The notes under the pieces: model-generated
Told to the model about the DNA's origin: nothing
Seen by the model: the letters and a program-made list of their open reading frames with translations, nothing else
The model's database searches: none
Assembly: GCA_965221905.1 (NCBI GenBank)
Contig: OZ244922.1
Location: 2,944,001-3,008,000, forward strand
Origin: Chloroflexota bacterium
GTDB lineage: Bacteria; Chloroflexota; UBA11872; VXOZ01
Direction: 5' to 3'
DNA: 64,000 nt
In this document: piece after piece, positions 1 through 64,000 of the stretch
How the letters are laid out: every line of letters begins with the position of its first letter
Numbering within the stretch: the first letter of the stretch is position 1
Translations under genes and position numbers: made by a program

Positions 1-1013
1 GGTTGGAGGACTTCCAAAGAGTCTACGACAATATCCTGACGCCACGGACACCCAAAGAGGAACGACTCGAGAATAAGCACGTTTGGGATGCAACCAACCG
101 CCTGGAGAGTCGCGGCCATCGCCACCGGGCCGTACGGGTTATGGGGAGCCACGGGGATATCGTAGGTCTCGGCCCAGGCCGCAATCTTCTTGGCCTCCAA
201 GATGCCCCCGGTGTGGCTGATGTCCGGCTGGATTACGTCGAGGAGTTGCTGCTCGATGTACTCGCGAAACCCCCAACGGGTGAAGAATCGTTCGCCCGCC
301 GCGATTGGCATCCCAATTTTCGCCTGCGCCAGCTTGGCGTAAGCTGCGGGATTGTCCGGTCTGAGCGGTTCTTCGTAGAAGAAGGGCCGAAAGGGACGCA
401 AGGCCTCCGCCGCCGCAATCGCACTCGTTACATTTAGGCGACCGTGGACTTCCACGCATAGGTCGATATCGTCGCCTACTGCCTCTCGCACCGCCGCGAC
501 GCTGTCTGCCGCTTCTCTAATCTCCCGTTCGGAAGCCGTAATCCAGGAGGTGAATGGGTCCCACTTCAAGGCCGTGTAGCCCTGCGCCACCACCGCTTGG
601 GCGGCAGTAGCGAATTCGTCCGGTGTGCTCGCACCCTCGAACCAGCCATTCGCGTAGACGCGCACACGCTCGCGGCACGGCCCGCCCAGCAGCGCGTGCA
701 CCGGCAGTCCGGCGTCTTTGCCCTTGATATCCCAGCACGCCTGCTCCAAAGCACTGATGGCGGTGTTATACACGGGTCCCGTGCCGCCGTACTCACCCCG
801 GTGCAAGAGTTGCAGATTGGCTTCGATGTGCCGTGGGTCCTCGCCAATCAGCACCGCGCCAAGCTCTTCGATAGCGGCAGCCGCAGTGTGCTCTTTCCAT
901 GCCAGGGGTGCTTCACCCCACCCGTGGAGACCGCTATCCGTGGTGACTTTGACAAAGACCCAATTCCACCACTGGCCGTCCACTACAAAGGTTTGAATGT
1001 CCCTGATTCTCAT
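1..1013 (-). CDS. Mandelate racemase/enolase-superfamily sugar-acid dehydratase (galactonate/gluconate dehydratase-like), truncated by the window edge
   Basis: Not in the ORF track. Manual minus-strand translation from ATG at 1013 gives MRIRDIQTFVV..WNWVFVKVTTDSGLHGWGE..ISALEQACWDIKGK..GYTALKWDP..CVEVHGR..FYEEP..PIAAGER..QPD..APHNP, which are enolase-superfamily motifs. Confidence 0.88.
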   Translation of the reverse strand, partial: MRIRDIQTFVVDGQWWNWVFVKVTTDSGLHGWGEAPLAWKEHTAAAAIEELGAVLIGEDPRHIEANLQLLHRGEYGGTGPVYNTAISALEQACWDIKGKDAGLPVHALLGGPCRERVRVYANGWFEGASTPDEFATAAQAVVAQGYTALKWDPFTSWITASEREIREAADSVAAVREAVGDDIDLCVEVHGRLNVTSAIAAAEALRPFRPFFYEEPLRPDNPAAYAKLAQAKIGMPIAAGERFFTRWGFREYIEQQLLDVIQPDISHTGGILEAKKIAAWAETYDIPVAPHNPYGPVAMAATLQAVGCIPNVLILESFLFGCPWRQDIVVDSLEVLQ

Positions 1014-1017
1014 ATGT

Positions 1018-1776
1018 CTATGGCATTGGTGTCTTATGGAACGTGCGGATGAAATCCGCAAGGTTCTTGGTAATTACGTCCAAGATGGCCTTGCCTTTTT
1101 CTGCCGTAGCGAGCGTTGGGTCGCCGGCCACGCCCGTTGTCCCAGGGTCGAAGACCGGCCAAAAGTAGACAGGCCCTCCCGTGGGCAAGCGTGTGGGGGG
1201 GATTCGCAGGTCTTTGACTGCCGTGCTCATGTCCACCAGTTCCTGCCGGAGATAGAGGTATAGTGACGTCTCAATCTCACAGGCGTGGCCGACATTCTTG
1301 CGCTCCCCCTCGACCAGTTCCACAATTTCTGCCGCTGCCAGGTCCCAATAGGTCACCGCGCCCACTTCGATGCCTTCGGCGCCGAGCTTGAGAGTCGTCG
1401 CTTTCATTGTTTGGTCGTTGCCGCCGTGCCCGTTCAGCAGCAAGATGTGCCGGAATCCGTGCCGCCACATGCAGGTTACGATCTCGCGGATCACTTCAGA
1501 AAAGGTGTCGACCGAGAGCGTCAGCGTGCCGGTGAAGTGCATGTGATGCGGCGAAACGCCCGACCAAACCGGCGGCGCAACGAGCACGGGCACGTCCGGC
1601 GATAGCGCCTGTGCCGCGGCCAGGGCAACGGTCTGCGCCATGAAGATGTCGGTATTCACCGGAAGGTGAGGGCCGTGCTGCTCAATCGACCCTATCGGCA
1701 GTATCACGACCGCATCGTGGTCGCGCATCTCCGCAATCTCGTCCCGCCGCATCTGTTGCCACTCGTATTTTTCCAT
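1018..1776 (-). CDS. Creatininase (creatinine amidohydrolase) family protein
   Basis: GSIEQHGPHLP.NTD, LNGHGGN and GHACEIETS motifs; 4 bp gap to the downstream dehydratase. Confidence 0.9.
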   Translation of the reverse strand: MEKYEWQQMRRDEIAEMRDHDAVVILPIGSIEQHGPHLPVNTDIFMAQTVALAAAQALSPDVPVLVAPPVWSGVSPHHMHFTGTLTLSVDTFSEVIREIVTCMWRHGFRHILLLNGHGGNDQTMKATTLKLGAEGIEVGAVTYWDLAAAEIVELVEGERKNVGHACEIETSLYLYLRQELVDMSTAVKDLRIPPTRLPTGGPVYFWPVFDPGTTGVAGDPTLATAEKGKAILDVITKNLADFIRTFHKTPMP

Positions 1777-2063
1777 AGTCCCCTCCTCTTGCGTTTAAAC
1801 TTATCGCGGGTATAGTACGCAGCTACGCATTATCTTACCAACAGTTCTGCCTACAGAGCGCCCCCGACCGAACTAGGCAAAGTCACCTTTGCAACGGGTT
1901 GCGGGGGCAGTTGAAAGCCAAGCATACACCCCTGGCCCGCAATCCTCGATTCACAATCTGCCGAGAAAGCATGCCGCCCATGAGCATCGGCATACCGTGG
2001 CATTCCACAGGCCGCCCCTTTTTAGGGCAATGGCATGCCAAAACATTTTATGTGAAGTAGCAA

Positions 2064-2891
2064 TTATGCTTCGGGCTGTGCCGAAGCGGAATAAGGCTGA
2101 ATGAGGCGCGCGGTGCTGAGGGTATCCAGCACTGCATTACCGCAATACTCTACCGTCCTCGGATCGATCTTGCTGCAGATGCTCCCGTCAAAGTACATGC
2201 GGTCGACGAGGTCCGTGCTGTTGTAGCGAATACGCACAGTAACCGGCGCAGGCACAGCATATGGCGTAAGTTCCCGTGCCCGCTCCACGGCGCGGCGCGC
2301 TTTGGACTTGAGCAGTTCACGTGCCCGCTGGGGCGAGAGCAAACGCGCCGCGTGGCGTCCCAGCGCCTGCTTCACTTGCGCCGTCTCGATGTCGCCCAGC
2401 AAGTGCCGGGCCTCCCCACACGCCTTGTCGTCACCGGTGACCAGACCGACCGGCACCCCATGCGCACCGGCAATCGCAGCATCGATCATGATTTCTCCTG
2501 CCGGCGCGCCATTGATCCAAATGTCTTGGTACGAGGCTGAACTCATGGTATGGTCGCGCACGGCATTTGCCGTACCCGACATGGCATGGTAACCCACCAG
2601 CATCATGACATCGGAGTCCTCCAAGAAGGGGAACCGCTGCTGGTGGGCGCCGCCTGAGATGTATTCGGCGGCGGGATGCAACTCCTCGTAAATGAAGTTG
2701 AAGCCGGAACTATGGGCATCGATTACGAGCACGTCATCGGCGCCTCCGGCCAGTGCGCCGGCAATCACCGCGTTGGTGTCATTCACCAACATGCGGCGCG
2801 CTTCTTGGTAGAATAGCCGCCCATGCCCAAGTTGCTCCGTGATGACGACACCACTGATCCCTTCCATGTCCACGGCAATGTACGCCTTCAT
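2064..2891 (-). CDS. M55 family D-aminopeptidase (DppA-like)
   Basis: IAVDMEGISG, DAH, VGYHA, DHT and LVTGDD motifs. Confidence 0.9.
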   Translation of the reverse strand: MKAYIAVDMEGISGVVITEQLGHGRLFYQEARRMLVNDTNAVIAGALAGGADDVLVIDAHSSGFNFIYEELHPAAEYISGGAHQQRFPFLEDSDVMMLVGYHAMSGTANAVRDHTMSSASYQDIWINGAPAGEIMIDAAIAGAHGVPVGLVTGDDKACGEARHLLGDIETAQVKQALGRHAARLLSPQRARELLKSKARRAVERARELTPYAVPAPVTVRIRYNSTDLVDRMYFDGSICSKIDPRTVEYCGNAVLDTLSTARLIQPYSASAQPEA

Positions 2892-3385
2892 ATTCGCGCA
2901 TCCTTCTTGGGGAAGTACTGTTCAATCACATCAAACATGCTGCCGGCAGGGAGGCAAGCGGCGATTTGGAAAACCGTGTCAGAGCGTATCGTGCCGCTGC
3001 CCTCTTGGGCGCGGGGTCGGAGGGGCGATAGACCCAGGATAATTCTCAGATGCCGCAGGTTCCCTCCTACTGCGGCGGGCCCCGCTTGTCGGTCACGAGG
3101 CATAGCGACAATTGGTGCGCAGGATCCCTCCCAAGGCCGGTATAAGATAGGCTATTATAGGCATGCGCATCCTATTCCGTAAACGAACGTGTCGTTTGCT
3201 GACATGCCCTCGAAACTATGGTACTCTCACTTAGTACGCAATTTGCATAAGTCTCTCATATGGGATTCAGCTTAGGTAGAGATCATTCTCCTTAAGTATT
3301 CTCAGCGTACAATCTCGGCACCAACGACTTTCCTGCGGACAATTCTGGCGGTCACGCCCACGATGAAGAGGAGAAAGAACCCACC

Positions 3386-5248
3386 ATGCGAAGATTGATT
3401 CGATTACGTCACGTACCAGGGGCGCTCGCTCTTATGGTGATGCTTTTCGCTATGGCCGTGGCGCCAATCAACGCGCAAGAAGGCACCACTTTTTCGTCGG
3501 CGGTGGTCACGAACAATCACTACGATCCCACGCTCAGGCACAACATACCAAATCTCCAGATTGTGCGGAACGGCGTGACGAATAGCGTGAACTTCCTCGA
3601 CCACTACAACAATACCGGCGGTATAACACGGTGGGGATTTCCAACGTCTGAGGTAATCGAGGAGGAGACCGGCAACCTCGCACAGTATTACCAGCGGGGT
3701 GTCGTGGACTGGCACTGGCGTCCCGATCTTGGGCGTTACGAGATGGAGCGCCGCTTGGCTTGGGACTTCTTTGGCGGCGGAGCCGGCGGCAGCGTCGACC
3801 AGGGCGTCGAGCCCGGCCGCACGAACCCAAATCCGGGCACTACACTGGGACCCTGGGGACACAAGGTTTCCGATTTCTCTATCGAAGGGATTTTCATCGG
3901 GTTCAAAGGCTTCTACGATTCGCTCGGCGGCATTCAGGCGTTCGGCTTCCCCAAGACCGATGCTCGTATTGACACGAATTCACCCGGTACGTTGCATATA
4001 CAGACTGCTACACCCGGGTTTATCCGCCAATACTTTCAGGCAGCAGTGCTTGAATATCACCAGGGAGACCCGGATCCGGTCAAACTGCAATTGCTCGGAG
4101 ACACTCTCCGTGACTTGAACTACCCAAGCAATAGTTGGCAGACCTATGCGGCGTTCAATGCCTCGGTTGCACTAACCCCGGGGCAACTGTACACGATTTC
4201 GCGCGTTATTCGGGGGCATACGGCCAGCGGGCAACCGGTAACGCCCGCGCCGCAGCCCGCGCCACCGACTCCCGCACCGCAGCCGGCAGCCCCCACTCCC
4301 GTGCCGACCGGCCCCGCACCCACGCCAATTCCAGCTCCTGCTTCGACCACCACTAGCGTGTGGTTCGGCGCTTTCGGCGGGGGGGCTATACACTATGACG
4401 GATCTGTCTGGAGAACGTATCGCGGCTTCAGGAGCCCGCTTCCGAACGACCGCGTGAACGACATTTTCATTGCGAAAGACGGTTCAAAGTGGTTTGCCAC
4501 TGAGGATGGTTTTGCGCAATTGCGCGGCACCACGTGGTCCCAGTATGACACCGGTACCACCGGGTTTCCTGGAAACAACGTTACGGCGGTCCATGTTGTC
4601 GGCGATTTGGTTTGGATTGGCACTGCAGAAAACGGCGCCGGTATGTATGAGATTTCAAAGAACAAGTGGACGAGCTTCCACACCGAGAACTCTGATATTC
4701 CCAGCAACTCCATACGAGACGTGCTAATTATCAATGAGGATCTCAAACGTGTTTGGCTCGCAACAGCCGAAGGCGCCGCGCTGTACAACAATGGCCAATG
4801 GCAGATCTTCAAGACGCCTTCGCTTGCTTTTAACAAAGTCTTGAGTCTAGGCATTGACACTCATGGCAATGTTTGGGTAGGTCTGGATGGTGCCGGTCTC
4901 AGTGTGTTCAACGGCACAACGTGGACCGACTACCCAGTAGGTGACTCCGGCCTCACGAATAATACCGTGCGCAGTATCACTGTCGGACCGGATGGGCGCG
5001 TCTGGTTCGGTACGAGGGGCGGCGTAAGTATTTACGATAACGTTAGCAAGAAGTGGACTAACTACAATGAGTTCACTTCCGGCCTAGCACACAATGAGGT
5101 CTTCGACATTGCGATAGACTCGAGCGGCCGCGTTTGGATCGCAACGGCCGACGGCGCCTCTCTCCTGGAAGGCGGTGCTTGGAGAACCTTCCAAACGAAT
5201 CTGTCAGATATCACGTACGACGCTCTGCGCGCCGTAGCAGTGGAATAG
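3386..5248 (+). CDS. Secreted protein: Chloroflexi-type surface repeat domain, Pro-rich linker and Reg_prop-like beta-propeller
   Basis: Signal peptide (..APINA-QE); two GG...(W/F)GFP...QY(Y/F)Q repeats; PAPQPAP linker; repeated SG(L/F)PxNxV..I..D..G.VWxxT blades. Confidence 0.7.
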   Translation: MRRLIRLRHVPGALALMVMLFAMAVAPINAQEGTTFSSAVVTNNHYDPTLRHNIPNLQIVRNGVTNSVNFLDHYNNTGGITRWGFPTSEVIEEETGNLAQYYQRGVVDWHWRPDLGRYEMERRLAWDFFGGGAGGSVDQGVEPGRTNPNPGTTLGPWGHKVSDFSIEGIFIGFKGFYDSLGGIQAFGFPKTDARIDTNSPGTLHIQTATPGFIRQYFQAAVLEYHQGDPDPVKLQLLGDTLRDLNYPSNSWQTYAAFNASVALTPGQLYTISRVIRGHTASGQPVTPAPQPAPPTPAPQPAAPTPVPTGPAPTPIPAPASTTTSVWFGAFGGGAIHYDGSVWRTYRGFRSPLPNDRVNDIFIAKDGSKWFATEDGFAQLRGTTWSQYDTGTTGFPGNNVTAVHVVGDLVWIGTAENGAGMYEISKNKWTSFHTENSDIPSNSIRDVLIINEDLKRVWLATAEGAALYNNGQWQIFKTPSLAFNKVLSLGIDTHGNVWVGLDGAGLSVFNGTTWTDYPVGDSGLTNNTVRSITVGPDGRVWFGTRGGVSIYDNVSKKWTNYNEFTSGLAHNEVFDIAIDSSGRVWIATADGASLLEGGAWRTFQTNLSDITYDALRAVAVE

Positions 5249-5290
5249 CCTTGAGCTCAAGAGACACCGTATAGAGTCTCTAGTTAGGCA

Positions 5291-5342
5291 GCAATGAGTG
5301 ACCGCATCAGCGACATTGTGCGCGGGTGCGGTCACTCATTGC
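5291..5342 (+). terminator. Long stem-loop, probable terminator
   Basis: 16-bp perfect inverted repeat gcaatgagtgaccgca / tgcggtcactcattgc just after the stop codon. Confidence 0.55.
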
Positions 5343-5505
5343 CGGGCTAGACCTCACGTTTCATTATCGGAAATTACGGTTAGCTAAACGCCCGAACGGC
5401 CGAGCACGAGTCCAACAGCACCTCATTCGATATTTCATGAATGCAGTGCATCACGCCGCAGCAGCCGGCATTTCACGCAGCGCCAAGCCCAGCGAGCAGT
5501 AGATC

Positions 5506-6174
5506 ATGCGAGACCCAATTCGACATCTTAAAGCGCTGGCATTTGCGGTGACAGTGTTCCTGATCACCTCATTCGCTTTGGCACAAGTCAATCCGCAGCT
5601 TTTTCCTTTTATGCCCTATGTCTGGCCGTACGTAACCGGCGGATCCTTGACGTACGCCGGCACCGACCTCGAAATTGCCCCGGCGCACCCATTTGCCCTC
5701 CAAGACCAACGCGGAGCAACAGTCTCACTTGCAGACCATCAAGGGAACGTGGTGCTTCTCACTTTCCTCGATCCGTCGTGCACTGACGACTGTCTTCTCA
5801 TGGCGCAGGAGATTGCCACCGCGCTAGAGCGCTTAGAGGCAGACGCACATGAAGTAGTTGTGCTGGCCGTAAACGTTAATCCGGACGAGCAAACCCCCGC
5901 AGCCATGCTGGACTTCCTGAAAACCCAGGGACTTGACCAAGACCCAGCCTGGCACTTTCTCGGAGGTGAATGGGAAGCGGTGGCAGAAGTCGTCGCCGCG
6001 TACTACGTGTCGGCGGGCGAGCCGAAACCAGGTAAAACGGGCGAGGTAGCGCATCAAGACGTGGTGTTTCTCATCGATCGGCAAGGCAACCTGCGCGTGC
6101 TCATCACCTACCCGACTCCGGTAGGCGCCTCGTTGCAAGACGTAATCGTGGAGCGCGTGCGGCAGCTACTGTAG
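5506..6174 (+). CDS. SCO1/SenC family copper chaperone
   Basis: N-terminal TM, F.L.DQ.G, CxxxC (CTDDC), distal His (VAHQD) and FLID..G.LR. Confidence 0.85.
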   Translation: MRDPIRHLKALAFAVTVFLITSFALAQVNPQLFPFMPYVWPYVTGGSLTYAGTDLEIAPAHPFALQDQRGATVSLADHQGNVVLLTFLDPSCTDDCLLMAQEIATALERLEADAHEVVVLAVNVNPDEQTPAAMLDFLKTQGLDQDPAWHFLGGEWEAVAEVVAAYYVSAGEPKPGKTGEVAHQDVVFLIDRQGNLRVLITYPTPVGASLQDVIVERVRQLL

Positions 6175-7146
6175 TTTTTCCACGTGCTCGACAACATACT
6201 GCGGCTGCGGCTCGACCTCCTTGCCGCAGGAACTGGGAAACTGAAGCGCGTCTTCCGGCGCTTCGCGCACGATGACCCGATACGTACCGCCACGCGCAGA
6301 ATCAGGCGACGTGTAAGAAAGCTGCACGGCGACCGCGCCATTCTCGGCGCCGCCGTCGCTGACCTCACACGTCACTGGATACGTTGTCCACTCCCAATCC
6401 TCAGCGAGCAATACCGCATGCTCGGCAGCCTGCTCCAATGGCGAGAGCCTGCCCCAGCCACGATACTGCCGTTCTAGCGCGGAAAACGACCCTTCGCGTC
6501 CGATGATATTGGGCAAGGCATCCGTTGTAACGTAGGCATAGTAGCGGCCCTCTGGGAAGTCGAGCAGTGTCGGCGCCATGCGGTGACCGCCAAGGTGACT
6601 GCACCGCCAGACACGCAGTGATTCCGGGCGGGCGCGGGCGTAGACTTCACGGAGTTCCCGGTAGATTTCAAAGCCGAAGGTGGCGCAGCAGCGGTCCCGG
6701 CTGCCGTGATTGCACACGAGCAACTCGCGTACTTGGTTGCTTGGCTGCCTGTATGACGCAAAAACCTGCATGTCATTCGGGGTATAGAGCAGCGCCTGCA
6801 CAAGCGCCGCCAGTTGCTCCGGTGGTACGAGATACTCCTGCTTCTCGTAAACCGGGGACTGCCGGTCTGCGTACGTGTAGGAGAAGACACGGGTGAGTCC
6901 CGGCTGCGAATGCTCTGCATCGGGCATAATGCCCGTAATCCGCGGCTCAATGCCTTCATCTGCGGCGCGAGCGAGCACTTTCGCCACCTCAGCAGGAAAA
7001 GTAGCGGAGTCCGTTACTTCTCGCTCCCATGGCAACGCGCATTCCAATACCAAATGTGCCAGGTACGTCGGCGCCGAACCGATCGGATGAAATCCTGCCG
7101 CCCGCGCCACACGCGAGCAAAACGGCATGCCTGTAGTACTTTTCAC
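6166..7146 (-). CDS. Sucrase/ferredoxin-like (thioredoxin-like [2Fe-2S]) protein
   Basis: VCNHGSRDRCC and WRCSHLGGHRMAPT motifs, plus YRGWG. Confidence 0.85.
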   Translation of the reverse strand: MKSTTGMPFCSRVARAAGFHPIGSAPTYLAHLVLECALPWEREVTDSATFPAEVAKVLARAADEGIEPRITGIMPDAEHSQPGLTRVFSYTYADRQSPVYEKQEYLVPPEQLAALVQALLYTPNDMQVFASYRQPSNQVRELLVCNHGSRDRCCATFGFEIYRELREVYARARPESLRVWRCSHLGGHRMAPTLLDFPEGRYYAYVTTDALPNIIGREGSFSALERQYRGWGRLSPLEQAAEHAVLLAEDWEWTTYPVTCEVSDGGAENGAVAVQLSYTSPDSARGGTYRVIVREAPEDALQFPSSCGKEVEPQPQYVVEHVEKLQ

Positions 7147-7415
7147 CGTGGATTCCTTCTGTGCTAGAAGTGTCTCGGACGATTAGCCCTATGAGCGGAA
7201 ACGTATACCCTTGTTCTTTCTGCTCTGACTGCTCTCTTTTTCATTACCAATTTTCATAGTTTAGAATGCCGCCGGTTCTGCTAAAAACATCCCAAATGAG
7301 CGTCATCCTCTTCACGCTGAGATTGTCGCCTCGCAGACACATCCCAGCGGTTCACCATGCTACACTAGCAAGGAATTGGGCGTTGGGCAACGCCGTACAG
7401 GGGAATGCGCCGAGT

Positions 7416-7922
7416 GTGATCACGTTAGACCTTCTGCGCGTCGCACTGCGTTGGGTTCATCTGACCGCGGCGGTGACGTGGATCGGCGGCACGTTCTTCT
7501 ACCTCTTAGTGATACGTCCGTCAGTGGATACAGCGGAAAGAGCCGCTGGCTGGAAGAAGATTAGCCAAGAGGTGGAGGGTCGGTTCCATGAAATCGTACA
7601 GCTTTGTATCTGGACATTCTTCATCTCCGGCGCTATCCTCACGTACGACCGGCTGATGTCTGTGAATCCGGGCCTGGACTACATAGCTGCCCTAGTGATT
7701 AAGGTACTATTGGTACTGTGGATGGTGTACGTTTCCGGTGGACTGCGGCGGTCGGGCTATCGCAAGCCAATTGGTTCTCCGCACCGGAATGCGCCCGCCG
7801 CACCGGGCATTCAGCAGAGGCTGCGATCACCTGTTGTGCAGATTGCTATTGCCGGCAGCGTAGTGTTGTTGCTCGCCGACGTACTGAAGATTATTGCCGA
7901 GAACGCGCTGCGTACGCATTAG
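7416..7922 (+). CDS. CopD-like / DUF4149-like four-TM membrane protein
   Basis: RWVHLTAAVTWIGG motif and four hydrophobic segments; GTG start chosen by eye. Confidence 0.6.
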   Translation: MITLDLLRVALRWVHLTAAVTWIGGTFFYLLVIRPSVDTAERAAGWKKISQEVEGRFHEIVQLCIWTFFISGAILTYDRLMSVNPGLDYIAALVIKVLLVLWMVYVSGGLRRSGYRKPIGSPHRNAPAAPGIQQRLRSPVVQIAIAGSVVLLLADVLKIIAENALRTH

Positions 7923-7958
7923 GCATGCGCGGGCATTAGAAACTGGAAGATCGGCCTA

Positions 7959-8423
7959 ATGGCAAACGAAGTCGCGATGAGTCGCCAGGGCGGAAAAAGC
8001 CGTCCCGTGTTCGATATCAAGATCATCGTGGGCGGCATCATCATCCTCTTGGCGGTAGCCTACTTGATCGTGGCTGCCTTGCCCTCGGGTACCGCGTACT
8101 ACATTACGGTGAGCGAGTTGGCGGAGATGGGCCCGCAGGCGCAAACCCAGCATACGCGGGTCTCCGGCAACGTGGTGCCCGGTACAATCGTGCGCAGCGC
8201 TGAAATCCAGGACGTGCGCTTCCAGGTTGAGGATGAAAGCGGAAAGCTCACTGTCGTCTTCAGCGGGGTCTTGTCTGACATCTTTGGCGACAGCGTGCAG
8301 GTTGTCGTCGAAGGCAAGCAGGGCCCGGATGGCGTCTATTACGCTGATAAGGTCTTTGCAAAGTGCCCGTCGCGCTTCGAGGAAGTTGCGCCAACCGACA
8401 GTAACTACGCCCAACCCGGTTAA
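7959..8423 (+). CDS. ccmE: Cytochrome c maturation heme chaperone CcmE, Cys-type
   Basis: N-terminal TM, YYITVSE, RVSG.V.PGTI, VVVEG and AKCPSRF (Cys at the heme-binding His position). Confidence 0.9.
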   Translation: MANEVAMSRQGGKSRPVFDIKIIVGGIIILLAVAYLIVAALPSGTAYYITVSELAEMGPQAQTQHTRVSGNVVPGTIVRSAEIQDVRFQVEDESGKLTVVFSGVLSDIFGDSVQVVVEGKQGPDGVYYADKVFAKCPSRFEEVAPTDSNYAQPG

Positions 8424-8485
8424 TGGCAGGATTTGCATGCTCGCTTGCTCGCCGGAGTGCCGGTCAAAAGCAGAAGACGATTTGA

Positions 8486-8521
8486 CCGCTCATCCTCACT
8501 GGTGGGATGGGCGGTATCTTT
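8486..8521 (+). terminator. Putative terminator after ccmE
   Basis: accgctcatcc...ggatgggcggt stem (one G-U pair) followed by atcttt. Confidence 0.45.
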
Positions 8522-8677
8522 GTTCCTCGGCGGTCGTGGGGCGGCCAAATCGACGCGCACACAACGTGACTGCGCTGACGAAAGTGTTCGAAGCTGCAAC
8601 TAGGTAGTGGCTGTGCAAGTGCGTTGCCGATGCGCTGAACTCACCGCAGGATTACGAGAGGATTGGGCAAGAGGCTG

Positions 8678-8998
8678 ATGATTATTGCGACAACGGAGCA
8701 AGTCCCGGGCAAGCGAGTGATTGCAGTGAAGGGCCTGGTGCAAGGCAACACAATCCGTTCACGGCACGTGGGACGCGACATCATGGCGGCGTTCCGAAAC
8801 ATTGTCGGCGGCGAGATCGCCGAGTACACGCAGCTCATGACGGAGTCTCGCAGACAGGCTGCTGATCGAATGGTTGCCGAGGCAGAAGGTTTGGGAGCGA
8901 ATGCGGTTATTGGCGTCCGTTTTGTGACATCCATGGTGATGTCAGGCGCTTCGGAGTTATTGGCGTACGGCACGGCGGTTGTCGTCGAAGATGAGTAG
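8678..8998 (+). CDS. YbjQ/UPF0145 family putative heavy-metal-binding protein
   Basis: GGEI.EYT, A..LGANAVIGVRF and ELLAYGTAV motifs; GAGG RBS before ATG 8678. Confidence 0.9.
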   Translation: MIIATTEQVPGKRVIAVKGLVQGNTIRSRHVGRDIMAAFRNIVGGEIAEYTQLMTESRRQAADRMVAEAEGLGANAVIGVRFVTSMVMSGASELLAYGTAVVVEDE

Positions 8999-9490
8999 CA
9001 AGACAATTTGTTCGATACGGCAAGTATCAGGGAGTTCTATCAGTCGCGCGATGCACACTTTCCTTGGTCGCGCTGAAGTCGCTTTAGGCAGCACAAATAG
9101 CGGGTTAGCTCGCGCCTCAGCATAGAGATTAGAAAGCGGCTAGGGAATCAACCGGGCGGAGTCACGCGGAGGATCGAAGTTTCTCGGTTGCGAAGGCGTT
9201 GCATGGGGCTAGCGTGTGGTTGCAGACCGGTTGGCTAGGGGCATCACGCATCAAGCAGGCTCCCCAACCGGTCTTTCTGAGGACGGCGGCGGCGAAGAAT
9301 CTCATGAGTGCCAATTATAGAATCCTCGTTTAGCTTGGAAGTGTACGTGTCAGGTAAATCGCTGACAGAATGGGAGCATGAAACGGCAGGAAGTAAGGGC
9401 TACCAGTCTGCTGCCTCACCCAATAGGTAATTCTGTCACGATCAGTGACAGGGCATGCATCAAAGACGAACAGGGTAGGCGGCCGGAAGA

Positions 9491-9586
9491 CCGTCACTCC
9501 GGCCCAAAGCCTGCCCCATTCTTAATGCGGGTCGGGAGCCTAAGGGGTGCAGTGAAGATGGATTCCCGCTTTCGTCGGAATGACGG
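9491..9586. repeat. CGTC-type REP-like palindromic element (degenerate pair)
   Basis: ccgtcactccggc ... atggattcccgctttcgtcggaatgacgg; same family as the copies at 13838, 53797, 55388 and 61410. Confidence 0.65.
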
Positions 9587-9777
9587 AGTTGACCGTCTTC
9601 AACTTTCCAAGGTATTAACCGGATTGGCGACTCTGTCAACGAATCAGTCGACACTTGCACGAATGACCGGAGCTAAAGCGCAGCAAGAAAGGCAATTCCA
9701 AATTTTCACATTCAGTCTCGCTTTCTCGTGCGGAACTTGGGACAGATGTTTTTCTCGCGCAAAGTAAATACACCTCT

Positions 9778-11793
9778 ATGACCGCAAATATTGGAACAGC
9801 TTTACTCTTCATTGGCCTTTTGGCCGCGCTCTTCGGGGCTGTCGCGTCTGTGCTCGGCGCACGTCTGCGGGTGCCGGAGTTGGTCGTAAGCGCGCGCAAC
9901 GCCGTAGTGGCCGTCGCCGTGCTGGTCGCGCTCTCCTCGCTCACCCTCATCTATGCCTTTGTGTCCCACGACTTCAGCCTGAAGTACGTAGTCGCACAGT
10001 CGACCCGCTCTCAGCCGTGGCCCTACCTCTTCAGCGGTTTCTACGGCGGCCAAGCCGGCTCTTTGCTCTATTGGTCTCTCACACTGGCGTTGCTCTCTTC
10101 GGTGGTAGTGCTCATCCACTTCCGCACGGACCGGCAACTGATTCCCTACGTGATTACGGTCCTCATGACAATCGAGGCGTTCTTTCTTTTAGTGCTCAAT
10201 TTCATCTCGTCACCGTTCGAGACCATTTCGCCGGTGCCGCCTGACGGGCGCGGCCTCAACCCGCTGCTGCAAGACCCGGGCATGCTCGTGCACCCACCCA
10301 TGTTGCTGGCCGGATACATGAGCGTCTCGATCCCCTTCGCCTTTGCCATAGCTGCCTTGATCACAGGCCACGTGGACAGCCGTTGGCTCAAGGCTACACG
10401 CCACTATGCGCTGCTCGCCTGGCTCTTTCTCTCACTCGGCAACCTGTTGGGGGCATGGTGGGCCTATCACGTTCTGGGTTGGGGCGGATACTGGGGCTGG
10501 GACCCCGTGGAAAACGTCGCGATCTTGCCGTGGTTCGCTATGACCGCCTATGTGCATTCGGTATTGGTGCAAGAGCGGCGCGGCATGCTGAAAGTCTGGA
10601 ACATGGTCCTCATCATCGTAGCCTTTAACTTAGCCCTATTCGGGACGTTTGTGGTTCGGAGCGGAATCCTCTCATCCGTCCACTCTTTTGCGGTATCCGA
10701 AATCGGCCCGTACTTCTTCGGCTTCCTGGCGGTCAGCCTGATCGTCTCGCTCACGCTCCTCATGCTGCGTCTGCCCCAACTGCGTGACGAGCATGATTTC
10801 GACTCCCTGTTGTCGCGCGAAGCGACGTTTCTCTTCAACAACCTTCTCCTGGTAGCAGTGATACTCGTCACCTTTCTCGGCGTGATCTTCCCGCTCCTCT
10901 CGGAAGCAATTCAAGGACGGAAGATCAATGTCGGCGCGCCGTTCTACCAGCAAGTCAACGGGCCGCTCTTGCTGGCCGTGGTCGCGCTGATGGGCTTTGG
11001 CATGCTCGTGCCGTGGCGGCGCGGTGCGGCGCGGGCGCTCTTGCGGGGACTGCGCACCACGCTGATTGCTACCGCCTTGGTTACGGCTGCGGCCATCGTA
11101 CTTGGCGCGCGCTCTCCATGGTCGATACTAAGTATCGCTGCTTGTACGTTCGCGTTCGTTGTTGCCCTCCGCGAGTTTCATCGCACGGCCATTGCCCTTA
11201 TGCGTGCCCAACAGACGCTCTATCCAGCCGCATTGCTCGCGGTCTTTCGCTATAATCGCCGCCGCTATGGCGGGTATCTCGTTCACGTAGGAGTGGCAGC
11301 CTTAGGCATTGCCATTATTGGCTCCTCTTTCTTTCAAACTGAACGTTCCGTGAGTATGCGTCCCGGTCAGAGCGTGGAAGTAGGCCGGTACACAGTGGCG
11401 TACCAAGGTCTTACAACGTGGAGCGAACCGGGCAAGCAACGCACGATCGCCTCCCTGCTGGTGCGCAATGCCAACCAATCATTCGAAGTAGCGCCGCAGA
11501 AGGTAGTCTACGCAAATTGGGAAGACCAGCCGGTGAGCGAGGTTGTAATCAAGACGGTCTATCCGCAGTTCGACGACGTCTACATAGTAATGGCGGCCTT
11601 CGGTGAGGACGGCACGGCAAGTTTTCACATTTTCGTGAACCCGCTCGTCGCCTTTCTTTGGCTGGGCGGGGCGCTCCTTGTAGTCGGCGGGCTCATTTCG
11701 TGGTGGCCGACTTCGTCAAAGTCGGCGGAATCAGCCCCAGTGACCGATGACGTTCGCGCCGGACGGCCGGCGCCGGGCACGGTCCCGCCATAG
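9778..11793 (+). CDS. ccmF: Cytochrome c heme lyase CcmF
   Basis: G.GLNPLLQ, HPP, WWD motif WGGYWGWDPVEN, and His in YVHS, SVHSF and YLVH. Confidence 0.95.
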   Translation: MTANIGTALLFIGLLAALFGAVASVLGARLRVPELVVSARNAVVAVAVLVALSSLTLIYAFVSHDFSLKYVVAQSTRSQPWPYLFSGFYGGQAGSLLYWSLTLALLSSVVVLIHFRTDRQLIPYVITVLMTIEAFFLLVLNFISSPFETISPVPPDGRGLNPLLQDPGMLVHPPMLLAGYMSVSIPFAFAIAALITGHVDSRWLKATRHYALLAWLFLSLGNLLGAWWAYHVLGWGGYWGWDPVENVAILPWFAMTAYVHSVLVQERRGMLKVWNMVLIIVAFNLALFGTFVVRSGILSSVHSFAVSEIGPYFFGFLAVSLIVSLTLLMLRLPQLRDEHDFDSLLSREATFLFNNLLLVAVILVTFLGVIFPLLSEAIQGRKINVGAPFYQQVNGPLLLAVVALMGFGMLVPWRRGAARALLRGLRTTLIATALVTAAAIVLGARSPWSILSIAACTFAFVVALREFHRTAIALMRAQQTLYPAALLAVFRYNRRRYGGYLVHVGVAALGIAIIGSSFFQTERSVSMRPGQSVEVGRYTVAYQGLTTWSEPGKQRTIASLLVRNANQSFEVAPQKVVYANWEDQPVSEVVIKTVYPQFDDVYIVMAAFGEDGTASFHIFVNPLVAFLWLGGALLVVGGLISWWPTSSKSAESAPVTDDVRAGRPAPGTVPP

Positions 11794-11805
11794 GGAATCA
11801 CCGGG

Positions 11806-12408
11806 ATGAAGACAATCGCCATGGATGGGAAACGCACGACCATGCTAGGCCCCCGCAGCGGAGACGACACTCCCCGTTCAGAACTCATGCCGGCAAGAAC
11901 ACGCACACACTTCGTGACAATCTCGGTCGCACTGTTGCTCGCTGCGCTGCTGCTCCATTTGGCGCCGGCTATCACCGGAGCGGCAAGTATCGACGAACAG
12001 ACCGTGGCAGTTGCCAAGCAGCTCAAGTGTCCGGTCTGCCAGAATGTGCCGGTTGCATACTCCCAGTCACAATTGGCAGGTGAGATGCGCCTGGTCATTC
12101 GCGAAAAGCTAGCAAACGGCGAGAGCGAAGAAGCGATCATCCAGTACTTCGTAGACCGCTACGGCGAGGATGTGCTGCTTGAACCCCGCCGCGAGGGCTT
12201 CAGTCTCTTGTTGTGGGTTGCGTCCATTGGAGTGGTGGTCTTTGGCGCCGCCGTCGTCGGCATCGTGCTCTGGAACTGGAGTCAAGCCCGACCGGTATCA
12301 ACGACTGCTTCCGCAATGCCGACCGACTCACCAAAAGCGCCGTCCGGCAAGCTGGAGCAACTCTTCGAAGAGGAGTACGCACGGTACAAGCAGGACAAGC
12401 GCACATGA
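11806..12408 (+). CDS. ccmH: Cytochrome c biogenesis protein CcmH (start may be ATG 11887)
   Basis: LKCPVCQ motif, S...A..MR..I and FVDRYGE.VLL.P, followed by a TM helix. Confidence 0.9.
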   Translation: MKTIAMDGKRTTMLGPRSGDDTPRSELMPARTRTHFVTISVALLLAALLLHLAPAITGAASIDEQTVAVAKQLKCPVCQNVPVAYSQSQLAGEMRLVIREKLANGESEEAIIQYFVDRYGEDVLLEPRREGFSLLLWVASIGVVVFGAAVVGIVLWNWSQARPVSTTASAMPTDSPKAPSGKLEQLFEEEYARYKQDKRT

Positions 12409-13712
12409 GCGTGATCGTCTTTGGGAGCGTGTTCGGTGTGGCTGCCCTGATATGGATTGTGTGGCCTCTGGTAGGGCGCAGAGGCGCCTCCACCACACTT
12501 TCGGCAGGCGGCGTCCGCGATGACCTCGCCGAACGCACCTTGCTGCTCTATCAAGAGCTCGAGGAAATCGACCTCGAGCACGAGCAAGGCGATCTCACGG
12601 CAGACGAGTACGAGTCCTTACGCGCGGCGCAGAAGCAACGCGTCCTCAGCGTGCTCGAGGAGAGGCAGAGCGAAGAGGGCGCTCTCAGTGACGCCGCGGG
12701 ACTAGATGAAGCCAGCGCGCTCAGCTACGCCATCGAGGAAGATATCCTGCGCATACGCGCCCGGCGGCGGGGACAACAGCATGTTCCGGCCGACCAAGTG
12801 GCTGTGGATCCAGCTTCGGCTTCCTCCATGTCGAAGGGCGTGCATTGGCTCTGGATAGCGGTACCCGCAGCCCTCGTACTCATCGCTTTCGGCGTTATCT
12901 TTCAGCTCTATCGTTCGTCCTCCCGCACGCTTACCGAGCAGACGCCAATTGCACAGATTGACGCAGCGGGGCTCGTGGGGTTTGCCTTCCTTGCTCCCGA
13001 TCACGTTTTGTTGGCTCAAACGTCCGGTCTGTTGGAAAGCCGCGATGGGGGACGCGCGTGGACTCAAAGCGCACTGGATGTTGCGCCCGCCGCCATGGCA
13101 GTATCTCCTTCCGGTGAAGGCTACGCCTATGTATTCACAGAGAGCAGTATCCACGTCACGGCCGATTCGGGACAAACTTGGCAGGAAGTTCAAGGCACGT
13201 TGCCCAGCGCGCAGATTCTTGCCGCAGCGGTGAATGCTTTCGCTCCTACGGAAATCTACGCGAGCTTCGCCGAGAGCGGTTTGTTCCGCTCGCGTGACGG
13301 GGGTAGATTTTGGGAACCGGTGGCAACGCCGGATGACGAGAAGATTGTGGCAATTCTCGTAAGCGGCATTACGCCGCTGCTATTCATTGCCTTAGAATCA
13401 GGCAGAGTGCAGGTGAGCAGCGATGAGGGAGAGACGTGGTCTGCCGCCAGCGGCGCAGTTACCATGGCGTTGCGGGGACCCGTTCGCGCACTGACCGGCG
13501 CATCGGACGGAAGCACGCTCTACGCTGCGGCCCACACCGGATTGTACCTTTCCACGTCAGCCGGGCAGACGTGGGTAGACCTGCCGCTGCGCAAACCGCT
13601 GGTCGCGGTGACGGTTGACCCAACGACCGCCCGCACTGTGCTCGCGGTGACGGAGATGGGAGAAGTCTATCGCAGCACCGACGGCGGCATTGCCTGGAGA
13701 AACGACCAGTGA
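12405..13712 (+). CDS. CcmI-like N-terminal membrane segment fused to a BNR/Asp-box beta-propeller
   Basis: ATGA overlap with ccmH; TM, LYQELEEIDLEHEQGDLTADEYESLR, second TM, then repeated SxDGGxxW Asp-boxes. Confidence 0.65.
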   Translation: MSVIVFGSVFGVAALIWIVWPLVGRRGASTTLSAGGVRDDLAERTLLLYQELEEIDLEHEQGDLTADEYESLRAAQKQRVLSVLEERQSEEGALSDAAGLDEASALSYAIEEDILRIRARRRGQQHVPADQVAVDPASASSMSKGVHWLWIAVPAALVLIAFGVIFQLYRSSSRTLTEQTPIAQIDAAGLVGFAFLAPDHVLLAQTSGLLESRDGGRAWTQSALDVAPAAMAVSPSGEGYAYVFTESSIHVTADSGQTWQEVQGTLPSAQILAAAVNAFAPTEIYASFAESGLFRSRDGGRFWEPVATPDDEKIVAILVSGITPLLFIALESGRVQVSSDEGETWSAASGAVTMALRGPVRALTGASDGSTLYAAAHTGLYLSTSAGQTWVDLPLRKPLVAVTVDPTTARTVLAVTEMGEVYRSTDGGIAWRNDQ

Positions 13713-15157
13713 CAGGCCAACATAGCCCGCATCCGAACCGTCACGCACCTTTTCTGTCATGCCCTTCACAACAGGAGCGATCCTGCGCGCCGACTCCGTC
13801 ATTCCCGCCACAACAGGAGCGCACTTGCACGCTGACTCCGTCATTCCCGCGAAAGCGGGAATCCATCTGCGGCAGCAGTGCGAGCGGCTCAACAACCGAA
13901 TGCATTACCGCCCCGCTCCAATTCTGGTCGCCAATATCTATTGCACTGTCATTGTTGCTCTGCATTCTCCTGACCCTCCTGATTCATTCCACGATCGCCG
14001 CAGCGGACGGCGTCATCAGCGGCACCGTCGTCAACGGCACTGCGGACGGCAGTGTACCGGCTGATGTAGCGGTGACCCTCTACTTCCTTCGCGATGGTGA
14101 AATCGTGGAACAACGCACGCAGGTCACCGGGCCTGAAGGCGCCTACCGTTTCTCCGACCTTCCCACCGATCCCATGCTGGGATTTGTGGTCGTGGCTGCC
14201 TATACGCAAGTTCCATACAACACGCCGGAGCTCAAGTTTACCGAGGGTACCGCGGTCCAAGCGCCCCCACTCATCGTGTTCGAGGCAAGCCAGGATGCGA
14301 GCGTGGTGCGGGTCGTCACTGACGTGCTGATCATTGCGCCGGGAGAAGAGAGTAGCGGCATGCTCAGCGTCATCGAGATAGTGCGGTTAGCCAATGATAG
14401 CGACCGCACATTCCTTGCCACCGGCGGTGCTGGCGCCGGAGCGCCGATGGACAGAGTGCTGCGGTTTGCCCTCCCCGTAGATGCACAAGACCTCACGATG
14501 CTGAGCGGCCTCAATGCGCAAAACGTCGTGCAGATCGATCGCGGTTTCGGCGTCTTCATGCCGTTGTTGCCGGGAGAGCGTGAAGTAATGTTTGGGTACC
14601 AACTGCCGTACTCCGGCAGCACGCTCAGTCTTACCAAGCGCACGGTGTACCCCACCGACCAATTTGCCATCCTTGCGCGTGAAGAGTATGGGCTGCGCTT
14701 CAACGCAGACCAGCTTGAGGTCCAAGCCGATCCGATTGGCGATCGCCGCTACCTGGTGGGGTCAACCAACTCGCTCGCCGCCCGCGCTGAGGTCTCGGTG
14801 CAAATTGCAGGTTTGCCCGCGCCCTCCATACGGGTGCGGCTTGAACGTCTATTTGATCGCGCGCGCGACACGCAGGCAGCTCTCTTCTTCCTGCTTGGCG
14901 TAGTCCTGATTCTGCCTGTCCTCTATGCGGTCTACCGCATGCGGGGCGGCCCGCGCCGCAGGGCCACAGCCACAGCGGCGGTTGCGACCGCTGTTCCGGC
15001 GGCTGGCGAGACGTTGCTCCTGGAGATCGCGCAACTAGATGACGAATTTGCGGCGGGTGGGATTGCCGCAGAGGAGTACCGGCGACTGCGCGCGGAAAAG
15101 AAGCAGCGTCTGATGGAAATCCATCGAGAACCAGGCAAAGAGACCGGCGATGAATGA
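13709..15157 (+). CDS. Membrane-anchored protein with a carboxypeptidase-regulatory-like beta domain and a C-terminal CcmI/SHOCT-like helix
   Basis: GTGA overlap with the upstream stop; hydrophobic signal; ISGTVVNGT..G.YRF..L; C-terminal TM, then EIAQLDDEFAAGGIAAEEYRRLR. Confidence 0.65.
   Translation: MTGQHSPHPNRHAPFLSCPSQQERSCAPTPSFPPQQERTCTLTPSFPRKRESICGSSASGSTTECITAPLQFWSPISIALSLLLCILLTLLIHSTIAAADGVISGTVVNGTADGSVPADVAVTLYFLRDGEIVEQRTQVTGPEGAYRFSDLPTDPMLGFVVVAAYTQVPYNTPELKFTEGTAVQAPPLIVFEASQDASVVRVVTDVLIIAPGEESSGMLSVIEIVRLANDSDRTFLATGGAGAGAPMDRVLRFALPVDAQDLTMLSGLNAQNVVQIDRGFGVFMPLLPGEREVMFGYQLPYSGSTLSLTKRTVYPTDQFAILAREEYGLRFNADQLEVQADPIGDRRYLVGSTNSLAARAEVSVQIAGLPAPSIRVRLERLFDRARDTQAALFFLLGVVLILPVLYAVYRMRGGPRRRATATAAVATAVPAAGETLLLEIAQLDDEFAAGGIAAEEYRRLRAEKKQRLMEIHREPGKETGDE
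13754..13866 (+). repeat. 42-bp-period tandem array of a CGTC-type REP-like element, within the 5' part of the CDS
   Basis: Units start at 13754, 13796 and 13838; the last is the intact ccgtcattcccgcgaaagcgggaatcc. Confidence 0.8.
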
Positions 15158-15887
15158 ACCTAAGTGCGCGGCACCGGACCTTGCCGTTGAGGCGAAGGGG
15201 CTGACCAAGCGCTACGGGTCCCACATTGCCCTGGATAACGTAGACCTCTCTGTGGGCTGTAACGAGCGCCTGGCGATTCTCGGGCCCAATGGCTCCGGGA
15301 AAACAACACTCATTGCGGTACTGAGCACAATCATGCGCGCTTCCGCAGGCGCGTTTCGCATCATGGGCTGGGACAGCGCAAATGCTTCGAACGAGGTGCG
15401 CCGACACGTCGGCGTCGTGGCGCACCGCACATATCTCTACGAGGAGCTTTCGGCGCGTGAGAACTTGCTCTTCTACGGCCGCCTCTACGGGGTGCCGAAC
15501 CTCGCGCAGCGTGTTGATGCGCTGCTGAAGTTGGTAGACATCTTTCCCCGTCGCCACGATCAAGTCGCCAATCTATCGCGCGGCATGCAGCAGCGTGTGG
15601 CGTTGGCGCGCGCCCTAGTCCACGATCCCGACGTGCTGCTGCTTGACGAGCCGGACACCGGCCTCGACCAAGAACACCTTGATCTCCTGGCTTCACTCGT
15701 GCAAGGCCGCGCTATCCCGGCCCGGACGGTTATCCTAACCACCCACAACTTAGACCGCGCGTTGGCCCTGTGCAATCGCGTGATGGTGCTCGCACAGGGG
15801 CGGCTGGTCTATCATGCCGAAAGCTCGACCCTCGATCACACTGCGCTGCACAACGCATACCGCCGCCTCGCAGGAGCAGCGCAATGA
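15150..15887 (+). CDS. ccmA: Heme ABC exporter ATP-binding protein CcmA
   Basis: Walker A GPNGSGKT, LSRGMQQR signature, LLLDEP; directly upstream of ccmB. Confidence 0.88.
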   Translation: MNEPKCAAPDLAVEAKGLTKRYGSHIALDNVDLSVGCNERLAILGPNGSGKTTLIAVLSTIMRASAGAFRIMGWDSANASNEVRRHVGVVAHRTYLYEELSARENLLFYGRLYGVPNLAQRVDALLKLVDIFPRRHDQVANLSRGMQQRVALARALVHDPDVLLLDEPDTGLDQEHLDLLASLVQGRAIPARTVILTTHNLDRALALCNRVMVLAQGRLVYHAESSTLDHTALHNAYRRLAGAAQ

Positions 15888-16552
15888 TGCTACCGGTGCA
15901 GCAAGTCCTCACGGTGGTTCGGAAAGACCTCTTGGTAGAGTCCCGCGCCCGCGACCTGCTCACCGTAATGCTTACCTTTGCAGTGCTAACGCTCATCATA
16001 TTCAACCTGGCCTTGGACCTACGGGGGCCAACGGTCCAAGAGATAGGGCCCGGACTGCTGTGGCTGACCATTACCTTCGCTGCCATCCTCGGCATGGGAC
16101 GCACGTTTGTGCGTGAGTACGAACGGGGAACGCTCGCCGGATTACTGCTTGCGCCGGTTGACCGGGGCACGCTCTTCGTTGCTAAGTTGCTGGCAAACCT
16201 CATTTTCCTCTTCATCATGGAAGCGGTCACCCTGCCCATGTTCGCCTTGCTCTTCAACCTGCCGGTGCTCCGACCGTCAGTGATTCTCATCACGGCCTTA
16301 GGCACGCTGGGCTTTGCTATCCTGGGCACAATCTTCTCTGCCATGGCAGCACACAGCAGGGCGCGCGAGGCATTGCTGCCGCTCCTGCTCTTGCCCACAA
16401 CGGTGCCCGTGCTTATTGGCTCAGTAAAAGCGACAACTAACGCGCTCAGCGGCACCGTGGACGGGACACCATGGATCGGCCTGCTGATCGCTTTCGACGT
16501 AATCTTTCTTACCCTTTCGTACCTCCTATTTGCACATGCAGTTGAAGGCTGA
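15884..16552 (+). CDS. ccmB: Heme exporter protein CcmB
   Basis: KDL..E.R, F.REYE.GTL.GLLL and LLPLLLLP..VP motifs; ATGA overlap. Confidence 0.92.
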   Translation: MMLPVQQVLTVVRKDLLVESRARDLLTVMLTFAVLTLIIFNLALDLRGPTVQEIGPGLLWLTITFAAILGMGRTFVREYERGTLAGLLLAPVDRGTLFVAKLLANLIFLFIMEAVTLPMFALLFNLPVLRPSVILITALGTLGFAILGTIFSAMAAHSRAREALLPLLLLPTTVPVLIGSVKATTNALSGTVDGTPWIGLLIAFDVIFLTLSYLLFAHAVEG

Positions 16553-16818
16553 TGTGAGCACTATTGTCGGAAGAGCATTAGGAAAACGTGTGTATACCCA
16601 GTGCCATACAGGGCTACGATTGCCTTCTTGGAATTGCTTCGCCTTTAGATCCGAGCGCCGAAAGAGGAGCAAGCGGCGTGAGCCAAACGTCGGCTTAGCT
16701 TTGCGCTATTTTTATAATGTGACCATCGGATTGCACGGGGGCAGCGCGCCGGCACGGTAGATGCGCGAAACAGTCCCAAGATCACACTAAGTAAGACTTT
16801 TATTTGGAAAGGACGTCG

Positions 16819-17523
16819 ATGTTGCTAAGCAATAATGCAGACGGCGCGCGGAGATGGATCGATGACCTCCTGGGCGTAGCCACGTTGATCGGCATGGTCG
16901 TGGCCCTTTGGCTCATATTTGTCTACACACCGGTTGAGCTCGTGCAGGGCGCGTCGCAGAAGATATTTTATATCCACCTGGCGTCAATATGGAACGCCTA
17001 CTTGAGCTTCTTCCTTGTTTTCGTGGCGAGCATCCTCTATCTCAGGCGGCCGACTTCCGGCAGAGACCGGTTCGCCCGCGCTTGGGCGGAAATTGGGGTG
17101 CTCTTCACTACGATCACGCTCATCAGCGGAGCAATTTGGGGCAAACCGATTTGGGGCACGTATTGGAGTTGGGACCCGCGTCTCACCACCACGCTCTTGC
17201 TTTGGCTCATCTACGTGGTCTATCTCATGCTGCGCGGATTCGTCGGCGACCCCGAACGCGGCAGGCGCTATGCGGCGATCGTTGGCATCATCGGCTTTAT
17301 TGACGTGCCAATTGTGCATATGTCCGTGCGTTGGTGGCGCACCTTGCACCCCGATCCCATCGTAGCCAGAGCGGAAGGCCCGGACCTACCCATGAGCATG
17401 TGGTACACCGTGCTCTACTGCATCGTCGTATTTACGGTGCTGGCGGTCTTCCTGGTGCGGCAACGCTTGCAGATCGACGAGCTACGAGAAACCCTAATTG
17501 ACCTACGTACGTCCGCAAGATGA
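16819..17523 (+). CDS. ccmC: Heme exporter protein CcmC
   Basis: IFYIH, WWD motif WGKPIWGTYWSWDPR, and PIVHMSVRWWRTLHP. Confidence 0.93.
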   Translation: MLLSNNADGARRWIDDLLGVATLIGMVVALWLIFVYTPVELVQGASQKIFYIHLASIWNAYLSFFLVFVASILYLRRPTSGRDRFARAWAEIGVLFTTITLISGAIWGKPIWGTYWSWDPRLTTTLLLWLIYVVYLMLRGFVGDPERGRRYAAIVGIIGFIDVPIVHMSVRWWRTLHPDPIVARAEGPDLPMSMWYTVLYCIVVFTVLAVFLVRQRLQIDELRETLIDLRTSAR

Positions 17524-17543
17524 ATGCACGAGGGAGCATCCGA

Positions 17544-17723
17544 ATGGAAACGATACAAAACTTTGACTACCTCTTCGCAGCATATGCCATTCTTTGGGTG
17601 GTGGTTTTCGGCTACTTCTTCTTCCTTACACGGCAGCTTGGCGAATTGCGGCGCGAGGTCAACGCGCTCCGCGAGGAACGCGCAAGCGGCGAATCCGGCC
17701 CGGACGCATCGCCAGACTCTTAG
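17544..17723 (+). CDS. ccmD: CcmD-like small membrane protein
   Basis: YLFAAY...W single TM with a charged tail, directly after ccmC. Confidence 0.75.
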   Translation: METIQNFDYLFAAYAILWVVVFGYFFFLTRQLGELRREVNALREERASGESGPDASPDS

Positions 17724-17814
17724 TCTCCGGCCCAAATAGGCAGCGCATCAACCTTTTGCGCTACCAGCGCGGCAGTGCCGAAGTGACACGTCGATTTGTT
17801 GGCACCTCCATGGG

Positions 17815-17836
17815 TGCATGGTATGCTATAAATAAT
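17815..17836 (+). promoter_or_regulatory. Possible extended -10 promoter for the ligase/aminomutase operon
   Basis: TGgTATGCT and TGcTATAAA in an AT-rich patch about 40-60 nt before ATG 17875. Confidence 0.4.
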
Positions 17837-17874
17837 GAAGTAATGGCGAAACCTAGAAATCCGAGCGAGTTGAA

Positions 17875-19413
17875 ATGACGGAAGACGCACCAAGTACTGC
17901 TGCTAAAGCAGGTAGCCAAACTGCGGAATCGGAGAGTCGCGGGAGCCAAGAACGTAGTGCTCTTGCAAGCTCCCCCGCTTTGGATATGCTCACAGAGACC
18001 GACGCTCGTGCACGCAGTCTGGCCCTCAACGACCGTGTTCCCGCCAGCGGATTATTTGGCGAGGCAGACCGGCCCCTTATTGAGGGGTCTCGCGCTTCTT
18101 GGCGCATCGCGCCGGAGCCCTTCCTCATCAATCCCGATAGCTACCGGCGTCTACAGCAATTGGGGAACCAGCTACTTGCCTTCTACAGCGCCGCGAACCG
18201 CCTCTACCGCCGCAGCGTGCGTGGCACTATCCCACCGTTCTTCCACGAGTATCTCGATATCGGCAAGAGCGATACCGTAATCGACTACGGGCGTATGAAT
18301 CGCTTCCGTCGCGACCTGCCCGGTGTGATTCGGCCCGATCTTCTCCTGACAAATGACGGCGTTAAGGCTGCCGAACTGGATTCCATTCCCGGCGGCATCG
18401 GCCTTACTGGCAGCATGCAGCAGCACTACGATAGCTTGGGATTCTCGATGGTAGGGGGCGCGAACGGCATGGTGGAAGGCTTTGCCGCCATGATCCGCAG
18501 CCGAGCCGCGAAAGACGACCCACAGCTCGCCATAGCCGTTTCAGACGAGTCGGTGGACTACCGTCCTGAAATGCAGTGGCTGTCCGATCAATTGTGCGAG
18601 CTTGGCATGAGCAGCGCATGTGCCAAACCCGAAGAGATAGAGATGCACGGCGACTGTCTCATGCTCAATGGGCAGCCCGTCGACACGCTCTATCGCTTCT
18701 TCGAGCTCTTCGATCTCAAGAACATCCCGAACTACGATCTTCTTCTCTACGCCGCCCGCAAGCAACTCATCACCATGACGCCGCCGGTGAAGGCGTATCT
18801 CGAGGAGAAGCTCCTCTTTGCCCTCTTCCATCATCCCGTGCTGGCTGAATTCTGGAAGCAAGAGTTGGGGGCAAAGAACGTAGCGGCCCTGCAGCGAGTA
18901 ATACCGGAAACCTGGATCCTAGACCCGCGCCCGCTGCCGCCGCAAGCCGTCGTTCCCGGACTGAACATTGCCAAGCGACCGGTAACGAATTGGGGTCAAC
19001 TCAAGGGCTTGGGCCAATCCGACCGGCGGCTGGTTATCAAGCCTTCCGGCTTCTCGGCGACAGCCTGGGGCAGCCGCGGCGTCACCATCGGCCACGATCA
19101 CCCCGAAGCGGAGTGGGATGCAGCAGTGCAGAGTGCCCTCGACGCTTTCGCGACGACCCCCCACGTCTTACAAAAGTTCCACCACGGCAATCGGTACGGC
19201 ACCCGCTACTATGACTTTGCTCAAGACGCAGTGCGCAAGATGAACGGGCGCGTGCGCCTGAGCCCATATTACTTCGTGGCCAATGACGAAACGACGCTTG
19301 CCGGCATCCTCGTAACTATCGTGCCGGCGGACAAAAAACTTATCCATGGTATGGTTGACGCCGTGATGGTGCCTGCCGCCATCAGCGATAACGGTGTAGA
19401 CCTGGAACTATAG
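17875..19413 (+). CDS. Glutathionylspermidine-synthase-like (circularly permuted ATP-grasp) amide ligase, substrate unknown
   Basis: IRPDLLL...AELDSIPGG (RxD...ExD/N), LYRFFE, LVIKP..AWGSRGV Gly loop and VLQKF. Confidence 0.65.
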   Translation: MTEDAPSTAAKAGSQTAESESRGSQERSALASSPALDMLTETDARARSLALNDRVPASGLFGEADRPLIEGSRASWRIAPEPFLINPDSYRRLQQLGNQLLAFYSAANRLYRRSVRGTIPPFFHEYLDIGKSDTVIDYGRMNRFRRDLPGVIRPDLLLTNDGVKAAELDSIPGGIGLTGSMQQHYDSLGFSMVGGANGMVEGFAAMIRSRAAKDDPQLAIAVSDESVDYRPEMQWLSDQLCELGMSSACAKPEEIEMHGDCLMLNGQPVDTLYRFFELFDLKNIPNYDLLLYAARKQLITMTPPVKAYLEEKLLFALFHHPVLAEFWKQELGAKNVAALQRVIPETWILDPRPLPPQAVVPGLNIAKRPVTNWGQLKGLGQSDRRLVIKPSGFSATAWGSRGVTIGHDHPEAEWDAAVQSALDAFATTPHVLQKFHHGNRYGTRYYDFAQDAVRKMNGRVRLSPYYFVANDETTLAGILVTIVPADKKLIHGMVDAVMVPAAISDNGVDLEL

Positions 19414-19451
19414 AACGCCGATTAGGGGATTTGGGAGAATAAGGAATCGCA

Positions 19452-20624
19452 ATGGCACTATCGCAGACCGAAGTGAAACGAGAAAAAGATGAGTGGCAGG
19501 AATTGCTCGCGGCCGGCATTAACCGGCCGGAGAAGCTCATTACCGAGCTTGGCGAGCGGCTCGGCCTAGATGACGAAACGGCGGCCAGCCTTCACAAGAA
19601 CTTCCCGGTCAGGATCAACCCCTACTACCTCGGCCTAATTGATGAGGTCAACGACCCTATCTGGCGTCAGGCCATTCCCGATGAAATGGAACTCGACCAT
19701 AGCGATTCATTGACGACAATGGATCCGCTGGCTGAGGATATGGATTCGCCGGTGCCCTATCTGACGCACCGCTATCCCGATCGCGTGCTCATGGTCGTGC
19801 AATTGCAGTGCGCTATGTACTGCCGCTTCTGCACGCGCCGCCGCGAAGTGGGCAGCCGCAATGCCGTGACCAAGAACGATTGGGACCGCCAAATCGAGTA
19901 CATCGCTTCCAATCCCAAGGTACGCGATGTCATCATATCCGGCGGCGACCCTTTCATGCTGCTCGACCACCAAATCGACTATATTCTCAAAAACCTGCGG
20001 GCGATTCCGCACATGGAGATCATCCGCCTCGACTCCCGCATGCCCGTCACTCTGCCCCACCGCGTGACGGAGAACCTCTGCGAAATCATGCAACGCTATC
20101 ATCCGGTCTACCTGAACACGCATTTCAACCATCCGCGCGAGATCACGCCTGAATCCACCCGCGCGTGCGAACTGATGGCCGACCACGGCATCCCCTTGGG
20201 TAACCAGAGCGTGCTGCTGCGGGGTGTGAATGACGATGCGGAAGTGATGAAGGAGCTTGTACAGAAGCTCCTAGTGATTCGGGTCAAGCCGTACTACCTC
20301 TACCAGGCCGACTTGGTCACCGGTACCAGCCACTTCCGCACCTCCGTGGAGAAAGGCCTGGAAATCATCAAGGCGATTCAGGGCCACACCAGCGGCATGG
20401 CTGTCCCGCATTTCGTGATCGATGCGCCGCAAGGCGGCGGCAAAATTCCCGTGACGCCCGATTTCATCCAGGAAATCACCGACGACGAGATCGTGCTGAA
20501 GAATTACGAAGGCAACGTCTACCGCTATCCGATTGACTCCGAGGTGCCGAACGCACAGGAAACGAAGCTATCCCAGGCGCAGACCAACGGCAAGGGCAAC
20601 GGCACAGCTACCGAAACCACTTAA
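19452..20624 (+). CDS. kamA: KamA family radical SAM/PLP lysine 2,3-aminomutase
   Basis: THRYPDR, CAMYCRFC, SGGDP, HFNHP, NQSVLL.GVND, PYYLYQAD and PLP lysine in DAPQGGGK. Confidence 0.9.
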   Translation: MALSQTEVKREKDEWQELLAAGINRPEKLITELGERLGLDDETAASLHKNFPVRINPYYLGLIDEVNDPIWRQAIPDEMELDHSDSLTTMDPLAEDMDSPVPYLTHRYPDRVLMVVQLQCAMYCRFCTRRREVGSRNAVTKNDWDRQIEYIASNPKVRDVIISGGDPFMLLDHQIDYILKNLRAIPHMEIIRLDSRMPVTLPHRVTENLCEIMQRYHPVYLNTHFNHPREITPESTRACELMADHGIPLGNQSVLLRGVNDDAEVMKELVQKLLVIRVKPYYLYQADLVTGTSHFRTSVEKGLEIIKAIQGHTSGMAVPHFVIDAPQGGGKIPVTPDFIQEITDDEIVLKNYEGNVYRYPIDSEVPNAQETKLSQAQTNGKGNGTATETT

Positions 20625-20691
20625 CGGCCGTGTGACTAGGCAGTATTGCCTACCCCAGGTGCGTTGAATCCCCGATAGAGGATCACACCTC

Positions 20692-21744
20692 GTGAATCCC
20701 CCTCTTCGCATCGCCGCCGTCGGATTAGAGCACGACGAGATTTACCGCGTGCTCGACCGGCTGCGCCGACATGAGACTGCCGACTTGGTAGCCATCGCCG
20801 AACGCAGCGGGAGACTCCGTATGGCGGCGGCAGGTCGGTATCGTGTGCCGGTCTTCCCGCGCCTCACGCCGCTCTTGGCCGAAACTGCTGTAGATGCTGT
20901 CATCGTGGCTACGGCCAATGGCGATAAGGCGGCGGCCATCCAGGAAGCCATGCGCGCCGGCAAGCACGTTATCGCCCACGCACCGTGCACGCTAACTCTG
21001 GAGCAAGTAGCCGCTGTAAAAGAGGCGCAAACCGCGTTAGGCAGCGGCTTGGTCTTGCTGCATCCTCTGCGCTTCACACCGGTATACGTGCACTTACGGG
21101 ATGCGATTGCTCAGGGACTGCTGGGCGCCATTTGCCAGGCCGTAGTCATCAACTCGCAGAAGGTCACGGCCACACCTCGTACCCAGGCGTTCTATGCGAC
21201 GCACACGCACGGCGGCGTGCTGACCAATCTTGCCGTCCACGACCTTGACGTGCTGCGCTGGCTCGGCGGAGATCTGACCGTAACCGCCGCCGCTACACAG
21301 CGACACGGCCTCACCGAGCACCCGGACTTCGAAGATGCGGGCCTAGTCCATTGTGCGTTCAATTCTGGCGGTACGGGTGTGGTGGCGTGCAATTGGCTCG
21401 CGCCGGACGCGGGGGCCCCATTCCAAGAACTAACGTTGATCGGCACTGAAGGCACGGCGTGGATCAGCGGCGGCAAGTTGCACGCGTTGGGAGCAAATGA
21501 CCGATCGTCTCTGACGAACGAGCCGCAAAGCAGTGGATACTTGGCGACCCAAGATGAGTCCGGTCGCGCCTTTCCTCCAACTTCCGCTGCCAAAGCCGAC
21601 TACGATGTTGCCGCGGCCATGCTCGACGCGGCTATTCAATCTCTCAGCGATGCCGACTTGAGGCAAGTTGCCACCGCCGATGCATTCCGCACGTCTAGCG
21701 TGGCCGTGCAGGCCCAGCACATCGCGTGGCAGGACCGTGCGTGA
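20692..21744 (+). CDS. Gfo/Idh/MocA family oxidoreductase-like protein with degenerate motifs
   Basis: LRIAAVG, DAVIVAT, AGKHV and GG.L.NLAVHDLD; the usual EKP reads HAP. Confidence 0.75.
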   Translation: MNPPLRIAAVGLEHDEIYRVLDRLRRHETADLVAIAERSGRLRMAAAGRYRVPVFPRLTPLLAETAVDAVIVATANGDKAAAIQEAMRAGKHVIAHAPCTLTLEQVAAVKEAQTALGSGLVLLHPLRFTPVYVHLRDAIAQGLLGAICQAVVINSQKVTATPRTQAFYATHTHGGVLTNLAVHDLDVLRWLGGDLTVTAAATQRHGLTEHPDFEDAGLVHCAFNSGGTGVVACNWLAPDAGAPFQELTLIGTEGTAWISGGKLHALGANDRSSLTNEPQSSGYLATQDESGRAFPPTSAAKADYDVAAAMLDAAIQSLSDADLRQVATADAFRTSSVAVQAQHIAWQDRA

Positions 21745-22600
21745 CGTGAATGCAACCGGCCAAGCCGCACCAACGTTCCTCACCATCGGCCATGCCTCGC
21801 GGGATCTCATGCCCGGCGGCTGGCGCTGGGGCGGCACGGTGACCTACGCCGCACTGCTTGCGCGCACCTGGGGAGTGTCAGCCGCTGTGCTCACAGCCCT
21901 CGCACCGGAAGACGAGCCTCTCTATCAGGCGTTCCTCGGCAGTGACGTGATGCTGCACACGCTCCCATCCAAGAACACAACGTCGATGGCGAACGAATAT
22001 ACCGCTGCGGGACGCCGGCAGCAGCTCGCCGCCAAAGCCTCGAAGATTCACCCCCGCCACGTGCCTACAGCTTGGCGCGACACGCCCATCGTGCTCGTCG
22101 CGCCTCTCTTCGGTGAGGTATCGACGCAATTTGGCGGGTCTTTCCCCCAAGGGTCGCTCGTCGGCATGACCATCCAAGGTCGCCTGCGCAGTCACCGCAA
22201 GGGCCGCATCTATTCCCGCCGCTGGCACCGCGCCGAGCAGGAATTTTCTGCCTACGATATAATCTTCTTCTCCGAAGAAGATGTGCGCGGCAATGCTGAA
22301 CTTGCCGAATACTACGCCTCGCTTGTCCCGCTGGCAGTAATGACCCAGGGTGACTCCGGCGCAACCGTCTTCGTACAAGGCCGAGCTGTGCAACACGCCG
22401 CCTTTCCGGCCCAGCCCGTGGACGCTACCGGCGCGGGCGACGTGTTTGCGGCTGCATTTCTGCTCCACTATGCGGAGAACCGTGATCCGACAGCCGCCTG
22501 TCGCTACGCGAATGCCGCCGCCGCGTGCAGCATCGAGCACGCCGGCGCGAGTAGTATTCCCACACACCGGCAAGTGGCCGCACGGCTGCGCTCTGCGTGA
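21737..22600 (+). CDS. PfkB family carbohydrate kinase
   Basis: IGH...D..GGTVTYAA and DATGAGDVFAAAF motifs; overlaps the upstream stop. Confidence 0.88.
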   Translation: MRDVNATGQAAPTFLTIGHASRDLMPGGWRWGGTVTYAALLARTWGVSAAVLTALAPEDEPLYQAFLGSDVMLHTLPSKNTTSMANEYTAAGRRQQLAAKASKIHPRHVPTAWRDTPIVLVAPLFGEVSTQFGGSFPQGSLVGMTIQGRLRSHRKGRIYSRRWHRAEQEFSAYDIIFFSEEDVRGNAELAEYYASLVPLAVMTQGDSGATVFVQGRAVQHAAFPAQPVDATGAGDVFAAAFLLHYAENRDPTAACRYANAAAACSIEHAGASSIPTHRQVAARLRSA

Positions 22601-22687
22601 AGTATGTAATTGGCGTAAAAAGCCGTTCACCGCTGCACACTGCATCCACTGACTATACGCTGGCCTCCCTTTATGTAAATCCAAGAG

Positions 22688-22870
22688 GCGGGGAACAAGC
22701 CCCCGCGCTACGGCGTTTCTTGTCCCCTCTCCATTGAGGGAGAGGGTTAGGGTGAGGGTGAGGGGGAAATGCTAGTCTTGCCGCACCCACGTGAGCAAGA
22801 TAATTTCAAGCAATGCTTTCTTGGACATCGCTCTCTCTCCAGATGTGCGCAGGTTGCAAACCTGCGCTAC
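22688..22870. repeat. Cluster of three different REP-like palindromes
   Basis: gcggggaacaagcccccgcgctac (22688, GTAG type on the minus strand); cccctctcc..ggagagggttagggtgaggg (22724); gtgcgcaggttgcaaacctgcgctac (22845, GTAG type). Confidence 0.7.
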
Positions 22871-22925
22871 CGGAAATGGCAGTAGAATAGATACATACGC
22901 ATTCAGACTATAAAGGATACATTGC

Positions 22926-24665
22926 TTGAACATTGACGTTGCTACTCTTACCGCTTTGCGCCGGGAATTCACCGACAAGATCGTCGGCGGACGGATACAG
23001 CGCGTTCTGCACCCGAACCATCTCGCCGTCGGCCTCGAGATTTATGCGCGGGGCGAGACGTGGTGGCTCATCATCAATGCCGCACCGCAAGCGCCGCATC
23101 TCTATCTCACCCGCGAGCGGCCGGCGCGCGCTGACGACAACGTAACGCCGCTCCTGCTCCTATTGCGCAAGTACGTGCGGGGAGGACGGCTTGCCGCGGT
23201 GGAGCAGCCGCCCTGGGAGCGTGTCTTGCAGTTCACCGTCCACGCGCGGGTGGACGACGACATTGTGGAAACTACGCTCATCGCTGAGATCATGGGGCGC
23301 ACGAGCAACCTGGTGCTGGTGGACGCCGACGGCGCCATTCTCGACAGCATGAAGCGGGTAGACTTATCCATCAATCGTTACCGCCAAGTATTGCCCAAGC
23401 TGCCGTACCTCCCGCCCCCACCCCTTGAGCGTCCCGATCCTTTTGCGGTGCAAGCATCGCAATTGGAATCCGCGGCCCAGTCCGATCCCAAACCTCCCGC
23501 CTGGCGTGTGCTCATGGGGCAGACCAGCGGCTGCGGACCCCTCCTCACCCGTGAAGCGGTGTTCCGCGCTGCAGGCAAGGCTGAAGCACCGGCAGCAGGT
23601 GTTGTGTGGGAAGGCGTGATCGCTGCAGCGCGCGCTATCTTTACGCAGGTCGCGAGCGGCGAACCCACGCCCTCCCTCGCCCACAGTGAAGACGGCGCGC
23701 TCGCGGCCTATGCGCCCTATACCTTGAGTATGTTCCCGCAGTGCGAATTACAAGACACGATGAGCGCAGCCATCGAGCGCTTCTACCGGGAGCAGGGCAA
23801 AACGCCGCAGCGCCGGACGCCCGACCTGGGCCAGAAGCCGCTGCTGGCAGCGATGCAAGAGCGCATGGACCAACTCCGGCAGCGGCGGCGTGCCCTGGAA
23901 CACCAGCAGGCGGAAGCTGTCGACGCGGAAGAATGGCGGCGCAAAGGGGATATGGTCCTGGCGTTTGGCTACAGTGCTGCGCCGGACAGCAGCGAGATCG
24001 AGGTTGACGGCGAGACAATTCGCATTGATCCGAAAATCTCGGTCGCTGCGAATGCCGACACGTACTTTTCCACCTACAAGCGTAAGAAGCGGGCGCAGGA
24101 AGAAGTGCCGGGGCTGCTGCGCAAGGTTAAGAATGAATACGCCTACTGCGAGCAAGCCGAGGCCCTGCTCGAGGCAGCGGAGACGCCAACCGACGTGCGC
24201 GCGTTACGCGAAGAGTTGCGAGAGCAGGGCATCGTAAGCGGCGGCAAGCCTCGCAAGGATAAAGGACGCAAAGGCAAGCGCGGCAGAGCTGTGGAAGAGG
24301 GAGCGCGCCCGGTCTCGCTCTGGCTCGACGGCGTGCAAGTGCTCGTAGGCCGCAGCGGAGCCCAGAACGACGCCGCCCTGCGTCTTGCCGACGCCGACGA
24401 CGTGTGGCTGCACGCGCGCAACGTGCCCGGCGCACATACCGTCCTGCGCTCCGGCGGACGCGAGGTGCCGGAAGACATCATCAACCAGGCGGCCCAGATC
24501 GCTGCCTACTACAGCAAGTTGCGTGAATCCACTAGTGCCGAGGTAGACGTCACCCGCCGCCGCTACGTCCGCCGCATCCCCGGCGCGCACCCCGGCCTCG
24601 TCACCTACCGCAACGAGTACACCATCCGCGTGAAGCCGATGCCGTTGCCGCAGCCTGAGCGGTGA
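22926..24665 (+). CDS. rqcH: Rqc2/RqcH (NFACT, FbpA-like) ribosome quality control protein
   Basis: LLRKY..G, Q..WERV, EIMGR.SN..LVD, a coiled coil, GRS..QND and WLHARNVPGAH. Confidence 0.88.
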   Translation: MNIDVATLTALRREFTDKIVGGRIQRVLHPNHLAVGLEIYARGETWWLIINAAPQAPHLYLTRERPARADDNVTPLLLLLRKYVRGGRLAAVEQPPWERVLQFTVHARVDDDIVETTLIAEIMGRTSNLVLVDADGAILDSMKRVDLSINRYRQVLPKLPYLPPPPLERPDPFAVQASQLESAAQSDPKPPAWRVLMGQTSGCGPLLTREAVFRAAGKAEAPAAGVVWEGVIAAARAIFTQVASGEPTPSLAHSEDGALAAYAPYTLSMFPQCELQDTMSAAIERFYREQGKTPQRRTPDLGQKPLLAAMQERMDQLRQRRRALEHQQAEAVDAEEWRRKGDMVLAFGYSAAPDSSEIEVDGETIRIDPKISVAANADTYFSTYKRKKRAQEEVPGLLRKVKNEYAYCEQAEALLEAAETPTDVRALREELREQGIVSGGKPRKDKGRKGKRGRAVEEGARPVSLWLDGVQVLVGRSGAQNDAALRLADADDVWLHARNVPGAHTVLRSGGREVPEDIINQAAQIAAYYSKLRESTSAEVDVTRRRYVRRIPGAHPGLVTYRNEYTIRVKPMPLPQPER

Positions 24666-24695
24666 CAAGCCCAATCCAGAAGAGTGAGACCTCAT

Positions 24696-24795
24696 CCGTT
24701 CGCCCTGAGCCTGTCGAAGGGTGAATCCTTGCTTGAGAACATACGCGGTGCATACGTCCCACCCGTTCATGCTTCGACAAGCTCAGCACGAACGG
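24696..24795. repeat. Pair of CTTCGACAGGCTCAG-type palindromic repeats between convergent genes
   Basis: ccgttcgccctgagcctgtcgaagggtgaa and ccgttcatgcttcgacaagctcagcacgaacgg. Confidence 0.75.
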
Positions 24796-24841
24796 GTAGG
24801 GGTTCGGTTTAATTCTGTCGCTCGCTATCACGCGGTGTCAT

Positions 24842-27121
24842 CTAGCTATTCCGCGGCTCCCAGTTCAGGTGCTTATCCAGAAATGGGAACGTCCCCGTGC
24901 CTTCGATCATGTGGCCGCCGTCGAAGTAGTAGATTTCGGCGCGGTCGGGGATTTTCAGGTCGGCGTAGCGGCGCTGGACTCTGGCATATTCGTGGGCGCA
25001 CCATTCATCCGACGCCACGGCGTCGCGGTGGCCGCGCTCGACCATGAACGGGCGCGGGGCCATGAGATAGGCCATCTCGGCGTAGTTGAAGGTCTGTCCC
25101 AGGTCGAATTCCTGCATTTCCCACTCGTGATTGAACATATAGCCCGAGAAGTAGTCGGTGCTGGCGCACTTGCGCGCCCACTCGTTGAAGTCGCCCGCGC
25201 AGATCGAAAGCGCGTACTGTGTCAGCACCGTCGGGATGCGCATCGCCGCCTTGCCGCCATAGGACAACCCGTAGAAGCCGATACGGTCCGAGTCAACGTA
25301 TGGCAGGGTTGAAAGCCAGCGCAGCATCTGCTCGTGCTGCGCGATGGCGAAGGAAAAGAGCGTCCAGCCTAGCGGATTCGCCTTGCGCTGGAGCGTGCGG
25401 AATTCGTGGTAGCCGATGTAGGGATTCTGCGGCGCGTATGTGATGTAGCCGCGCTCGGCCAGCCGCGCGGCAAAGGCATTATACGGGCCTTCCCCTTCCG
25501 CAATCACGTCCTCCGGCCGGCCCTCGAGACCATGTTGACAGACCACCACCGGCCGCTGCTCTCCCGGCGCAATGTCTTTGGGCACCAGCAAGATGCCGTG
25601 GTTGAACACGTCGGGCAGCACGTCCAGCGTCACTTCGTGGCCGGTCCAGGCCTCGCTATCGCCGAACGGACGGCTGCGCAGATTGAACGGCAGGCTGGGA
25701 TCGGGACAGCGTCCGATCAACCCTTCCCAGAAGCGTTTTCTATAAGCGGCCGCGGATTGCTCCCAGGATTCAAGCGAAGAGGTATCCGCCTCCGACCAGA
25801 AGTCCTCGCGAGTGCGCCACGCCAACTCTAGGCATTCCTGGACGTGCGTCACGATCTGGTTGAACTGTCGCTGCATACGAGCGGATGGGACGAAGGCGCC
25901 GCGCGCGTCGCGTGGTGATGTGGCCGGAGCCGCGCCGCGCGATTCTACACCCAAGCCTTGCAGCAACGCCGTTAGAGCGGCATCCGAGCCCGGTCCGGGA
26001 TCTGTAGCAGAGGGTCCCACGAGCACGAGACAGTCCGCGGCGTCGTGCGATGCGTAAGCCGGTAGAGCGCGGGCAACTTCCGCCTGAACTTCCTCTAGCG
26101 GCGCGGGCTCGATCTTTCCTGGAGCGCCAACACGGCCGCGCACACGTTCTAGATTGCTTATGGGCGGCAAGCCGCTGATGGTAGGCGCAGGCGTCGTCTC
26201 GACGATCAAGGGACGCGGCGCAATCATGCTCGCGAGCTCAGCATCGCTGAAGCCGCGCAGGAGCCGCCAGACGTTGCGATAAATCGGCTCTTGCCACAAT
26301 TGGCGCCGGTTACGGAAGTAGCCGCTTACACCAACGCCGGCGATGCGCTCGTCCAGCGCGCCGCTGTAGAGCGCCAAGAGCCCGCCTTCACCGTAGCCAA
26401 ATACGCCCACCGGCACGTCTTCCGGTGCGTCCTGAGCCAAAAAGAAATCTACCAGCGCCAAGATCTTCTGTGCTTCATAGCCAATTACGTGCCGACCCAT
26501 CTCGAAGGCCATGCGGTAGATGTATTCACGATGAGGCTGGTCTGTCATGCGGATAGCCGGATTCCCGGACCACGTGTGCTCACGATCAATGAGCACCGGC
26601 ACCACCACCTGACAGCCCAGTTCCACCAATCGCCGCGCGAACTGCTGCTCAGGTTTCAGGCCGGGTGCAATTCCGGCGAGCATTTCCGGCGACCAGTCGG
26701 CATCCGGCAACGCAATTACATGCGCGCTGGGCTTCTGCTTGGGCCGCAGCAGCAGGCCCTCGCCTTCTACGCCATCCAGCACCGGCCAGCGAATCGCATG
26801 AACGTCATAGCTTGGCGTAGCAGCGACACGGAAGGGGTCTCGAGTTGAGCTCACGAACTCCAACGCCGACACCGGCTTGCGCTCGTCTATCGCGCCGACG
26901 ATGCGTGCGAATTCTTGGCGCTTCGCGGCAACTGCGGCCTCTGCGGAGTCACCCGCCGCAGGCAGTGACTGCAGTGCCGTCTCAGCGGCCTCGTCAGCGG
27001 CATCGAGTTCGCGGTCCAAGTAGCGATGGATGCCGGCAATCATCAGTGCGGCCACGTCGCCTTCCACGGTGAGCGGCGCCGAATCAGGCAAACGGGAGGT
27101 TTCGCGATCGAGTTGACCCAT
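24842..27121 (-). CDS. Double-domain alpha/beta hydrolase (dienelactone hydrolase/acetylxylan esterase-like)
   Basis: N-domain GYGEGG..MIAPRP; C-domain QHGLEG, GLSYGG, LMAPRP, RD and GGH. Confidence 0.75.
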   Translation of the reverse strand: MGQLDRETSRLPDSAPLTVEGDVAALMIAGIHRYLDRELDAADEAAETALQSLPAAGDSAEAAVAAKRQEFARIVGAIDERKPVSALEFVSSTRDPFRVAATPSYDVHAIRWPVLDGVEGEGLLLRPKQKPSAHVIALPDADWSPEMLAGIAPGLKPEQQFARRLVELGCQVVVPVLIDREHTWSGNPAIRMTDQPHREYIYRMAFEMGRHVIGYEAQKILALVDFFLAQDAPEDVPVGVFGYGEGGLLALYSGALDERIAGVGVSGYFRNRRQLWQEPIYRNVWRLLRGFSDAELASMIAPRPLIVETTPAPTISGLPPISNLERVRGRVGAPGKIEPAPLEEVQAEVARALPAYASHDAADCLVLVGPSATDPGPGSDAALTALLQGLGVESRGAAPATSPRDARGAFVPSARMQRQFNQIVTHVQECLELAWRTREDFWSEADTSSLESWEQSAAAYRKRFWEGLIGRCPDPSLPFNLRSRPFGDSEAWTGHEVTLDVLPDVFNHGILLVPKDIAPGEQRPVVVCQHGLEGRPEDVIAEGEGPYNAFAARLAERGYITYAPQNPYIGYHEFRTLQRKANPLGWTLFSFAIAQHEQMLRWLSTLPYVDSDRIGFYGLSYGGKAAMRIPTVLTQYALSICAGDFNEWARKCASTDYFSGYMFNHEWEMQEFDLGQTFNYAEMAYLMAPRPFMVERGHRDAVASDEWCAHEYARVQRRYADLKIPDRAEIYYFDGGHMIEGTGTFPFLDKHLNWEPRNS

Positions 27122-27374
27122 AGTGGTAGTAATCCTTTACTTGCTAGCGCACGTCCACAAGCACAGTAGCGCGGAAACGCAGGTATGTGCAAGACGTGGA
27201 AGCGGCGCTCACAGCCTTGCGCGCACAACTATCGCAAAATTCGCGCACAATGCCCGTAAGCGCCGCCTCTTCCGCCTTCACACATCTGACCGGCTCAAAG
27301 CTAGCCGATCCTGCAAGACCTATTTGCAGCCAGGAAGGAGTGAATTCTGCCTACTTCCCGTGCTTAGAGAAGAA

Positions 27375-28748
27375 TTACTTCCACTCATCCGGTCGTTGCG
27401 AGAACAGCTCATTGAGCCTTGCGGCCGACTCTTGCATCGCCTCGGTGGTATCGATCTCTCCCGCGAGTGCGCGGCCCATGGGCTCGTTCATCGTGCTCCA
27501 AGCCTGTGAGCCCTCGGGCAGCACCAGCAGGTCGTGACCGCCGCTCTGCCACACGTTCTGGACGTCAATGATATGCGTGCCCTCATACAGTCTCAGCCAA
27601 ATCTCCGATGTTGCCGCCCAGAACAGCGGCGGCCAAGAGATTACCTCGATCTGCGGGGTTGATTCCAATATCTCACGCGTATGCGAGACGCGCAGCACCT
27701 CCCAAGCGTCGTCCAGTTGCTCGGAGAGCGCCAGGATCGACCAGGAGTTGCCGCCGGTGCTGACGCGCTGGATGCCTGTCGGGCCCTTGGGCGGCGGCGC
27801 AAAATCGAGGTTCTCCACGCCGATGCCGTTGCGAATCGCGTTGTGGCGGAAGTTTCCGTTGAACTCCATGGACACCATCTGCGCATCCATCGGCCTGATG
27901 CCGCTGCCGAGACTCTCGCGCGCTTCTGCAGGCGGAGTGGCCTTGTGCACGGTATGCAAATCAACGTCGAGACCCGCGCCGCGAATCGAGTTTTGGTCCT
28001 CGCCGTAGAGCGCCCGATCGCGCACGTCGTTCAGCAGTTCGCCGCCAAAATTGTAGACGAACGTACCCATCATGTAATGTAGACCGTTCTGACCGATATC
28101 CAAGGCCCAGCGATTGTTGTCCGGATCATTCAGCTTGGTCACCGCCGAGATCAGATCATCGTAGGTCCAATCCTTATGAGGATGGGACACGCCTTTCTCA
28201 TCGAACAATTGCTTGTTGTAGAAGACTACCTCGCCACCATGCTGGAATGGCTGTGCCCAGAGTTGGCCCTTCCACGCCCAGCTTGTCAGTGCCGTTGGGA
28301 AGTACTGGTCAAGGTCCACGTTATCCCGGCGCATGAACTCGTAGAGGTCCGGGAACATGCCCGTGAGACCGCCCGGAATGACCCAGTTCAACTGGTTCAC
28401 CATCAGGTCAACCGGCGCGGTGCCTGCGGCAAATTCAGCGCGGCGCCGGTCCCAATAGCCGCTGCCGTCCTGCCACGAGACTTCGATGTCGATACCTGTG
28501 GATTCGGCGATCGCAGCAAACGTATCGTCCCAACCCTCCATGCGGCCCCTGAGACGGTAGCAAGACCATACAACCTGCCTGGCTTCGGCCTCAGGCATCG
28601 ATTCTTTCGCCTTTGGCGCTTCTTCCGTAGTTTCCTCGGCCATCTCTTGCGTCGCCACGGCGCCGCAAGCAGCAAAAATGAGCACGGCAGCGCCACTCCC
28701 GGCCCCAGTCAGCAGTCCACGTCGCGTAACAGCATTTCGAAAAGCCAT
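27375..28748 (-). CDS. ABC transporter sugar-type solute-binding lipoprotein (Tat signal)
   Basis: TRRGLL, lipobox FAAC, VFYNK.LF..G..P.W and P.GP..GG..W.I motifs. Confidence 0.85.
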   Translation of the reverse strand: MAFRNAVTRRGLLTGAGSGAAVLIFAACGAVATQEMAEETTEEAPKAKESMPEAEARQVVWSCYRLRGRMEGWDDTFAAIAESTGIDIEVSWQDGSGYWDRRRAEFAAGTAPVDLMVNQLNWVIPGGLTGMFPDLYEFMRRDNVDLDQYFPTALTSWAWKGQLWAQPFQHGGEVVFYNKQLFDEKGVSHPHKDWTYDDLISAVTKLNDPDNNRWALDIGQNGLHYMMGTFVYNFGGELLNDVRDRALYGEDQNSIRGAGLDVDLHTVHKATPPAEARESLGSGIRPMDAQMVSMEFNGNFRHNAIRNGIGVENLDFAPPPKGPTGIQRVSTGGNSWSILALSEQLDDAWEVLRVSHTREILESTPQIEVISWPPLFWAATSEIWLRLYEGTHIIDVQNVWQSGGHDLLVLPEGSQAWSTMNEPMGRALAGEIDTTEAMQESAARLNELFSQRPDEWK

Positions 28749-28900
28749 CTTTGATCTTCTCCTTCATGCATGCGCGTTAACTACACGCCCGCCAACCCGT
28801 AGGGCAAGTAACCGGGTTGCGTACTAAATAATACCCTCCCCTTTGCCCAGCGCTATCGCTCCTACTCACGTCTTGAATGCGGCATTATCGCATGTATACG

Positions 28901-28929
28901 ATGCTAGCATACCATTTGCGAATAGTCAA
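28901..28929 (-). promoter_or_regulatory. Putative sigma70 promoter for the solute-binding protein gene
   Basis: Minus strand TTGACT-17 nt-TAGCAT. Confidence 0.5.
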
Positions 28930-28967
28930 TACATTTTACTGTTTGCCCCTATCCCTTACCGTACTCT

Positions 28968-29717
28968 CTAATCGGTACGGTAGGACGCCGTGCGACGACC
29001 TACAGAACGATGGATAAGACGAATCCAGATCAGGTCTCGTAGTGTTGGGAGCACAACGCCTGCCAAATTCACGCGAGAGTCCGGAGAATCCGTCCAATGC
29101 ACCGGGATTTCGGCCACCTGAAACCCCATCTTTATTGCCAAATACAGTATTTCTACATCGTAAGCCCAGCCGCGAACCCTCTGACGGCTGAAGACCGGCG
29201 CAACAACATGTTTGCGAAACAGCTTGAAGCCGCAGGTCGTATCGACGATCTCAGGAATAGCCAACACGCGGGCAATGAAGCTAAAGGCCTTACCCATGGT
29301 CTCTCGCACCACAGGTTGGTGTTGCCGGATTTCCGATCCCGCCAGGTCCCGCGACCCAATCGCTATGTCGGCCCCACCATCCAAGGCCTGCGATAGCTTT
29401 TCAATCTCGGCAATGTCGGTAGAACCGTCGGCATCCATGAAGAGCACATACTCACCATCAGCCGCCAGCATCCCCGTGCGCACTGCCCAACCCTTGCCCA
29501 TGTTCTCGTCGTGACTGAGAAGGCGAACATGCCGGGATCGCTCCTGCCAGGAGGCGACCAAGTTCGCAGTGCTGTCCGTGGAGCCATCGTCAACAACCAG
29601 CACTTCAGCCCGACATTCCGGGCGTTCGGAAAAATAGGCTAGGGTTCGTTCCAGCGTAGCGCCAATCCGCTCTTCTTCGTTGTAAGCAGGAATGACGATT
29701 GAATAGCTCGTTTCCAC
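28968..29717 (-). CDS. GT2 glycosyltransferase (dolichyl-phosphate beta-glucosyltransferase-like)
   Basis: SIVIPAYNEE, VDDGS.D, N.GKG.AVR.G, FMDAD, DTTCGFKLF and YDVE; start chosen by eye. Confidence 0.88.
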   Translation of the reverse strand: METSYSIVIPAYNEEERIGATLERTLAYFSERPECRAEVLVVDDGSTDSTANLVASWQERSRHVRLLSHDENMGKGWAVRTGMLAADGEYVLFMDADGSTDIAEIEKLSQALDGGADIAIGSRDLAGSEIRQHQPVVRETMGKAFSFIARVLAIPEIVDTTCGFKLFRKHVVAPVFSRQRVRGWAYDVEILYLAIKMGFQVAEIPVHWTDSPDSRVNLAGVVLPTLRDLIWIRLIHRSVGRRTASYRTD

Positions 29718-29792
29718 ACCAGCCCTGTCTAGAGAGATTGTTTTCTTAGATGCAGCGTGACCGCAGACAAATGGGGTAAGCAAAGATTCCTG

Positions 29793-30092
29793 TCACGCTT
29801 CGGCAGATTCTGTGGCGGCGTCTGCGGGCTTGCCGAGACTGAAGCCGCCATCCTCAGAGTGACCCAAGACCACTCCATCGAGCGTTCGCAGACTTAGCCT
29901 ATCCACTAGCACCTTCAGGCCGTGCTGCTCGCTGACTTCGTCATTCTTGCCAGGTTTCTCCTCGCTCGACATGCCGAATTGCATACCATCCGCACCGGGA
30001 CGAACGAATACCCGAAGATACATTTCGCCCTCGCCTTCAGATTGCATCTGGTCCTTGATGAGTCGCGCAGCAGTTTCCGTAATTGTGAACAT
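29793..30092 (-). CDS. HesB/IscA-fold protein lacking cysteines
   Basis: FTITETAA, LRVFV, D.V....GLKVLVD..S...LDG..L and GF; AGGAG RBS. Confidence 0.7.
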   Translation of the reverse strand: MFTITETAARLIKDQMQSEGEGEMYLRVFVRPGADGMQFGMSSEEKPGKNDEVSEQHGLKVLVDRLSLRTLDGVVLGHSEDGGFSLGKPADAATESAEA

Positions 30093-30570
30093 GCACCCTC
30101 TCCTGAGTAGACGGACCCTGTGGAGGCTTCTGAGTCCAGGCTCAAGGGTATCACGCAGGTTGTTCACAGTAAATGCACTATCCGGGCAGTTGCCCCGCGT
30201 GAATTCGCCCCGGTATTTTCCTTGATAGTCCAAGTGCCAATCAACGCGCCTGCAGCGGCAGAAAAACGTAAGGTAACGATTGCGTCAGGAAAATTTGAGG
30301 GGGTCCATCGGCAAGACGCCCAAGCGCCCTTGCCGCATTCATGCACGACCGGCATCAGGTGCGAAAAGTTTTCGTTCACAGGTTGGTCGGGTACTCGGCG
30401 CCTTTCAGTAGCAGTAAGCCGTGTAATTGGGTATCCTGGACAACATGAGGCGCCAAAGCCCTTACAAATCTTGACAAGAGACAGCCGGGCGTCTTGTGCG
30501 CACCCCGCTACCCGCCGTCGTGATGGGGCTGAGATCAAGGGAGCGAACCGCCGCCCACGGGAGTGACGCC

Positions 30571-31293
30571 ATGGACACACATATCGACCCACGGTTCGAC
30601 CCATCTCAGATTTCTGCAGCCGACATTGAGTATCAGCGCAGTCACCGGAACAAGCGGAATTGGTTCTGGTACTACATAGTCGGCGGATTGATACTCATGC
30701 CGCTCTTCCATCTGTATCTGGGATTGCGCGTCAGCGGAAATAAGCAGTGGCCCTCGGGGCCACTGCTTATCATTTGCAATCACCGCAGCAATCTTGATCC
30801 CTTTGCTGTGGGCGTGGCGTGTACCCACCGTGTGCTTACGTTTATGGCCAAGGTGGAGCTCTTTCGCAACTCACTGCTGCGGTTCATTCTGCCCCGTTGG
30901 GGTGTATATCCGCTTATCCGCCAAAGCAATGACATTCGCGGTGTGCGTGTTCTTATGGAAGCGCTCAAGCGAAACGAGACTGTCGCACTCTTCCCCGAAG
31001 GCACCCGCAGCCGTACCGGAGAGGTAGGCCCGTTTAACTCCGGCTTTGTGCGCATCGCAGTGCGACAACGGATACCTATTGTGCTCGCTGCCATCAAGAA
31101 CACCGAAAAAGCCCTGCCACGGGGCAGCCAGTTCCCCAGTCCCCGGGTAGGAGTAACCATTACTTTGGGTGAACCGATAGAGCTGCAGGAGCACTACGGA
31201 AAGAAACTCTCGGGAGCTGAGGCAGATGCTATTGCAGAGTCTTTGCGGCAACGTATCATTGCACTTCTCGATGAAGGTACTGCGGCCGCCTAA
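30571..31293 (+). CDS. plsC: 1-acyl-sn-glycerol-3-phosphate acyltransferase
   Basis: NHRSNLD, FMAK.ELF and FPEGTRS motifs. Confidence 0.9.
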   Translation: MDTHIDPRFDPSQISAADIEYQRSHRNKRNWFWYYIVGGLILMPLFHLYLGLRVSGNKQWPSGPLLIICNHRSNLDPFAVGVACTHRVLTFMAKVELFRNSLLRFILPRWGVYPLIRQSNDIRGVRVLMEALKRNETVALFPEGTRSRTGEVGPFNSGFVRIAVRQRIPIVLAAIKNTEKALPRGSQFPSPRVGVTITLGEPIELQEHYGKKLSGAEADAIAESLRQRIIALLDEGTAAA

Positions 31294-31589
31294 GAACAAG
31301 TGAGACTACAGGCATGCAAATGCCCCGCACTGCCCTGCAAGTGCACAGCCACTCGAACGACGACTGCTCGGGAAACACTACAGATCTCAGAGAGCGACGC
31401 CGCGATGGCGCCCCTGAAGCGCTATCGATTCTCTATCAGCCGGTAGATTGAGAGTCTAGGGGCTCTTAATCTACCAGCAATTGCATGCGGCCGAAGCGCT
31501 TCACAACATTCGGACGCACCGATAGGTTGTTGCGGCCAACATTCGTCCAGTACAATGATAAGGAACGTGTGCAGAGCAGAAGGCAACCT

Positions 31590-32450
31590 ATGGAGATCAT
31601 TCTTGCAAGAGAGATGGGCTTTTGCTACGGCGTAAAACGCGCTATCGAGATGACGCAAGCTGTAGCGAAAGAGAGAGGGGAGATTCACACGCTGGGGCAG
31701 CTTGTCCACAATCCTTCGGTAATAGATAGACTAGAGCAAGACGGTATTAGCGTTGTCTCTGAAATGGAGACCATCCCGCAGGACGGCATTGCCACCATCA
31801 CTGCCCACGGCACGGGCAAAGCGGTCACTGAGCAAATCGCCGCACAAAATCTCGAGCTTTTGGATGCCACTTGCCCAATCGTTTCCAAGGTGCATCGCAT
31901 CGTCCAGGAGCATGCAGAGCGCGGGTATCAAATCCTAATCTTTGGCGACCCCTCCCACAAGGAAGTCCGCGGTATTCTCGGCTGGTCGGAAGGACGCGGC
32001 GAAGCCGTGGCGAGCCCAGAGGAGCTAGACTCCGTACGCCTCAGACGCAAAATCTGCCTCGTCTCCCAGACCACACAGACGGTAGAGCGTTTTCAGGCTG
32101 TGGCCCGCCGTTTGATGGACTTGGCGCTGGAGGATGCGCTCGAAGTACACGTGGTCAATACGCTCTGCTTCGCGACCACCAAACAACAGGCGGCCGCTCG
32201 CGATATCCTCCCACAGGTGGACATCATGATCGTGGTAGGCGGACGAAACAGTGCGAATACGACCCACCTCGCCGAGATTTCCCGCGACGCAAGTACCCCG
32301 ACATATCACATCGAAACGGCTGCCGAACTCGATCCTGCCTGGTTCTCGCACAAAGAGAGCGTCGGCATTACCGCGGGCGCTTCGACACCGGATTGGTCGG
32401 TGCAAGAGGTGGTGACCTGGCTCAAAGAGCTAGACGCAGTAGCATCCTAG
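31590..32450 (+). CDS. ispH: 4-hydroxy-3-methylbut-2-enyl diphosphate reductase
   Basis: GFCYGVKRA, LVHN, AHG, DATCP, NTLC.AT, SANT and GITAGASTP motifs. Confidence 0.96.
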   Translation: MEIILAREMGFCYGVKRAIEMTQAVAKERGEIHTLGQLVHNPSVIDRLEQDGISVVSEMETIPQDGIATITAHGTGKAVTEQIAAQNLELLDATCPIVSKVHRIVQEHAERGYQILIFGDPSHKEVRGILGWSEGRGEAVASPEELDSVRLRRKICLVSQTTQTVERFQAVARRLMDLALEDALEVHVVNTLCFATTKQQAAARDILPQVDIMIVVGGRNSANTTHLAEISRDASTPTYHIETAAELDPAWFSHKESVGITAGASTPDWSVQEVVTWLKELDAVAS

Positions 32451-32786
32451 CGAGTATCTCGCTCGCAAGTTGCACCTGCCCGCTCTGGCGAAGAACACCT
32501 CACTTGGGCTGCAACTTCGATAATGCCGCAGAGCGCACCATGAGCGGAAAGACAGCCAGAGTGCGCTATGCGCCGGCAACCAATGCAGTATGTCCTGATT
32601 GAGTGAACAATCGGAGTGAGTTTCCGGTAATCCCGCAGGCTCATCCCGCCCAGTGTACAATTGTCCGGCTGCTGGAGTACCGTAGAGCCAGTAAGAACTC
32701 GCATAGCGGCAAGCCGGTATACGCTGCCTCCCTCCAAGAAGAGGGTCTCAGCGAGCGTGCAAATCATGCAAAAGAGCATTACCTTC

Positions 32787-34145
32787 ATGAACGTAACATC
32801 CGATCAACCAGACGTTGAGGAACTGCCGGCGAACTCCGTTGCTACTCCCAGTGGGATCGTTGCCCTCGTAGGGCGGCCGAATGTGGGGAAGTCCAGCATC
32901 TTCAATCGGTTGCTCGGACAGCGCCAAGCCGTCGTAGAGGATATCCCCGGTACCACCCGCGACCGCATCTACGGCGTTGTAGAGTGGCAGGGCCACGCCT
33001 TCACGGTCACCGATACCGGCGGCATCGTCGCGGAAAGCGATGCGCTGACGGAGTCCGTACTTGGTCAGGTACACGCCGCAATCGACGAAGCAACCGTCAT
33101 CGTCTTCGTCGTAGACACGCCTACCGGGATCACGCCACAAGACGCAGAAATCGCCGGCCTCCTGCGCAACACGAAGAAGCCTGTAGTGATTGCTGCGAAC
33201 AAAGCTGACAATCAGGACCAACACTTGCAGACGTTTGAGTTCTTCTCTCTGGGCATGGGCGAGGTAATCTCACTTTCGGCGCTACACGGGCTTGGCACCG
33301 GCGATCTCCTCGATGCCATCTGCGCACACATTCCAAGATCGGAAGAAACGAACGCTGAGACGGCACTGCCCCAGTTCGCTATTGTCGGACGGCCAAACGT
33401 AGGGAAGTCGGCGCTGCTCAACGCACTGCTCGGACACGAACGCACGATTGTCAGCGAAATTCCCGGCACTACGCGGGACGCCATCGACACTGTCGTCACT
33501 TACGGGGAAGACACTGCGGTACTGATCGACACTGCCGGAATCCGGCGGAGCGGCAAAGTGCAGCACGGCGTGGAATCTCATAGTGTGCTCCGCACTGTGC
33601 GGGCACTCGAGCGCTGCAACGTTGCCCTTCTCGTCGTCGATGCCGCCGAAGGGCTGACTGCGCAGGACGTGCACATAGCAGGTTATGTCAATGATGCGTT
33701 CAAGGGACTGGTCGTCTTGATCAACAAATGGGATCTGGTCGACGCAGACGCCGGGGAAGTAAAACGGATGATTCAGGGGCGATTGCGCTGGATGCCGCAC
33801 GCGCCGTCCGTGGTTATGTCCGCAAAGTCCGGCTACCACCTTGCCCACATACTTCCGGCAGCCCTGCAGGTATTTGCCGAGCGCGGCAGGCGCATCACCA
33901 CCGGGACGCTCAACCGCGCGCTGCGCGCATGGCTGGCCAACCGCACCCTCTCATCGAAGCGAAAGCGGCTCAGCATCTACTACGTGACCCAAGCGAGCAC
34001 GCATCCGCCGACCTTCATATTCTCCGTTAACAATCCGGCCCTCGTTCACTTTTCGCACCGCCGCTTCTTGGAAAACAAAATACGGCGGCAGTTTGGTTTC
34101 GCCGGTACGCCAATACGGCTGCTTTTCCACGACCATCATGGCTGA
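32787..34145 (+). CDS. der: Ribosome biogenesis GTPase Der
   Basis: Two GRPNVGKS / DT(G/A)G / NKxD GTPase domains, ending GFAGTPIRL. Confidence 0.95.
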   Translation: MNVTSDQPDVEELPANSVATPSGIVALVGRPNVGKSSIFNRLLGQRQAVVEDIPGTTRDRIYGVVEWQGHAFTVTDTGGIVAESDALTESVLGQVHAAIDEATVIVFVVDTPTGITPQDAEIAGLLRNTKKPVVIAANKADNQDQHLQTFEFFSLGMGEVISLSALHGLGTGDLLDAICAHIPRSEETNAETALPQFAIVGRPNVGKSALLNALLGHERTIVSEIPGTTRDAIDTVVTYGEDTAVLIDTAGIRRSGKVQHGVESHSVLRTVRALERCNVALLVVDAAEGLTAQDVHIAGYVNDAFKGLVVLINKWDLVDADAGEVKRMIQGRLRWMPHAPSVVMSAKSGYHLAHILPAALQVFAERGRRITTGTLNRALRAWLANRTLSSKRKRLSIYYVTQASTHPPTFIFSVNNPALVHFSHRRFLENKIRRQFGFAGTPIRLLFHDHHG

Positions 34146-34761
34146 TTTCCTTTGGTACGCGGTCTCTATCGTCATTGGGTATCTCGCCGGGTCTATTCCT
34201 AGTGGCTGGCTGATAGCCCGCCTCATGCATCAAACGGACATCCGCAAGTACGGTAGTGGGCGTACAGGATCTACTAACGTGTGGCGCACGTTCGGCGTAG
34301 TGCCCGGCGTACTATCCTTCGTCGGAGATGCGCTGAAAGTTATCTTGCCTCTCTTTGCTCTTCGCCTAGCGTTTCCCGGCAATGAGATAGCGGAAGCACT
34401 CATGGCATTTGCGGCAATTCTCGGCCACAACTGGCCCCTCTTCATCGGTTTTCGCGGCGGCAGGGGCATGGTACCGGGCGCAGCGGGCCTCGCCTTCATG
34501 GTGCCGCCCACCATGGCTGTTCTATGGGTGATCTTCTTGCCGGTCATGCTCATCAGCCGGTACGTGTCCCTTGCATCGCTTACTACAGTAGCCGCTGCCC
34601 CGATTCTGATTGCTATTGCAATGCTTTGGTTCCAAGTACCCGTGGCGTACCTGATCTACGCTATCGTTGGCGGTGTTGTCATATTTCTACAGCACCGCGA
34701 CAACATCGCGCGGCTCTTGGCCGGCACCGAACGCCGCATTTCGCTGGGACGGCAAGACTGA
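34138..34761 (+). CDS. plsY: Glycerol-3-phosphate acyltransferase PlsY
   Basis: GSIP, DIR..GSG..G.TN, GHNWP...GFRGG.G, YVSLAS and HRDNI.RL..GTE motifs. Confidence 0.93.
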   Translation: MADFLWYAVSIVIGYLAGSIPSGWLIARLMHQTDIRKYGSGRTGSTNVWRTFGVVPGVLSFVGDALKVILPLFALRLAFPGNEIAEALMAFAAILGHNWPLFIGFRGGRGMVPGAAGLAFMVPPTMAVLWVIFLPVMLISRYVSLASLTTVAAAPILIAIAMLWFQVPVAYLIYAIVGGVVIFLQHRDNIARLLAGTERRISLGRQD

Positions 34762-34799
34762 GAGACTTCCGCAGCCCGGCACCGCATGGGAGTTACGCC

Positions 34800-35513
34800 G
34801 TGAAGCCTGGAGACGATGTCGCCAAAGCTCCTCTTGAATGTAACGACCAATCCCTCGATTGCGGAGAGAACGCTGCGACCGCCACGATCACCGCGCTTCT
34901 CCCTCGCGGCGCTAAGGGAAACGCCTTTACGGTAGAGCTGAGCAATGGCGAGAGGCTTTCTTTGCGGTCAGAGACTGTGGCTACACACAGACTTAGTGTT
35001 GGCGACACGGTGGATTCCGCCGCCATCACCGCGTGGCAACGTGACAACAGCGCTCGGCTTGCCGTGGAAGCCGGCCTGAACTTCATCTCCTTCCGCCCCC
35101 GCAGCACCAAAGAGGTGGCAGACCACCTGCGCAAGAAGCCGCTTGACACGGCAGCCCGCGACCATGCTATTGGCCGCTTGCAAGAGCTAGGGTATTTAGA
35201 CGACGCGGCATTTGCCCGTTTCTGGGTGGAGAGCCGAGACACGCATCGGCCCAGAGGCAGAAGGGCGCTCGCTTGGGAACTGCGGCAAAAGGGCGTTGCC
35301 GACGCCATCATCGAAGACACGCTGGCGCGGTTCCCCGGTGACGAGACCACGCTGGCACACGAGGCCGCCCGTAAACGCGCGACGACACTCAAGACTACCG
35401 ATCCTTCCAAATTCCGCCAACAGCTCGGTGCATTCCTCGCCCGCAGGGGCTTCAGCTACGAGGTCGCCGGCCAGGTGGTGGACGATCTCTGGGAGGAACT
35501 GCGCGGAGACTGA
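34800..35513 (+). CDS. recX: Regulatory protein RecX
   Basis: S.RPRS..E, GYLDD..FA, ELRQKGV and FLARRGF motifs; start uncertain. Confidence 0.88.
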   Translation: MKPGDDVAKAPLECNDQSLDCGENAATATITALLPRGAKGNAFTVELSNGERLSLRSETVATHRLSVGDTVDSAAITAWQRDNSARLAVEAGLNFISFRPRSTKEVADHLRKKPLDTAARDHAIGRLQELGYLDDAAFARFWVESRDTHRPRGRRALAWELRQKGVADAIIEDTLARFPGDETTLAHEAARKRATTLKTTDPSKFRQQLGAFLARRGFSYEVAGQVVDDLWEELRGD

Positions 35514-35633
35514 GCAATTCGCTAAGACTGCGCGATACGCGAAGACGACTCTCATTTCTCAAAATAGGTTGCTAGATGGCTGTGCAGCCGCATATGATGT
35601 TAATAATTGGGGCTGCAAGAGAGGAGAGCAATC

Positions 35634-36182
35634 ATGGCTAGCTCTACGCCCACATTCAAATTCACATACGCGGACTACAGAAACGCACCGGATGAAAAGC
35701 GCTACGAATTATTGGACGGAGACTTAGTTGTGGTTCCAGCGCCAAAAGAGGTTCACCAAAGAGTATTGATTAACCTCACAATTCTGTTGGGGCAGTTGGT
35801 AAGGCACACGGGTGTTGGCGAAATCTATGCCGCACCTTTCGATGTAGTGCTGTCGGATACGGACGTTGTGCAGCCCGATCTGCTGTTTGTCTCCAATGAG
35901 CGGGTACACATTATCACTGACGAAAACGTCCAAGGCGCGCCCGACCTCGTAGTCGAAATCCTCTCGCCGTCAACGGCCGAGCGGGACAAGACCTTCAAAC
36001 GCTCCCTCTACGCCAAGCACGGCGTCAAGGAATACTGGCTGGTGGACACCGATGCCGAGACGGTGACGGTCCTGGTGTGGGACGCACACCATTTTGTGGA
36101 AATCGGCGTTTGCGGTAAAGGACAGACCCTATCCTCGCCCACCCTGAAGGGATTCACCATCAATTCGGACGATGTTTTCTAG
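35634..36182 (+). CDS. Uma2 family PD-(D/E)xK endonuclease-like protein
   Basis: RYELLDG, HQ, VQPDLLF, GAPDLVVEILSPST and GVKEYWLVD motifs. Confidence 0.92.
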   Translation: MASSTPTFKFTYADYRNAPDEKRYELLDGDLVVVPAPKEVHQRVLINLTILLGQLVRHTGVGEIYAAPFDVVLSDTDVVQPDLLFVSNERVHIITDENVQGAPDLVVEILSPSTAERDKTFKRSLYAKHGVKEYWLVDTDAETVTVLVWDAHHFVEIGVCGKGQTLSSPTLKGFTINSDDVF

Positions 36183-36261
36183 GCCCGGTCTCTGCCACTT
36201 AGGGATTATGGACCCACGCGCGTTGTCATAGGAGAGGCACGAGCTTACGTGCTGCCGATTG

Positions 36262-37758
36262 CTATTCTGCCAGCATACTGAAGGTAGGTTTCAGCGCAGG
36301 ATACAAGGCACAGAACACCTCGAATTGCCGTTCGTAGCAAGCGGAAGCATCCACTTCAGGTGCGAAGGTCGCTTCAACTCTCGGATTCCACGCGGCGAGC
36401 CAGTTAATGTCTTTTTTATCGGCAGCGACGAACGCTAATAACGCAGCCCCCTGAGCCGCGCTGTCGCCGCCCTCGATCACGGCAAGGGGACGCCGCAGCA
36501 CATTCGCGAGGATTTGCAGGACGACCGAGAAGGCAGCACCACCAGTTACGGTAAGGGGAGCTATCCTGCCTCCAAGCTGCGCCTCCATCTCGGTTAACAC
36601 GTTTCGCACGGCAAACGCAATACCCTCCACCACCGCCCGCGCCATCTCGGCACGACCCGTGCCAAGGCGCAGTCCATAGAAGATGCCGCGCGCATCACGG
36701 TCCCACAACGGCGCGCGTTCACCCATCAGATACGGCAAGAAGATTACGCCGCCGGCGCCCGGTTCACTCGTGCCTGCCAGCGCCACCAACTCGTCGACAG
36801 ATTCAGCGCCCAAGAGCGCTGCTGCCCAGCGCAAGGTCGCGCCGCCCATCAACGTCGGCGCCACGTGCAGGTAGCGATCCGGCAAGACGTGACGGCGCGT
36901 ATAGAAACGCGGGTCGGTTACGCGGCGCTCGGTACTCACTGTGAGAACACTGGTCGTACCCAGCGACAGCAATCCGGCGTGCGGCGTAACAAGGCCCGCG
37001 CCAACTGCCGCGGCCTGCGCGTCCGCTCCTCCCATTGCGACCGGCGTGCCTGCCGGAAGGCCTAACTCTTTCGCGGCTCCGGCGGAAACGCTGCCTATCC
37101 TCGCCTCCGACGGCATGTGCGGCGGCAGCTTTTCCAACGGGATGCCAAGGCTTCGACACCAGGCGTCCAGCCAGCGCGGCGGGTCGTCCAGCGCAAAGAG
37201 GCCTGAGAGCTGCGCGTTGGCCCAGTCAATCCCAAAGTTACCGGTGAGACGATACGCCAGGTAGGTAGTCAAAGAGCCAAAGTAGGCGCACGCTTCCACA
37301 AGCTCGGGTCGCTCTTCCACCAGCCAGAGCATGCTGCTGAGTGTCGTGCTTCCGCTCTCGATCCGAATCCCTGTCCGCGGCACTATCGAGGACTGGCTTT
37401 CGCGCACCAACACGCGCTTCACCTGCTGCGCACTCCGCCGGTCTTCATAGATGATCCCGGCGTGCAGCGGCGTGCCATCCGACGCCAGGGGCGCTACCGA
37501 CGGAGCGAGAGACGAGATTCCAATCCCAATGATGCGCTTTGAGGTGGGACCGCCGGGTATCGCCGCGAATGCCCCGTGACAGGCTGTTACCGCGCTCTCC
37601 CAGCAGCGCGCGAAGTCAACCTCAGCCCAGCCCGGCTGTGGGCGCACAATCCGCGTAGGCGCACTGCCTCGCGCCACGATGGTCCCCTCGCCGGTGCAAA
37701 GGACCACCTTGGTCGCTGTACTTCCAACGTCAATACCTATTGCGAATTCAGGAATCAT
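36262..37758 (-). CDS. FGGY family carbohydrate kinase (xylulokinase-like)
   Basis: GIDVGST..K, GGAD, SLGT, FLPYL.GER.P.WD, RAVVEG and TGG motifs. Confidence 0.88.
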   Translation of the reverse strand: MIPEFAIGIDVGSTATKVVLCTGEGTIVARGSAPTRIVRPQPGWAEVDFARCWESAVTACHGAFAAIPGGPTSKRIIGIGISSLAPSVAPLASDGTPLHAGIIYEDRRSAQQVKRVLVRESQSSIVPRTGIRIESGSTTLSSMLWLVEERPELVEACAYFGSLTTYLAYRLTGNFGIDWANAQLSGLFALDDPPRWLDAWCRSLGIPLEKLPPHMPSEARIGSVSAGAAKELGLPAGTPVAMGGADAQAAAVGAGLVTPHAGLLSLGTTSVLTVSTERRVTDPRFYTRRHVLPDRYLHVAPTLMGGATLRWAAALLGAESVDELVALAGTSEPGAGGVIFLPYLMGERAPLWDRDARGIFYGLRLGTGRAEMARAVVEGIAFAVRNVLTEMEAQLGGRIAPLTVTGGAAFSVVLQILANVLRRPLAVIEGGDSAAQGAALLAFVAADKKDINWLAAWNPRVEATFAPEVDASACYERQFEVFCALYPALKPTFSMLAE

Positions 37759-37846
37759 AGCCGGAAGGGCAAACAATTCTGCCCCAATTGCACAACCGCA
37801 AGAGCGCTATTCCGGACGGGCAATTGCCTAAGTGGAAATGGCAAAT

Positions 37847-38929
37847 CTAGCGCCGAATGCGCGCCGAACCACCCGCCGCGAACGCGCGCACGTCGTCTAC
37901 CGTTGCCATCGTGGTGTCGCCTGGGAACGAGGTAATCAACGCGCCGTGCGCCCAGCCCAGCCTCACCGCGTCGGCGGGAGCTTCACCCGAGAGGATTCCA
38001 TAGATAAGCCCGGACGCGAAGCCATCTCCGCCGCCGACACGATCGAGAACATCAAGTTCGGCAGTGGGCGCGAGGTGGACTTCGCCGTTGATCCACGTCA
38101 CCGCGCTCCAACTGTGCCGGTTCGTAGAGTGCACTTCGCGAAGCGTGGTGGCTACGATCCTAACCTGCGGAAACTGACCGACCACCTGATCGATCATGGC
38201 GGTAAAGGCACTGGGGTCGAGCTTGGACTTTGCCGCCACTTCCGGGCCGGGTATTCCTAAACCCGTCTGCAAGTCTTCCTCATTGCCTACGAGCACGTCG
38301 ACATTCTCTACAATGCGCCGATTCACCGCGCTGGCACGGTCTTCTCCACCCCATATTTGCCAGAGCTTCGCGCGGAAGTTCAGGTCGTAGGATACGATCG
38401 CGCCTGCCGCCTTGGCCGCTTGCATGCCCTCGATGATTACTTCCGACGTCGTGGGAGAGAGCGCCGCAAAGATACCGCCGCTATGAAACCAGCGCACGCC
38501 GCCCGCAAAGATTGCATCCCAATCGAAGTCACCGGGCTTGAGCTGCGCCGCCGCTTCGTTGCACCGGTTGTAGAAGACCACCGGCGCGCGCACGCCTTGG
38601 CCGCGGTCGCTATAGACCGTCGCCATGTTCGGCCCGTTCACGCCGTTGTGCTCGAAGCGCTTATAGAACGGCGTAACTCCCATCGCGCGCACACGCTCTG
38701 CAATCAAGTCTCCAATCGGATAGTCGACCATTGCTGTCGCGACGCCGGTGTTTAGACCGAAGCAATCGGCCAAGTTGGCGGCAGTATTGAACTCTCCGCC
38801 GCTAACGTGGATTGCGCACGTGTGCGCCTTGCGGAAGGGAATGATCCCAGGATCAAGGCGGTGGACAAGCGCCCCCAGCGCAACAAAGTCACGCCCTGCT
38901 TCCGCATTGACATCTAGTCCATAGCTCAT
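37847..38929 (-). CDS. PfkB sugar kinase (2-keto-3-deoxygluconate kinase-like)
   Basis: GGEFN, HSGGI, SYDLNFR.KLW, GNEED and DRVGGGDGFASG motifs. Confidence 0.85.
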   Translation of the reverse strand: MSYGLDVNAEAGRDFVALGALVHRLDPGIIPFRKAHTCAIHVSGGEFNTAANLADCFGLNTGVATAMVDYPIGDLIAERVRAMGVTPFYKRFEHNGVNGPNMATVYSDRGQGVRAPVVFYNRCNEAAAQLKPGDFDWDAIFAGGVRWFHSGGIFAALSPTTSEVIIEGMQAAKAAGAIVSYDLNFRAKLWQIWGGEDRASAVNRRIVENVDVLVGNEEDLQTGLGIPGPEVAAKSKLDPSAFTAMIDQVVGQFPQVRIVATTLREVHSTNRHSWSAVTWINGEVHLAPTAELDVLDRVGGGDGFASGLIYGILSGEAPADAVRLGWAHGALITSFPGDTTMATVDDVRAFAAGGSARIRR

Positions 38930-39193
38930 CGTTCATTCCCTTTCCCGTAGGCGAGCTTCGTGTGTTCTCTTACTTACGCACTTGGCGGCAAAATATTCTG
39001 CAGCCTGGCTCACGGAGTGATTCCAGCGACAACCAACGCGACACTGCAATTGGAATTATATACCCCAGGCCCGCCAATGAGATAGGAACGCAAGGCAAAC
39101 TCGGAGCCGGCGTTTCGGCGCCTAGCAGCATCTGTGCGAGAGACACCGTTCATGTGCCATCGCTTCAGCCCAGCAGTACAATCCGGGCCCATT

Positions 39194-39227
39194 TGCTTGT
39201 TGGTTTAATGTGCTTGTTGGTTTAATG
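39194..39227. repeat. Perfect 17-bp tandem duplication in the divergent intergenic region
   Basis: tgcttgttggtttaatg x2. Confidence 0.8.
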
Positions 39228-39496
39228 TAAGAAGCAAGGATAGCCACATGTGATTCGACCCTTCTACCACCTAAAGACAAGCGAATTCTCTGCGTACGGG
39301 CGTGCTTGCATGCCGCGGTCGCCCAAGAATTGGGATTGAAGGAGCCGGCAGCTTGATGAGAATTCGTAAACGGTGCTACCATGAAATCATGCTGGAATTA
39401 AGTTGCCAAGAGTTTGGCAAGGAAATTGATGCACATAGCCTCTCGTAGTTAGTTTGCTGCGGGCGGCAATTTTATTTAAGGGTCTGCACTTCGCAC

Positions 39497-40330
39497 ATGG
39501 GTGACCGGCGTACATTGCTTAGGGCCGCGGTGCCGGCTGGGCTTGCCGCAATAGCCGGACTTGCCACACTAACCGCAGCGTGCGCTCCGCTTGATAGCCT
39601 GCAGTCGCTCTTGAAGCCGGATGACCGCGAGCACCTCACCGTGCTTGCCGATGCGAGTCTCGCCCCAACTGTCCCGTCGCTCAAGGGCGACTTCGAGCGC
39701 GCCAACCCCCACGCGCTCCTCTCAATCTCGTTACTCTCTTCCGGCGCCATCATGAAGACCGTCTTGCGAGGCAAGGATTTCGATGCTGTCCTCCTCGGGG
39801 GAGACACGTTTGGCGTGCCGATCGTCGAGGCCGGGCTGATTAAGGTCGGGACCATGCGCCCGATTACTTCGAACTGGCTCGTCATTGCAACCTCGGGCGA
39901 AAGCTCACTGGAATTGCAGAGTGCCCGTGACCTGCTGTTCGACGATGTAAAGCGCGTTGGAATCGCCGACTGGGAGCAATCGGCGCTCGGCATATACTCG
40001 CACCAAGCCTTGGATAACCTCGCACTATGGGATTCCCTGGCGTCGAAGCGTGTAAAAAGCAGAGACGAGAGAGAGTTAGCGGAGGAGCTCATCGGCGGAA
40101 AAGTAGACGCCGCCCTGCTCTATTCCTCATCCGCCAACTCCTCGGAAGAGCGCATAACAATCCAGGCCCCCGTCGCAGAACTGAGTCACCGTCCTATCAT
40201 CTACTACGTCGGCATTGCGCAACAAAGCAAGTACCCCATCACAATTTCGCAGTTTTCAAAATACCTCGTCAGCCAGTGGGGGCAGCGCCACTTTGAGTCC
40301 GCCGGCTTCAGAATGCTGACCCTGCGCTAG
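39497..40330 (+). CDS. modA: Molybdate ABC transporter substrate-binding protein (divergent)
   Basis: Lipobox LTAAC, A.ASL, SSG, N.LV, G.Y..QAL, G.VDA...Y.S and H.PI.Y motifs. Confidence 0.75.
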   Translation: MGDRRTLLRAAVPAGLAAIAGLATLTAACAPLDSLQSLLKPDDREHLTVLADASLAPTVPSLKGDFERANPHALLSISLLSSGAIMKTVLRGKDFDAVLLGGDTFGVPIVEAGLIKVGTMRPITSNWLVIATSGESSLELQSARDLLFDDVKRVGIADWEQSALGIYSHQALDNLALWDSLASKRVKSRDERELAEELIGGKVDAALLYSSSANSSEERITIQAPVAELSHRPIIYYVGIAQQSKYPITISQFSKYLVSQWGQRHFESAGFRMLTLR

Positions 40331-40350
40331 CAGAAGGAACGAAGAGCGTT

Positions 40351-41166
40351 ATGACCTTCAACACACGCCTCGGCCAGACTTGCACACAGAAGAACAGTTC
40401 ACTCTGTATTGGCTTGGATGTAGACCTCTCACGGTTGCCCGCCGATATTCCGGCAACGCGTGACGGCGTTATTCGCTTTTGCCGTGAAATCATCGATGCC
40501 ACCCACCGGTACGCCGCTGCCTACAAGCCCAACGCCGCTTTTTTCGAAAGCATGGGCACCTGGGGTCTGGAAGCGCTGCTAACGGTTCGACAGCACATTC
40601 CGCCTGACGCTATTGCGATTCTCGATGCCAAGCGCGGCGATATGGATAATACAAACGTCCAGTACGCACGTGCCGCCTTCGACACTCTGGGCTTCGATGC
40701 CATAACCGTACATCCCTACCTTGGGGCCGAAGCGCTGGATCCCTTCCTCTGCCGCGCAGAAAACGGCGTCTTCGTGCTCTGCCGCACGTCTAACCCCGGC
40801 GCAGGCGAGTTCCAAGACATGCGCATCGATTCTGGAGACCCACTCTTTCTCGCGGTGGCAAAAGCTACACACACCTGGAACAAGAATGAAAATTGCGGGC
40901 TCGTAACGGGGGCAACGTACCCCAACGAACTAGAGCAGGTGCGCAGCGTAGCCCCGGACTTGCCTTTGTTGATACCGGGCATCGGCGCACAGGGCGGCGA
41001 TTTGGAGGCTTCAGTCAAGGCCGCGGGCATCGGCGCACCCATGCTCATCAATGCCTCGCGCAGCATTCTCTATGCCAGCACAGAGCGCGACTATGCCGAG
41101 GCAGCGGCAGACGCGGCCGCAAAGCTCCACGCGGAAATCATCCAAGTGCGCGCGGCAGTTGCGTAG
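40351..41166 (+). CDS. pyrF: Orotidine-5'-phosphate decarboxylase
   Basis: LCIGLD, KPN.AFF, DAKRGD, TSNPG and LIPGIGAQGG motifs. Confidence 0.95.
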   Translation: MTFNTRLGQTCTQKNSSLCIGLDVDLSRLPADIPATRDGVIRFCREIIDATHRYAAAYKPNAAFFESMGTWGLEALLTVRQHIPPDAIAILDAKRGDMDNTNVQYARAAFDTLGFDAITVHPYLGAEALDPFLCRAENGVFVLCRTSNPGAGEFQDMRIDSGDPLFLAVAKATHTWNKNENCGLVTGATYPNELEQVRSVAPDLPLLIPGIGAQGGDLEASVKAAGIGAPMLINASRSILYASTERDYAEAAADAAAKLHAEIIQVRAAVA

Positions 41167-41250
41167 GGGCACGACATGTCGTGCCCCTACATCCGAGGTC
41201 AACCGCGCGCGGCATTCACTCTCCGTTCGCACTGAGCCTGTCGAAGTGCG
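41163..41250. repeat. GTAG-type REP plus a CTTCGACAGGCTCAG-type repeat between convergent pyrF and uvrC
   Basis: gtaggggcacgacatgtcgtgcccctac is a perfect palindrome; ccgttcgcactgagcctgtcgaagtgcgaa at about 41223. Confidence 0.75.
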
Positions 41251-41276
41251 AAGCACCGACCAGGCAAATGCCACGG

Positions 41277-43160
41277 TTACAGGTGCTCTTTGATCTTCTG
41301 TGCAACCGAGCGGTTCATCTTCGGCGCGCTAGCTAAGACCTCCACCGGTGCCTCTCGAATCGCGTCCACACTACCGAAGTGCTTTAGCAGTGCCACCTTC
41401 CGCTTCGTTCCGATACCGGGTATCTTGTCGAGCAAGGAACCAAAGCTATGCTTGGAACGAATCGTTCGATGGTACGTGATTGCAAATCGATGCGCTTCGT
41501 CGCGAATTCGTTGAAGCAATTTCCGTGCCTCGGAGCGTTCCGCCAACGTGATCGGGTTCGACTCTCCCGGCAAGAAGATCTCCTCGCGCTGCTTGGCGAG
41601 ACCCAGAATCGGGATATCGTGCAGCGCCAGGTTTGCCAGCACTTCCAGCACGGCATTAAGCTGTCCCTTGCCGCCATCGATTACGAGCAAGTCGGGTTTC
41701 ACACCCCATGAATCTAGGGCGTCGGAATCGACCCGGCCGTCTGAATCTTCATGTTCGCCCGTCTCCGTTTCCGCACGCTGTTCGCTCAGGCGTTTGAGCC
41801 GCCGTGTGAGCATTTCCTGTAGGCTGGCGAAGTCGTTAGGGCCGTCTACGCTCTTGATTCTAAAGCGGCGGTAATCACCCGTGCTCGGCAGACCGGACAC
41901 GAACACAGCCATGGCGCCGACGGTGTACGCCCCTTGGATATTCGAGATGTCATAACACTCGATGCGCACCGGCACGCTATCAAGGTCAAGGACGTCAGCC
42001 AGTTCCGTTAGAGCCACCTGTGCCCGCTGCTGGCTGTCCAAGTGCCGCAGCCGATGGTCCTGCAAGCCTTGGCGGGCGTTGTTTCCGGCCAGTTCCACAA
42101 GCCGACGCTTCTCGCCGATCTTAGGCACACTTAGGGTTACACTGCCGCCGCGCCGCTCCCGCAGCCACATGCGGAGCAATTCAGCGCCGCGAATGCCGAC
42201 CGGCAAGAAGATCGCTTGTGGAATCTGCATGCTACGGCCGTAGAATTGCTGCAGGAAGTCCCGTATCACGTCACGGTCTTCCTCGTCGGCAGCGTGCTCG
42301 AGGATGAAATTCTCACGCCCAAGCAGATGGCCGCCGCGGATGCTAAAGACCTGCACGCACACCTCATCTTCCTCGCGCGCGAAACCAATGACGTCAATGT
42401 CTCCTTGGCGGATATTGGTGATCTTCTGGCGTTCCAAGACCCGTTCTACCGCCCAGATGCGGTCGCGCATCACCGCCGCGCGTTCAAACTCCATCGCATC
42501 CGAAGCTTCCCGCATCTCAACGCGAATATTCTGAATCACGTCGCCCGGTCGGCCTTCCAAGAACCGCATAACCTGCTGGATGATTCCGGCGTATTCCTCC
42601 TGGGAAACCGCTCTGATGCAAGGGCCCGCACAGCGTTTTATGTGGAAATCGAGGCACGGCCGGTCATACTCTTTCTCCATGTTGAGGGCGCAGGAACGGT
42701 AGGGGAACATTCGATTGAGCAGATTCATCGTATCCCGCAGGCTGTACGCGCTAGTGTACGGGCCATAGTACTGCGCGCCGTCATCCAGGATGCGACGTGT
42801 TGTCATTACGCGGGGATAGACTTCATTGAGGGTCACTTTGAGGTAGAGAAACGACTTGTCGTCGCGCAGCACCACATTGTAGCGTGGCCGGTGGTGCTTG
42901 ATGAGATTGCTCTCCAGCACAAGGGCCTCGATCTCCGTATCGGTGATGATGTACTCAACGGTTACGGCTTTCTCGACCATGCTTCTGGTCTTCCACGGCA
43001 TCCGGTCCTGGCGGCCGAAATACGACCGCACGCGATTTCGGAGCAACTTCGCCTTGCCCACATAGAGAACCGTGCCCTTGCCGTCACGAAAGAGATAGCA
43101 TCCCGGTAGCAAAGGGACGGTAGCCATCCGCTCGCGAGCGTCTCTTACCTGAATCGACAC
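41277..43160 (-). CDS. uvrC: Excinuclease ABC subunit C
   Basis: PGCYLF..LYVGKA, UVR domain, RIECYDISN, IDGGKGQ, RDEAHRFA and a C-terminal HhH. Confidence 0.97.
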   Translation of the reverse strand: MSIQVRDARERMATVPLLPGCYLFRDGKGTVLYVGKAKLLRNRVRSYFGRQDRMPWKTRSMVEKAVTVEYIITDTEIEALVLESNLIKHHRPRYNVVLRDDKSFLYLKVTLNEVYPRVMTTRRILDDGAQYYGPYTSAYSLRDTMNLLNRMFPYRSCALNMEKEYDRPCLDFHIKRCAGPCIRAVSQEEYAGIIQQVMRFLEGRPGDVIQNIRVEMREASDAMEFERAAVMRDRIWAVERVLERQKITNIRQGDIDVIGFAREEDEVCVQVFSIRGGHLLGRENFILEHAADEEDRDVIRDFLQQFYGRSMQIPQAIFLPVGIRGAELLRMWLRERRGGSVTLSVPKIGEKRRLVELAGNNARQGLQDHRLRHLDSQQRAQVALTELADVLDLDSVPVRIECYDISNIQGAYTVGAMAVFVSGLPSTGDYRRFRIKSVDGPNDFASLQEMLTRRLKRLSEQRAETETGEHEDSDGRVDSDALDSWGVKPDLLVIDGGKGQLNAVLEVLANLALHDIPILGLAKQREEIFLPGESNPITLAERSEARKLLQRIRDEAHRFAITYHRTIRSKHSFGSLLDKIPGIGTKRKVALLKHFGSVDAIREAPVEVLASAPKMNRSVAQKIKEHL

Positions 43161-43281
43161 GTTAGTACTCCAGGACTCATGTTCGGCTACACCGAATTCT
43201 CATCTTCGTATGGTATCATAGGCTTAGAGGAGCTCTTATTCTCTGTCTGCAACCTCGTCTTACCACGAAGTGAGGGAGCGA

Positions 43282-43593
43282 GTGACCTTCAAGCTGAAAG
43301 ACGAATTCCATCAGGCGATGCTAAGCATTGACGATGCTGCTGCCCAGCACGGCTATCATCCAACATACTTCTTGCGAATGGTACACGAACTCGGCGGGTT
43401 GACAGCGGCCAAGCGCTTGCTCAGCACAGACGGCCCGCAATCAGGATTGGCCAGACTCTGGGAACTGGGATTGCTTGACAACTCTATGGAAGCGCTCGTT
43501 TTGCAAGAACGCTGGAAAGAGCTCTTTAGCGACAATGAGCGGCAAGCGGCGCGGAAACGGTTGAAAGACTACGGGTATACATTTAAGCTGTGA
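43282..43593 (+). CDS. Conserved hypothetical protein
   Basis: GAGGGAG RBS; FH.AM..GY.PTYFL.MV..GG..AK.LL..SG...LW..G.LD.S.EA.VL resembles an uncharacterised domain I associate with nuclease/restriction loci. Confidence 0.6.
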   Translation: MTFKLKDEFHQAMLSIDDAAAQHGYHPTYFLRMVHELGGLTAAKRLLSTDGPQSGLARLWELGLLDNSMEALVLQERWKELFSDNERQAARKRLKDYGYTFKL

Positions 43594-43695
43594 TTGTCGA
43601 GTTGCGGTGGCGGGGCAGTGACCTTCCCCATTCTCGGAATGACGGGGAGCGGGAACTGGTGACGCGAAAGCCCCAAGCCGAAGGAGCAACCAAGA

Positions 43696-43956
43696 ATGGC
43701 GGTACTTGATACCTATAAGGCGTTTGAGGCCTTGACGGGCGCGGGCTTCACGGAAAGCCAAGCCAAAGCCCTTATCGACGCGGGCCGCGAAGGCTACGGC
43801 GCACTGGCAACCAAAACCGACATTCAGGATATGGCGACCAAAACCGACCTGCGCGCACTAGAACAGAGCATAACCATCAAAGTTGGGGCGATGTTGTTCG
43901 CGCTGGCAGGCTTGCTGGTTGGGGTACTGGTTGCCCTGGAACTGCTGCCTCCCTAA
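43696..43956 (+). CDS. DUF1640/CCDC90-like coiled-coil membrane protein
   Basis: DT.K..E.L..AGF.E.QA, two ATKTD motifs and a C-terminal TM; AAGGAG RBS. Confidence 0.75.
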   Translation: MAVLDTYKAFEALTGAGFTESQAKALIDAGREGYGALATKTDIQDMATKTDLRALEQSITIKVGAMLFALAGLLVGVLVALELLPP

Positions 43957-44196
43957 GCCCGACCGCGAGTGGATCCGGGCTGTACGATTCGCATGGGCGC
44001 CCCCGCGATACCTAAGCCCGACTATAGGTGGACGCAGATGCGAGTGTCCCTAATTGTGTACGCAAGGCGCGTGTGCTGAGATGTTCTTTCCATGCCCGGC
44101 AAGCAAACCCCTTGCAAGCCGCAAGCAGCCCGCTCTACGTTGAAATCGAGTACTATTGACTATACTGTGGCATGATCTTTAGAGAAGGAGGGCCTA

Positions 44197-44994
44197 GTGC
44201 AATTGACGAAAAAGCTTATCGGTCTACTAGCGATTGCGAGCATACTGCTCTTGGCTGGGTGCGCCACGGCGGCGGTGCAAGCCGCACCCGCAGCATCGGG
44301 AGCCGAAGCTCCTGCCGTGACCCCCTACAACGGCGGCGAAGAGAAGTCCGTCGAGCGCAGCATCTCGGTACAGGGACAAGGTACCGTGAGCGCCAAGCCC
44401 GACCTGGTCACGCTTTCGTTGGGCGTGCAGACCACTGGTGAAACGGCAATGGAGGCGCTGGCGCTCAACAGCGAGCAGATGACCGGGGTTATTGCCGCGA
44501 TTCAGGAGGCCGAGATCGCGAATGAGGATATACAGACCTCCGGCATCAACCTCTACCCCGTCTACGAAGACCGCTCCCTGGTGCAACCCGGTGAGCAGCG
44601 CCAAGTCGTCGGTTACCGGGCGTCAAACGATATAAGCGTCAGGGTCCACGACATCGACAAAGCAGGCTCGGTGCTTGACGCGGCGGTAACTGCCGGCGCC
44701 AACCAGGTCGGCGGCGTGCGGTTCGGCTTGAGCGACATCGATACCATCGTGACAGACGCGCTGATCGCGGCGGTGCAGAATGCCCAAGCCAAAGCGCAGA
44801 CTATTGCCGACACGCTCGGCGTAACACTTGGCACCGCGCTCGTGGTCAATGAAGAGTGGATTGAAAGGCCGGAAGCGAGAGGAGTCGCCTTTGCCGCGGA
44901 AGCCGCATTTGACAGTGGCGGCTTCTCTTCACCCGTGCAGGGCGGCGCCGTGAGTGTTACCGCGCACATTCGTGTGACGTTCGCTATCGAGTAA
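44197..44994 (+). CDS. SIMPL/DUF541 domain lipoprotein
   Basis: Lipobox LAGC, ISVQG.G.V...PD, DIQTS...L.P.Y, GY.ASN, AGAN and AV..A..KA..A; AAGGAGG RBS. Confidence 0.9.
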   Translation: MQLTKKLIGLLAIASILLLAGCATAAVQAAPAASGAEAPAVTPYNGGEEKSVERSISVQGQGTVSAKPDLVTLSLGVQTTGETAMEALALNSEQMTGVIAAIQEAEIANEDIQTSGINLYPVYEDRSLVQPGEQRQVVGYRASNDISVRVHDIDKAGSVLDAAVTAGANQVGGVRFGLSDIDTIVTDALIAAVQNAQAKAQTIADTLGVTLGTALVVNEEWIERPEARGVAFAAEAAFDSGGFSSPVQGGAVSVTAHIRVTFAIE

Positions 44995-45038
44995 GGCTAA
45001 CCCACGCCGGATATTCGGCGCCTAGGCAAAGATAAGCT

Positions 45039-45076
45039 GAAAGCGGGCCGTTGACCGGCCCGCTTTCTAATTTTCT
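45039..45076. terminator. Rho-independent terminator, possibly bidirectional
   Basis: gaaagcgggccg-ttgac-cggcccgctttc followed by taatttt, between convergent genes. Confidence 0.75.
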
Positions 45077-45167
45077 GCGGCACGCGAACGATAGCCGTGG
45101 ACTCTTTGCTCAGACACACCCTCGCGCAGCGCGAATGCGGCGCTACGCGGCGACGATATACGCAAAC

Positions 45168-45632
45168 TTAACCCTCTGTGTGCGGCCTCCGCCCCCGGGA
45201 GGCACACCACTCTTCGTACGACGGCACGTCCTCGTTGACGACCCAGAGAAAATAGTATGCGCCGGTTTCGCCGAGGAAACCAAAGCGCTTGCGCAGGTCT
45301 TTCACTGTAGCCTCAAAGCCGCCGTGAGAGCGCAAGTATCCTTGGAAGCTCCCGTGTTCCTCTTCTAATTCGCGCATAGCGCGCGCGTTCTTGACGATGG
45401 CTGCCAGCTTGCGCCGGTTGCGGATCACGCGCTTGTCCTGCGCCAGATCGTCCAAGTCTTTCTCGCTCAGAAAAGCGATCGCAATCGGATCGAAATTGCG
45501 CATGGCTGCCTTGATGTCAGGCCACTTTACCTCTACGACTCGCCATGACATGCCGCTGTGAAATACCGCCTTGCTCATAACTTCCAGGTAGTCCGCAAGA
45601 CTTTGCGGTTCGATCCTTTGCGGTGATTCCAT
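45168..45632 (-). CDS. DNA-3-methyladenine glycosylase I-like protein (short form)
   Basis: F.SG.SW..V, FDP..IA, IRN.RKL.A.V.NA and L.K.F.F.G.T..Y.F motifs. Confidence 0.82.
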   Translation of the reverse strand: MESPQRIEPQSLADYLEVMSKAVFHSGMSWRVVEVKWPDIKAAMRNFDPIAIAFLSEKDLDDLAQDKRVIRNRRKLAAIVKNARAMRELEEEHGSFQGYLRSHGGFEATVKDLRKRFGFLGETGAYYFLWVVNEDVPSYEEWCASRGRRPHTEG

Positions 45633-45878
45633 AGTGGCCTCTCTTGTCAATGGAGACGATAAAGGGGTTTGCAGTGAGATGAGAATCATACGAACGATTT
45701 TTGCAGTATGGCAGAGCCGGCGGCATCGGGCAAACTCGCTGAACACCCATCTCTTCTCACTCCCCGCAAGTGCGAAACTTGGCACGGGGCACGGCTTCGT
45801 TCTTACAACGTAGGCGTTTGTGGGGAAGCGCGTTTAGAGGCTATAATCAGAGTTAAGTCAATGAAAGGCGATGTCACT

Positions 45879-46190
45879 GTGAAAGATCCGGAACACACGG
45901 AAACCATTACGCGTGCCGACGTGCAGCACGTGGCTAGTCTTGCACGGCTGGCACTCTCACCTGATGAGGAAGAGCGGTTTCAGCATCAACTCAGCGCGGT
46001 CTTCGAGCACTTTCAGAAGCTCAGCGCTTTGGATACCGAGCAAATTCCCCCAACTGCACAAGTCATCCCGCTCAAGAACGTCATGCGTTCCGACACGGTG
46101 GAACCATCGCTGACGGAACAGGAAGTCCTCGCGAACGCCCCGGATCGCGAGGGCGACCAGTTTCGCGTGCGCGCCATTCTGGATTTCTAG
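45879..46190 (+). CDS. gatC: Asp/Glu-tRNA amidotransferase subunit C
   Basis: IT..DV.HVA.LARL, LDTE..PPT, NVMR.D and LANAP motifs. Confidence 0.93.
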   Translation: MKDPEHTETITRADVQHVASLARLALSPDEEERFQHQLSAVFEHFQKLSALDTEQIPPTAQVIPLKNVMRSDTVEPSLTEQEVLANAPDREGDQFRVRAILDF

Positions 46191-46193
46191 TCC

Positions 46194-47672
46194 GTGAATC
46201 TCAATGCACTGACCGTCCACGAAGCTCAGGACTTGCTGCGCCAAGGCGAGATAACCTCTCTCCAGCTCACCGAGGCTGCATTGGCGCAGATCGAGGCCGT
46301 TGACGAGTCTATCCACGCCTACGTGACCGTGACCCCGGAAAAGGCGCGAGCGCAAGCGCAAGCGGCTGACGAGCGACTAGCGCAAGACGGCACCGCAGTA
46401 CCGCCGCTAACAGGCATCCCAGCCGCCATCAAAGACGTCGTTAGTACCAAGGGCGTCCGCACCACCTGCTCATCGCGTATGTTGGAGAACTATATTCCTC
46501 CGTACGACGCTACCGTCATGGAGAAGCTTAACGCTCAAGGAATGGTGCTGTTGGGCAAAACCAACATGGACGAATTCGCCATGGGTTCGAGCACGGAACA
46601 CTCGGCCTTCTTCACCACGCGCAACCCGTGGGACTACGAGCGCGTACCGGGCGGCTCGAGCGGCGGTTCGGCCGCAGCGGTAGCCGCCGACGAAGCGATT
46701 TTCTCGTTAGGTTCCGACACCGGCGGCTCCATTCGCCAACCTGCTGCCCTTTGCGGCGTCGTCGGCATGAAACCGACCTACGGCCGTGTTTCACGCTACG
46801 GTCTTGTCGCATTCGCCTCATCGCTCGACCAGATCGGCCCGCTTACCAAAGACGTCACGGATTGCGCTATTGTCCTCGAGGCGATATGCGGTCACGATCC
46901 CCGCGACGCCACGTCGGCGCCGCATCCCGTGCCAAACTGGCCGGAGGAAATGAAGCGGGACGTTAAGGGATTGCGGGTTGGAGTGCCGCAAGAGTACTTC
47001 GGCGCAGGGATCGATCCTGAAGTCGAGCAGTCCGTGCGTAAGGCCATCGACCAGCTTCTTAGCTTGGGTGTTACGGTGGAAGAAGTTTCTCTGCCGCACA
47101 CCGATCATGCCCTTGCCACCTACTACATCATTGCTCCCGCGGAGGCGAGCGCAAACCTGGCGCGCTACGACGGCATCAGATACGGCTACGCGGCGCAAGA
47201 CGCTGAGACCATGTGGGAGGCGTATAGCCGCACGCGGGGTGAGGGCTTTGGCTCCGAGGTCAAGCGGCGCATCCTCGTTGGCACCCATGCGCTTTCCAGC
47301 GGCTACTACGACGCCTACTACCTCAAGGCGCAAAAGGCGCGAACACTGATCGCCGCGGACTTTCAGCAGGCGTTCGAGCAAGTTGACGCTATCGTCTGTC
47401 CCACGTCCGCGACCGTAGCCTTCAAAATTGGCGAACGGATTGACGATCCGATTAGCATGTACCTATCAGACTTGTACACGTTGCCCGGCAACGTCGCGGG
47501 CCTGCCCGGTATTTCCCAACCGTGCGGCCTCGTGCAGGGACTACCCGTTGGACTGCAATTCATAGGTAAGCCGTTCGACGAAACCACGCTTCTGCGTTTG
47601 GCATACGCATACGAGCAAGCGAGCGGCCTCCGCTACAGACCTGCCCTTCCTCAAGGAGCACAACTACAATGA
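46194..47672 (+). CDS. gatA: Asp/Glu-tRNA amidotransferase subunit A
   Basis: [40 protein letters not shown] and YYDAYY.KA motifs. Confidence 0.97.
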
Positions 47673-48880
47673 CCGCATCTTCTATTGCCGGCGCCGGCGC
47701 TGCCACCGGTACCGACGTAACCGGCAGACTATCGGCGCGTGTACGCGAAGTGCCGGCCTCCGGCATTCGGAAGTTTTTTGATATTCTCGCCAGCATGGAT
47801 GATGTCATCTCGCTCGGTGTGGGAGAGCCCGATTTTGTAACGCCGGAGCATATTCTGCAGGCCGGGGTCGATTCGCTGGCCAAAGGAGAAACGCACTACA
47901 CTTCCAACTACGGCCTGATGGAACTGCGGGAAGCGGTAGCGGAGTACCTTAGCGAACACTATGGCGTCCAATACGATCCCAAGACGGAAATACTGCTTAC
48001 GGCCGGTGTCAGCGAAGCGGTTGACATTGCGTTGCGCGCCGTCATCGATCCCGGTGATGAGGTGATTGTGCCGGAGCCGGCGTATGTTTCTTACCGTCCG
48101 TGCATCACGTTTGCCGGCGGCGAGCCGGTTGGCATCAATAGCTCGGCAGAAACCAACTTTCGCATTACGGCGGCGCAAATCGCCGCGGCGATCACACCCC
48201 GCACCAAAGCGCTGTTGCTTGGCTTCCCGGCGAACCCGACCGGAGCCATGCTGCCCCGCGAAGAGTGGCACCAGATCGTCGAGTTGGCACGGCAGCACAA
48301 CCTCATCATGCTCTCCGACGAGATCTACGGGCGGCTCGCGTATACCATGGAGCATACGTGTGTGAGCGCTCTCCCCGGAGCGTGGGACCGCACTATCTTA
48401 CTTGGCGGATTCTCCAAGTCCTACGCCATGACCGGCTGGCGCATCGGATACGTGGCAGCGCCAAGCGCGGTGCTGGAGTACATAATGAAGGTGCACCAAT
48501 ACGTGGTCATGTGCGCGCCTACCATGAGCCAGTATGCGGCCTTGCAAGCCGTTCGGCACGGTGAGCCTGACGTCGAACGCATGCTTAGCGAGTACACGAA
48601 ACGGCGCACCCTCATCGTCGACGGCTTGAATGATATTGGGCTCAATTGCGTACCGCCTGACGGAGCCTTCTATTGCTTCCCAAGCATACGTTCGACCGGT
48701 CTCTCGTCGCAGGAATTCGCGGAGCGCTTGCTGCAAGAAGAGCACGTCGCTTGCGTGGCCGGTGACGCCTTTGGCCCCTGCGGCGACGGCCACGTGCGCA
48801 TGTGCTACGCCGTACCGACTGCCGACATCGAGGTCGCACTGGAGCGCATAGCCAATTTCGTGAACCGTGTAAGAGGATAG
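47669..48880 (+). CDS. Class I/II PLP aminotransferase
   Basis: [18 protein letters not shown] and [12 protein letters not shown] motifs; ATGA overlap with gatA. Confidence 0.93.
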
Positions 48881-48916
48881 CGTGTCGTACGTGGGCATCA
48901 ACCGCCGCGCAGACTG

Positions 48917-49096
48917 GGTAGCGTAGGTTTGTAACCTGTGCTACTGCGGGAGAACGGCACGTCAGGTAGCGTAGGTTTGTAACCTGTGCTACTGCGGGAG
49001 AACGGCACGTCAGGTAGCGTAGGTTTGTAACCTGCGCCGCCGTGGGAGAACGGCACGTCAGGTAGCGTAGGTTTGTAACCTGCGCCGCCGTGGGAG
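48917..49096 (+). repeat. 48-bp tandem array (about 3.75 units) of a GTAG-type REP hairpin plus linker
   Basis: Units start at 48917, 48965, 49013 and 49061: ggtagcgtaggtttgtaacctg(t/c)gc(ta/cg)c(t/c)g(c/t)gggagaacggcacgtca. Confidence 0.92.
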
Positions 49097-49105
49097 TAAC
49101 AATTC

Positions 49106-50572
49106 GTGGAAACAACCGTAGCAGAGAAGTATCGCACTGTCATTGGCTTGGAATTTCACGTGCAGCTTTTGACAGAGAGCAAGATGTTCTGCGCGTGCAG
49201 CGCGCAGTATGCCGCCCATCCGCCGAATACCGTTGTCTGCCCGGTTTGCCTCGGGTTGCCGGGCGCGCTGCCGGTCATCAACGAGAAGGTCATCGAGTGC
49301 ATCGTAATGACGGGCATGGCGCTGAACTCCACAATCCCGGAGTTTGCCAAGTTCGATCGCAAGAACTACCCTTATCCCGATCTCCCAAAGGGCTATCAAA
49401 TCTCCCAATACGACTTGCCATTCTGTATACAAGGGAGTCTTGAGCTTGACGAGGAAGACGGCGGACGCACCATTGACATTACGCGCGTTCACCAAGAGGA
49501 AGACACGGCAAAGTCTACCCACGTAACCGCGTCGAGCGGTGAGCGGTACTCACTCGTAGACTTCAACCGCTCCGGGGTTCCCCTGATGGAAGTTGTGACT
49601 GAGCCCGACATTGCCTCGCCCCAGGAAGCGGTGGCATTTGGGCGCAAGCTGCGCCAGATTGTGCGGTATCTCGGCATCTCCACCGCCAACATGGAAGACG
49701 GCGCCATGCGCTGCGACGCCAATATCTCGATATGGCCCGCAGACGCGCCCACCGGCAACATCAAAGTCGAAGTCAAGAACATGAACTCCTTCCGATCCGT
49801 GGAGCGGGCATTACTGTTTGAGCAAGAACGTCAGACGCGTATTCTGGAGAGCGGCAACGATACGCGCGTAACCGAGACACGCGGCTGGCTTGAAACGACC
49901 GGAGAGACCGTGTCGCAGCGCTCAAAAGAAGAAGCCCATGACTACCGCTATTTTCCCGAACCGGACCTGCCGCCTTTGCAACTTTCGCAGGAATGGATAG
50001 ATGGCGTGCGGCAGAAACTGCCCGAATTGCCGGGGGCAAAGAAACAGCGCTTTATGACAGCTTACGACCTCTCAGCCTACGATGCGGGCCTGCTTACGCA
50101 ATCCCGCGACCTGGCCGCGTATTTCGAGGCCGCGTCGACGCGCGCCAAGAACGCAAAGGCTGTAGCGAATTGGATGCTGCGCAATCTGTTGCAGCGTCTC
50201 AATGAATCCGATACCGAAATCAACGACTGCAAGATTTCACCGGAGTCGCTGGCCGAGATGATCCTGCTCATTGAATCCGGCGAGATCAGCAACCGTATTG
50301 CGCAAGAAGTGTTTGACAAGATGTTCGAATCAGGCAAGAGCGCGCAGGAAATTGTGAAGGAGCAGGGCCTGACCCAGATCAGCGACGAGGACGCGCTCGC
50401 GGAAATTGTGGCTAAAGCGATTGAGGAAAACCCCGCCGCTGTGCAAGACTTTAAAGAGGGGAAGAAGCGGGCAATCGGCTTCTTGGTCGGTCAGGTGATG
50501 AAGGCCACCCGCGGCAAAGCAAACCCCGGCATCGTTAACCAGAAGCTCCAAGAGGTGTTGCGCCAAGTCTGA
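49106..50572 (+). CDS. gatB: Asp/Glu-tRNA amidotransferase subunit B
   Basis: VIGLE.HVQL, FDRKNY.YPDLPKGYQISQ, DFNR.G.PL.E, YRYFPEPDLP and GQVMK.TRGKANP motifs. Confidence 0.97.
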   Translation: METTVAEKYRTVIGLEFHVQLLTESKMFCACSAQYAAHPPNTVVCPVCLGLPGALPVINEKVIECIVMTGMALNSTIPEFAKFDRKNYPYPDLPKGYQISQYDLPFCIQGSLELDEEDGGRTIDITRVHQEEDTAKSTHVTASSGERYSLVDFNRSGVPLMEVVTEPDIASPQEAVAFGRKLRQIVRYLGISTANMEDGAMRCDANISIWPADAPTGNIKVEVKNMNSFRSVERALLFEQERQTRILESGNDTRVTETRGWLETTGETVSQRSKEEAHDYRYFPEPDLPPLQLSQEWIDGVRQKLPELPGAKKQRFMTAYDLSAYDAGLLTQSRDLAAYFEAASTRAKNAKAVANWMLRNLLQRLNESDTEINDCKISPESLAEMILLIESGEISNRIAQEVFDKMFESGKSAQEIVKEQGLTQISDEDALAEIVAKAIEENPAAVQDFKEGKKRAIGFLVGQVMKATRGKANPGIVNQKLQEVLRQV

Positions 50573-50696
50573 AGAGGTGGCGCCCATATCTTGCGATACT
50601 CACTACACCAAAGCGAAATACTACCTGGTTCAACGAAGAGTCAGAGCTGTGCGCTTTACCCCGGCACGGGCGCCGGTCACGGAGGAGGCGTAGTAA

Positions 50697-51965
50697 ATGG
50701 CTGAGCTTGTCAATCAACAACAACGGATCAATCCGCTCACGATCGCCCTTGATCAATTCGATCGCACGGCGGAGATCCTGCACCTTGACGAAGATATGCG
50801 CAAGGTGCTCCGCGTCCCCAAGCGCGAACTCACCGTTAATTTCCCCGTGCGCATGGATACCGGCAGCCTGGAGATGTTCTCCGGCTATCGGGTGCAGCAC
50901 AACGTGAATCGCGGCCCGGCCAAGGGCGGCATTCGGTTCGCCCCCGACGTGGACATCGAGGAAGTGCGCGCCCTGGCAATGTGGATGACGTGGAAGTGCG
51001 CGTTGGTGGGGATACCCTATGGCGGCGCCAAGGGCGGCGTGGCGTGCAATCCAAAGCAACTCTCCCGCACTGAGCTCGAAGGGCTTACCCGGCGCTACAC
51101 AACCGAAATCTACACGCTCATCGGCCCGGAATCCGACATTCCCGCGCCGGACATGAACACAGATTCTCAGATCATGGCGTGGATCATGGATACCTACAGC
51201 ATGCAAAGAGGGTACTCCGTGCCAGCGGTTGTAACAGGCAAGCCCCTGGAGATCGGCGGCTCCGCAGGCAGGACCGAGGCTACCGGGCGCGGCGTGACCT
51301 ATGTGGTTGAAGAGGTGCTCGGGCACTACGGCCAGCGACTCGAAGGCAAGACAATCGCGATTCAAGGATTTGGCAACGTGGGCTCGCATGCGGCCGACTT
51401 GCTCGTGGAACAAGGAGCAAAGGTAGTCGCAATCTCTGACGTGAGCGGCGCGGTCTACAATGCGCGTGGGCTCGACGTAAACGCGGCACTGCAGATCAAG
51501 AATGAAGGAGTGCTTGTCAGCGACCTGCCCGGCGGCGAGCGCATCAGTAACGATGAATTGCTTGAACTGCCGGTAGACATTTTGGTCCCGGCCGCCGTCC
51601 ACGGGCAGATAACGGCTGAAAACGCCGACGACATCCGTGCCCGTTTCATCGCCGAGGCCGCCAACGGCCCAACGACTCCCGAGGCGGACGAGATTCTACG
51701 CGAGCGTGGGATCATCGTTATCCCCGACGTGCTTTGTAACGCGGGCGGCGTAACAGTCTCGTACTTCGAGTGGGTGCAGGGCCTGCAGTCATTCTTCTGG
51801 GACATCGACGAGATCCGCAAGCAGCTTAAGAGTATCCTCACTCGCGCAACCCGCGAGACCATCGCGACTGCGGAGAAGTACGACATTGACCTGCGCATGG
51901 GAGCTTCCGCGCTCGGCGTGAGCCGCGTGGCTGAGGCGACCATGGTCCGCGGCATCTACCCCTAG
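50697..51965 (+). CDS. gdhA: Glu/Leu/Phe/Val dehydrogenase (glutamate dehydrogenase)
   Basis: RGPAKGGIR, GGAKGG, DIPAPD, VTGKP, QGFGNVG and NAGGVTVSYFEW motifs. Confidence 0.93.
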   Translation: MAELVNQQQRINPLTIALDQFDRTAEILHLDEDMRKVLRVPKRELTVNFPVRMDTGSLEMFSGYRVQHNVNRGPAKGGIRFAPDVDIEEVRALAMWMTWKCALVGIPYGGAKGGVACNPKQLSRTELEGLTRRYTTEIYTLIGPESDIPAPDMNTDSQIMAWIMDTYSMQRGYSVPAVVTGKPLEIGGSAGRTEATGRGVTYVVEEVLGHYGQRLEGKTIAIQGFGNVGSHAADLLVEQGAKVVAISDVSGAVYNARGLDVNAALQIKNEGVLVSDLPGGERISNDELLELPVDILVPAAVHGQITAENADDIRARFIAEAANGPTTPEADEILRERGIIVIPDVLCNAGGVTVSYFEWVQGLQSFFWDIDEIRKQLKSILTRATRETIATAEKYDIDLRMGASALGVSRVAEATMVRGIYP

Positions 51966-52316
51966 CCTCCACTGCATCCGTGCCAATCGCGACGTAGCAA
52001 GCGTCAAGAGAAGCCTAAGCACTAGTATGTTATTTTCAACTAGGGACTTTCTTACCCCACGGAGCTGACACTTTAGGAGATTCCCCAATGTTGCGAGCAG
52101 CATTTCTCGCAACATTTCTCGTTAACCGACCCAAGCACGGCTCAGGCAGATCGCACCTGCGGCACCCGTTCCGCCGGCCTGGAAGTAGTGTGCCTTCAAC
52201 AGTTCAGGCGCGGGTATTCTGACAGATGAACGAGCATGGAAATCTCTCAACTTCCCCGCTCGTGTTCTATGCTTCTGAGCTTGTCGTTCTTTGCTACCTG
52301 GGCTGTATAGACAACG

Positions 52317-52345
52317 TTGACACCTAGCAGCAGCTTATCTATGCT
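52317..52345 (+). promoter_or_regulatory. sigma70-type promoter
   Basis: TTGACA-17 nt-TATGCT, about 47 nt before ATG 52393. Confidence 0.65.
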
Positions 52346-52392
52346 TTATGCAGGTTCTTGACTTCCAGAGTACGGATAGGAGTGGAGTAACT

Positions 52393-53790
52393 ATGGATAT
52401 GAGTAGGTCTAGTCGTCTATTTTCGCGGCGGCGAATCCTTGCTGGAGGCGCGGCATCGGGAGCATTCTTGTTGCTCGCTGCGTGCGGTGGGACAGCGACC
52501 ACCGAGGCAATGCCCAAGGAGGAGATGAAGGAGGCTGAAGCGCCGAAGGCAGAGGCCAAGCAGCCCGAGATGGAGAAGATCTCGCTCGCTTTCCGCGATT
52601 GGCGACCAGTCGGCCAAACCCCAACCACTTGGGACCAATGGTTCATCTGGGCGAGTGAGACTTTCCGCGAAGCGAATCCGCAGGTAGAAAATATCGAATA
52701 CACGCGCGTGCCGTTTGGCGAAAACGTTGCGAAACTCACTACGGAGTCCGCTGCGCGCGTCACGCCCGACGTCATGCACAGCTCGATCATTTGGGCACGC
52801 GACCTCTGGGACAACGGCTTGCTGACTGACCTCAGCGCTCATATTGCCACAGCGCCGGACGTTGCCGAAGACCAGTTCATGCCCAGTGCTAACCCCTACC
52901 GGATTGCGCAAGGTAAGATCTTCGGCCTTTCCTTCTGGGGGCCGGACTCCTATGTGCTCGTGATCAACCAGGACCACTTCATCGAAGCAGGGCTCGATCC
53001 TCAAGGCGCAGACTTAGCCACATGGGACGGGCTGTCTGCAGCCACCGAGAAACTCTCTAAGAAAGATTCCGCCGGCATATACTCCCGTCTGGGCTACCCG
53101 TATGACGTGCCGGGCTTCGAGGCATTTGCCTCCTGGCTCTACGCCAACGGCGGGGACATGCACAATGAAGAGCTGAGTGAAGCGGTCTTCGATTCACCTA
53201 AGGCGCTTGAGTTGGCAGACCACCGCCAGAAGCAATTCATACGATACCGCGACCGGGGCGGGGACTATCCTTCGGGCAGGGCGGCACTCCAAGAAGGACG
53301 CGGGTCCGCGGTGCCGTGGGGTACGTGGGCGGCCTACTACATCCGCGATGAGTTTGAAGAAGGCTTCAACTTCTGGTTTGCGCCGCCACCCCAAGGTCCC
53401 AGCAGTCAGGGCGAGGCCAGTGGCACCAGTTGGATCAACATGATTGTCGTGCCCGACGGCTCGGCGCAGCCTGACATGGCGTTCGAGTTGAACCGATTTA
53501 TCTGCGGCCTCGAGGCCCAGATCCAGAAGCTGCTGCTCGTCAAGCAGGTTTCACCGCGGCTCGATTTCTACAACTCGTCAGAGTGGGCCACTGCGGTTGA
53601 AGACTTCCCAGTGATCAACGTTACGCCTGAAGTTGGGGCAAGAGGCAAGACCTACCCCTTCTACCGTCGCTATTCGGCATCTGCGCCGCACTACAAAATT
53701 GTGTCTGATGCCATCGGCGGAGAGAGCGAACTTGATCTCAAGGGCGCGCTTACCGAAGCCGCCAGGCTCATTACCCAGGAGCTTGAGTAA
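52393..53790 (+). CDS. ABC solute-binding lipoprotein (Tat signal), paralog 1
   Basis: SRRRIL, lipobox LAAC, an E/K/A/P linker and sugar-binding-protein-like body. Confidence 0.85.
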   Translation: MDMSRSSRLFSRRRILAGGAASGAFLLLAACGGTATTEAMPKEEMKEAEAPKAEAKQPEMEKISLAFRDWRPVGQTPTTWDQWFIWASETFREANPQVENIEYTRVPFGENVAKLTTESAARVTPDVMHSSIIWARDLWDNGLLTDLSAHIATAPDVAEDQFMPSANPYRIAQGKIFGLSFWGPDSYVLVINQDHFIEAGLDPQGADLATWDGLSAATEKLSKKDSAGIYSRLGYPYDVPGFEAFASWLYANGGDMHNEELSEAVFDSPKALELADHRQKQFIRYRDRGGDYPSGRAALQEGRGSAVPWGTWAAYYIRDEFEEGFNFWFAPPPQGPSSQGEASGTSWINMIVVPDGSAQPDMAFELNRFICGLEAQIQKLLLVKQVSPRLDFYNSSEWATAVEDFPVINVTPEVGARGKTYPFYRRYSASAPHYKIVSDAIGGESELDLKGALTEAARLITQELE

Positions 53791-53844
53791 ATCCGCTGAA
53801 TTCCCGCTTGCGCGGGAACGTTAGCAAGTCATTGACAGAGCATA

Positions 53845-53880
53845 CAGGAGAGGGACGGCTTCCCGGTTGTTCCTCTCCTG
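53845..53880 (+). terminator. Stem-loop after paralog 1
   Basis: caggagagg...cctctcctg inverted repeat. Confidence 0.5.
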
Positions 53881-53906
53881 CATTCGTTCGCCTACGGTCT
53901 TTGTCG

Positions 53907-53935
53907 TTGACACGTCATTGCAGTTTCTCTATCCT
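53907..53935 (+). promoter_or_regulatory. sigma70-type promoter
   Basis: TTGACA-17 nt-TATCCT, about 47 nt before ATG 53983. Confidence 0.6.
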
Positions 53936-53982
53936 TTAGCCAGACTCTCGCTACCATAGCATTGAAAGGAAAGGTGGCAGCT

Positions 53983-55386
53983 ATGGACACCAATGAGATG
54001 AAGCGTGTGTTCTCACGGCGGCGCTTTCTTGCTGGCGGCGCGGCAAGCGGCGGGTTCTTGCTGCTCGCAGCCTGCGGTGGGGCGGGGACCGACGAGGCAA
54101 TGCCGAAAGAGGAGATGAAGGAGCCGGAACAGGCGAAAGAGGCGGCTGCTAAGCCCGAAGCGGAGCCAATCACCGTCGTCTTCCGCGACTGGCGCGAGCC
54201 GGGACGTACTCTCACTACGTGGGAAACCTGGTTCAACTGGTCCGCTGACACATTCCGTGAAATGAACCCGCAAGTAGAGGCGATCGAGTACACATTCGTG
54301 CCTTTCGGCGCCGAGTACTTGCAGAAGCTCACCACGGAAGCTGCTGCGCGCGTCGCGCCCGACGTGGTGCACAGTTCCATCATCTGGGGCCGCGACCTGT
54401 GGGACAATGGCATTTTGGCGGACCTCAGCGCGCATATTGCCACAGCTCCGGACGTTGGGGCCGATCAATTCATGCCCAGCGCCAACCCCTATCGCACAGC
54501 AGAGGGCAAGGTCTTCGGCATCTCCTTCTGGGGTCCGGACTCCTATGTGATGGTGATCAACCAGGACCACTATGTGGATGCCGGTCTCGATCCCGAAGGC
54601 GGCGACCAATTGACCTGGGAGGACTTGGCCGCATCCACGGAGAGACTCTCCAAGAAAGACTCATCCGGCAACTACGAGCGCCTTGGCTTTACGTACCACA
54701 TCCCCGGCATGCCTGAGTTTGCCGCCTGGCTCTACGCCAACGGCGGCGAAATGCACAACGCCGAACTCACAGATGCCATCTTCGACACGGCCCAAGCGCT
54801 GGAAGTGGCGGAACACCGCGCCATTCAGTACGTGCGCTACAAGGACCGCGTTGAAGGCTATCCAGGCAACTTAGATAGCTTGCGGCAAGGTCTCGGGTCC
54901 GGCATTTCTTGGGGTACCTGGGCTGCTTACTACGTTCGGGATGAATTTCCGGAAGACTTCAAATTCTGGATGGTGCCGATGCCGAAGGGGCCAAGCACAG
55001 ATGGCGAAACGAGCGGCGCAACGTGGATCAACATGATGGTCGTGCCCGACGGCGCGCAGCAGCCGGACATGGCGTTTGAGTACAGCCGGTTCATCTGCGG
55101 CCTGGAGGCGCAGGTGCAGAAGCTGGTCCTGGTCAAGCAGGTCTCGCCGCGGCTTGACTTCTACGGCACGCCCGAATGGGCGCAAGCGGTGGAAGAACTG
55201 CCGCAGCTTGCGGCCGTACCCGCAATCGGCGCAGCCGGCAAGCCCTATCCGTTCTTTAGGCGCTACACGGCAGCAAATGCCCACTTCCCAATTGTGCAGG
55301 ATGCCATGAGCGGTGAGAGCGATCTCGACTTGCGGGGCGCCATCGCAGAAGCCGTGAAACTCATTGCCCAAGAGCTGGAGTCTTAG
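53983..55386 (+). CDS. ABC solute-binding lipoprotein (Tat signal), paralog 2
   Basis: SRRRFL and LAAC; collinear with paralog 1 over its whole length. Confidence 0.85.
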   Translation: MDTNEMKRVFSRRRFLAGGAASGGFLLLAACGGAGTDEAMPKEEMKEPEQAKEAAAKPEAEPITVVFRDWREPGRTLTTWETWFNWSADTFREMNPQVEAIEYTFVPFGAEYLQKLTTEAAARVAPDVVHSSIIWGRDLWDNGILADLSAHIATAPDVGADQFMPSANPYRTAEGKVFGISFWGPDSYVMVINQDHYVDAGLDPEGGDQLTWEDLAASTERLSKKDSSGNYERLGFTYHIPGMPEFAAWLYANGGEMHNAELTDAIFDTAQALEVAEHRAIQYVRYKDRVEGYPGNLDSLRQGLGSGISWGTWAAYYVRDEFPEDFKFWMVPMPKGPSTDGETSGATWINMMVVPDGAQQPDMAFEYSRFICGLEAQVQKLVLVKQVSPRLDFYGTPEWAQAVEELPQLAAVPAIGAAGKPYPFFRRYTAANAHFPIVQDAMSGESDLDLRGAIAEAVKLIAQELES

Positions 55387-55505
55387 GGCTGGATTTCCGC
55401 TTGCGCGGGAGTGACGAAGCAGGTCTTGTATCGCCTTAGACTGGGCGGTGTAACGCCGGCAATCGGGCCCTACGTCGCCCGTAAATGGGCGTTGTATTGG
55501 CTACG

Positions 55506-55546
55506 ACTGGAGAGACGGCCTAGGCCGTCTCTCCAGTTTGTCTTTG
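55506..55546 (+). terminator. 32-bp perfect palindrome with a T-rich tail
   Basis: actggagagacggcct|aggccgtctctccagt followed by ttgtcttt. Confidence 0.6.
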
Positions 55547-55688
55547 ACCGTCGCGCGAATATATCGCATAATGCTGTTCAATGTCCTAACGAGTGTCCGC
55601 CCATTCACCCAGCCAAGAACGAGCAGCGGTCAGGGCAGAATTGGCTCAGCATGAACGGCTTTTCCCGCTAGTAGCTCGCATTGAGTTT

Positions 55689-55713
55689 CCGTTCACACTG
55701 AGCCTGTCGAAGG
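55689..55713. repeat. CTTCGACAGGCTCAG-type repeat copy
   Basis: ccgttcacactgagcctgtcgaagg. Confidence 0.7.
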
Positions 55714-55778
55714 GTACGTGTTTTCGGGCATCGCGCGTGAGAAGAGTTCAATCCACGCCGTAAACAGGGGGCGCAACC

Positions 55779-56612
55779 ATGTCGTTCAAACTCGCTGTAG
55801 CGCAGATGGATTGCGTACTCGGCGACGTGGCCGCCAACCTAGAACGGATGGATAGTCTCGTCGGCGCTGCCGCAGCGCAAGGCGCAACGGTGGCGGTGCT
55901 CCCTGAACTCGCTACCACCGGGTATTTCGTCGGCGACCGCATCGATACGCTGGCAGAATCCATCCCCGGCCCGACAACGGATGCGCTGGGGCAGATTGCC
56001 CGTCGCCACCAGTGCTACGTCGTGGCCGGTATGATCGAACGCGATGGCGACCGGTACTACAATAGCGCCGCGCTGCTTGCTCCTGACGGCAGCCTGCACG
56101 GCGCCTACCGTAAAATCCACCTCTTCTCGGCTGAACGCACGGTATTCACCCCCGGCACGGAACCGGCTCTCTTCGACATTGACGGAACCCGCGTGGCGCT
56201 GACGATTTGCTACGACCTCATATTCCCTGAGTACATTCGCCGTCTCGTCCTCGAGGGCGCTCAGGTTATCCTGAATAGCACCGACTGGATCACCAATGAC
56301 TGGCAGCGCAGCCTGGGCTGGGGCGGTCCGGTGGTTGCCGGTCTCGTGGCGACACGCGCTTTAGAAAACACCGTGCACGTTGCAATGGCGGACCGCGCTG
56401 GCGTAGAGGAAGGCTGGAAGAGTCTGGGGCACTCGTGCATCGCCGCGCCTTCCGGTGCGCATCTCGCTAAAATAGACGATGGCGAAGGTGTAGCGGTGGC
56501 TGCGATTGAGCTCGACCATGCCGATTGGGAACAGTGGCGCACCGTAGCAACGTACTTGGACGACCGCCAACCAGAACTCTATATTCCCAGTGACACGTGC
56601 TCGCAGGAGTAG
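55779..56612 (+). CDS. Carbon-nitrogen hydrolase (nitrilase family)
   Basis: LPEL..TGY, YRKIHL and ICYD..FPE (Glu-Lys-Cys triad). Confidence 0.92.
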   Translation: MSFKLAVAQMDCVLGDVAANLERMDSLVGAAAAQGATVAVLPELATTGYFVGDRIDTLAESIPGPTTDALGQIARRHQCYVVAGMIERDGDRYYNSAALLAPDGSLHGAYRKIHLFSAERTVFTPGTEPALFDIDGTRVALTICYDLIFPEYIRRLVLEGAQVILNSTDWITNDWQRSLGWGGPVVAGLVATRALENTVHVAMADRAGVEEGWKSLGHSCIAAPSGAHLAKIDDGEGVAVAAIELDHADWEQWRTVATYLDDRQPELYIPSDTCSQE

Positions 56613-56762
56613 CGCGGGGCCTTGTGCCCCGCCAGTATCGAAAATGGCGTGTACGTCCTGTTGCAGCCCTTTAGCTCCTGCTAGTTCCATTCACCCTTCG
56701 ACAAGCTCAGAGCCTGCCCCGTACCCGATACAGCGTATCGACACGATACGGGGGCGAACGGT
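56609..56762. repeat. GTAG REP plus a nested composite repeat
   Basis: gtagcgcggggccttgtgccccgc at 56609; cccttcgacaagctcag-[agcctgccccgtac...gatacgggg]-gcgaacgg at about 56694. Confidence 0.65.
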
Positions 56763-56947
56763 TTATTGAGTCGGTCATTTGTCTCGTGGTGCCTCTCTCC
56801 GCTAATGTCTCGACAAGAGCTTGGCAAAACTTCGCAGTGCGAATGGTGAAAGGCATGCCTTTTGCTTTCGTGTAGCGCACTTGGTAATTTGGGTGTGTGC
56901 TACGAGCCCGCACTTGCGTCAAAGCCCATCTAACGAAAGGCTAAGCC

Positions 56948-58912
56948 GTGGATATCCGTACGTACCTCTCTGAAGAAGCCCGTCGTATGCAGGCGGAGTC
57001 GCTGCACACCTTGCCCGCGCCTGCCGACTGGCCGCAAGCGCGCAAGGAGTGGCTCGCACAATACTACGCGATGATGGGCGTAACCAGCCACATGGCTCTC
57101 ACAGAGCGACCTCCACTGAATGTGCAGGTCACAAAAGAGACTCAGCGAGACGGCTACCGCATCCTAAATCTCTATTACGAGAGCTTGCCCGGGCTCTACG
57201 TCACCGGCAACCTCTACCTGCCCACGAATACAGAGAATCCCGTGCCGGGCGTGCTCTATGTCTGCGGTCACGCGCAAAAGCAGAAGGAACACTATCAGGC
57301 CCATCCCCGCAAATTCGCCCAAATCGGCATGGCCTGTTTGCTCGTCGAGACCATCCAGCTTGGTGAAATCGAGGGGCACCATCACGGCACGTGCCATCGC
57401 GGCTGGTTCAACTGGTTCAGCCAAGGCTACACGCCCGCGGGTGTGGAGCTCTGGAACGGCGTGCGCGGTCTCGACCTGCTGGCGTCGTTGCCGGAAGTGG
57501 ACGGCACACGCCTGGGGGTCACCGGCATTTCCGGGGGCGGCGCGGTGAGTTGGTGGGTTGCCGCTGCCGACGAACGCGTGAAGGTGGTAGCGCCGGTTTG
57601 CGGTACCGCCACGTTCGCTTCCCATGTGCGCGAGCGCACCGTGGACGGCCACTGCGACTGCATGTTCCCCGTAAACGTTCACCGCTGGGAGCTGGCCGAT
57701 GTGGCCCGGTTGATTGCGCCGCGCCCCATGCTCATCGGTTCCGCCAATCGCGACGGCATCTTTCACATCCGGTCCATCCGCGAGTCGTTTGCGGGAATCA
57801 AGAAAGTCTACGATCACTTGGGCGCAGGCGAGAACACCCTACTTATTGAAACGCCGGGCGGACACTCCTATCACGCCAACTCACGGCGCGGCATCTTCTC
57901 CTGGTTCCTCCGCCACCTGGAACAAAAGGAGGTTGCGCCCGAGGCCGTAGGGGATATTGACGATAGCCCCGCAGTGCAGGAGAACGCAGCTACGCTCCGC
58001 GTCTATCAGAACGGCGTGCCCACGTCCGAGCGGGTCACGACCATTCACGAGGACTTCTTCACGCTGCCGGAACTCCCCAGCATTGCGAACGCAAACGAAT
58101 TGGCAGCCGTCCGCGACAAGGCTCGCGCCGCGCTTGCCGAGACATCGTTCGGACATTTCCCAAGTGCGCCAAGCGCTCTAGACGCGGAGGTTGAATACGA
58201 GATCGGCCGCGGCGACGCGGTCGCAGGCGGTAGGTTTGCCTTCACGTCGGAAGGCGGCTGGCGGCTGCACGGGTCTTGGACTCTGCCGGAATCAGATTCC
58301 GATGCGCCGGTCGTCGTCGCGCTGCGCTCGCCCCATGAGCGGCGCCGCACCACTGAAGACTGGCTGCAGGGCCTCGATAGTTCTTGGGCACGGGTGGTGG
58401 CTGAGCCACGCGGCACCGGCGACAATGCCTGGGGCACCGAGCTCGATTGGCACGTGCGCCGCGCCGCCATGCTCACCGGCCGCACCATCGCTTCCATTCA
58501 GGTCTACGACACGCTGCGCGCCCTGGAAGCCATTGCGCATCTGCCCGGAGTCGATAGCTCGCGGGTAGCCTTGGCCGGACGCCGCCAAATGGCGGTGGTA
58601 GCGCTCTACGCGGCGCTGCTCCACGCGGCGCGTCAGCGCCGCAGCAATTTGGAAGCGCTTATTCTGAGCGATCTGCCGGAGTCACTCAGCGCGCACTCCA
58701 ATCCTGACGGCACCGGCATCGCCAGTGAGATTCTCTTCGCGCTCCAGCACGCCGACCTGCCCCAAGCCGCCGGTCTGCTCTGGCCAACGGAACTGGTCTT
58801 CCTAGGCCCCCGCCCCGGCACTTACGGCTGGACCGAAGATCTCTACGCCCGCCTCGGCTCGCCTGGCGCAATACGGCACGTCATGAATCTTGGGCAGTGG
58901 CAAGCGACATGA
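56948..58912 (+). CDS. Acetylxylan esterase-like alpha/beta hydrolase (two-domain)
   Basis: ES.PG.YVTGNLY.P, VCGH, GISGGG, GHCDCM, LIAPRP and GHSY motifs. Confidence 0.75.
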   Translation: MDIRTYLSEEARRMQAESLHTLPAPADWPQARKEWLAQYYAMMGVTSHMALTERPPLNVQVTKETQRDGYRILNLYYESLPGLYVTGNLYLPTNTENPVPGVLYVCGHAQKQKEHYQAHPRKFAQIGMACLLVETIQLGEIEGHHHGTCHRGWFNWFSQGYTPAGVELWNGVRGLDLLASLPEVDGTRLGVTGISGGGAVSWWVAAADERVKVVAPVCGTATFASHVRERTVDGHCDCMFPVNVHRWELADVARLIAPRPMLIGSANRDGIFHIRSIRESFAGIKKVYDHLGAGENTLLIETPGGHSYHANSRRGIFSWFLRHLEQKEVAPEAVGDIDDSPAVQENAATLRVYQNGVPTSERVTTIHEDFFTLPELPSIANANELAAVRDKARAALAETSFGHFPSAPSALDAEVEYEIGRGDAVAGGRFAFTSEGGWRLHGSWTLPESDSDAPVVVALRSPHERRRTTEDWLQGLDSSWARVVAEPRGTGDNAWGTELDWHVRRAAMLTGRTIASIQVYDTLRALEAIAHLPGVDSSRVALAGRRQMAVVALYAALLHAARQRRSNLEALILSDLPESLSAHSNPDGTGIASEILFALQHADLPQAAGLLWPTELVFLGPRPGTYGWTEDLYARLGSPGAIRHVMNLGQWQAT

Positions 58913-59133
58913 AGTGCAGCATCCAGGGCTGTCCTGGAGAGTACGAAGCGAGCAGTATTATGCATACCGTGCGGCGCGAGGGGCAAGTGATTGTCATCGA
59001 CCACGTTCCGGCTGACGTCTGCGCAGTATGCGGAGACACGCTGCTGCAACCGGACACAGTACGCAAGATCGAAGCTCTCCTTCAACAAAAACGTCAACCG
59101 GCGAGTAGAGTGCCCTTGTATGAGTTCGCGTGA
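58909..59133 (+). CDS. YgiT/MqsA-type zinc-finger protein
   Basis: MKCSIQGC.G..VI.HVPA.VC.VCG; ATGA overlap with the upstream stop. Confidence 0.82.
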   Translation: MKCSIQGCPGEYEASSIMHTVRREGQVIVIDHVPADVCAVCGDTLLQPDTVRKIEALLQQKRQPASRVPLYEFA

Positions 59134-59348
59134 AAGGCGCACGCGCTCATTATTCTCCCAACGCTGAGCCAACACACGGCGCTGTCGCTCCACCGCAGAG
59201 CGTGCAATTCGGAAAAGCGCCTAGACAGAGTACTTGGATGACAGTCTGCTAAAGTGTTTCACGGGCTAGCGTTGTCCTGTCCCGTATTTCTCATCTTTCT
59301 GTGTCTTCTCCAGCAAGTCCTGTTGCCCTTGCCAACACTGAACCCGCG

Positions 59349-60842
59349 TTATCTCTTTAGACGCTCCTCCGGCACCACGTGGCCCTCCTCTTGAGGCCAC
59401 TGCCAGACGCCGGGCCGCATGTTTTGCAGTGCGCTCACGACCGTTTGCGGGCCTTCTTGGGCAACCTTTTTCAAGGGATCGGGCCAGCCCTGAAGCTGCT
59501 CCTCTTCCCACTGCCAGAGGCGGTATTCTAAGTCGCGCACCGTGTCGGGGTGGTTGTCCGCCGCGTTACACTCTTCGCGGGGATCGTTTGCCAAATCGAA
59601 GAGTTGGGTCAGGGGCCAGTTGAGCAGACCGCCGTGGTAACTCTTAATGAGCTTCCAGTCCCGCCCGTCCGGCGCGCCTATCGTGCGGATTGCCCGCTGC
59701 GCCGACCATAGGCCGTGCTCTAGATACACATGGTCGCGCCGGGGCATAGGCTCCTGCTCGCCGCGCAGCATGCCCAGGAGAGAGCGGCCCTGCCACCGCG
59801 CAGGCGGCTCCAAGTCGCCAACCGCACACAGCGTGGGGCCAAGGTCCAGCGTATAGCTTGCCGCATCCACCACCGTGCCCGGCTGTACACCGCCTTGCGG
59901 CCAGCGCGCGAGCATCCAGATGTGGGCATCGGTCTCGAACACACCCCAATGGTCGCCGTAGACGCTGTGCTCGCCCTGGTTTTCGCCATGATCGGTGGCG
60001 GCAATGATAAGGGTATCGTCCAGCACACCCGCCGTTTCCAACGCCTCGAGGAGCCGCCCCACGTATTCATCGCAATAGGCAATCTCGGCATCATACATCG
60101 CCATCCAGTAATCAAAGTCTTCCTTGCTCCCAATGCGATGCGAACCGGCGGAGTTCGGCATGTGACCGTAGCGCTCGGCGTCATCCTTGATCCGCTCGTC
60201 AGACGGCCAGTCGGGAGGCGCATTCGCAAGCATCTTGTCCACGTACGCCTGCGGCGCTTTGTACGACTGGTGCGGGTCCCAATAGTGCACGTAGAGGAAG
60301 AAGTCCTCCTGCGCGTGGTCTTGCAGCCAATTTAGCGCATGCGAGGTGATCTCCGGCGCATGCACGTGGCTGTGGGTCCGATGCCACTGCGGACGGTAGT
60401 ACGTCTCCCAACCGGTGCGAAACCAGGGCGCTTGATCGGCAAAGGTAGAGACTGCGGCAGTATGGAAACCGGACTCGGCCAGTTGGATTGCAAGGAATTC
60501 CTGCACCTGCGGCACGCGGCTGCCAACCGGCGGATACGTCGGCCCCGTGTAGCGAGTGTCTTGTTCCCAGGGCTTCGTATCCAATTCACCTTCGGGCCGC
60601 CCGTAGTCGCCAATGGATTGCGCTCGCTCGCCGTGGGTGAGCAAGCCGGTCTTGATGCCCCAGCGACCGGTGAATATGCTCGCGCGCGCAGGCACACAGG
60701 GCGTATCGGCCGCGTACATGTTGGTGAAGCGCGCCCCCTCCCGCGCAAGTCGGTCAAGATTCGGCGTAGTCGGCCGCTCGTAGCCGTAGCAGCCCAAGTG
60801 ATCTCGGCGCAGGGAATCTATGTCGATGTACAGTACTTTCAT
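59349..60842 (-). CDS. Cys-type sulfatase
   Basis: IDSLR.DHLGCYGY...TPNLD, CVPARAS..TG, HYWDPH, YD.EI.Y.D, DHGE and FDL..DP.E motifs. Confidence 0.92.
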   Translation of the reverse strand: MKVLYIDIDSLRRDHLGCYGYERPTTPNLDRLAREGARFTNMYAADTPCVPARASIFTGRWGIKTGLLTHGERAQSIGDYGRPEGELDTKPWEQDTRYTGPTYPPVGSRVPQVQEFLAIQLAESGFHTAAVSTFADQAPWFRTGWETYYRPQWHRTHSHVHAPEITSHALNWLQDHAQEDFFLYVHYWDPHQSYKAPQAYVDKMLANAPPDWPSDERIKDDAERYGHMPNSAGSHRIGSKEDFDYWMAMYDAEIAYCDEYVGRLLEALETAGVLDDTLIIAATDHGENQGEHSVYGDHWGVFETDAHIWMLARWPQGGVQPGTVVDAASYTLDLGPTLCAVGDLEPPARWQGRSLLGMLRGEQEPMPRRDHVYLEHGLWSAQRAIRTIGAPDGRDWKLIKSYHGGLLNWPLTQLFDLANDPREECNAADNHPDTVRDLEYRLWQWEEEQLQGWPDPLKKVAQEGPQTVVSALQNMRPGVWQWPQEEGHVVPEERLKR

Positions 60843-60898
60843 TTAAGTGGCCCTCTTTGGGAAGCCGTCTAATGCAAACACCTACCTGTGGAGAACTG

Positions 60899-61265
60899 CC
60901 CTTCGACAGGCTCAGGGCAAACGGGAAACGAGCACATGTACCGGGGCTCTGCAAATGCCTCTGTTTACCCTTCGACACGCTCAGGGCGAACGGAATACGA
61001 GCACTTGTACCGGGCTCCGCAGATGCCTCTGTTTACCCTTCGACAGGCTCAGGGCGAACGGAATACGAGCATTTGTACCGGGCTCCGCAGATGCCTCTGT
61101 TTACCCTTCGACAGGCTCAGGGCGAACGGAATACGAGCACTTGTACCGGGCTCTGCAAATGCCTCTGTTTACCCTTCGACAGGCTCAGGGTGAACGGGAA
61201 ACGAGCACATGTACCGAGCTCCGCAGATGCCATTGTTCACCCTTCAACATGCTCAGGGCGAACGG
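60899..61265 (+). repeat. 68-bp tandem array (5 full units plus 1 partial) built on the CTTCGACAGGCTCAG hairpin
   Basis: Units start at 60899, 60968, 61036, 61104, 61172 and 61240; consensus cccttcgacaggctcagggcgaacggaatacgagcacttgtaccgggctccgcagatgcctctgttta. Confidence 0.93.
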
Positions 61266-61408
61266 TAGAGTGAATATTCCAGCTCTGTGAACACTCCTGC
61301 TGCAAAGTAGTAGACGGTTCGTGCCGGCAGTCTTCAATCAACAGGATTTGCAGCGTCGAGCGCCAACTAGAGCTCTGTTTGCTCAATCCCCGTTCGCCTT
61401 CTTTCCCT

Positions 61409-61510
61409 CTGGATTCCGGCTTCCGCCGGAATGACGGAAGGCGCGGAGCCCGCACTCCCCATCCCTCGCTCGACGGGAAAGAATACGCCAACTTCTACGC
61501 CGGAATGACT
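61409..61510 (-). repeat. CGTC-type REP-like elements
   Basis: ctggattccggcttccgccggaatgacgg at 61409; partial copy gccggaatgac at 61499. Confidence 0.7.
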
Positions 61511-62532
61511 GTCGTCTCCTTGCCTTCGCGCAGTGCCACCGCGTCTGCCACCATGCGGTGGAAGTCGTGCTGCGGCGCGTACTTCACCCGCGACTTCGCC
61601 GCGCTATTGTCCGCCCAATACTGCCAGCACGCGGGGGCTTCCCAGTCCAGCACCGGCAGACCAAGCAGATCACTGAGCACAGGTGTGGCTTCACTAAACG
61701 GAATCGCATAGGGACCGTGCATGTTCAGAGTCTGGCCGACCGCGCCGTCTTCATCGAGTGCCTGCATGATCCCGTGAACAACATCCCGTGCGTCCGTGCG
61801 CTGCCACAGCCAGGAATTGCCGTCGCGGTCATGGTAGTTAACGAGCAGCTTGCTGGGATCGTCCGTACGCTGCTTCACCGCCTCATCCAGCTTGGCAAGG
61901 TTCTCCGCCATTTCCGGATGATGCAGCGGGCCGCATTGGGCGTGGCTCGCCTCGCGATACTGGCTCGCCGCCAAGCCTGCGGACCAGCCGTTGAATATCT
62001 CCTCACCCGCCAGAATAGCCCCGGGGCGAATGATCGTGGTCTTCAGTCCATACTCGCGCCGGTAATGCTCCACCATTTCTTCGTTGAGCACCTTGATCAT
62101 GCCGTACTCCTTGATCGGCAGGCGCGGATGTTGCTCGTCGACCGGGGCGTAGAGGAGCGATGGTATGGGATATACGGTGTCGCTGCTAATGTGCACGAAC
62201 CGATGCAGCTTGTCGCCTTGTGCAGCCACGGCCTGCAGCAAGCGCATCGTACCCGTTGTATTAATATCGTAGTAGGTAAACTTTTCCATGGTCGGCGGCC
62301 GTGACATGACGCACGCCGTATGGACCACGGCGTCCACTCCCACCGCTGCCTTAGCAATACCATCCGTATCGTCCAAGCCGACGTTGGCAATCTCCACGTC
62401 GAACGCATTGAGTTTTTCCGCCTTTGGGTCGCCGGGATACACCATCCCGCGCACCTGATGGCCTCGCGCCAGCAGCGCCTTAGTCAGGTTCGTGCCCACA
62501 CGTCCCGATACACCCGATACCAAAATTCTCAC
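61495..62532 (-). CDS. NAD-dependent epimerase/dehydratase
   Basis: ILVSGVSGRVG, DAVVHTA, N..GT, ISS..VY and YGMIK (YxxxK). Confidence 0.88.
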   Translation of the reverse strand: MRILVSGVSGRVGTNLTKALLARGHQVRGMVYPGDPKAEKLNAFDVEIANVGLDDTDGIAKAAVGVDAVVHTACVMSRPPTMEKFTYYDINTTGTMRLLQAVAAQGDKLHRFVHISSDTVYPIPSLLYAPVDEQHPRLPIKEYGMIKVLNEEMVEHYRREYGLKTTIIRPGAILAGEEIFNGWSAGLAASQYREASHAQCGPLHHPEMAENLAKLDEAVKQRTDDPSKLLVNYHDRDGNSWLWQRTDARDVVHGIMQALDEDGAVGQTLNMHGPYAIPFSEATPVLSDLLGLPVLDWEAPACWQYWADNSAAKSRVKYAPQHDFHRMVADAVALREGKETTVIPA

Positions 62533-62625
62533 GGGAAATCCTCCTTGTCATTTACGTAATTCTGCAACGATGATACGGAAGTACGGCCACACAAGCAATT
62601 TGGAAAGGGCACCCTAGATAGGAAG

Positions 62626-62663
62626 GAGCCGCCTCCCAGGCCCAAACCCGTGGGAGGCGGCTC
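62626..62663 (-). terminator. Stem-loop downstream of the last solute-binding protein gene
   Basis: 13-bp inverted repeat gagccgcctccca / tgggaggcggctc. Confidence 0.55.
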
Positions 62664-62717
62664 GTATCCGTTGCGAGACTCTTCGATTGAAAATAGCCTT
62701 CAAGAGGCTGCAAGAGA

Positions 62718-64000
62718 CTACTCGAGCACTGAGTTCGCCAACGATTCGTTCAGAACTTCCTGGGCCAACTGATCGGCCTCTTTCAGGGCCTCTTGGATGG
62801 TCTTTTCTTTCTTGAAGATGGTCTGCGCCATGTTGAAGTGGATGCCGATGAGGCCGACTCCGCCCGGTGCCCCGACCACAAAGCCGGCAACCGCCATTGA
62901 ATCCACGGCCTCCTTGCGCAGCGGGTCGCCCTGAATGAAGTCCTCGCTGTTGGCCACGGACTTGCGCATGGGCAGCCGGCTCTTGCCCAAAGCGTGGCGG
63001 AGGTCTTGCGGCGCCTCGAAGAGCCACTCGATGAACGTAAAAGCCTGGTCCGGATTCTTGGAGCCGTTGGGAATGATGTTGTCACCGCAGCCGCTATACG
63101 TCACCGTATTGCCACCCGGCGGCAGGGGCACCGGGGCAGCGCTGTAGTCGAGCTTGTCAAAGCCCGCCTTGTAGTTGGGCTGGTGCGGCGTGTCATAGAT
63201 CGTATAGATCATGCTGGCGCCGCGGTCGGTGAAGACAATCCGTGGATCGACATCGCCTCGGAATTCATCCGACGCCAGGAAGCCATCCTGCAAGTCGTAT
63301 ATGCGGAGCATGTGCTCGAAGGCGCGCACGGTCGTCTCGTTGTCGAGCGTCGAAGTGCTGTCGTCCGCACTGATAATGGCGCCGCCAAGCTGCCAGACCG
63401 CCACCATCCAACACGCGAAAATACTGCCGGGGCCCCAGTGCGGGACGTAGCCAAGCTGGGCGATCTTCGCGCCATCTTTCTTCACCAGCCTGCCGATGGC
63501 GGAGTAAAGGTCATCCCACGTGGCGGGCGGGCTCTCCGGGTCCAGACCGGCCTCGATCAGGTTTTCGTGTCCGATGAAGAGCGTGCGGGCGTCGGGCGTA
63601 AATGGCATCCCAAACTGGCGCCCCTGCCAAACGGCATCATTCAAGATCTCTTCCCACATATCGCTGGTATCTATGGTGGAAGAGGCCTTGACCATTTCGG
63701 TCATCTCCGAAGCGAGGCCACCGTGGGCAAGGGTCTTGATGGTGAAACGAGGCGCAAATGACATATCGGGCGCGGCGTCGGCCGCCACCGCCGCGGGCAG
63801 TTTCTCAAACGTCTCGCTCCACGGCGTGGGCATGGTGTTGATATGAATTGCGTCTTGCATCGCATTGAACTCGTCGCGGAGTTCCAGCCCGACTCCCTCG
63901 GTGAAAGAGGCCCAGAAGCCGTTAAGCGACCAAAAGTCGACCTCCACCGTCTCCATCGTGGGCGCTTCGGCTTCGGCTTTCTTCTCTTCCATCTCGGGCG
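62718..64000 (-). CDS. ABC sugar-type solute-binding protein, 5' end beyond the window
   Basis: E/K/A/P linker, APD, G..FGMP, AGLDP..PP.TW and P.P.GG..IP.GSKNPD.A motifs. Confidence 0.85.
   Translation of the reverse strand, partial: PEMEEKKAEAEAPTMETVEVDFWSLNGFWASFTEGVGLELRDEFNAMQDAIHINTMPTPWSETFEKLPAAVAADAAPDMSFAPRFTIKTLAHGGLASEMTEMVKASSTIDTSDMWEEILNDAVWQGRQFGMPFTPDARTLFIGHENLIEAGLDPESPPATWDDLYSAIGRLVKKDGAKIAQLGYVPHWGPGSIFACWMVAVWQLGGAIISADDSTSTLDNETTVRAFEHMLRIYDLQDGFLASDEFRGDVDPRIVFTDRGASMIYTIYDTPHQPNYKAGFDKLDYSAAPVPLPPGGNTVTYSGCGDNIIPNGSKNPDQAFTFIEWLFEAPQDLRHALGKSRLPMRKSVANSEDFIQGDPLRKEAVDSMAVAGFVVGAPGGVGLIGIHFNMAQTIFKKEKTIQEALKEADQLAQEVLNESLANSVLE

Follow-up and report, generated by a model that had tools for sequence, protein, structure and literature searches.

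A putative ATP-grasp-fold amide ligase paired with a KamA-family lysine 2,3-aminomutase in Chloroflexota and other bacterial phyla

Described beta-lysine systems and the layout of the locus

To our knowledge, KamA-made beta-lysine has few known fates, namely, modification of EF-P, an acetylated osmolyte, fermentation, and NRPS antibiotics. The EF-P system consists of EpmB and EpmA (YjeK and PoxA). EpmB is a short KamA-type aminomutase without a zinc site, and EpmA is an adenylate-forming paralog of class II lysyl-tRNA synthetase. The osmolyte, N-epsilon-acetyl-beta-lysine, is the product of AblA, a lysine 2,3-aminomutase, and AblB, a GNAT acetyltransferase that uses acetyl-CoA. In PylB/PylC/PylD, a radical-SAM lysine mutase is likewise followed by an ATP-grasp amide ligase; PylB is not known to belong to the KamA family, and PylC represents the D-Ala-D-Ala-ligase type of ATP-grasp enzyme. 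GspS/TryS, YgiC/YjfC, the glutathione (GSH) synthetases, and Cp1B are ADP-forming acid-amine ligases.

The locus described here resembles both of the two-gene systems. As in EpmB/EpmA, a short KamA-type aminomutase is accompanied by an ATP-dependent ligase that would amide-link beta-lysine, and as in AblA/AblB, the second enzyme would acylate or otherwise conjugate the product of the first. The partner differs in each case, however, since ORF1 has the predicted fold of an ATP-grasp enzyme rather than that of EpmA and would be a ligase rather than an acetyltransferase like AblB.

The window, the whole stretch of 64,000 nucleotides of Chloroflexota DNA that was analyzed, contains four neighboring genes on the + strand. 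ORF1 (17875..19413; 512 aa) is predicted to encode an ADP-forming amide ligase of an unnamed family with a GSH-synthetase/GspS-type ATP-grasp fold. ORF2 (19452..20624; 390 aa) encodes a radical-SAM/PLP lysine 2,3-aminomutase of the KamA family, in a short version that lacks the zinc site, ORF3 (20692..21744; 350 aa) encodes a member of the GFO/IDH/MocA family whose N-terminal nucleotide motif appears degenerate, and ORF4 (21737..22600) encodes a PfkB-family kinase of the sugar/nucleoside type. The open frame of ORF4 spans 21668-22600 and includes an in-frame GTG at 21737. With this codon as the start, the ORF coordinates reproduce exactly the arrangement given in the initial annotation of this DNA, in which gaps of 38 bp (ORF1-ORF2) and 67 bp (ORF2-ORF3) are followed by an 8-bp overlap (ORF3-ORF4).

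The initial annotation also placed an extended -10-like site in front of these genes. A sigma-70-like pattern (TTGGCA, a 17-nt spacer, and TATGCT, with TG before the -10 element) is indeed present at 17799..17827 on the + strand, 48 bp upstream of the ORF1 ATG, and matches 9 of 12 consensus positions, but such sites are not enriched, with 2 found in the region and 2.4 ± 1.5 in shuffled sequence. Because the region is no richer in these sites than shuffled sequence, we regard this promoter as a pattern match only. No terminator-like site was found on the + strand between the four genes, and scans of the window gave no match to Rfam and, with ARAGORN, no tRNA. The Rfam scan of six related loci returned one tRNA and thus no lysine riboswitch or other leader. 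RNA-library contigs of close relatives, drawn from two studies, cover both ORF1 and kamA, and one contig spans the ORF1-kamA junction; the contigs part from the window sequence at 20603, just before the kamA stop codon. The GFO-like/PfkB part is represented by short, low-depth RNA-library pieces only, which are not readable as lower expression.

The aminomutase and its putative ligase partner

ORF2 scored 328.7 bits against TIGR00238, the KamA-family radical SAM model (cutoff, 199.2), and is the only gene in the genome to match that model. It fell below the cutoffs of the more specific models, including its best-scoring equivalog, the AblA/clostridial LAM model TIGR03820 (471.7 bits; cutoff, 525.4), and the EpmB model TIGR03821 (260 bits; cutoff, 369.3), and it differs further from AblA in lacking the C-terminal zinc-site cysteines. 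Alignment of ORF2 with the lysine 2,3-aminomutase 2A5H was very strong (E value of 1.5e-119). Equivalents of D293, D330, and K337 of 2A5H are present in the motifs YQADL, VIDAP, and GGGK, and we take D293 and D330 to be the residues that hold the epsilon-ammonium group of lysine. The CxxxCxxC motif and PLP lysine noted at the outset correspond to C120/C124/C127 and K331. These Fe-S, PLP, and lysine-binding residues are kept in all 35 linked KamA homologs that cover the relevant columns. The position of the zinc ligand Cys268 is occupied by Asp in 33 of 37 KamA sequences, and the tails that follow the PLP lysine in linked KamAs are 26 to 84 aa long with 0 to 2 Cys residues. Judged by its HMM scores, the 2A5H alignment, and the conservation among linked homologs, ORF2 is a KamA-family lysine 2,3-aminomutase of the lysine type, shortened and lacking the zinc site.

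ORF1 matched no Pfam family even at an E value of ≤10, including the GSP_synth, GSH_synth_ATP, and CP_ATPgrasp families (PF03738, PF03917, PF04174, and PF14403), and it matched no NCBIfam family. Searches against PDB sequences, both by phmmer and with a profile, returned no match, and hhalign gave a probability of 0.2% for its alignment with Escherichia coli Gss. Sequence comparisons with Pfam, PDB profiles, and hhalign therefore give ORF1 no kinship to any characterized ligase. Its homologs number more than 5585 cluster representatives, none of which has a Pfam domain, and members from different phyla share about 50% identity. A search for ORF1 in fusions or longer proteins (897 to 2560 aa) found none, which counts as weak evidence.

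The structural model gave a different result from the sequence searches. The model of ORF1 (pLDDT, 85; pTM, 0.87), whose residues 1-35 are disordered and lineage specific, was matched by Foldseek with a probability of 1.0 and E values of 6e-17 to 3e-8 to GSH and homoglutathione synthetases, Cp1B, 3n6x, YjfC/YgiC, GspS, and TryS. Atlas leads fell into the same families. VIA-align Z scores for these proteins were 21 to 25 overall (YgiC, 25.2; Cp1B, 24.6; GspS, 23.6; TryS, 21.7), and the classical ATP-grasp enzymes GshB, RimK, and Ddl reached only about 8. The likeness to GspS/TryS, YgiC/YjfC, (homo)glutathione synthetase, and Cp1B extends over nearly the whole protein (336 to 418 aligned residues), although sequence identity to the group is 10 to 15% and ORF1 has no amidase domain. 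Every characterized structural match is a small-molecule acid-amine ligase; one of them, Cp1B, is placed in the fungal E-64 pathway by PMC12568646.

The RxD...ExD, KP, and Gly-loop motifs on which the initial annotation had based its assignment are real. R153-P-D155, E167-L-D169, K389-P390, and a Gly-rich stretch at 391-403 are invariant in 20 of 20 ORF1-family sequences from several phyla, and this RxD...ExD strand pair, KP, and Gly-rich loop would be the counterparts of the Mg/ATP-binding acidic residues and the phosphate-binding Lys/Gly loop of the GSH-synthetase-like ATP-grasp enzymes. In the model, the RxD...ExD motif lies on a predicted strand pair (151-169) and KP lies on a strand at 386-390. 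R153/D155/E167/D169 presumably correspond to R316/D318/E330/N332 of GspS. The predicted structure thus bears out the proposed class, and by this model ORF1 has the circularly permuted ATP-grasp fold of the eukaryotic glutathione-synthetase/glutathionylspermidine-synthetase type.

Linkage and co-occurrence of ORF1 and KamA

Linkage between ORF1 homologs and kamA in other genomes was surveyed in 80 ORF1 loci, 4 of which were dropped for lack of downstream DNA. KamA is encoded directly downstream of ORF1 on the same strand in 36 of the 76 assessable loci (Nitrospirota, 27/27; Chloroflexota, 3/3; Armatimonadota, 2/2; Bacillota, 3/5; unclassified, 1/1) and is nonadjacent in the other 40. Recurring as it does in four phyla, this arrangement goes far beyond what chance would give. 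Unbiased clustering of 1019 flanking ORFs identified KamA as the only neighbor of ORF1 common to several phyla, and in a sister family ORF1 and KamA alone form a two-gene unit.

The two genes also co-occur at the level of genomes, near perfectly even where they lie megabases apart. KamA was present in 45/45 genomes with ORF1 versus 99/356 without it in a Chloroflexota sample, in 76/76 versus 2/5 in a sample of the Poribacteria phylum, and in 82/83 versus 12/18 in a sample of the Latescibacterota phylum, figures that overstate independence owing to the relatedness among these genomes. One genome, G477, contains ORF1 with no KamA found. The Poribacteria KamA is 56 to 60% identical to ORF2 although it is unlinked to ORF1.

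The sole KamA-family gene of the Latescibacterota-type phylum is divergent (about 460 aa and 34 to 39% identical to ORF2) and lies among housekeeping genes, and the same divergent form of about 460 aa is the sole KamA in individual genomes of Gemmatimonadota, Dormibacterota, and Eremiobacterota. Genes of the KamA family are common anyway.

The conserved unit is thus ORF1 plus KamA, not four genes as had been proposed. All four genes occur together in only 3 of the 80 loci (L001, L002, and L046), all from the genus-level group of the window. The GFO-like and PfkB genes are missing from six of six further Chloroflexota loci and from 73 of the 76 assessable loci overall, and elsewhere in the class, in other families, the PfkB ortholog is linked to GFO, ORF1, or KamA in none of seven loci. 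ORF3 scored above the cutoffs of PF22725 and PF01408, with the N-domain match beginning at profile position 16, and by eye it has AAVGLEHDE and VIAHAPC where the GxGxxG and EKP motifs would be expected. ORF4 contains a DATGAGD motif and matched PF00294 with 74.2 bits over its C-terminal part only (residues 209-297); its NCBIfam matches were weak. The suggested parallel with the mutase-ligase-dehydrogenase logic of PylB/PylC/PylD fails at its last step, as the "dehydrogenase" is not conserved with the ORF1-KamA pair and by eye lacks both motifs. ORF3 is probably a genus-specific neighbor outside the conserved module, and ORF4 is a genus-specific neighbor like it.

Within the genus, the four proteins might nevertheless act together, for instance in making a beta-lysyl sugar or cyclitol phosphate conjugate. 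The short gaps, the overlap, and the uninterrupted + strand fit such a pathway, as do the gene order kept in the three loci and the presence of PfkB within a few kilobases of kamA in genomes of the genus. Restriction to one genus, the unlinked PfkB orthologs elsewhere in the class, and a GFO-like protein that by eye lacks GxGxxG and the EKP lysine speak against it; moreover, a 1.5-kb insert of small ORFs separates kamA from the GFO-like gene in L002, and the RNA-library contigs of relatives diverge at 20603. We consider a four-gene pathway quite unlikely.

Possible functions of the ORF1-KamA pair

The genome of the window, which is 99.6% complete and has a single KamA, was searched for known partners. 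As the initial annotation had suggested doing, we looked for epmA and ablB and, of kamDE, for KamD. Neither EpmA (best match, a 522-aa LysRS below the cutoff) nor AblB was found, and BKACE and an NRPS condensation domain were likewise not found. KamD had no match in the genome but none in any control genome either and is uninformative, leaving BKACE as the marker not found. A lysine-fermentation role was set aside on this basis. GCS2, GshA (gamma-glutamylcysteine ligase), and bacterial GshB were also not found in the genome, which makes glutathione-type substrates unlikely for ORF1, and the idea of a glutathione analogue was set aside. The open-access literature yielded nothing relevant linking an aminomutase or beta-lysine with ATP-grasp, glutathionylspermidine, amide ligase, Nitrospira, or Poribacteria; the passages of PMC12324291 that touch on these subjects are irrelevant to the ORF1-KamA pair.

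We favor, with moderate confidence, a two-gene module in which ORF1 would be an ADP-forming amide ligase that uses beta-lysine from KamA, the conjugate probably being a small molecule. KamA would convert L-lysine to beta-lysine by radical-SAM/PLP chemistry. ORF1 would then activate a carboxylate as an acyl phosphate, releasing ADP and Pi from ATP, and couple this to an amine. With beta-lysine as one of its two substrates, the product would be an amide of beta-lysine and most probably a small molecule. The module would not need ORF3 and ORF4, a sugar-type gene pair local to this genus. That ORF1 handles beta-lysine we infer from linkage and co-occurrence; beta-lysine may serve as the amine donor or as the activated acid, and its role and the partner substrate are placed at the same inferred level.

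Other readings of the pair differ in what ORF1 acts on. ORF1 could have a housekeeping role apart from beta-lysine, for example in ligating a different amino acid, a polyamine, or the precursor of a cofactor, with KamA adjacency reflecting shared regulation or lysine metabolism only. Its prevalence, which is almost universal in whole lineages (59/61 genomes of the class of the window, 83/101 of the Latescibacterota sample, and 76/81 of the Poribacteria sample), its identity across phyla, the variation of its other neighbors with phylum, and the roughly half of loci without an adjacent KamA are in keeping with this. We nonetheless judge it unlikely, given the tight same-strand adjacency in four phyla and co-occurrence that persists over megabases. 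The same housekeeping-like distribution would suit a protein modification system, in particular one in which the ATP-grasp ligase takes over from EpmA and adds beta-lysine to EF-P. Like EpmB, the KamA here is short and has no zinc site; EpmA was not found, and EF-P has a KPGKG tip in five other ORF1-bearing genomes from five phyla. However, a check of the EF-P loop residue, also raised in the initial annotation, identified Arg at the tip in the genome of the window (KMGRGG) and in 30 of 30 loci from five families of the class, of which 59 of 61 genomes carry ORF1. An Arg-tip EF-P throughout the class argues against EF-P beta-lysylation and sets the locus apart from EpmB/EpmA. Since the characterized structural relatives of ORF1 also all act on small molecules, we regard a protein modification system of this kind as extremely unlikely.

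The order of the two steps might instead be reversed, with the ligase making a lysine conjugate, and the KamA-family enzyme shifting the amino group on that conjugate instead of on free lysine. Linked KamAs make up a clade of short enzymes lacking the zinc site and fall below every equivalog cutoff, and ORF1 lies upstream of kamA, but the residues that bind the epsilon-ammonium group of free lysine and the PLP lysine are all conserved, and ORF2 aligns very strongly with 2A5H, which acts on free lysine. We hold this order to be very unlikely.

The preferred two-gene reading, with ORF1 as a ligase for KamA-made beta-lysine, points to an undescribed beta-lysine-containing product. It would add a fifth fate of beta-lysine, reached by a different ligase chemistry, and ORF1 would found a new functional family of GSH-synthetase-fold ligases. 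With over 5,500 cluster representatives and neither a Pfam nor an NCBIfam model, this family is a large block of "hypothetical proteins," present in most genomes of whole phyla known mainly from metagenomes, for which the module offers a concrete and cheaply testable hypothesis. It also corrects the first reading by placing the sugar-type genes outside the unit. More tentatively, and short of calling it probable, we suggest that the product may be an undescribed metabolite, for instance a compatible solute, a molecule with a redox or cofactor-like role, or a building block of the envelope, that is near-universal in several poorly studied phyla, here Poribacteria, the Latescibacterota-type phylum, Nitrospirota, and one class of Chloroflexota. 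The sulfur- and redox-related neighbors of ORF1, a glutaredoxin-like gene in Nitrospirota and LarE, found with peptide deformylase, in Latescibacterota and Gemmatimonadota, would be compatible with a product that bears a thiol or thioacid. In Poribacteria, the neighbors of ORF1 are serA and a PhyH dioxygenase gene.

A predicted glutathione synthetase-like fold beside a lysine-type aminomutase

ORF1 (17875-19413, + strand) has no sequence match in Pfam (even at E ≤ 10), NCBIfam or the PDB. More than 5585 homologs were found at E ≤ 0.001 among 8000 candidates scored; all of those among the matches listed are annotated as "hypothetical," and none carries a Pfam domain. Twenty sequences of the family, drawn from several phyla, share about 50% identity and many invariant residues, including R153-P-D155, E167-L-D169, K389-P390, and a Gly-rich stretch. 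Modeling with AlphaFold on that alignment gave a pLDDT of 85.0 and a pTM of 0.87, with disorder confined to residues 1 to 35. Foldseek searches with this model retrieved, at E values from 6e-17 to 3e-8, the (homo)glutathione synthetases of human, potato, soybean, and yeast and, within the same range, fungal Cp1B, 3n6x, E. coli YjfC/YgiC, GspS, and trypanothione synthetase (TryS). An independent all-against-all structure search gave Z scores of 25.2 for YgiC, 24.6 for Cp1B, 23.6 for GspS, and 21.7 for TryS, with classical ATP-grasp enzymes reaching about 8 at most, and a language-model atlas pointed to the same families as the structure searches. The initial annotation had assigned ORF1 to the glutathionylspermidine synthase/circularly permuted ATP-grasp class, an assignment that holds at the level of the predicted fold. 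An hhalign comparison of ORF1 with E. coli Gss was negative (probability, 0.2%). Because the fold matches are strong and the sequence search and hhalign are negative, the modeled kinship of ORF1 to glutathione synthetase-type ligases is one of fold only, and ORF1 is the founding member of a separate family. Cp1B is reported to be the ATP-grasp enzyme that forms amide bonds in the E-64 pathway (PMC12568646).

The next gene, ORF2 (kamA; 19452-20624, + strand), scored 328.7 bits against the KamA family model TIGR00238 (cutoff, 199.2). Its top equivalog was AblA, at 471.7 bits under a cutoff of 525.4, and its EpmB score of 260 bits was likewise under the cutoff of 369.3. ORF2 aligned to the lysine 2,3-aminomutase of Clostridium subterminale (2A5H) with an E value of 1.5e-119, and the alignment contains equivalents of D293, D330, and K337, whose roles are reported in the structure paper. 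These three residues and the CxxxCxxC motif are kept in 35/35 ORF1-linked homologs covering those columns. At the zinc-ligand position, Cys268, 33 of 37 sequences have Asp instead; the tails past the pyridoxal phosphate (PLP) lysine in ORF1-linked KamAs are short and Cys-poor. Since the lysine-type residues are retained, Cys268 is replaced, and the tails are short and poor in Cys, ORF2 is, as judged from its sequence, a short-form aminomutase of the lysine type, predicted to lack the zinc site. The scores, alignment, and retained residues thus bear out the earlier call of a lysine 2,3-aminomutase.

Linkage of ORF1 to KamA across phyla

The initial annotation had named the neighborhoods of ORF1 homologs as a place to look for kamA, and linkage was found there. 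From the best 80 of 589 confirmed ORF1 genome loci, four were left out for having under 1.5 kb of sequence downstream; in 36 of the 76 assessable loci, the gene immediately 3′ of ORF1, and on its strand, is kamA. This arrangement occurs in Nitrospirota (27/27), Chloroflexota (3/3), Armatimonadota (2/2), Bacillota (3/5), and one unclassified locus (1/1), and it was seen in 0/23 loci from Poribacteria, 0/10 from Latescibacterota, 0/2 from Eremiobacterota, and 0/1 each from Gemmatimonadota, Sericytochromatia, and Dormibacterota. When 1019 flanking ORFs were clustered without prior assumptions, KamA was the sole tightly placed neighbor shared across phyla.

Every remaining neighbor is limited to one phylum or group. 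In Nitrospirota, the ORF1 homolog and kamA are separated by a glutaredoxin/GST-N-like gene of about 100 codons (L063:11466-11804, L048:11374-11685, and 11 other loci), and a tandem-domain dCTP-deaminase gene lies 3′ of kamA in 20 loci. In Latescibacterota and Gemmatimonadota, a gene for a LarE-type ATP-dependent sulfur transferase overlaps ORF1 by 4 bp, and a peptide deformylase gene comes next; the LarE-type gene starts inside or a few bases past the ORF1 stop (L014:11410-12288, L032:11444-12532, and six more loci). These LarE-type genes score 314 to 322 bits against TIGR00268 (cutoff, 150), and no LarB or LarC was seen near them. Poribacterial loci have serA upstream of the ORF1 homolog and a PhyH-family Fe/2OG dioxygenase directly downstream (L003:11450-12286 and 11 others), with weak matches to ectoine hydroxylase and halogenases.

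Co-occurrence extends to genomes in which the two genes are apart. Although the genomes within each sample are related, so that the ratios overstate independence, KamA accompanies ORF1 in 45/45 Chloroflexota genomes (99/356 without ORF1, a count that takes in the unpublished G232), in 76/76 Poribacteria genomes (2/5 without), and, as a KamA-family gene, in 82/83 genomes of a Latescibacterota-type phylum (12/18 without). The phylum samples comprised 401, 81, and 101 genomes, respectively. Three families of one class account for all 45 ORF1-bearing Chloroflexota; in the window's class, 59 of 61 genomes carry ORF1. Poribacterial KamA is 56 to 60% identical to ORF2 and is placed elsewhere on the chromosome. 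In the Latescibacterota-type sample, where G477 is the sole ORF1-bearing genome with no KamA-family gene, the KamA found alongside ORF1 is, for the most part, a divergent protein of about 460 residues (34 to 39% identity to ORF2) that falls under every equivalog cutoff and has housekeeping genes around it. This form appears to follow ORF1 in its distribution, a split seen post hoc. At L087:1288-2676 (-), L149:8369-9796 (-), and L153:8089-9450 (-), it adjoins RNase Y, Dxr, UPF0182, or an Lrp regulator.

A candidate conjugation route and its possible targets

The best-supported model has two steps: KamA would turn lysine into β-lysine, and ORF1, by analogy with every characterized member of its fold class, would form an acyl phosphate from a carboxylate and ATP and then couple it to an amine. 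Homoglutathione synthetase accepts β-alanine, and GspS and TryS accept polyamines. Because this fold can thus take β-amino acids and long cationic amines, β-lysine is a plausible amine donor for ORF1; activation of the β-lysine carboxylate would be equally possible. The scheme shares the known theme of KamA plus a conjugating enzyme and would be a new variation on it, carried here by a large unannotated family.

Known partners of KamA were sought in the window's genome, a single 3.52-Mb contig that is 99.6% complete and encodes one KamA. Its top match to the EpmA model is a 522-residue lysyl-tRNA synthetase under the cutoff, and no AblB, BKACE, or NRPS condensation domain was found in it; a search for KamD also gave no match and carries no weight, as control genomes gave none either. 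Searches of this genome returned no GCS2, GshA, or bacterial GshB, which makes a glutathione-type acid substrate for ORF1 unlikely. Modification of EF-P would be a further use of β-lysine. The single EF-P gene of the genome (L085:1492-2055 [-]) has the loop tip KMGRGG, with Arg at the position of E. coli's modified Lys, and Arg occupies the tip (K-[MIV]-G-R-G) in all 30 EF-P loci inspected (L085 and L160 to L188), which represent five families of the class. Five ORF1-bearing genomes from five other phyla have the tip KPGKG. Given the uniform Arg in a class where ORF1 is nearly universal, EF-P β-lysylation is an unlikely conserved function of the module. Two checks named in the initial annotation, for epmA or ablB in the genome and for the EF-P loop residue, returned neither gene and an Arg.

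The four-gene cluster, its transcription, and its flanks

The four ORFs first described at 17875-22600 are present with the spacing then reported, namely, gaps of 38 and 67 bp and then an 8-bp overlap if GTG at 21737 is the start of ORF4. ORF3 (GFO/IDH/MocA-like; 20692-21744) and ORF4 (PfkB; 21668/21737-22600, GTG at 21737 being an alternative start) are both on the + strand. Their proposed membership in a four-gene pathway did not hold up. Among the best 80 of 589 loci, they adjoin the ORF1-kamA pair only in L001, L002, and L046, from close relatives, and in L002 a 1.5-kb insert (12763-14287) with small ORFs of 85, 141, and 117 codons parts kamA from the GFO-like gene. The pair forms a two-gene unit by itself in a sister family, with opposite-strand genes on both flanks, and in a third family kamA lies 10 to 16 kb from ORF1 on the other strand. 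Around PfkB orthologs (35 to 43% identity) from other families of the class, GFO, ORF1, or KamA was present in 0/7 loci over a distance of about 5 kb. By eye, ORF3 has AAVGLEHDE in place of GxGxxG and AHAP in place of the EKP lysine, the usual N-terminal motif and lysine of GFO/IDH/MocA proteins; it may fall outside the canonical NAD(P) dehydrogenases.

Metatranscriptome contigs from two studies cover ORF1 and kamA. They come from relatives of the window's organism, as they are 90 to 97% identical to the window. One of 1449 nt bridges the ORF1-kamA junction (18535-19979), and several match the window up to 20603 with unlike sequence beyond. These contigs, which may include DNA carryover and are no proof of a single transcript, fit a transcribed ORF1-kamA unit whose downstream neighbors vary among strains. 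A promoter-like site, TTGGCA-17-TATGCT with an upstream TG (17799-17827), is a pattern match of a kind no more frequent here than in shuffled sequence, and the + strand of the cluster showed no internal terminator-like site.

Upstream lies a cytochrome c maturation cluster of ccmA (15150-15887), ccmB (15770-16552), ccmC (16804-17523), and a small CcmD-like ORF (17546-17723), ending at 17723. Ahead of it are genes for a BNR/Ycf48-like protein whose N terminus is CcmI-like (12213-13712) and for a 482-residue protein with no family match (13709-15157), the whole stretch spanning 12213-17723. An RqcH/NFACT gene forms the 3′ flank. The intergenic stretch 3′ of the PfkB gene (22683-22770) contains a GC hairpin along with an inverted repeat, CCCCTCTCC...GGGAGAGGG, then a G-rich GGTTAGGGTGAGGGTGAGGGGG, and has no Rfam match. 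Its core of about 35 nt is common to many unrelated RNA-library contigs, with a very high summed depth (as much as about 11950), suggesting that this is a repeat motif of wide occurrence.
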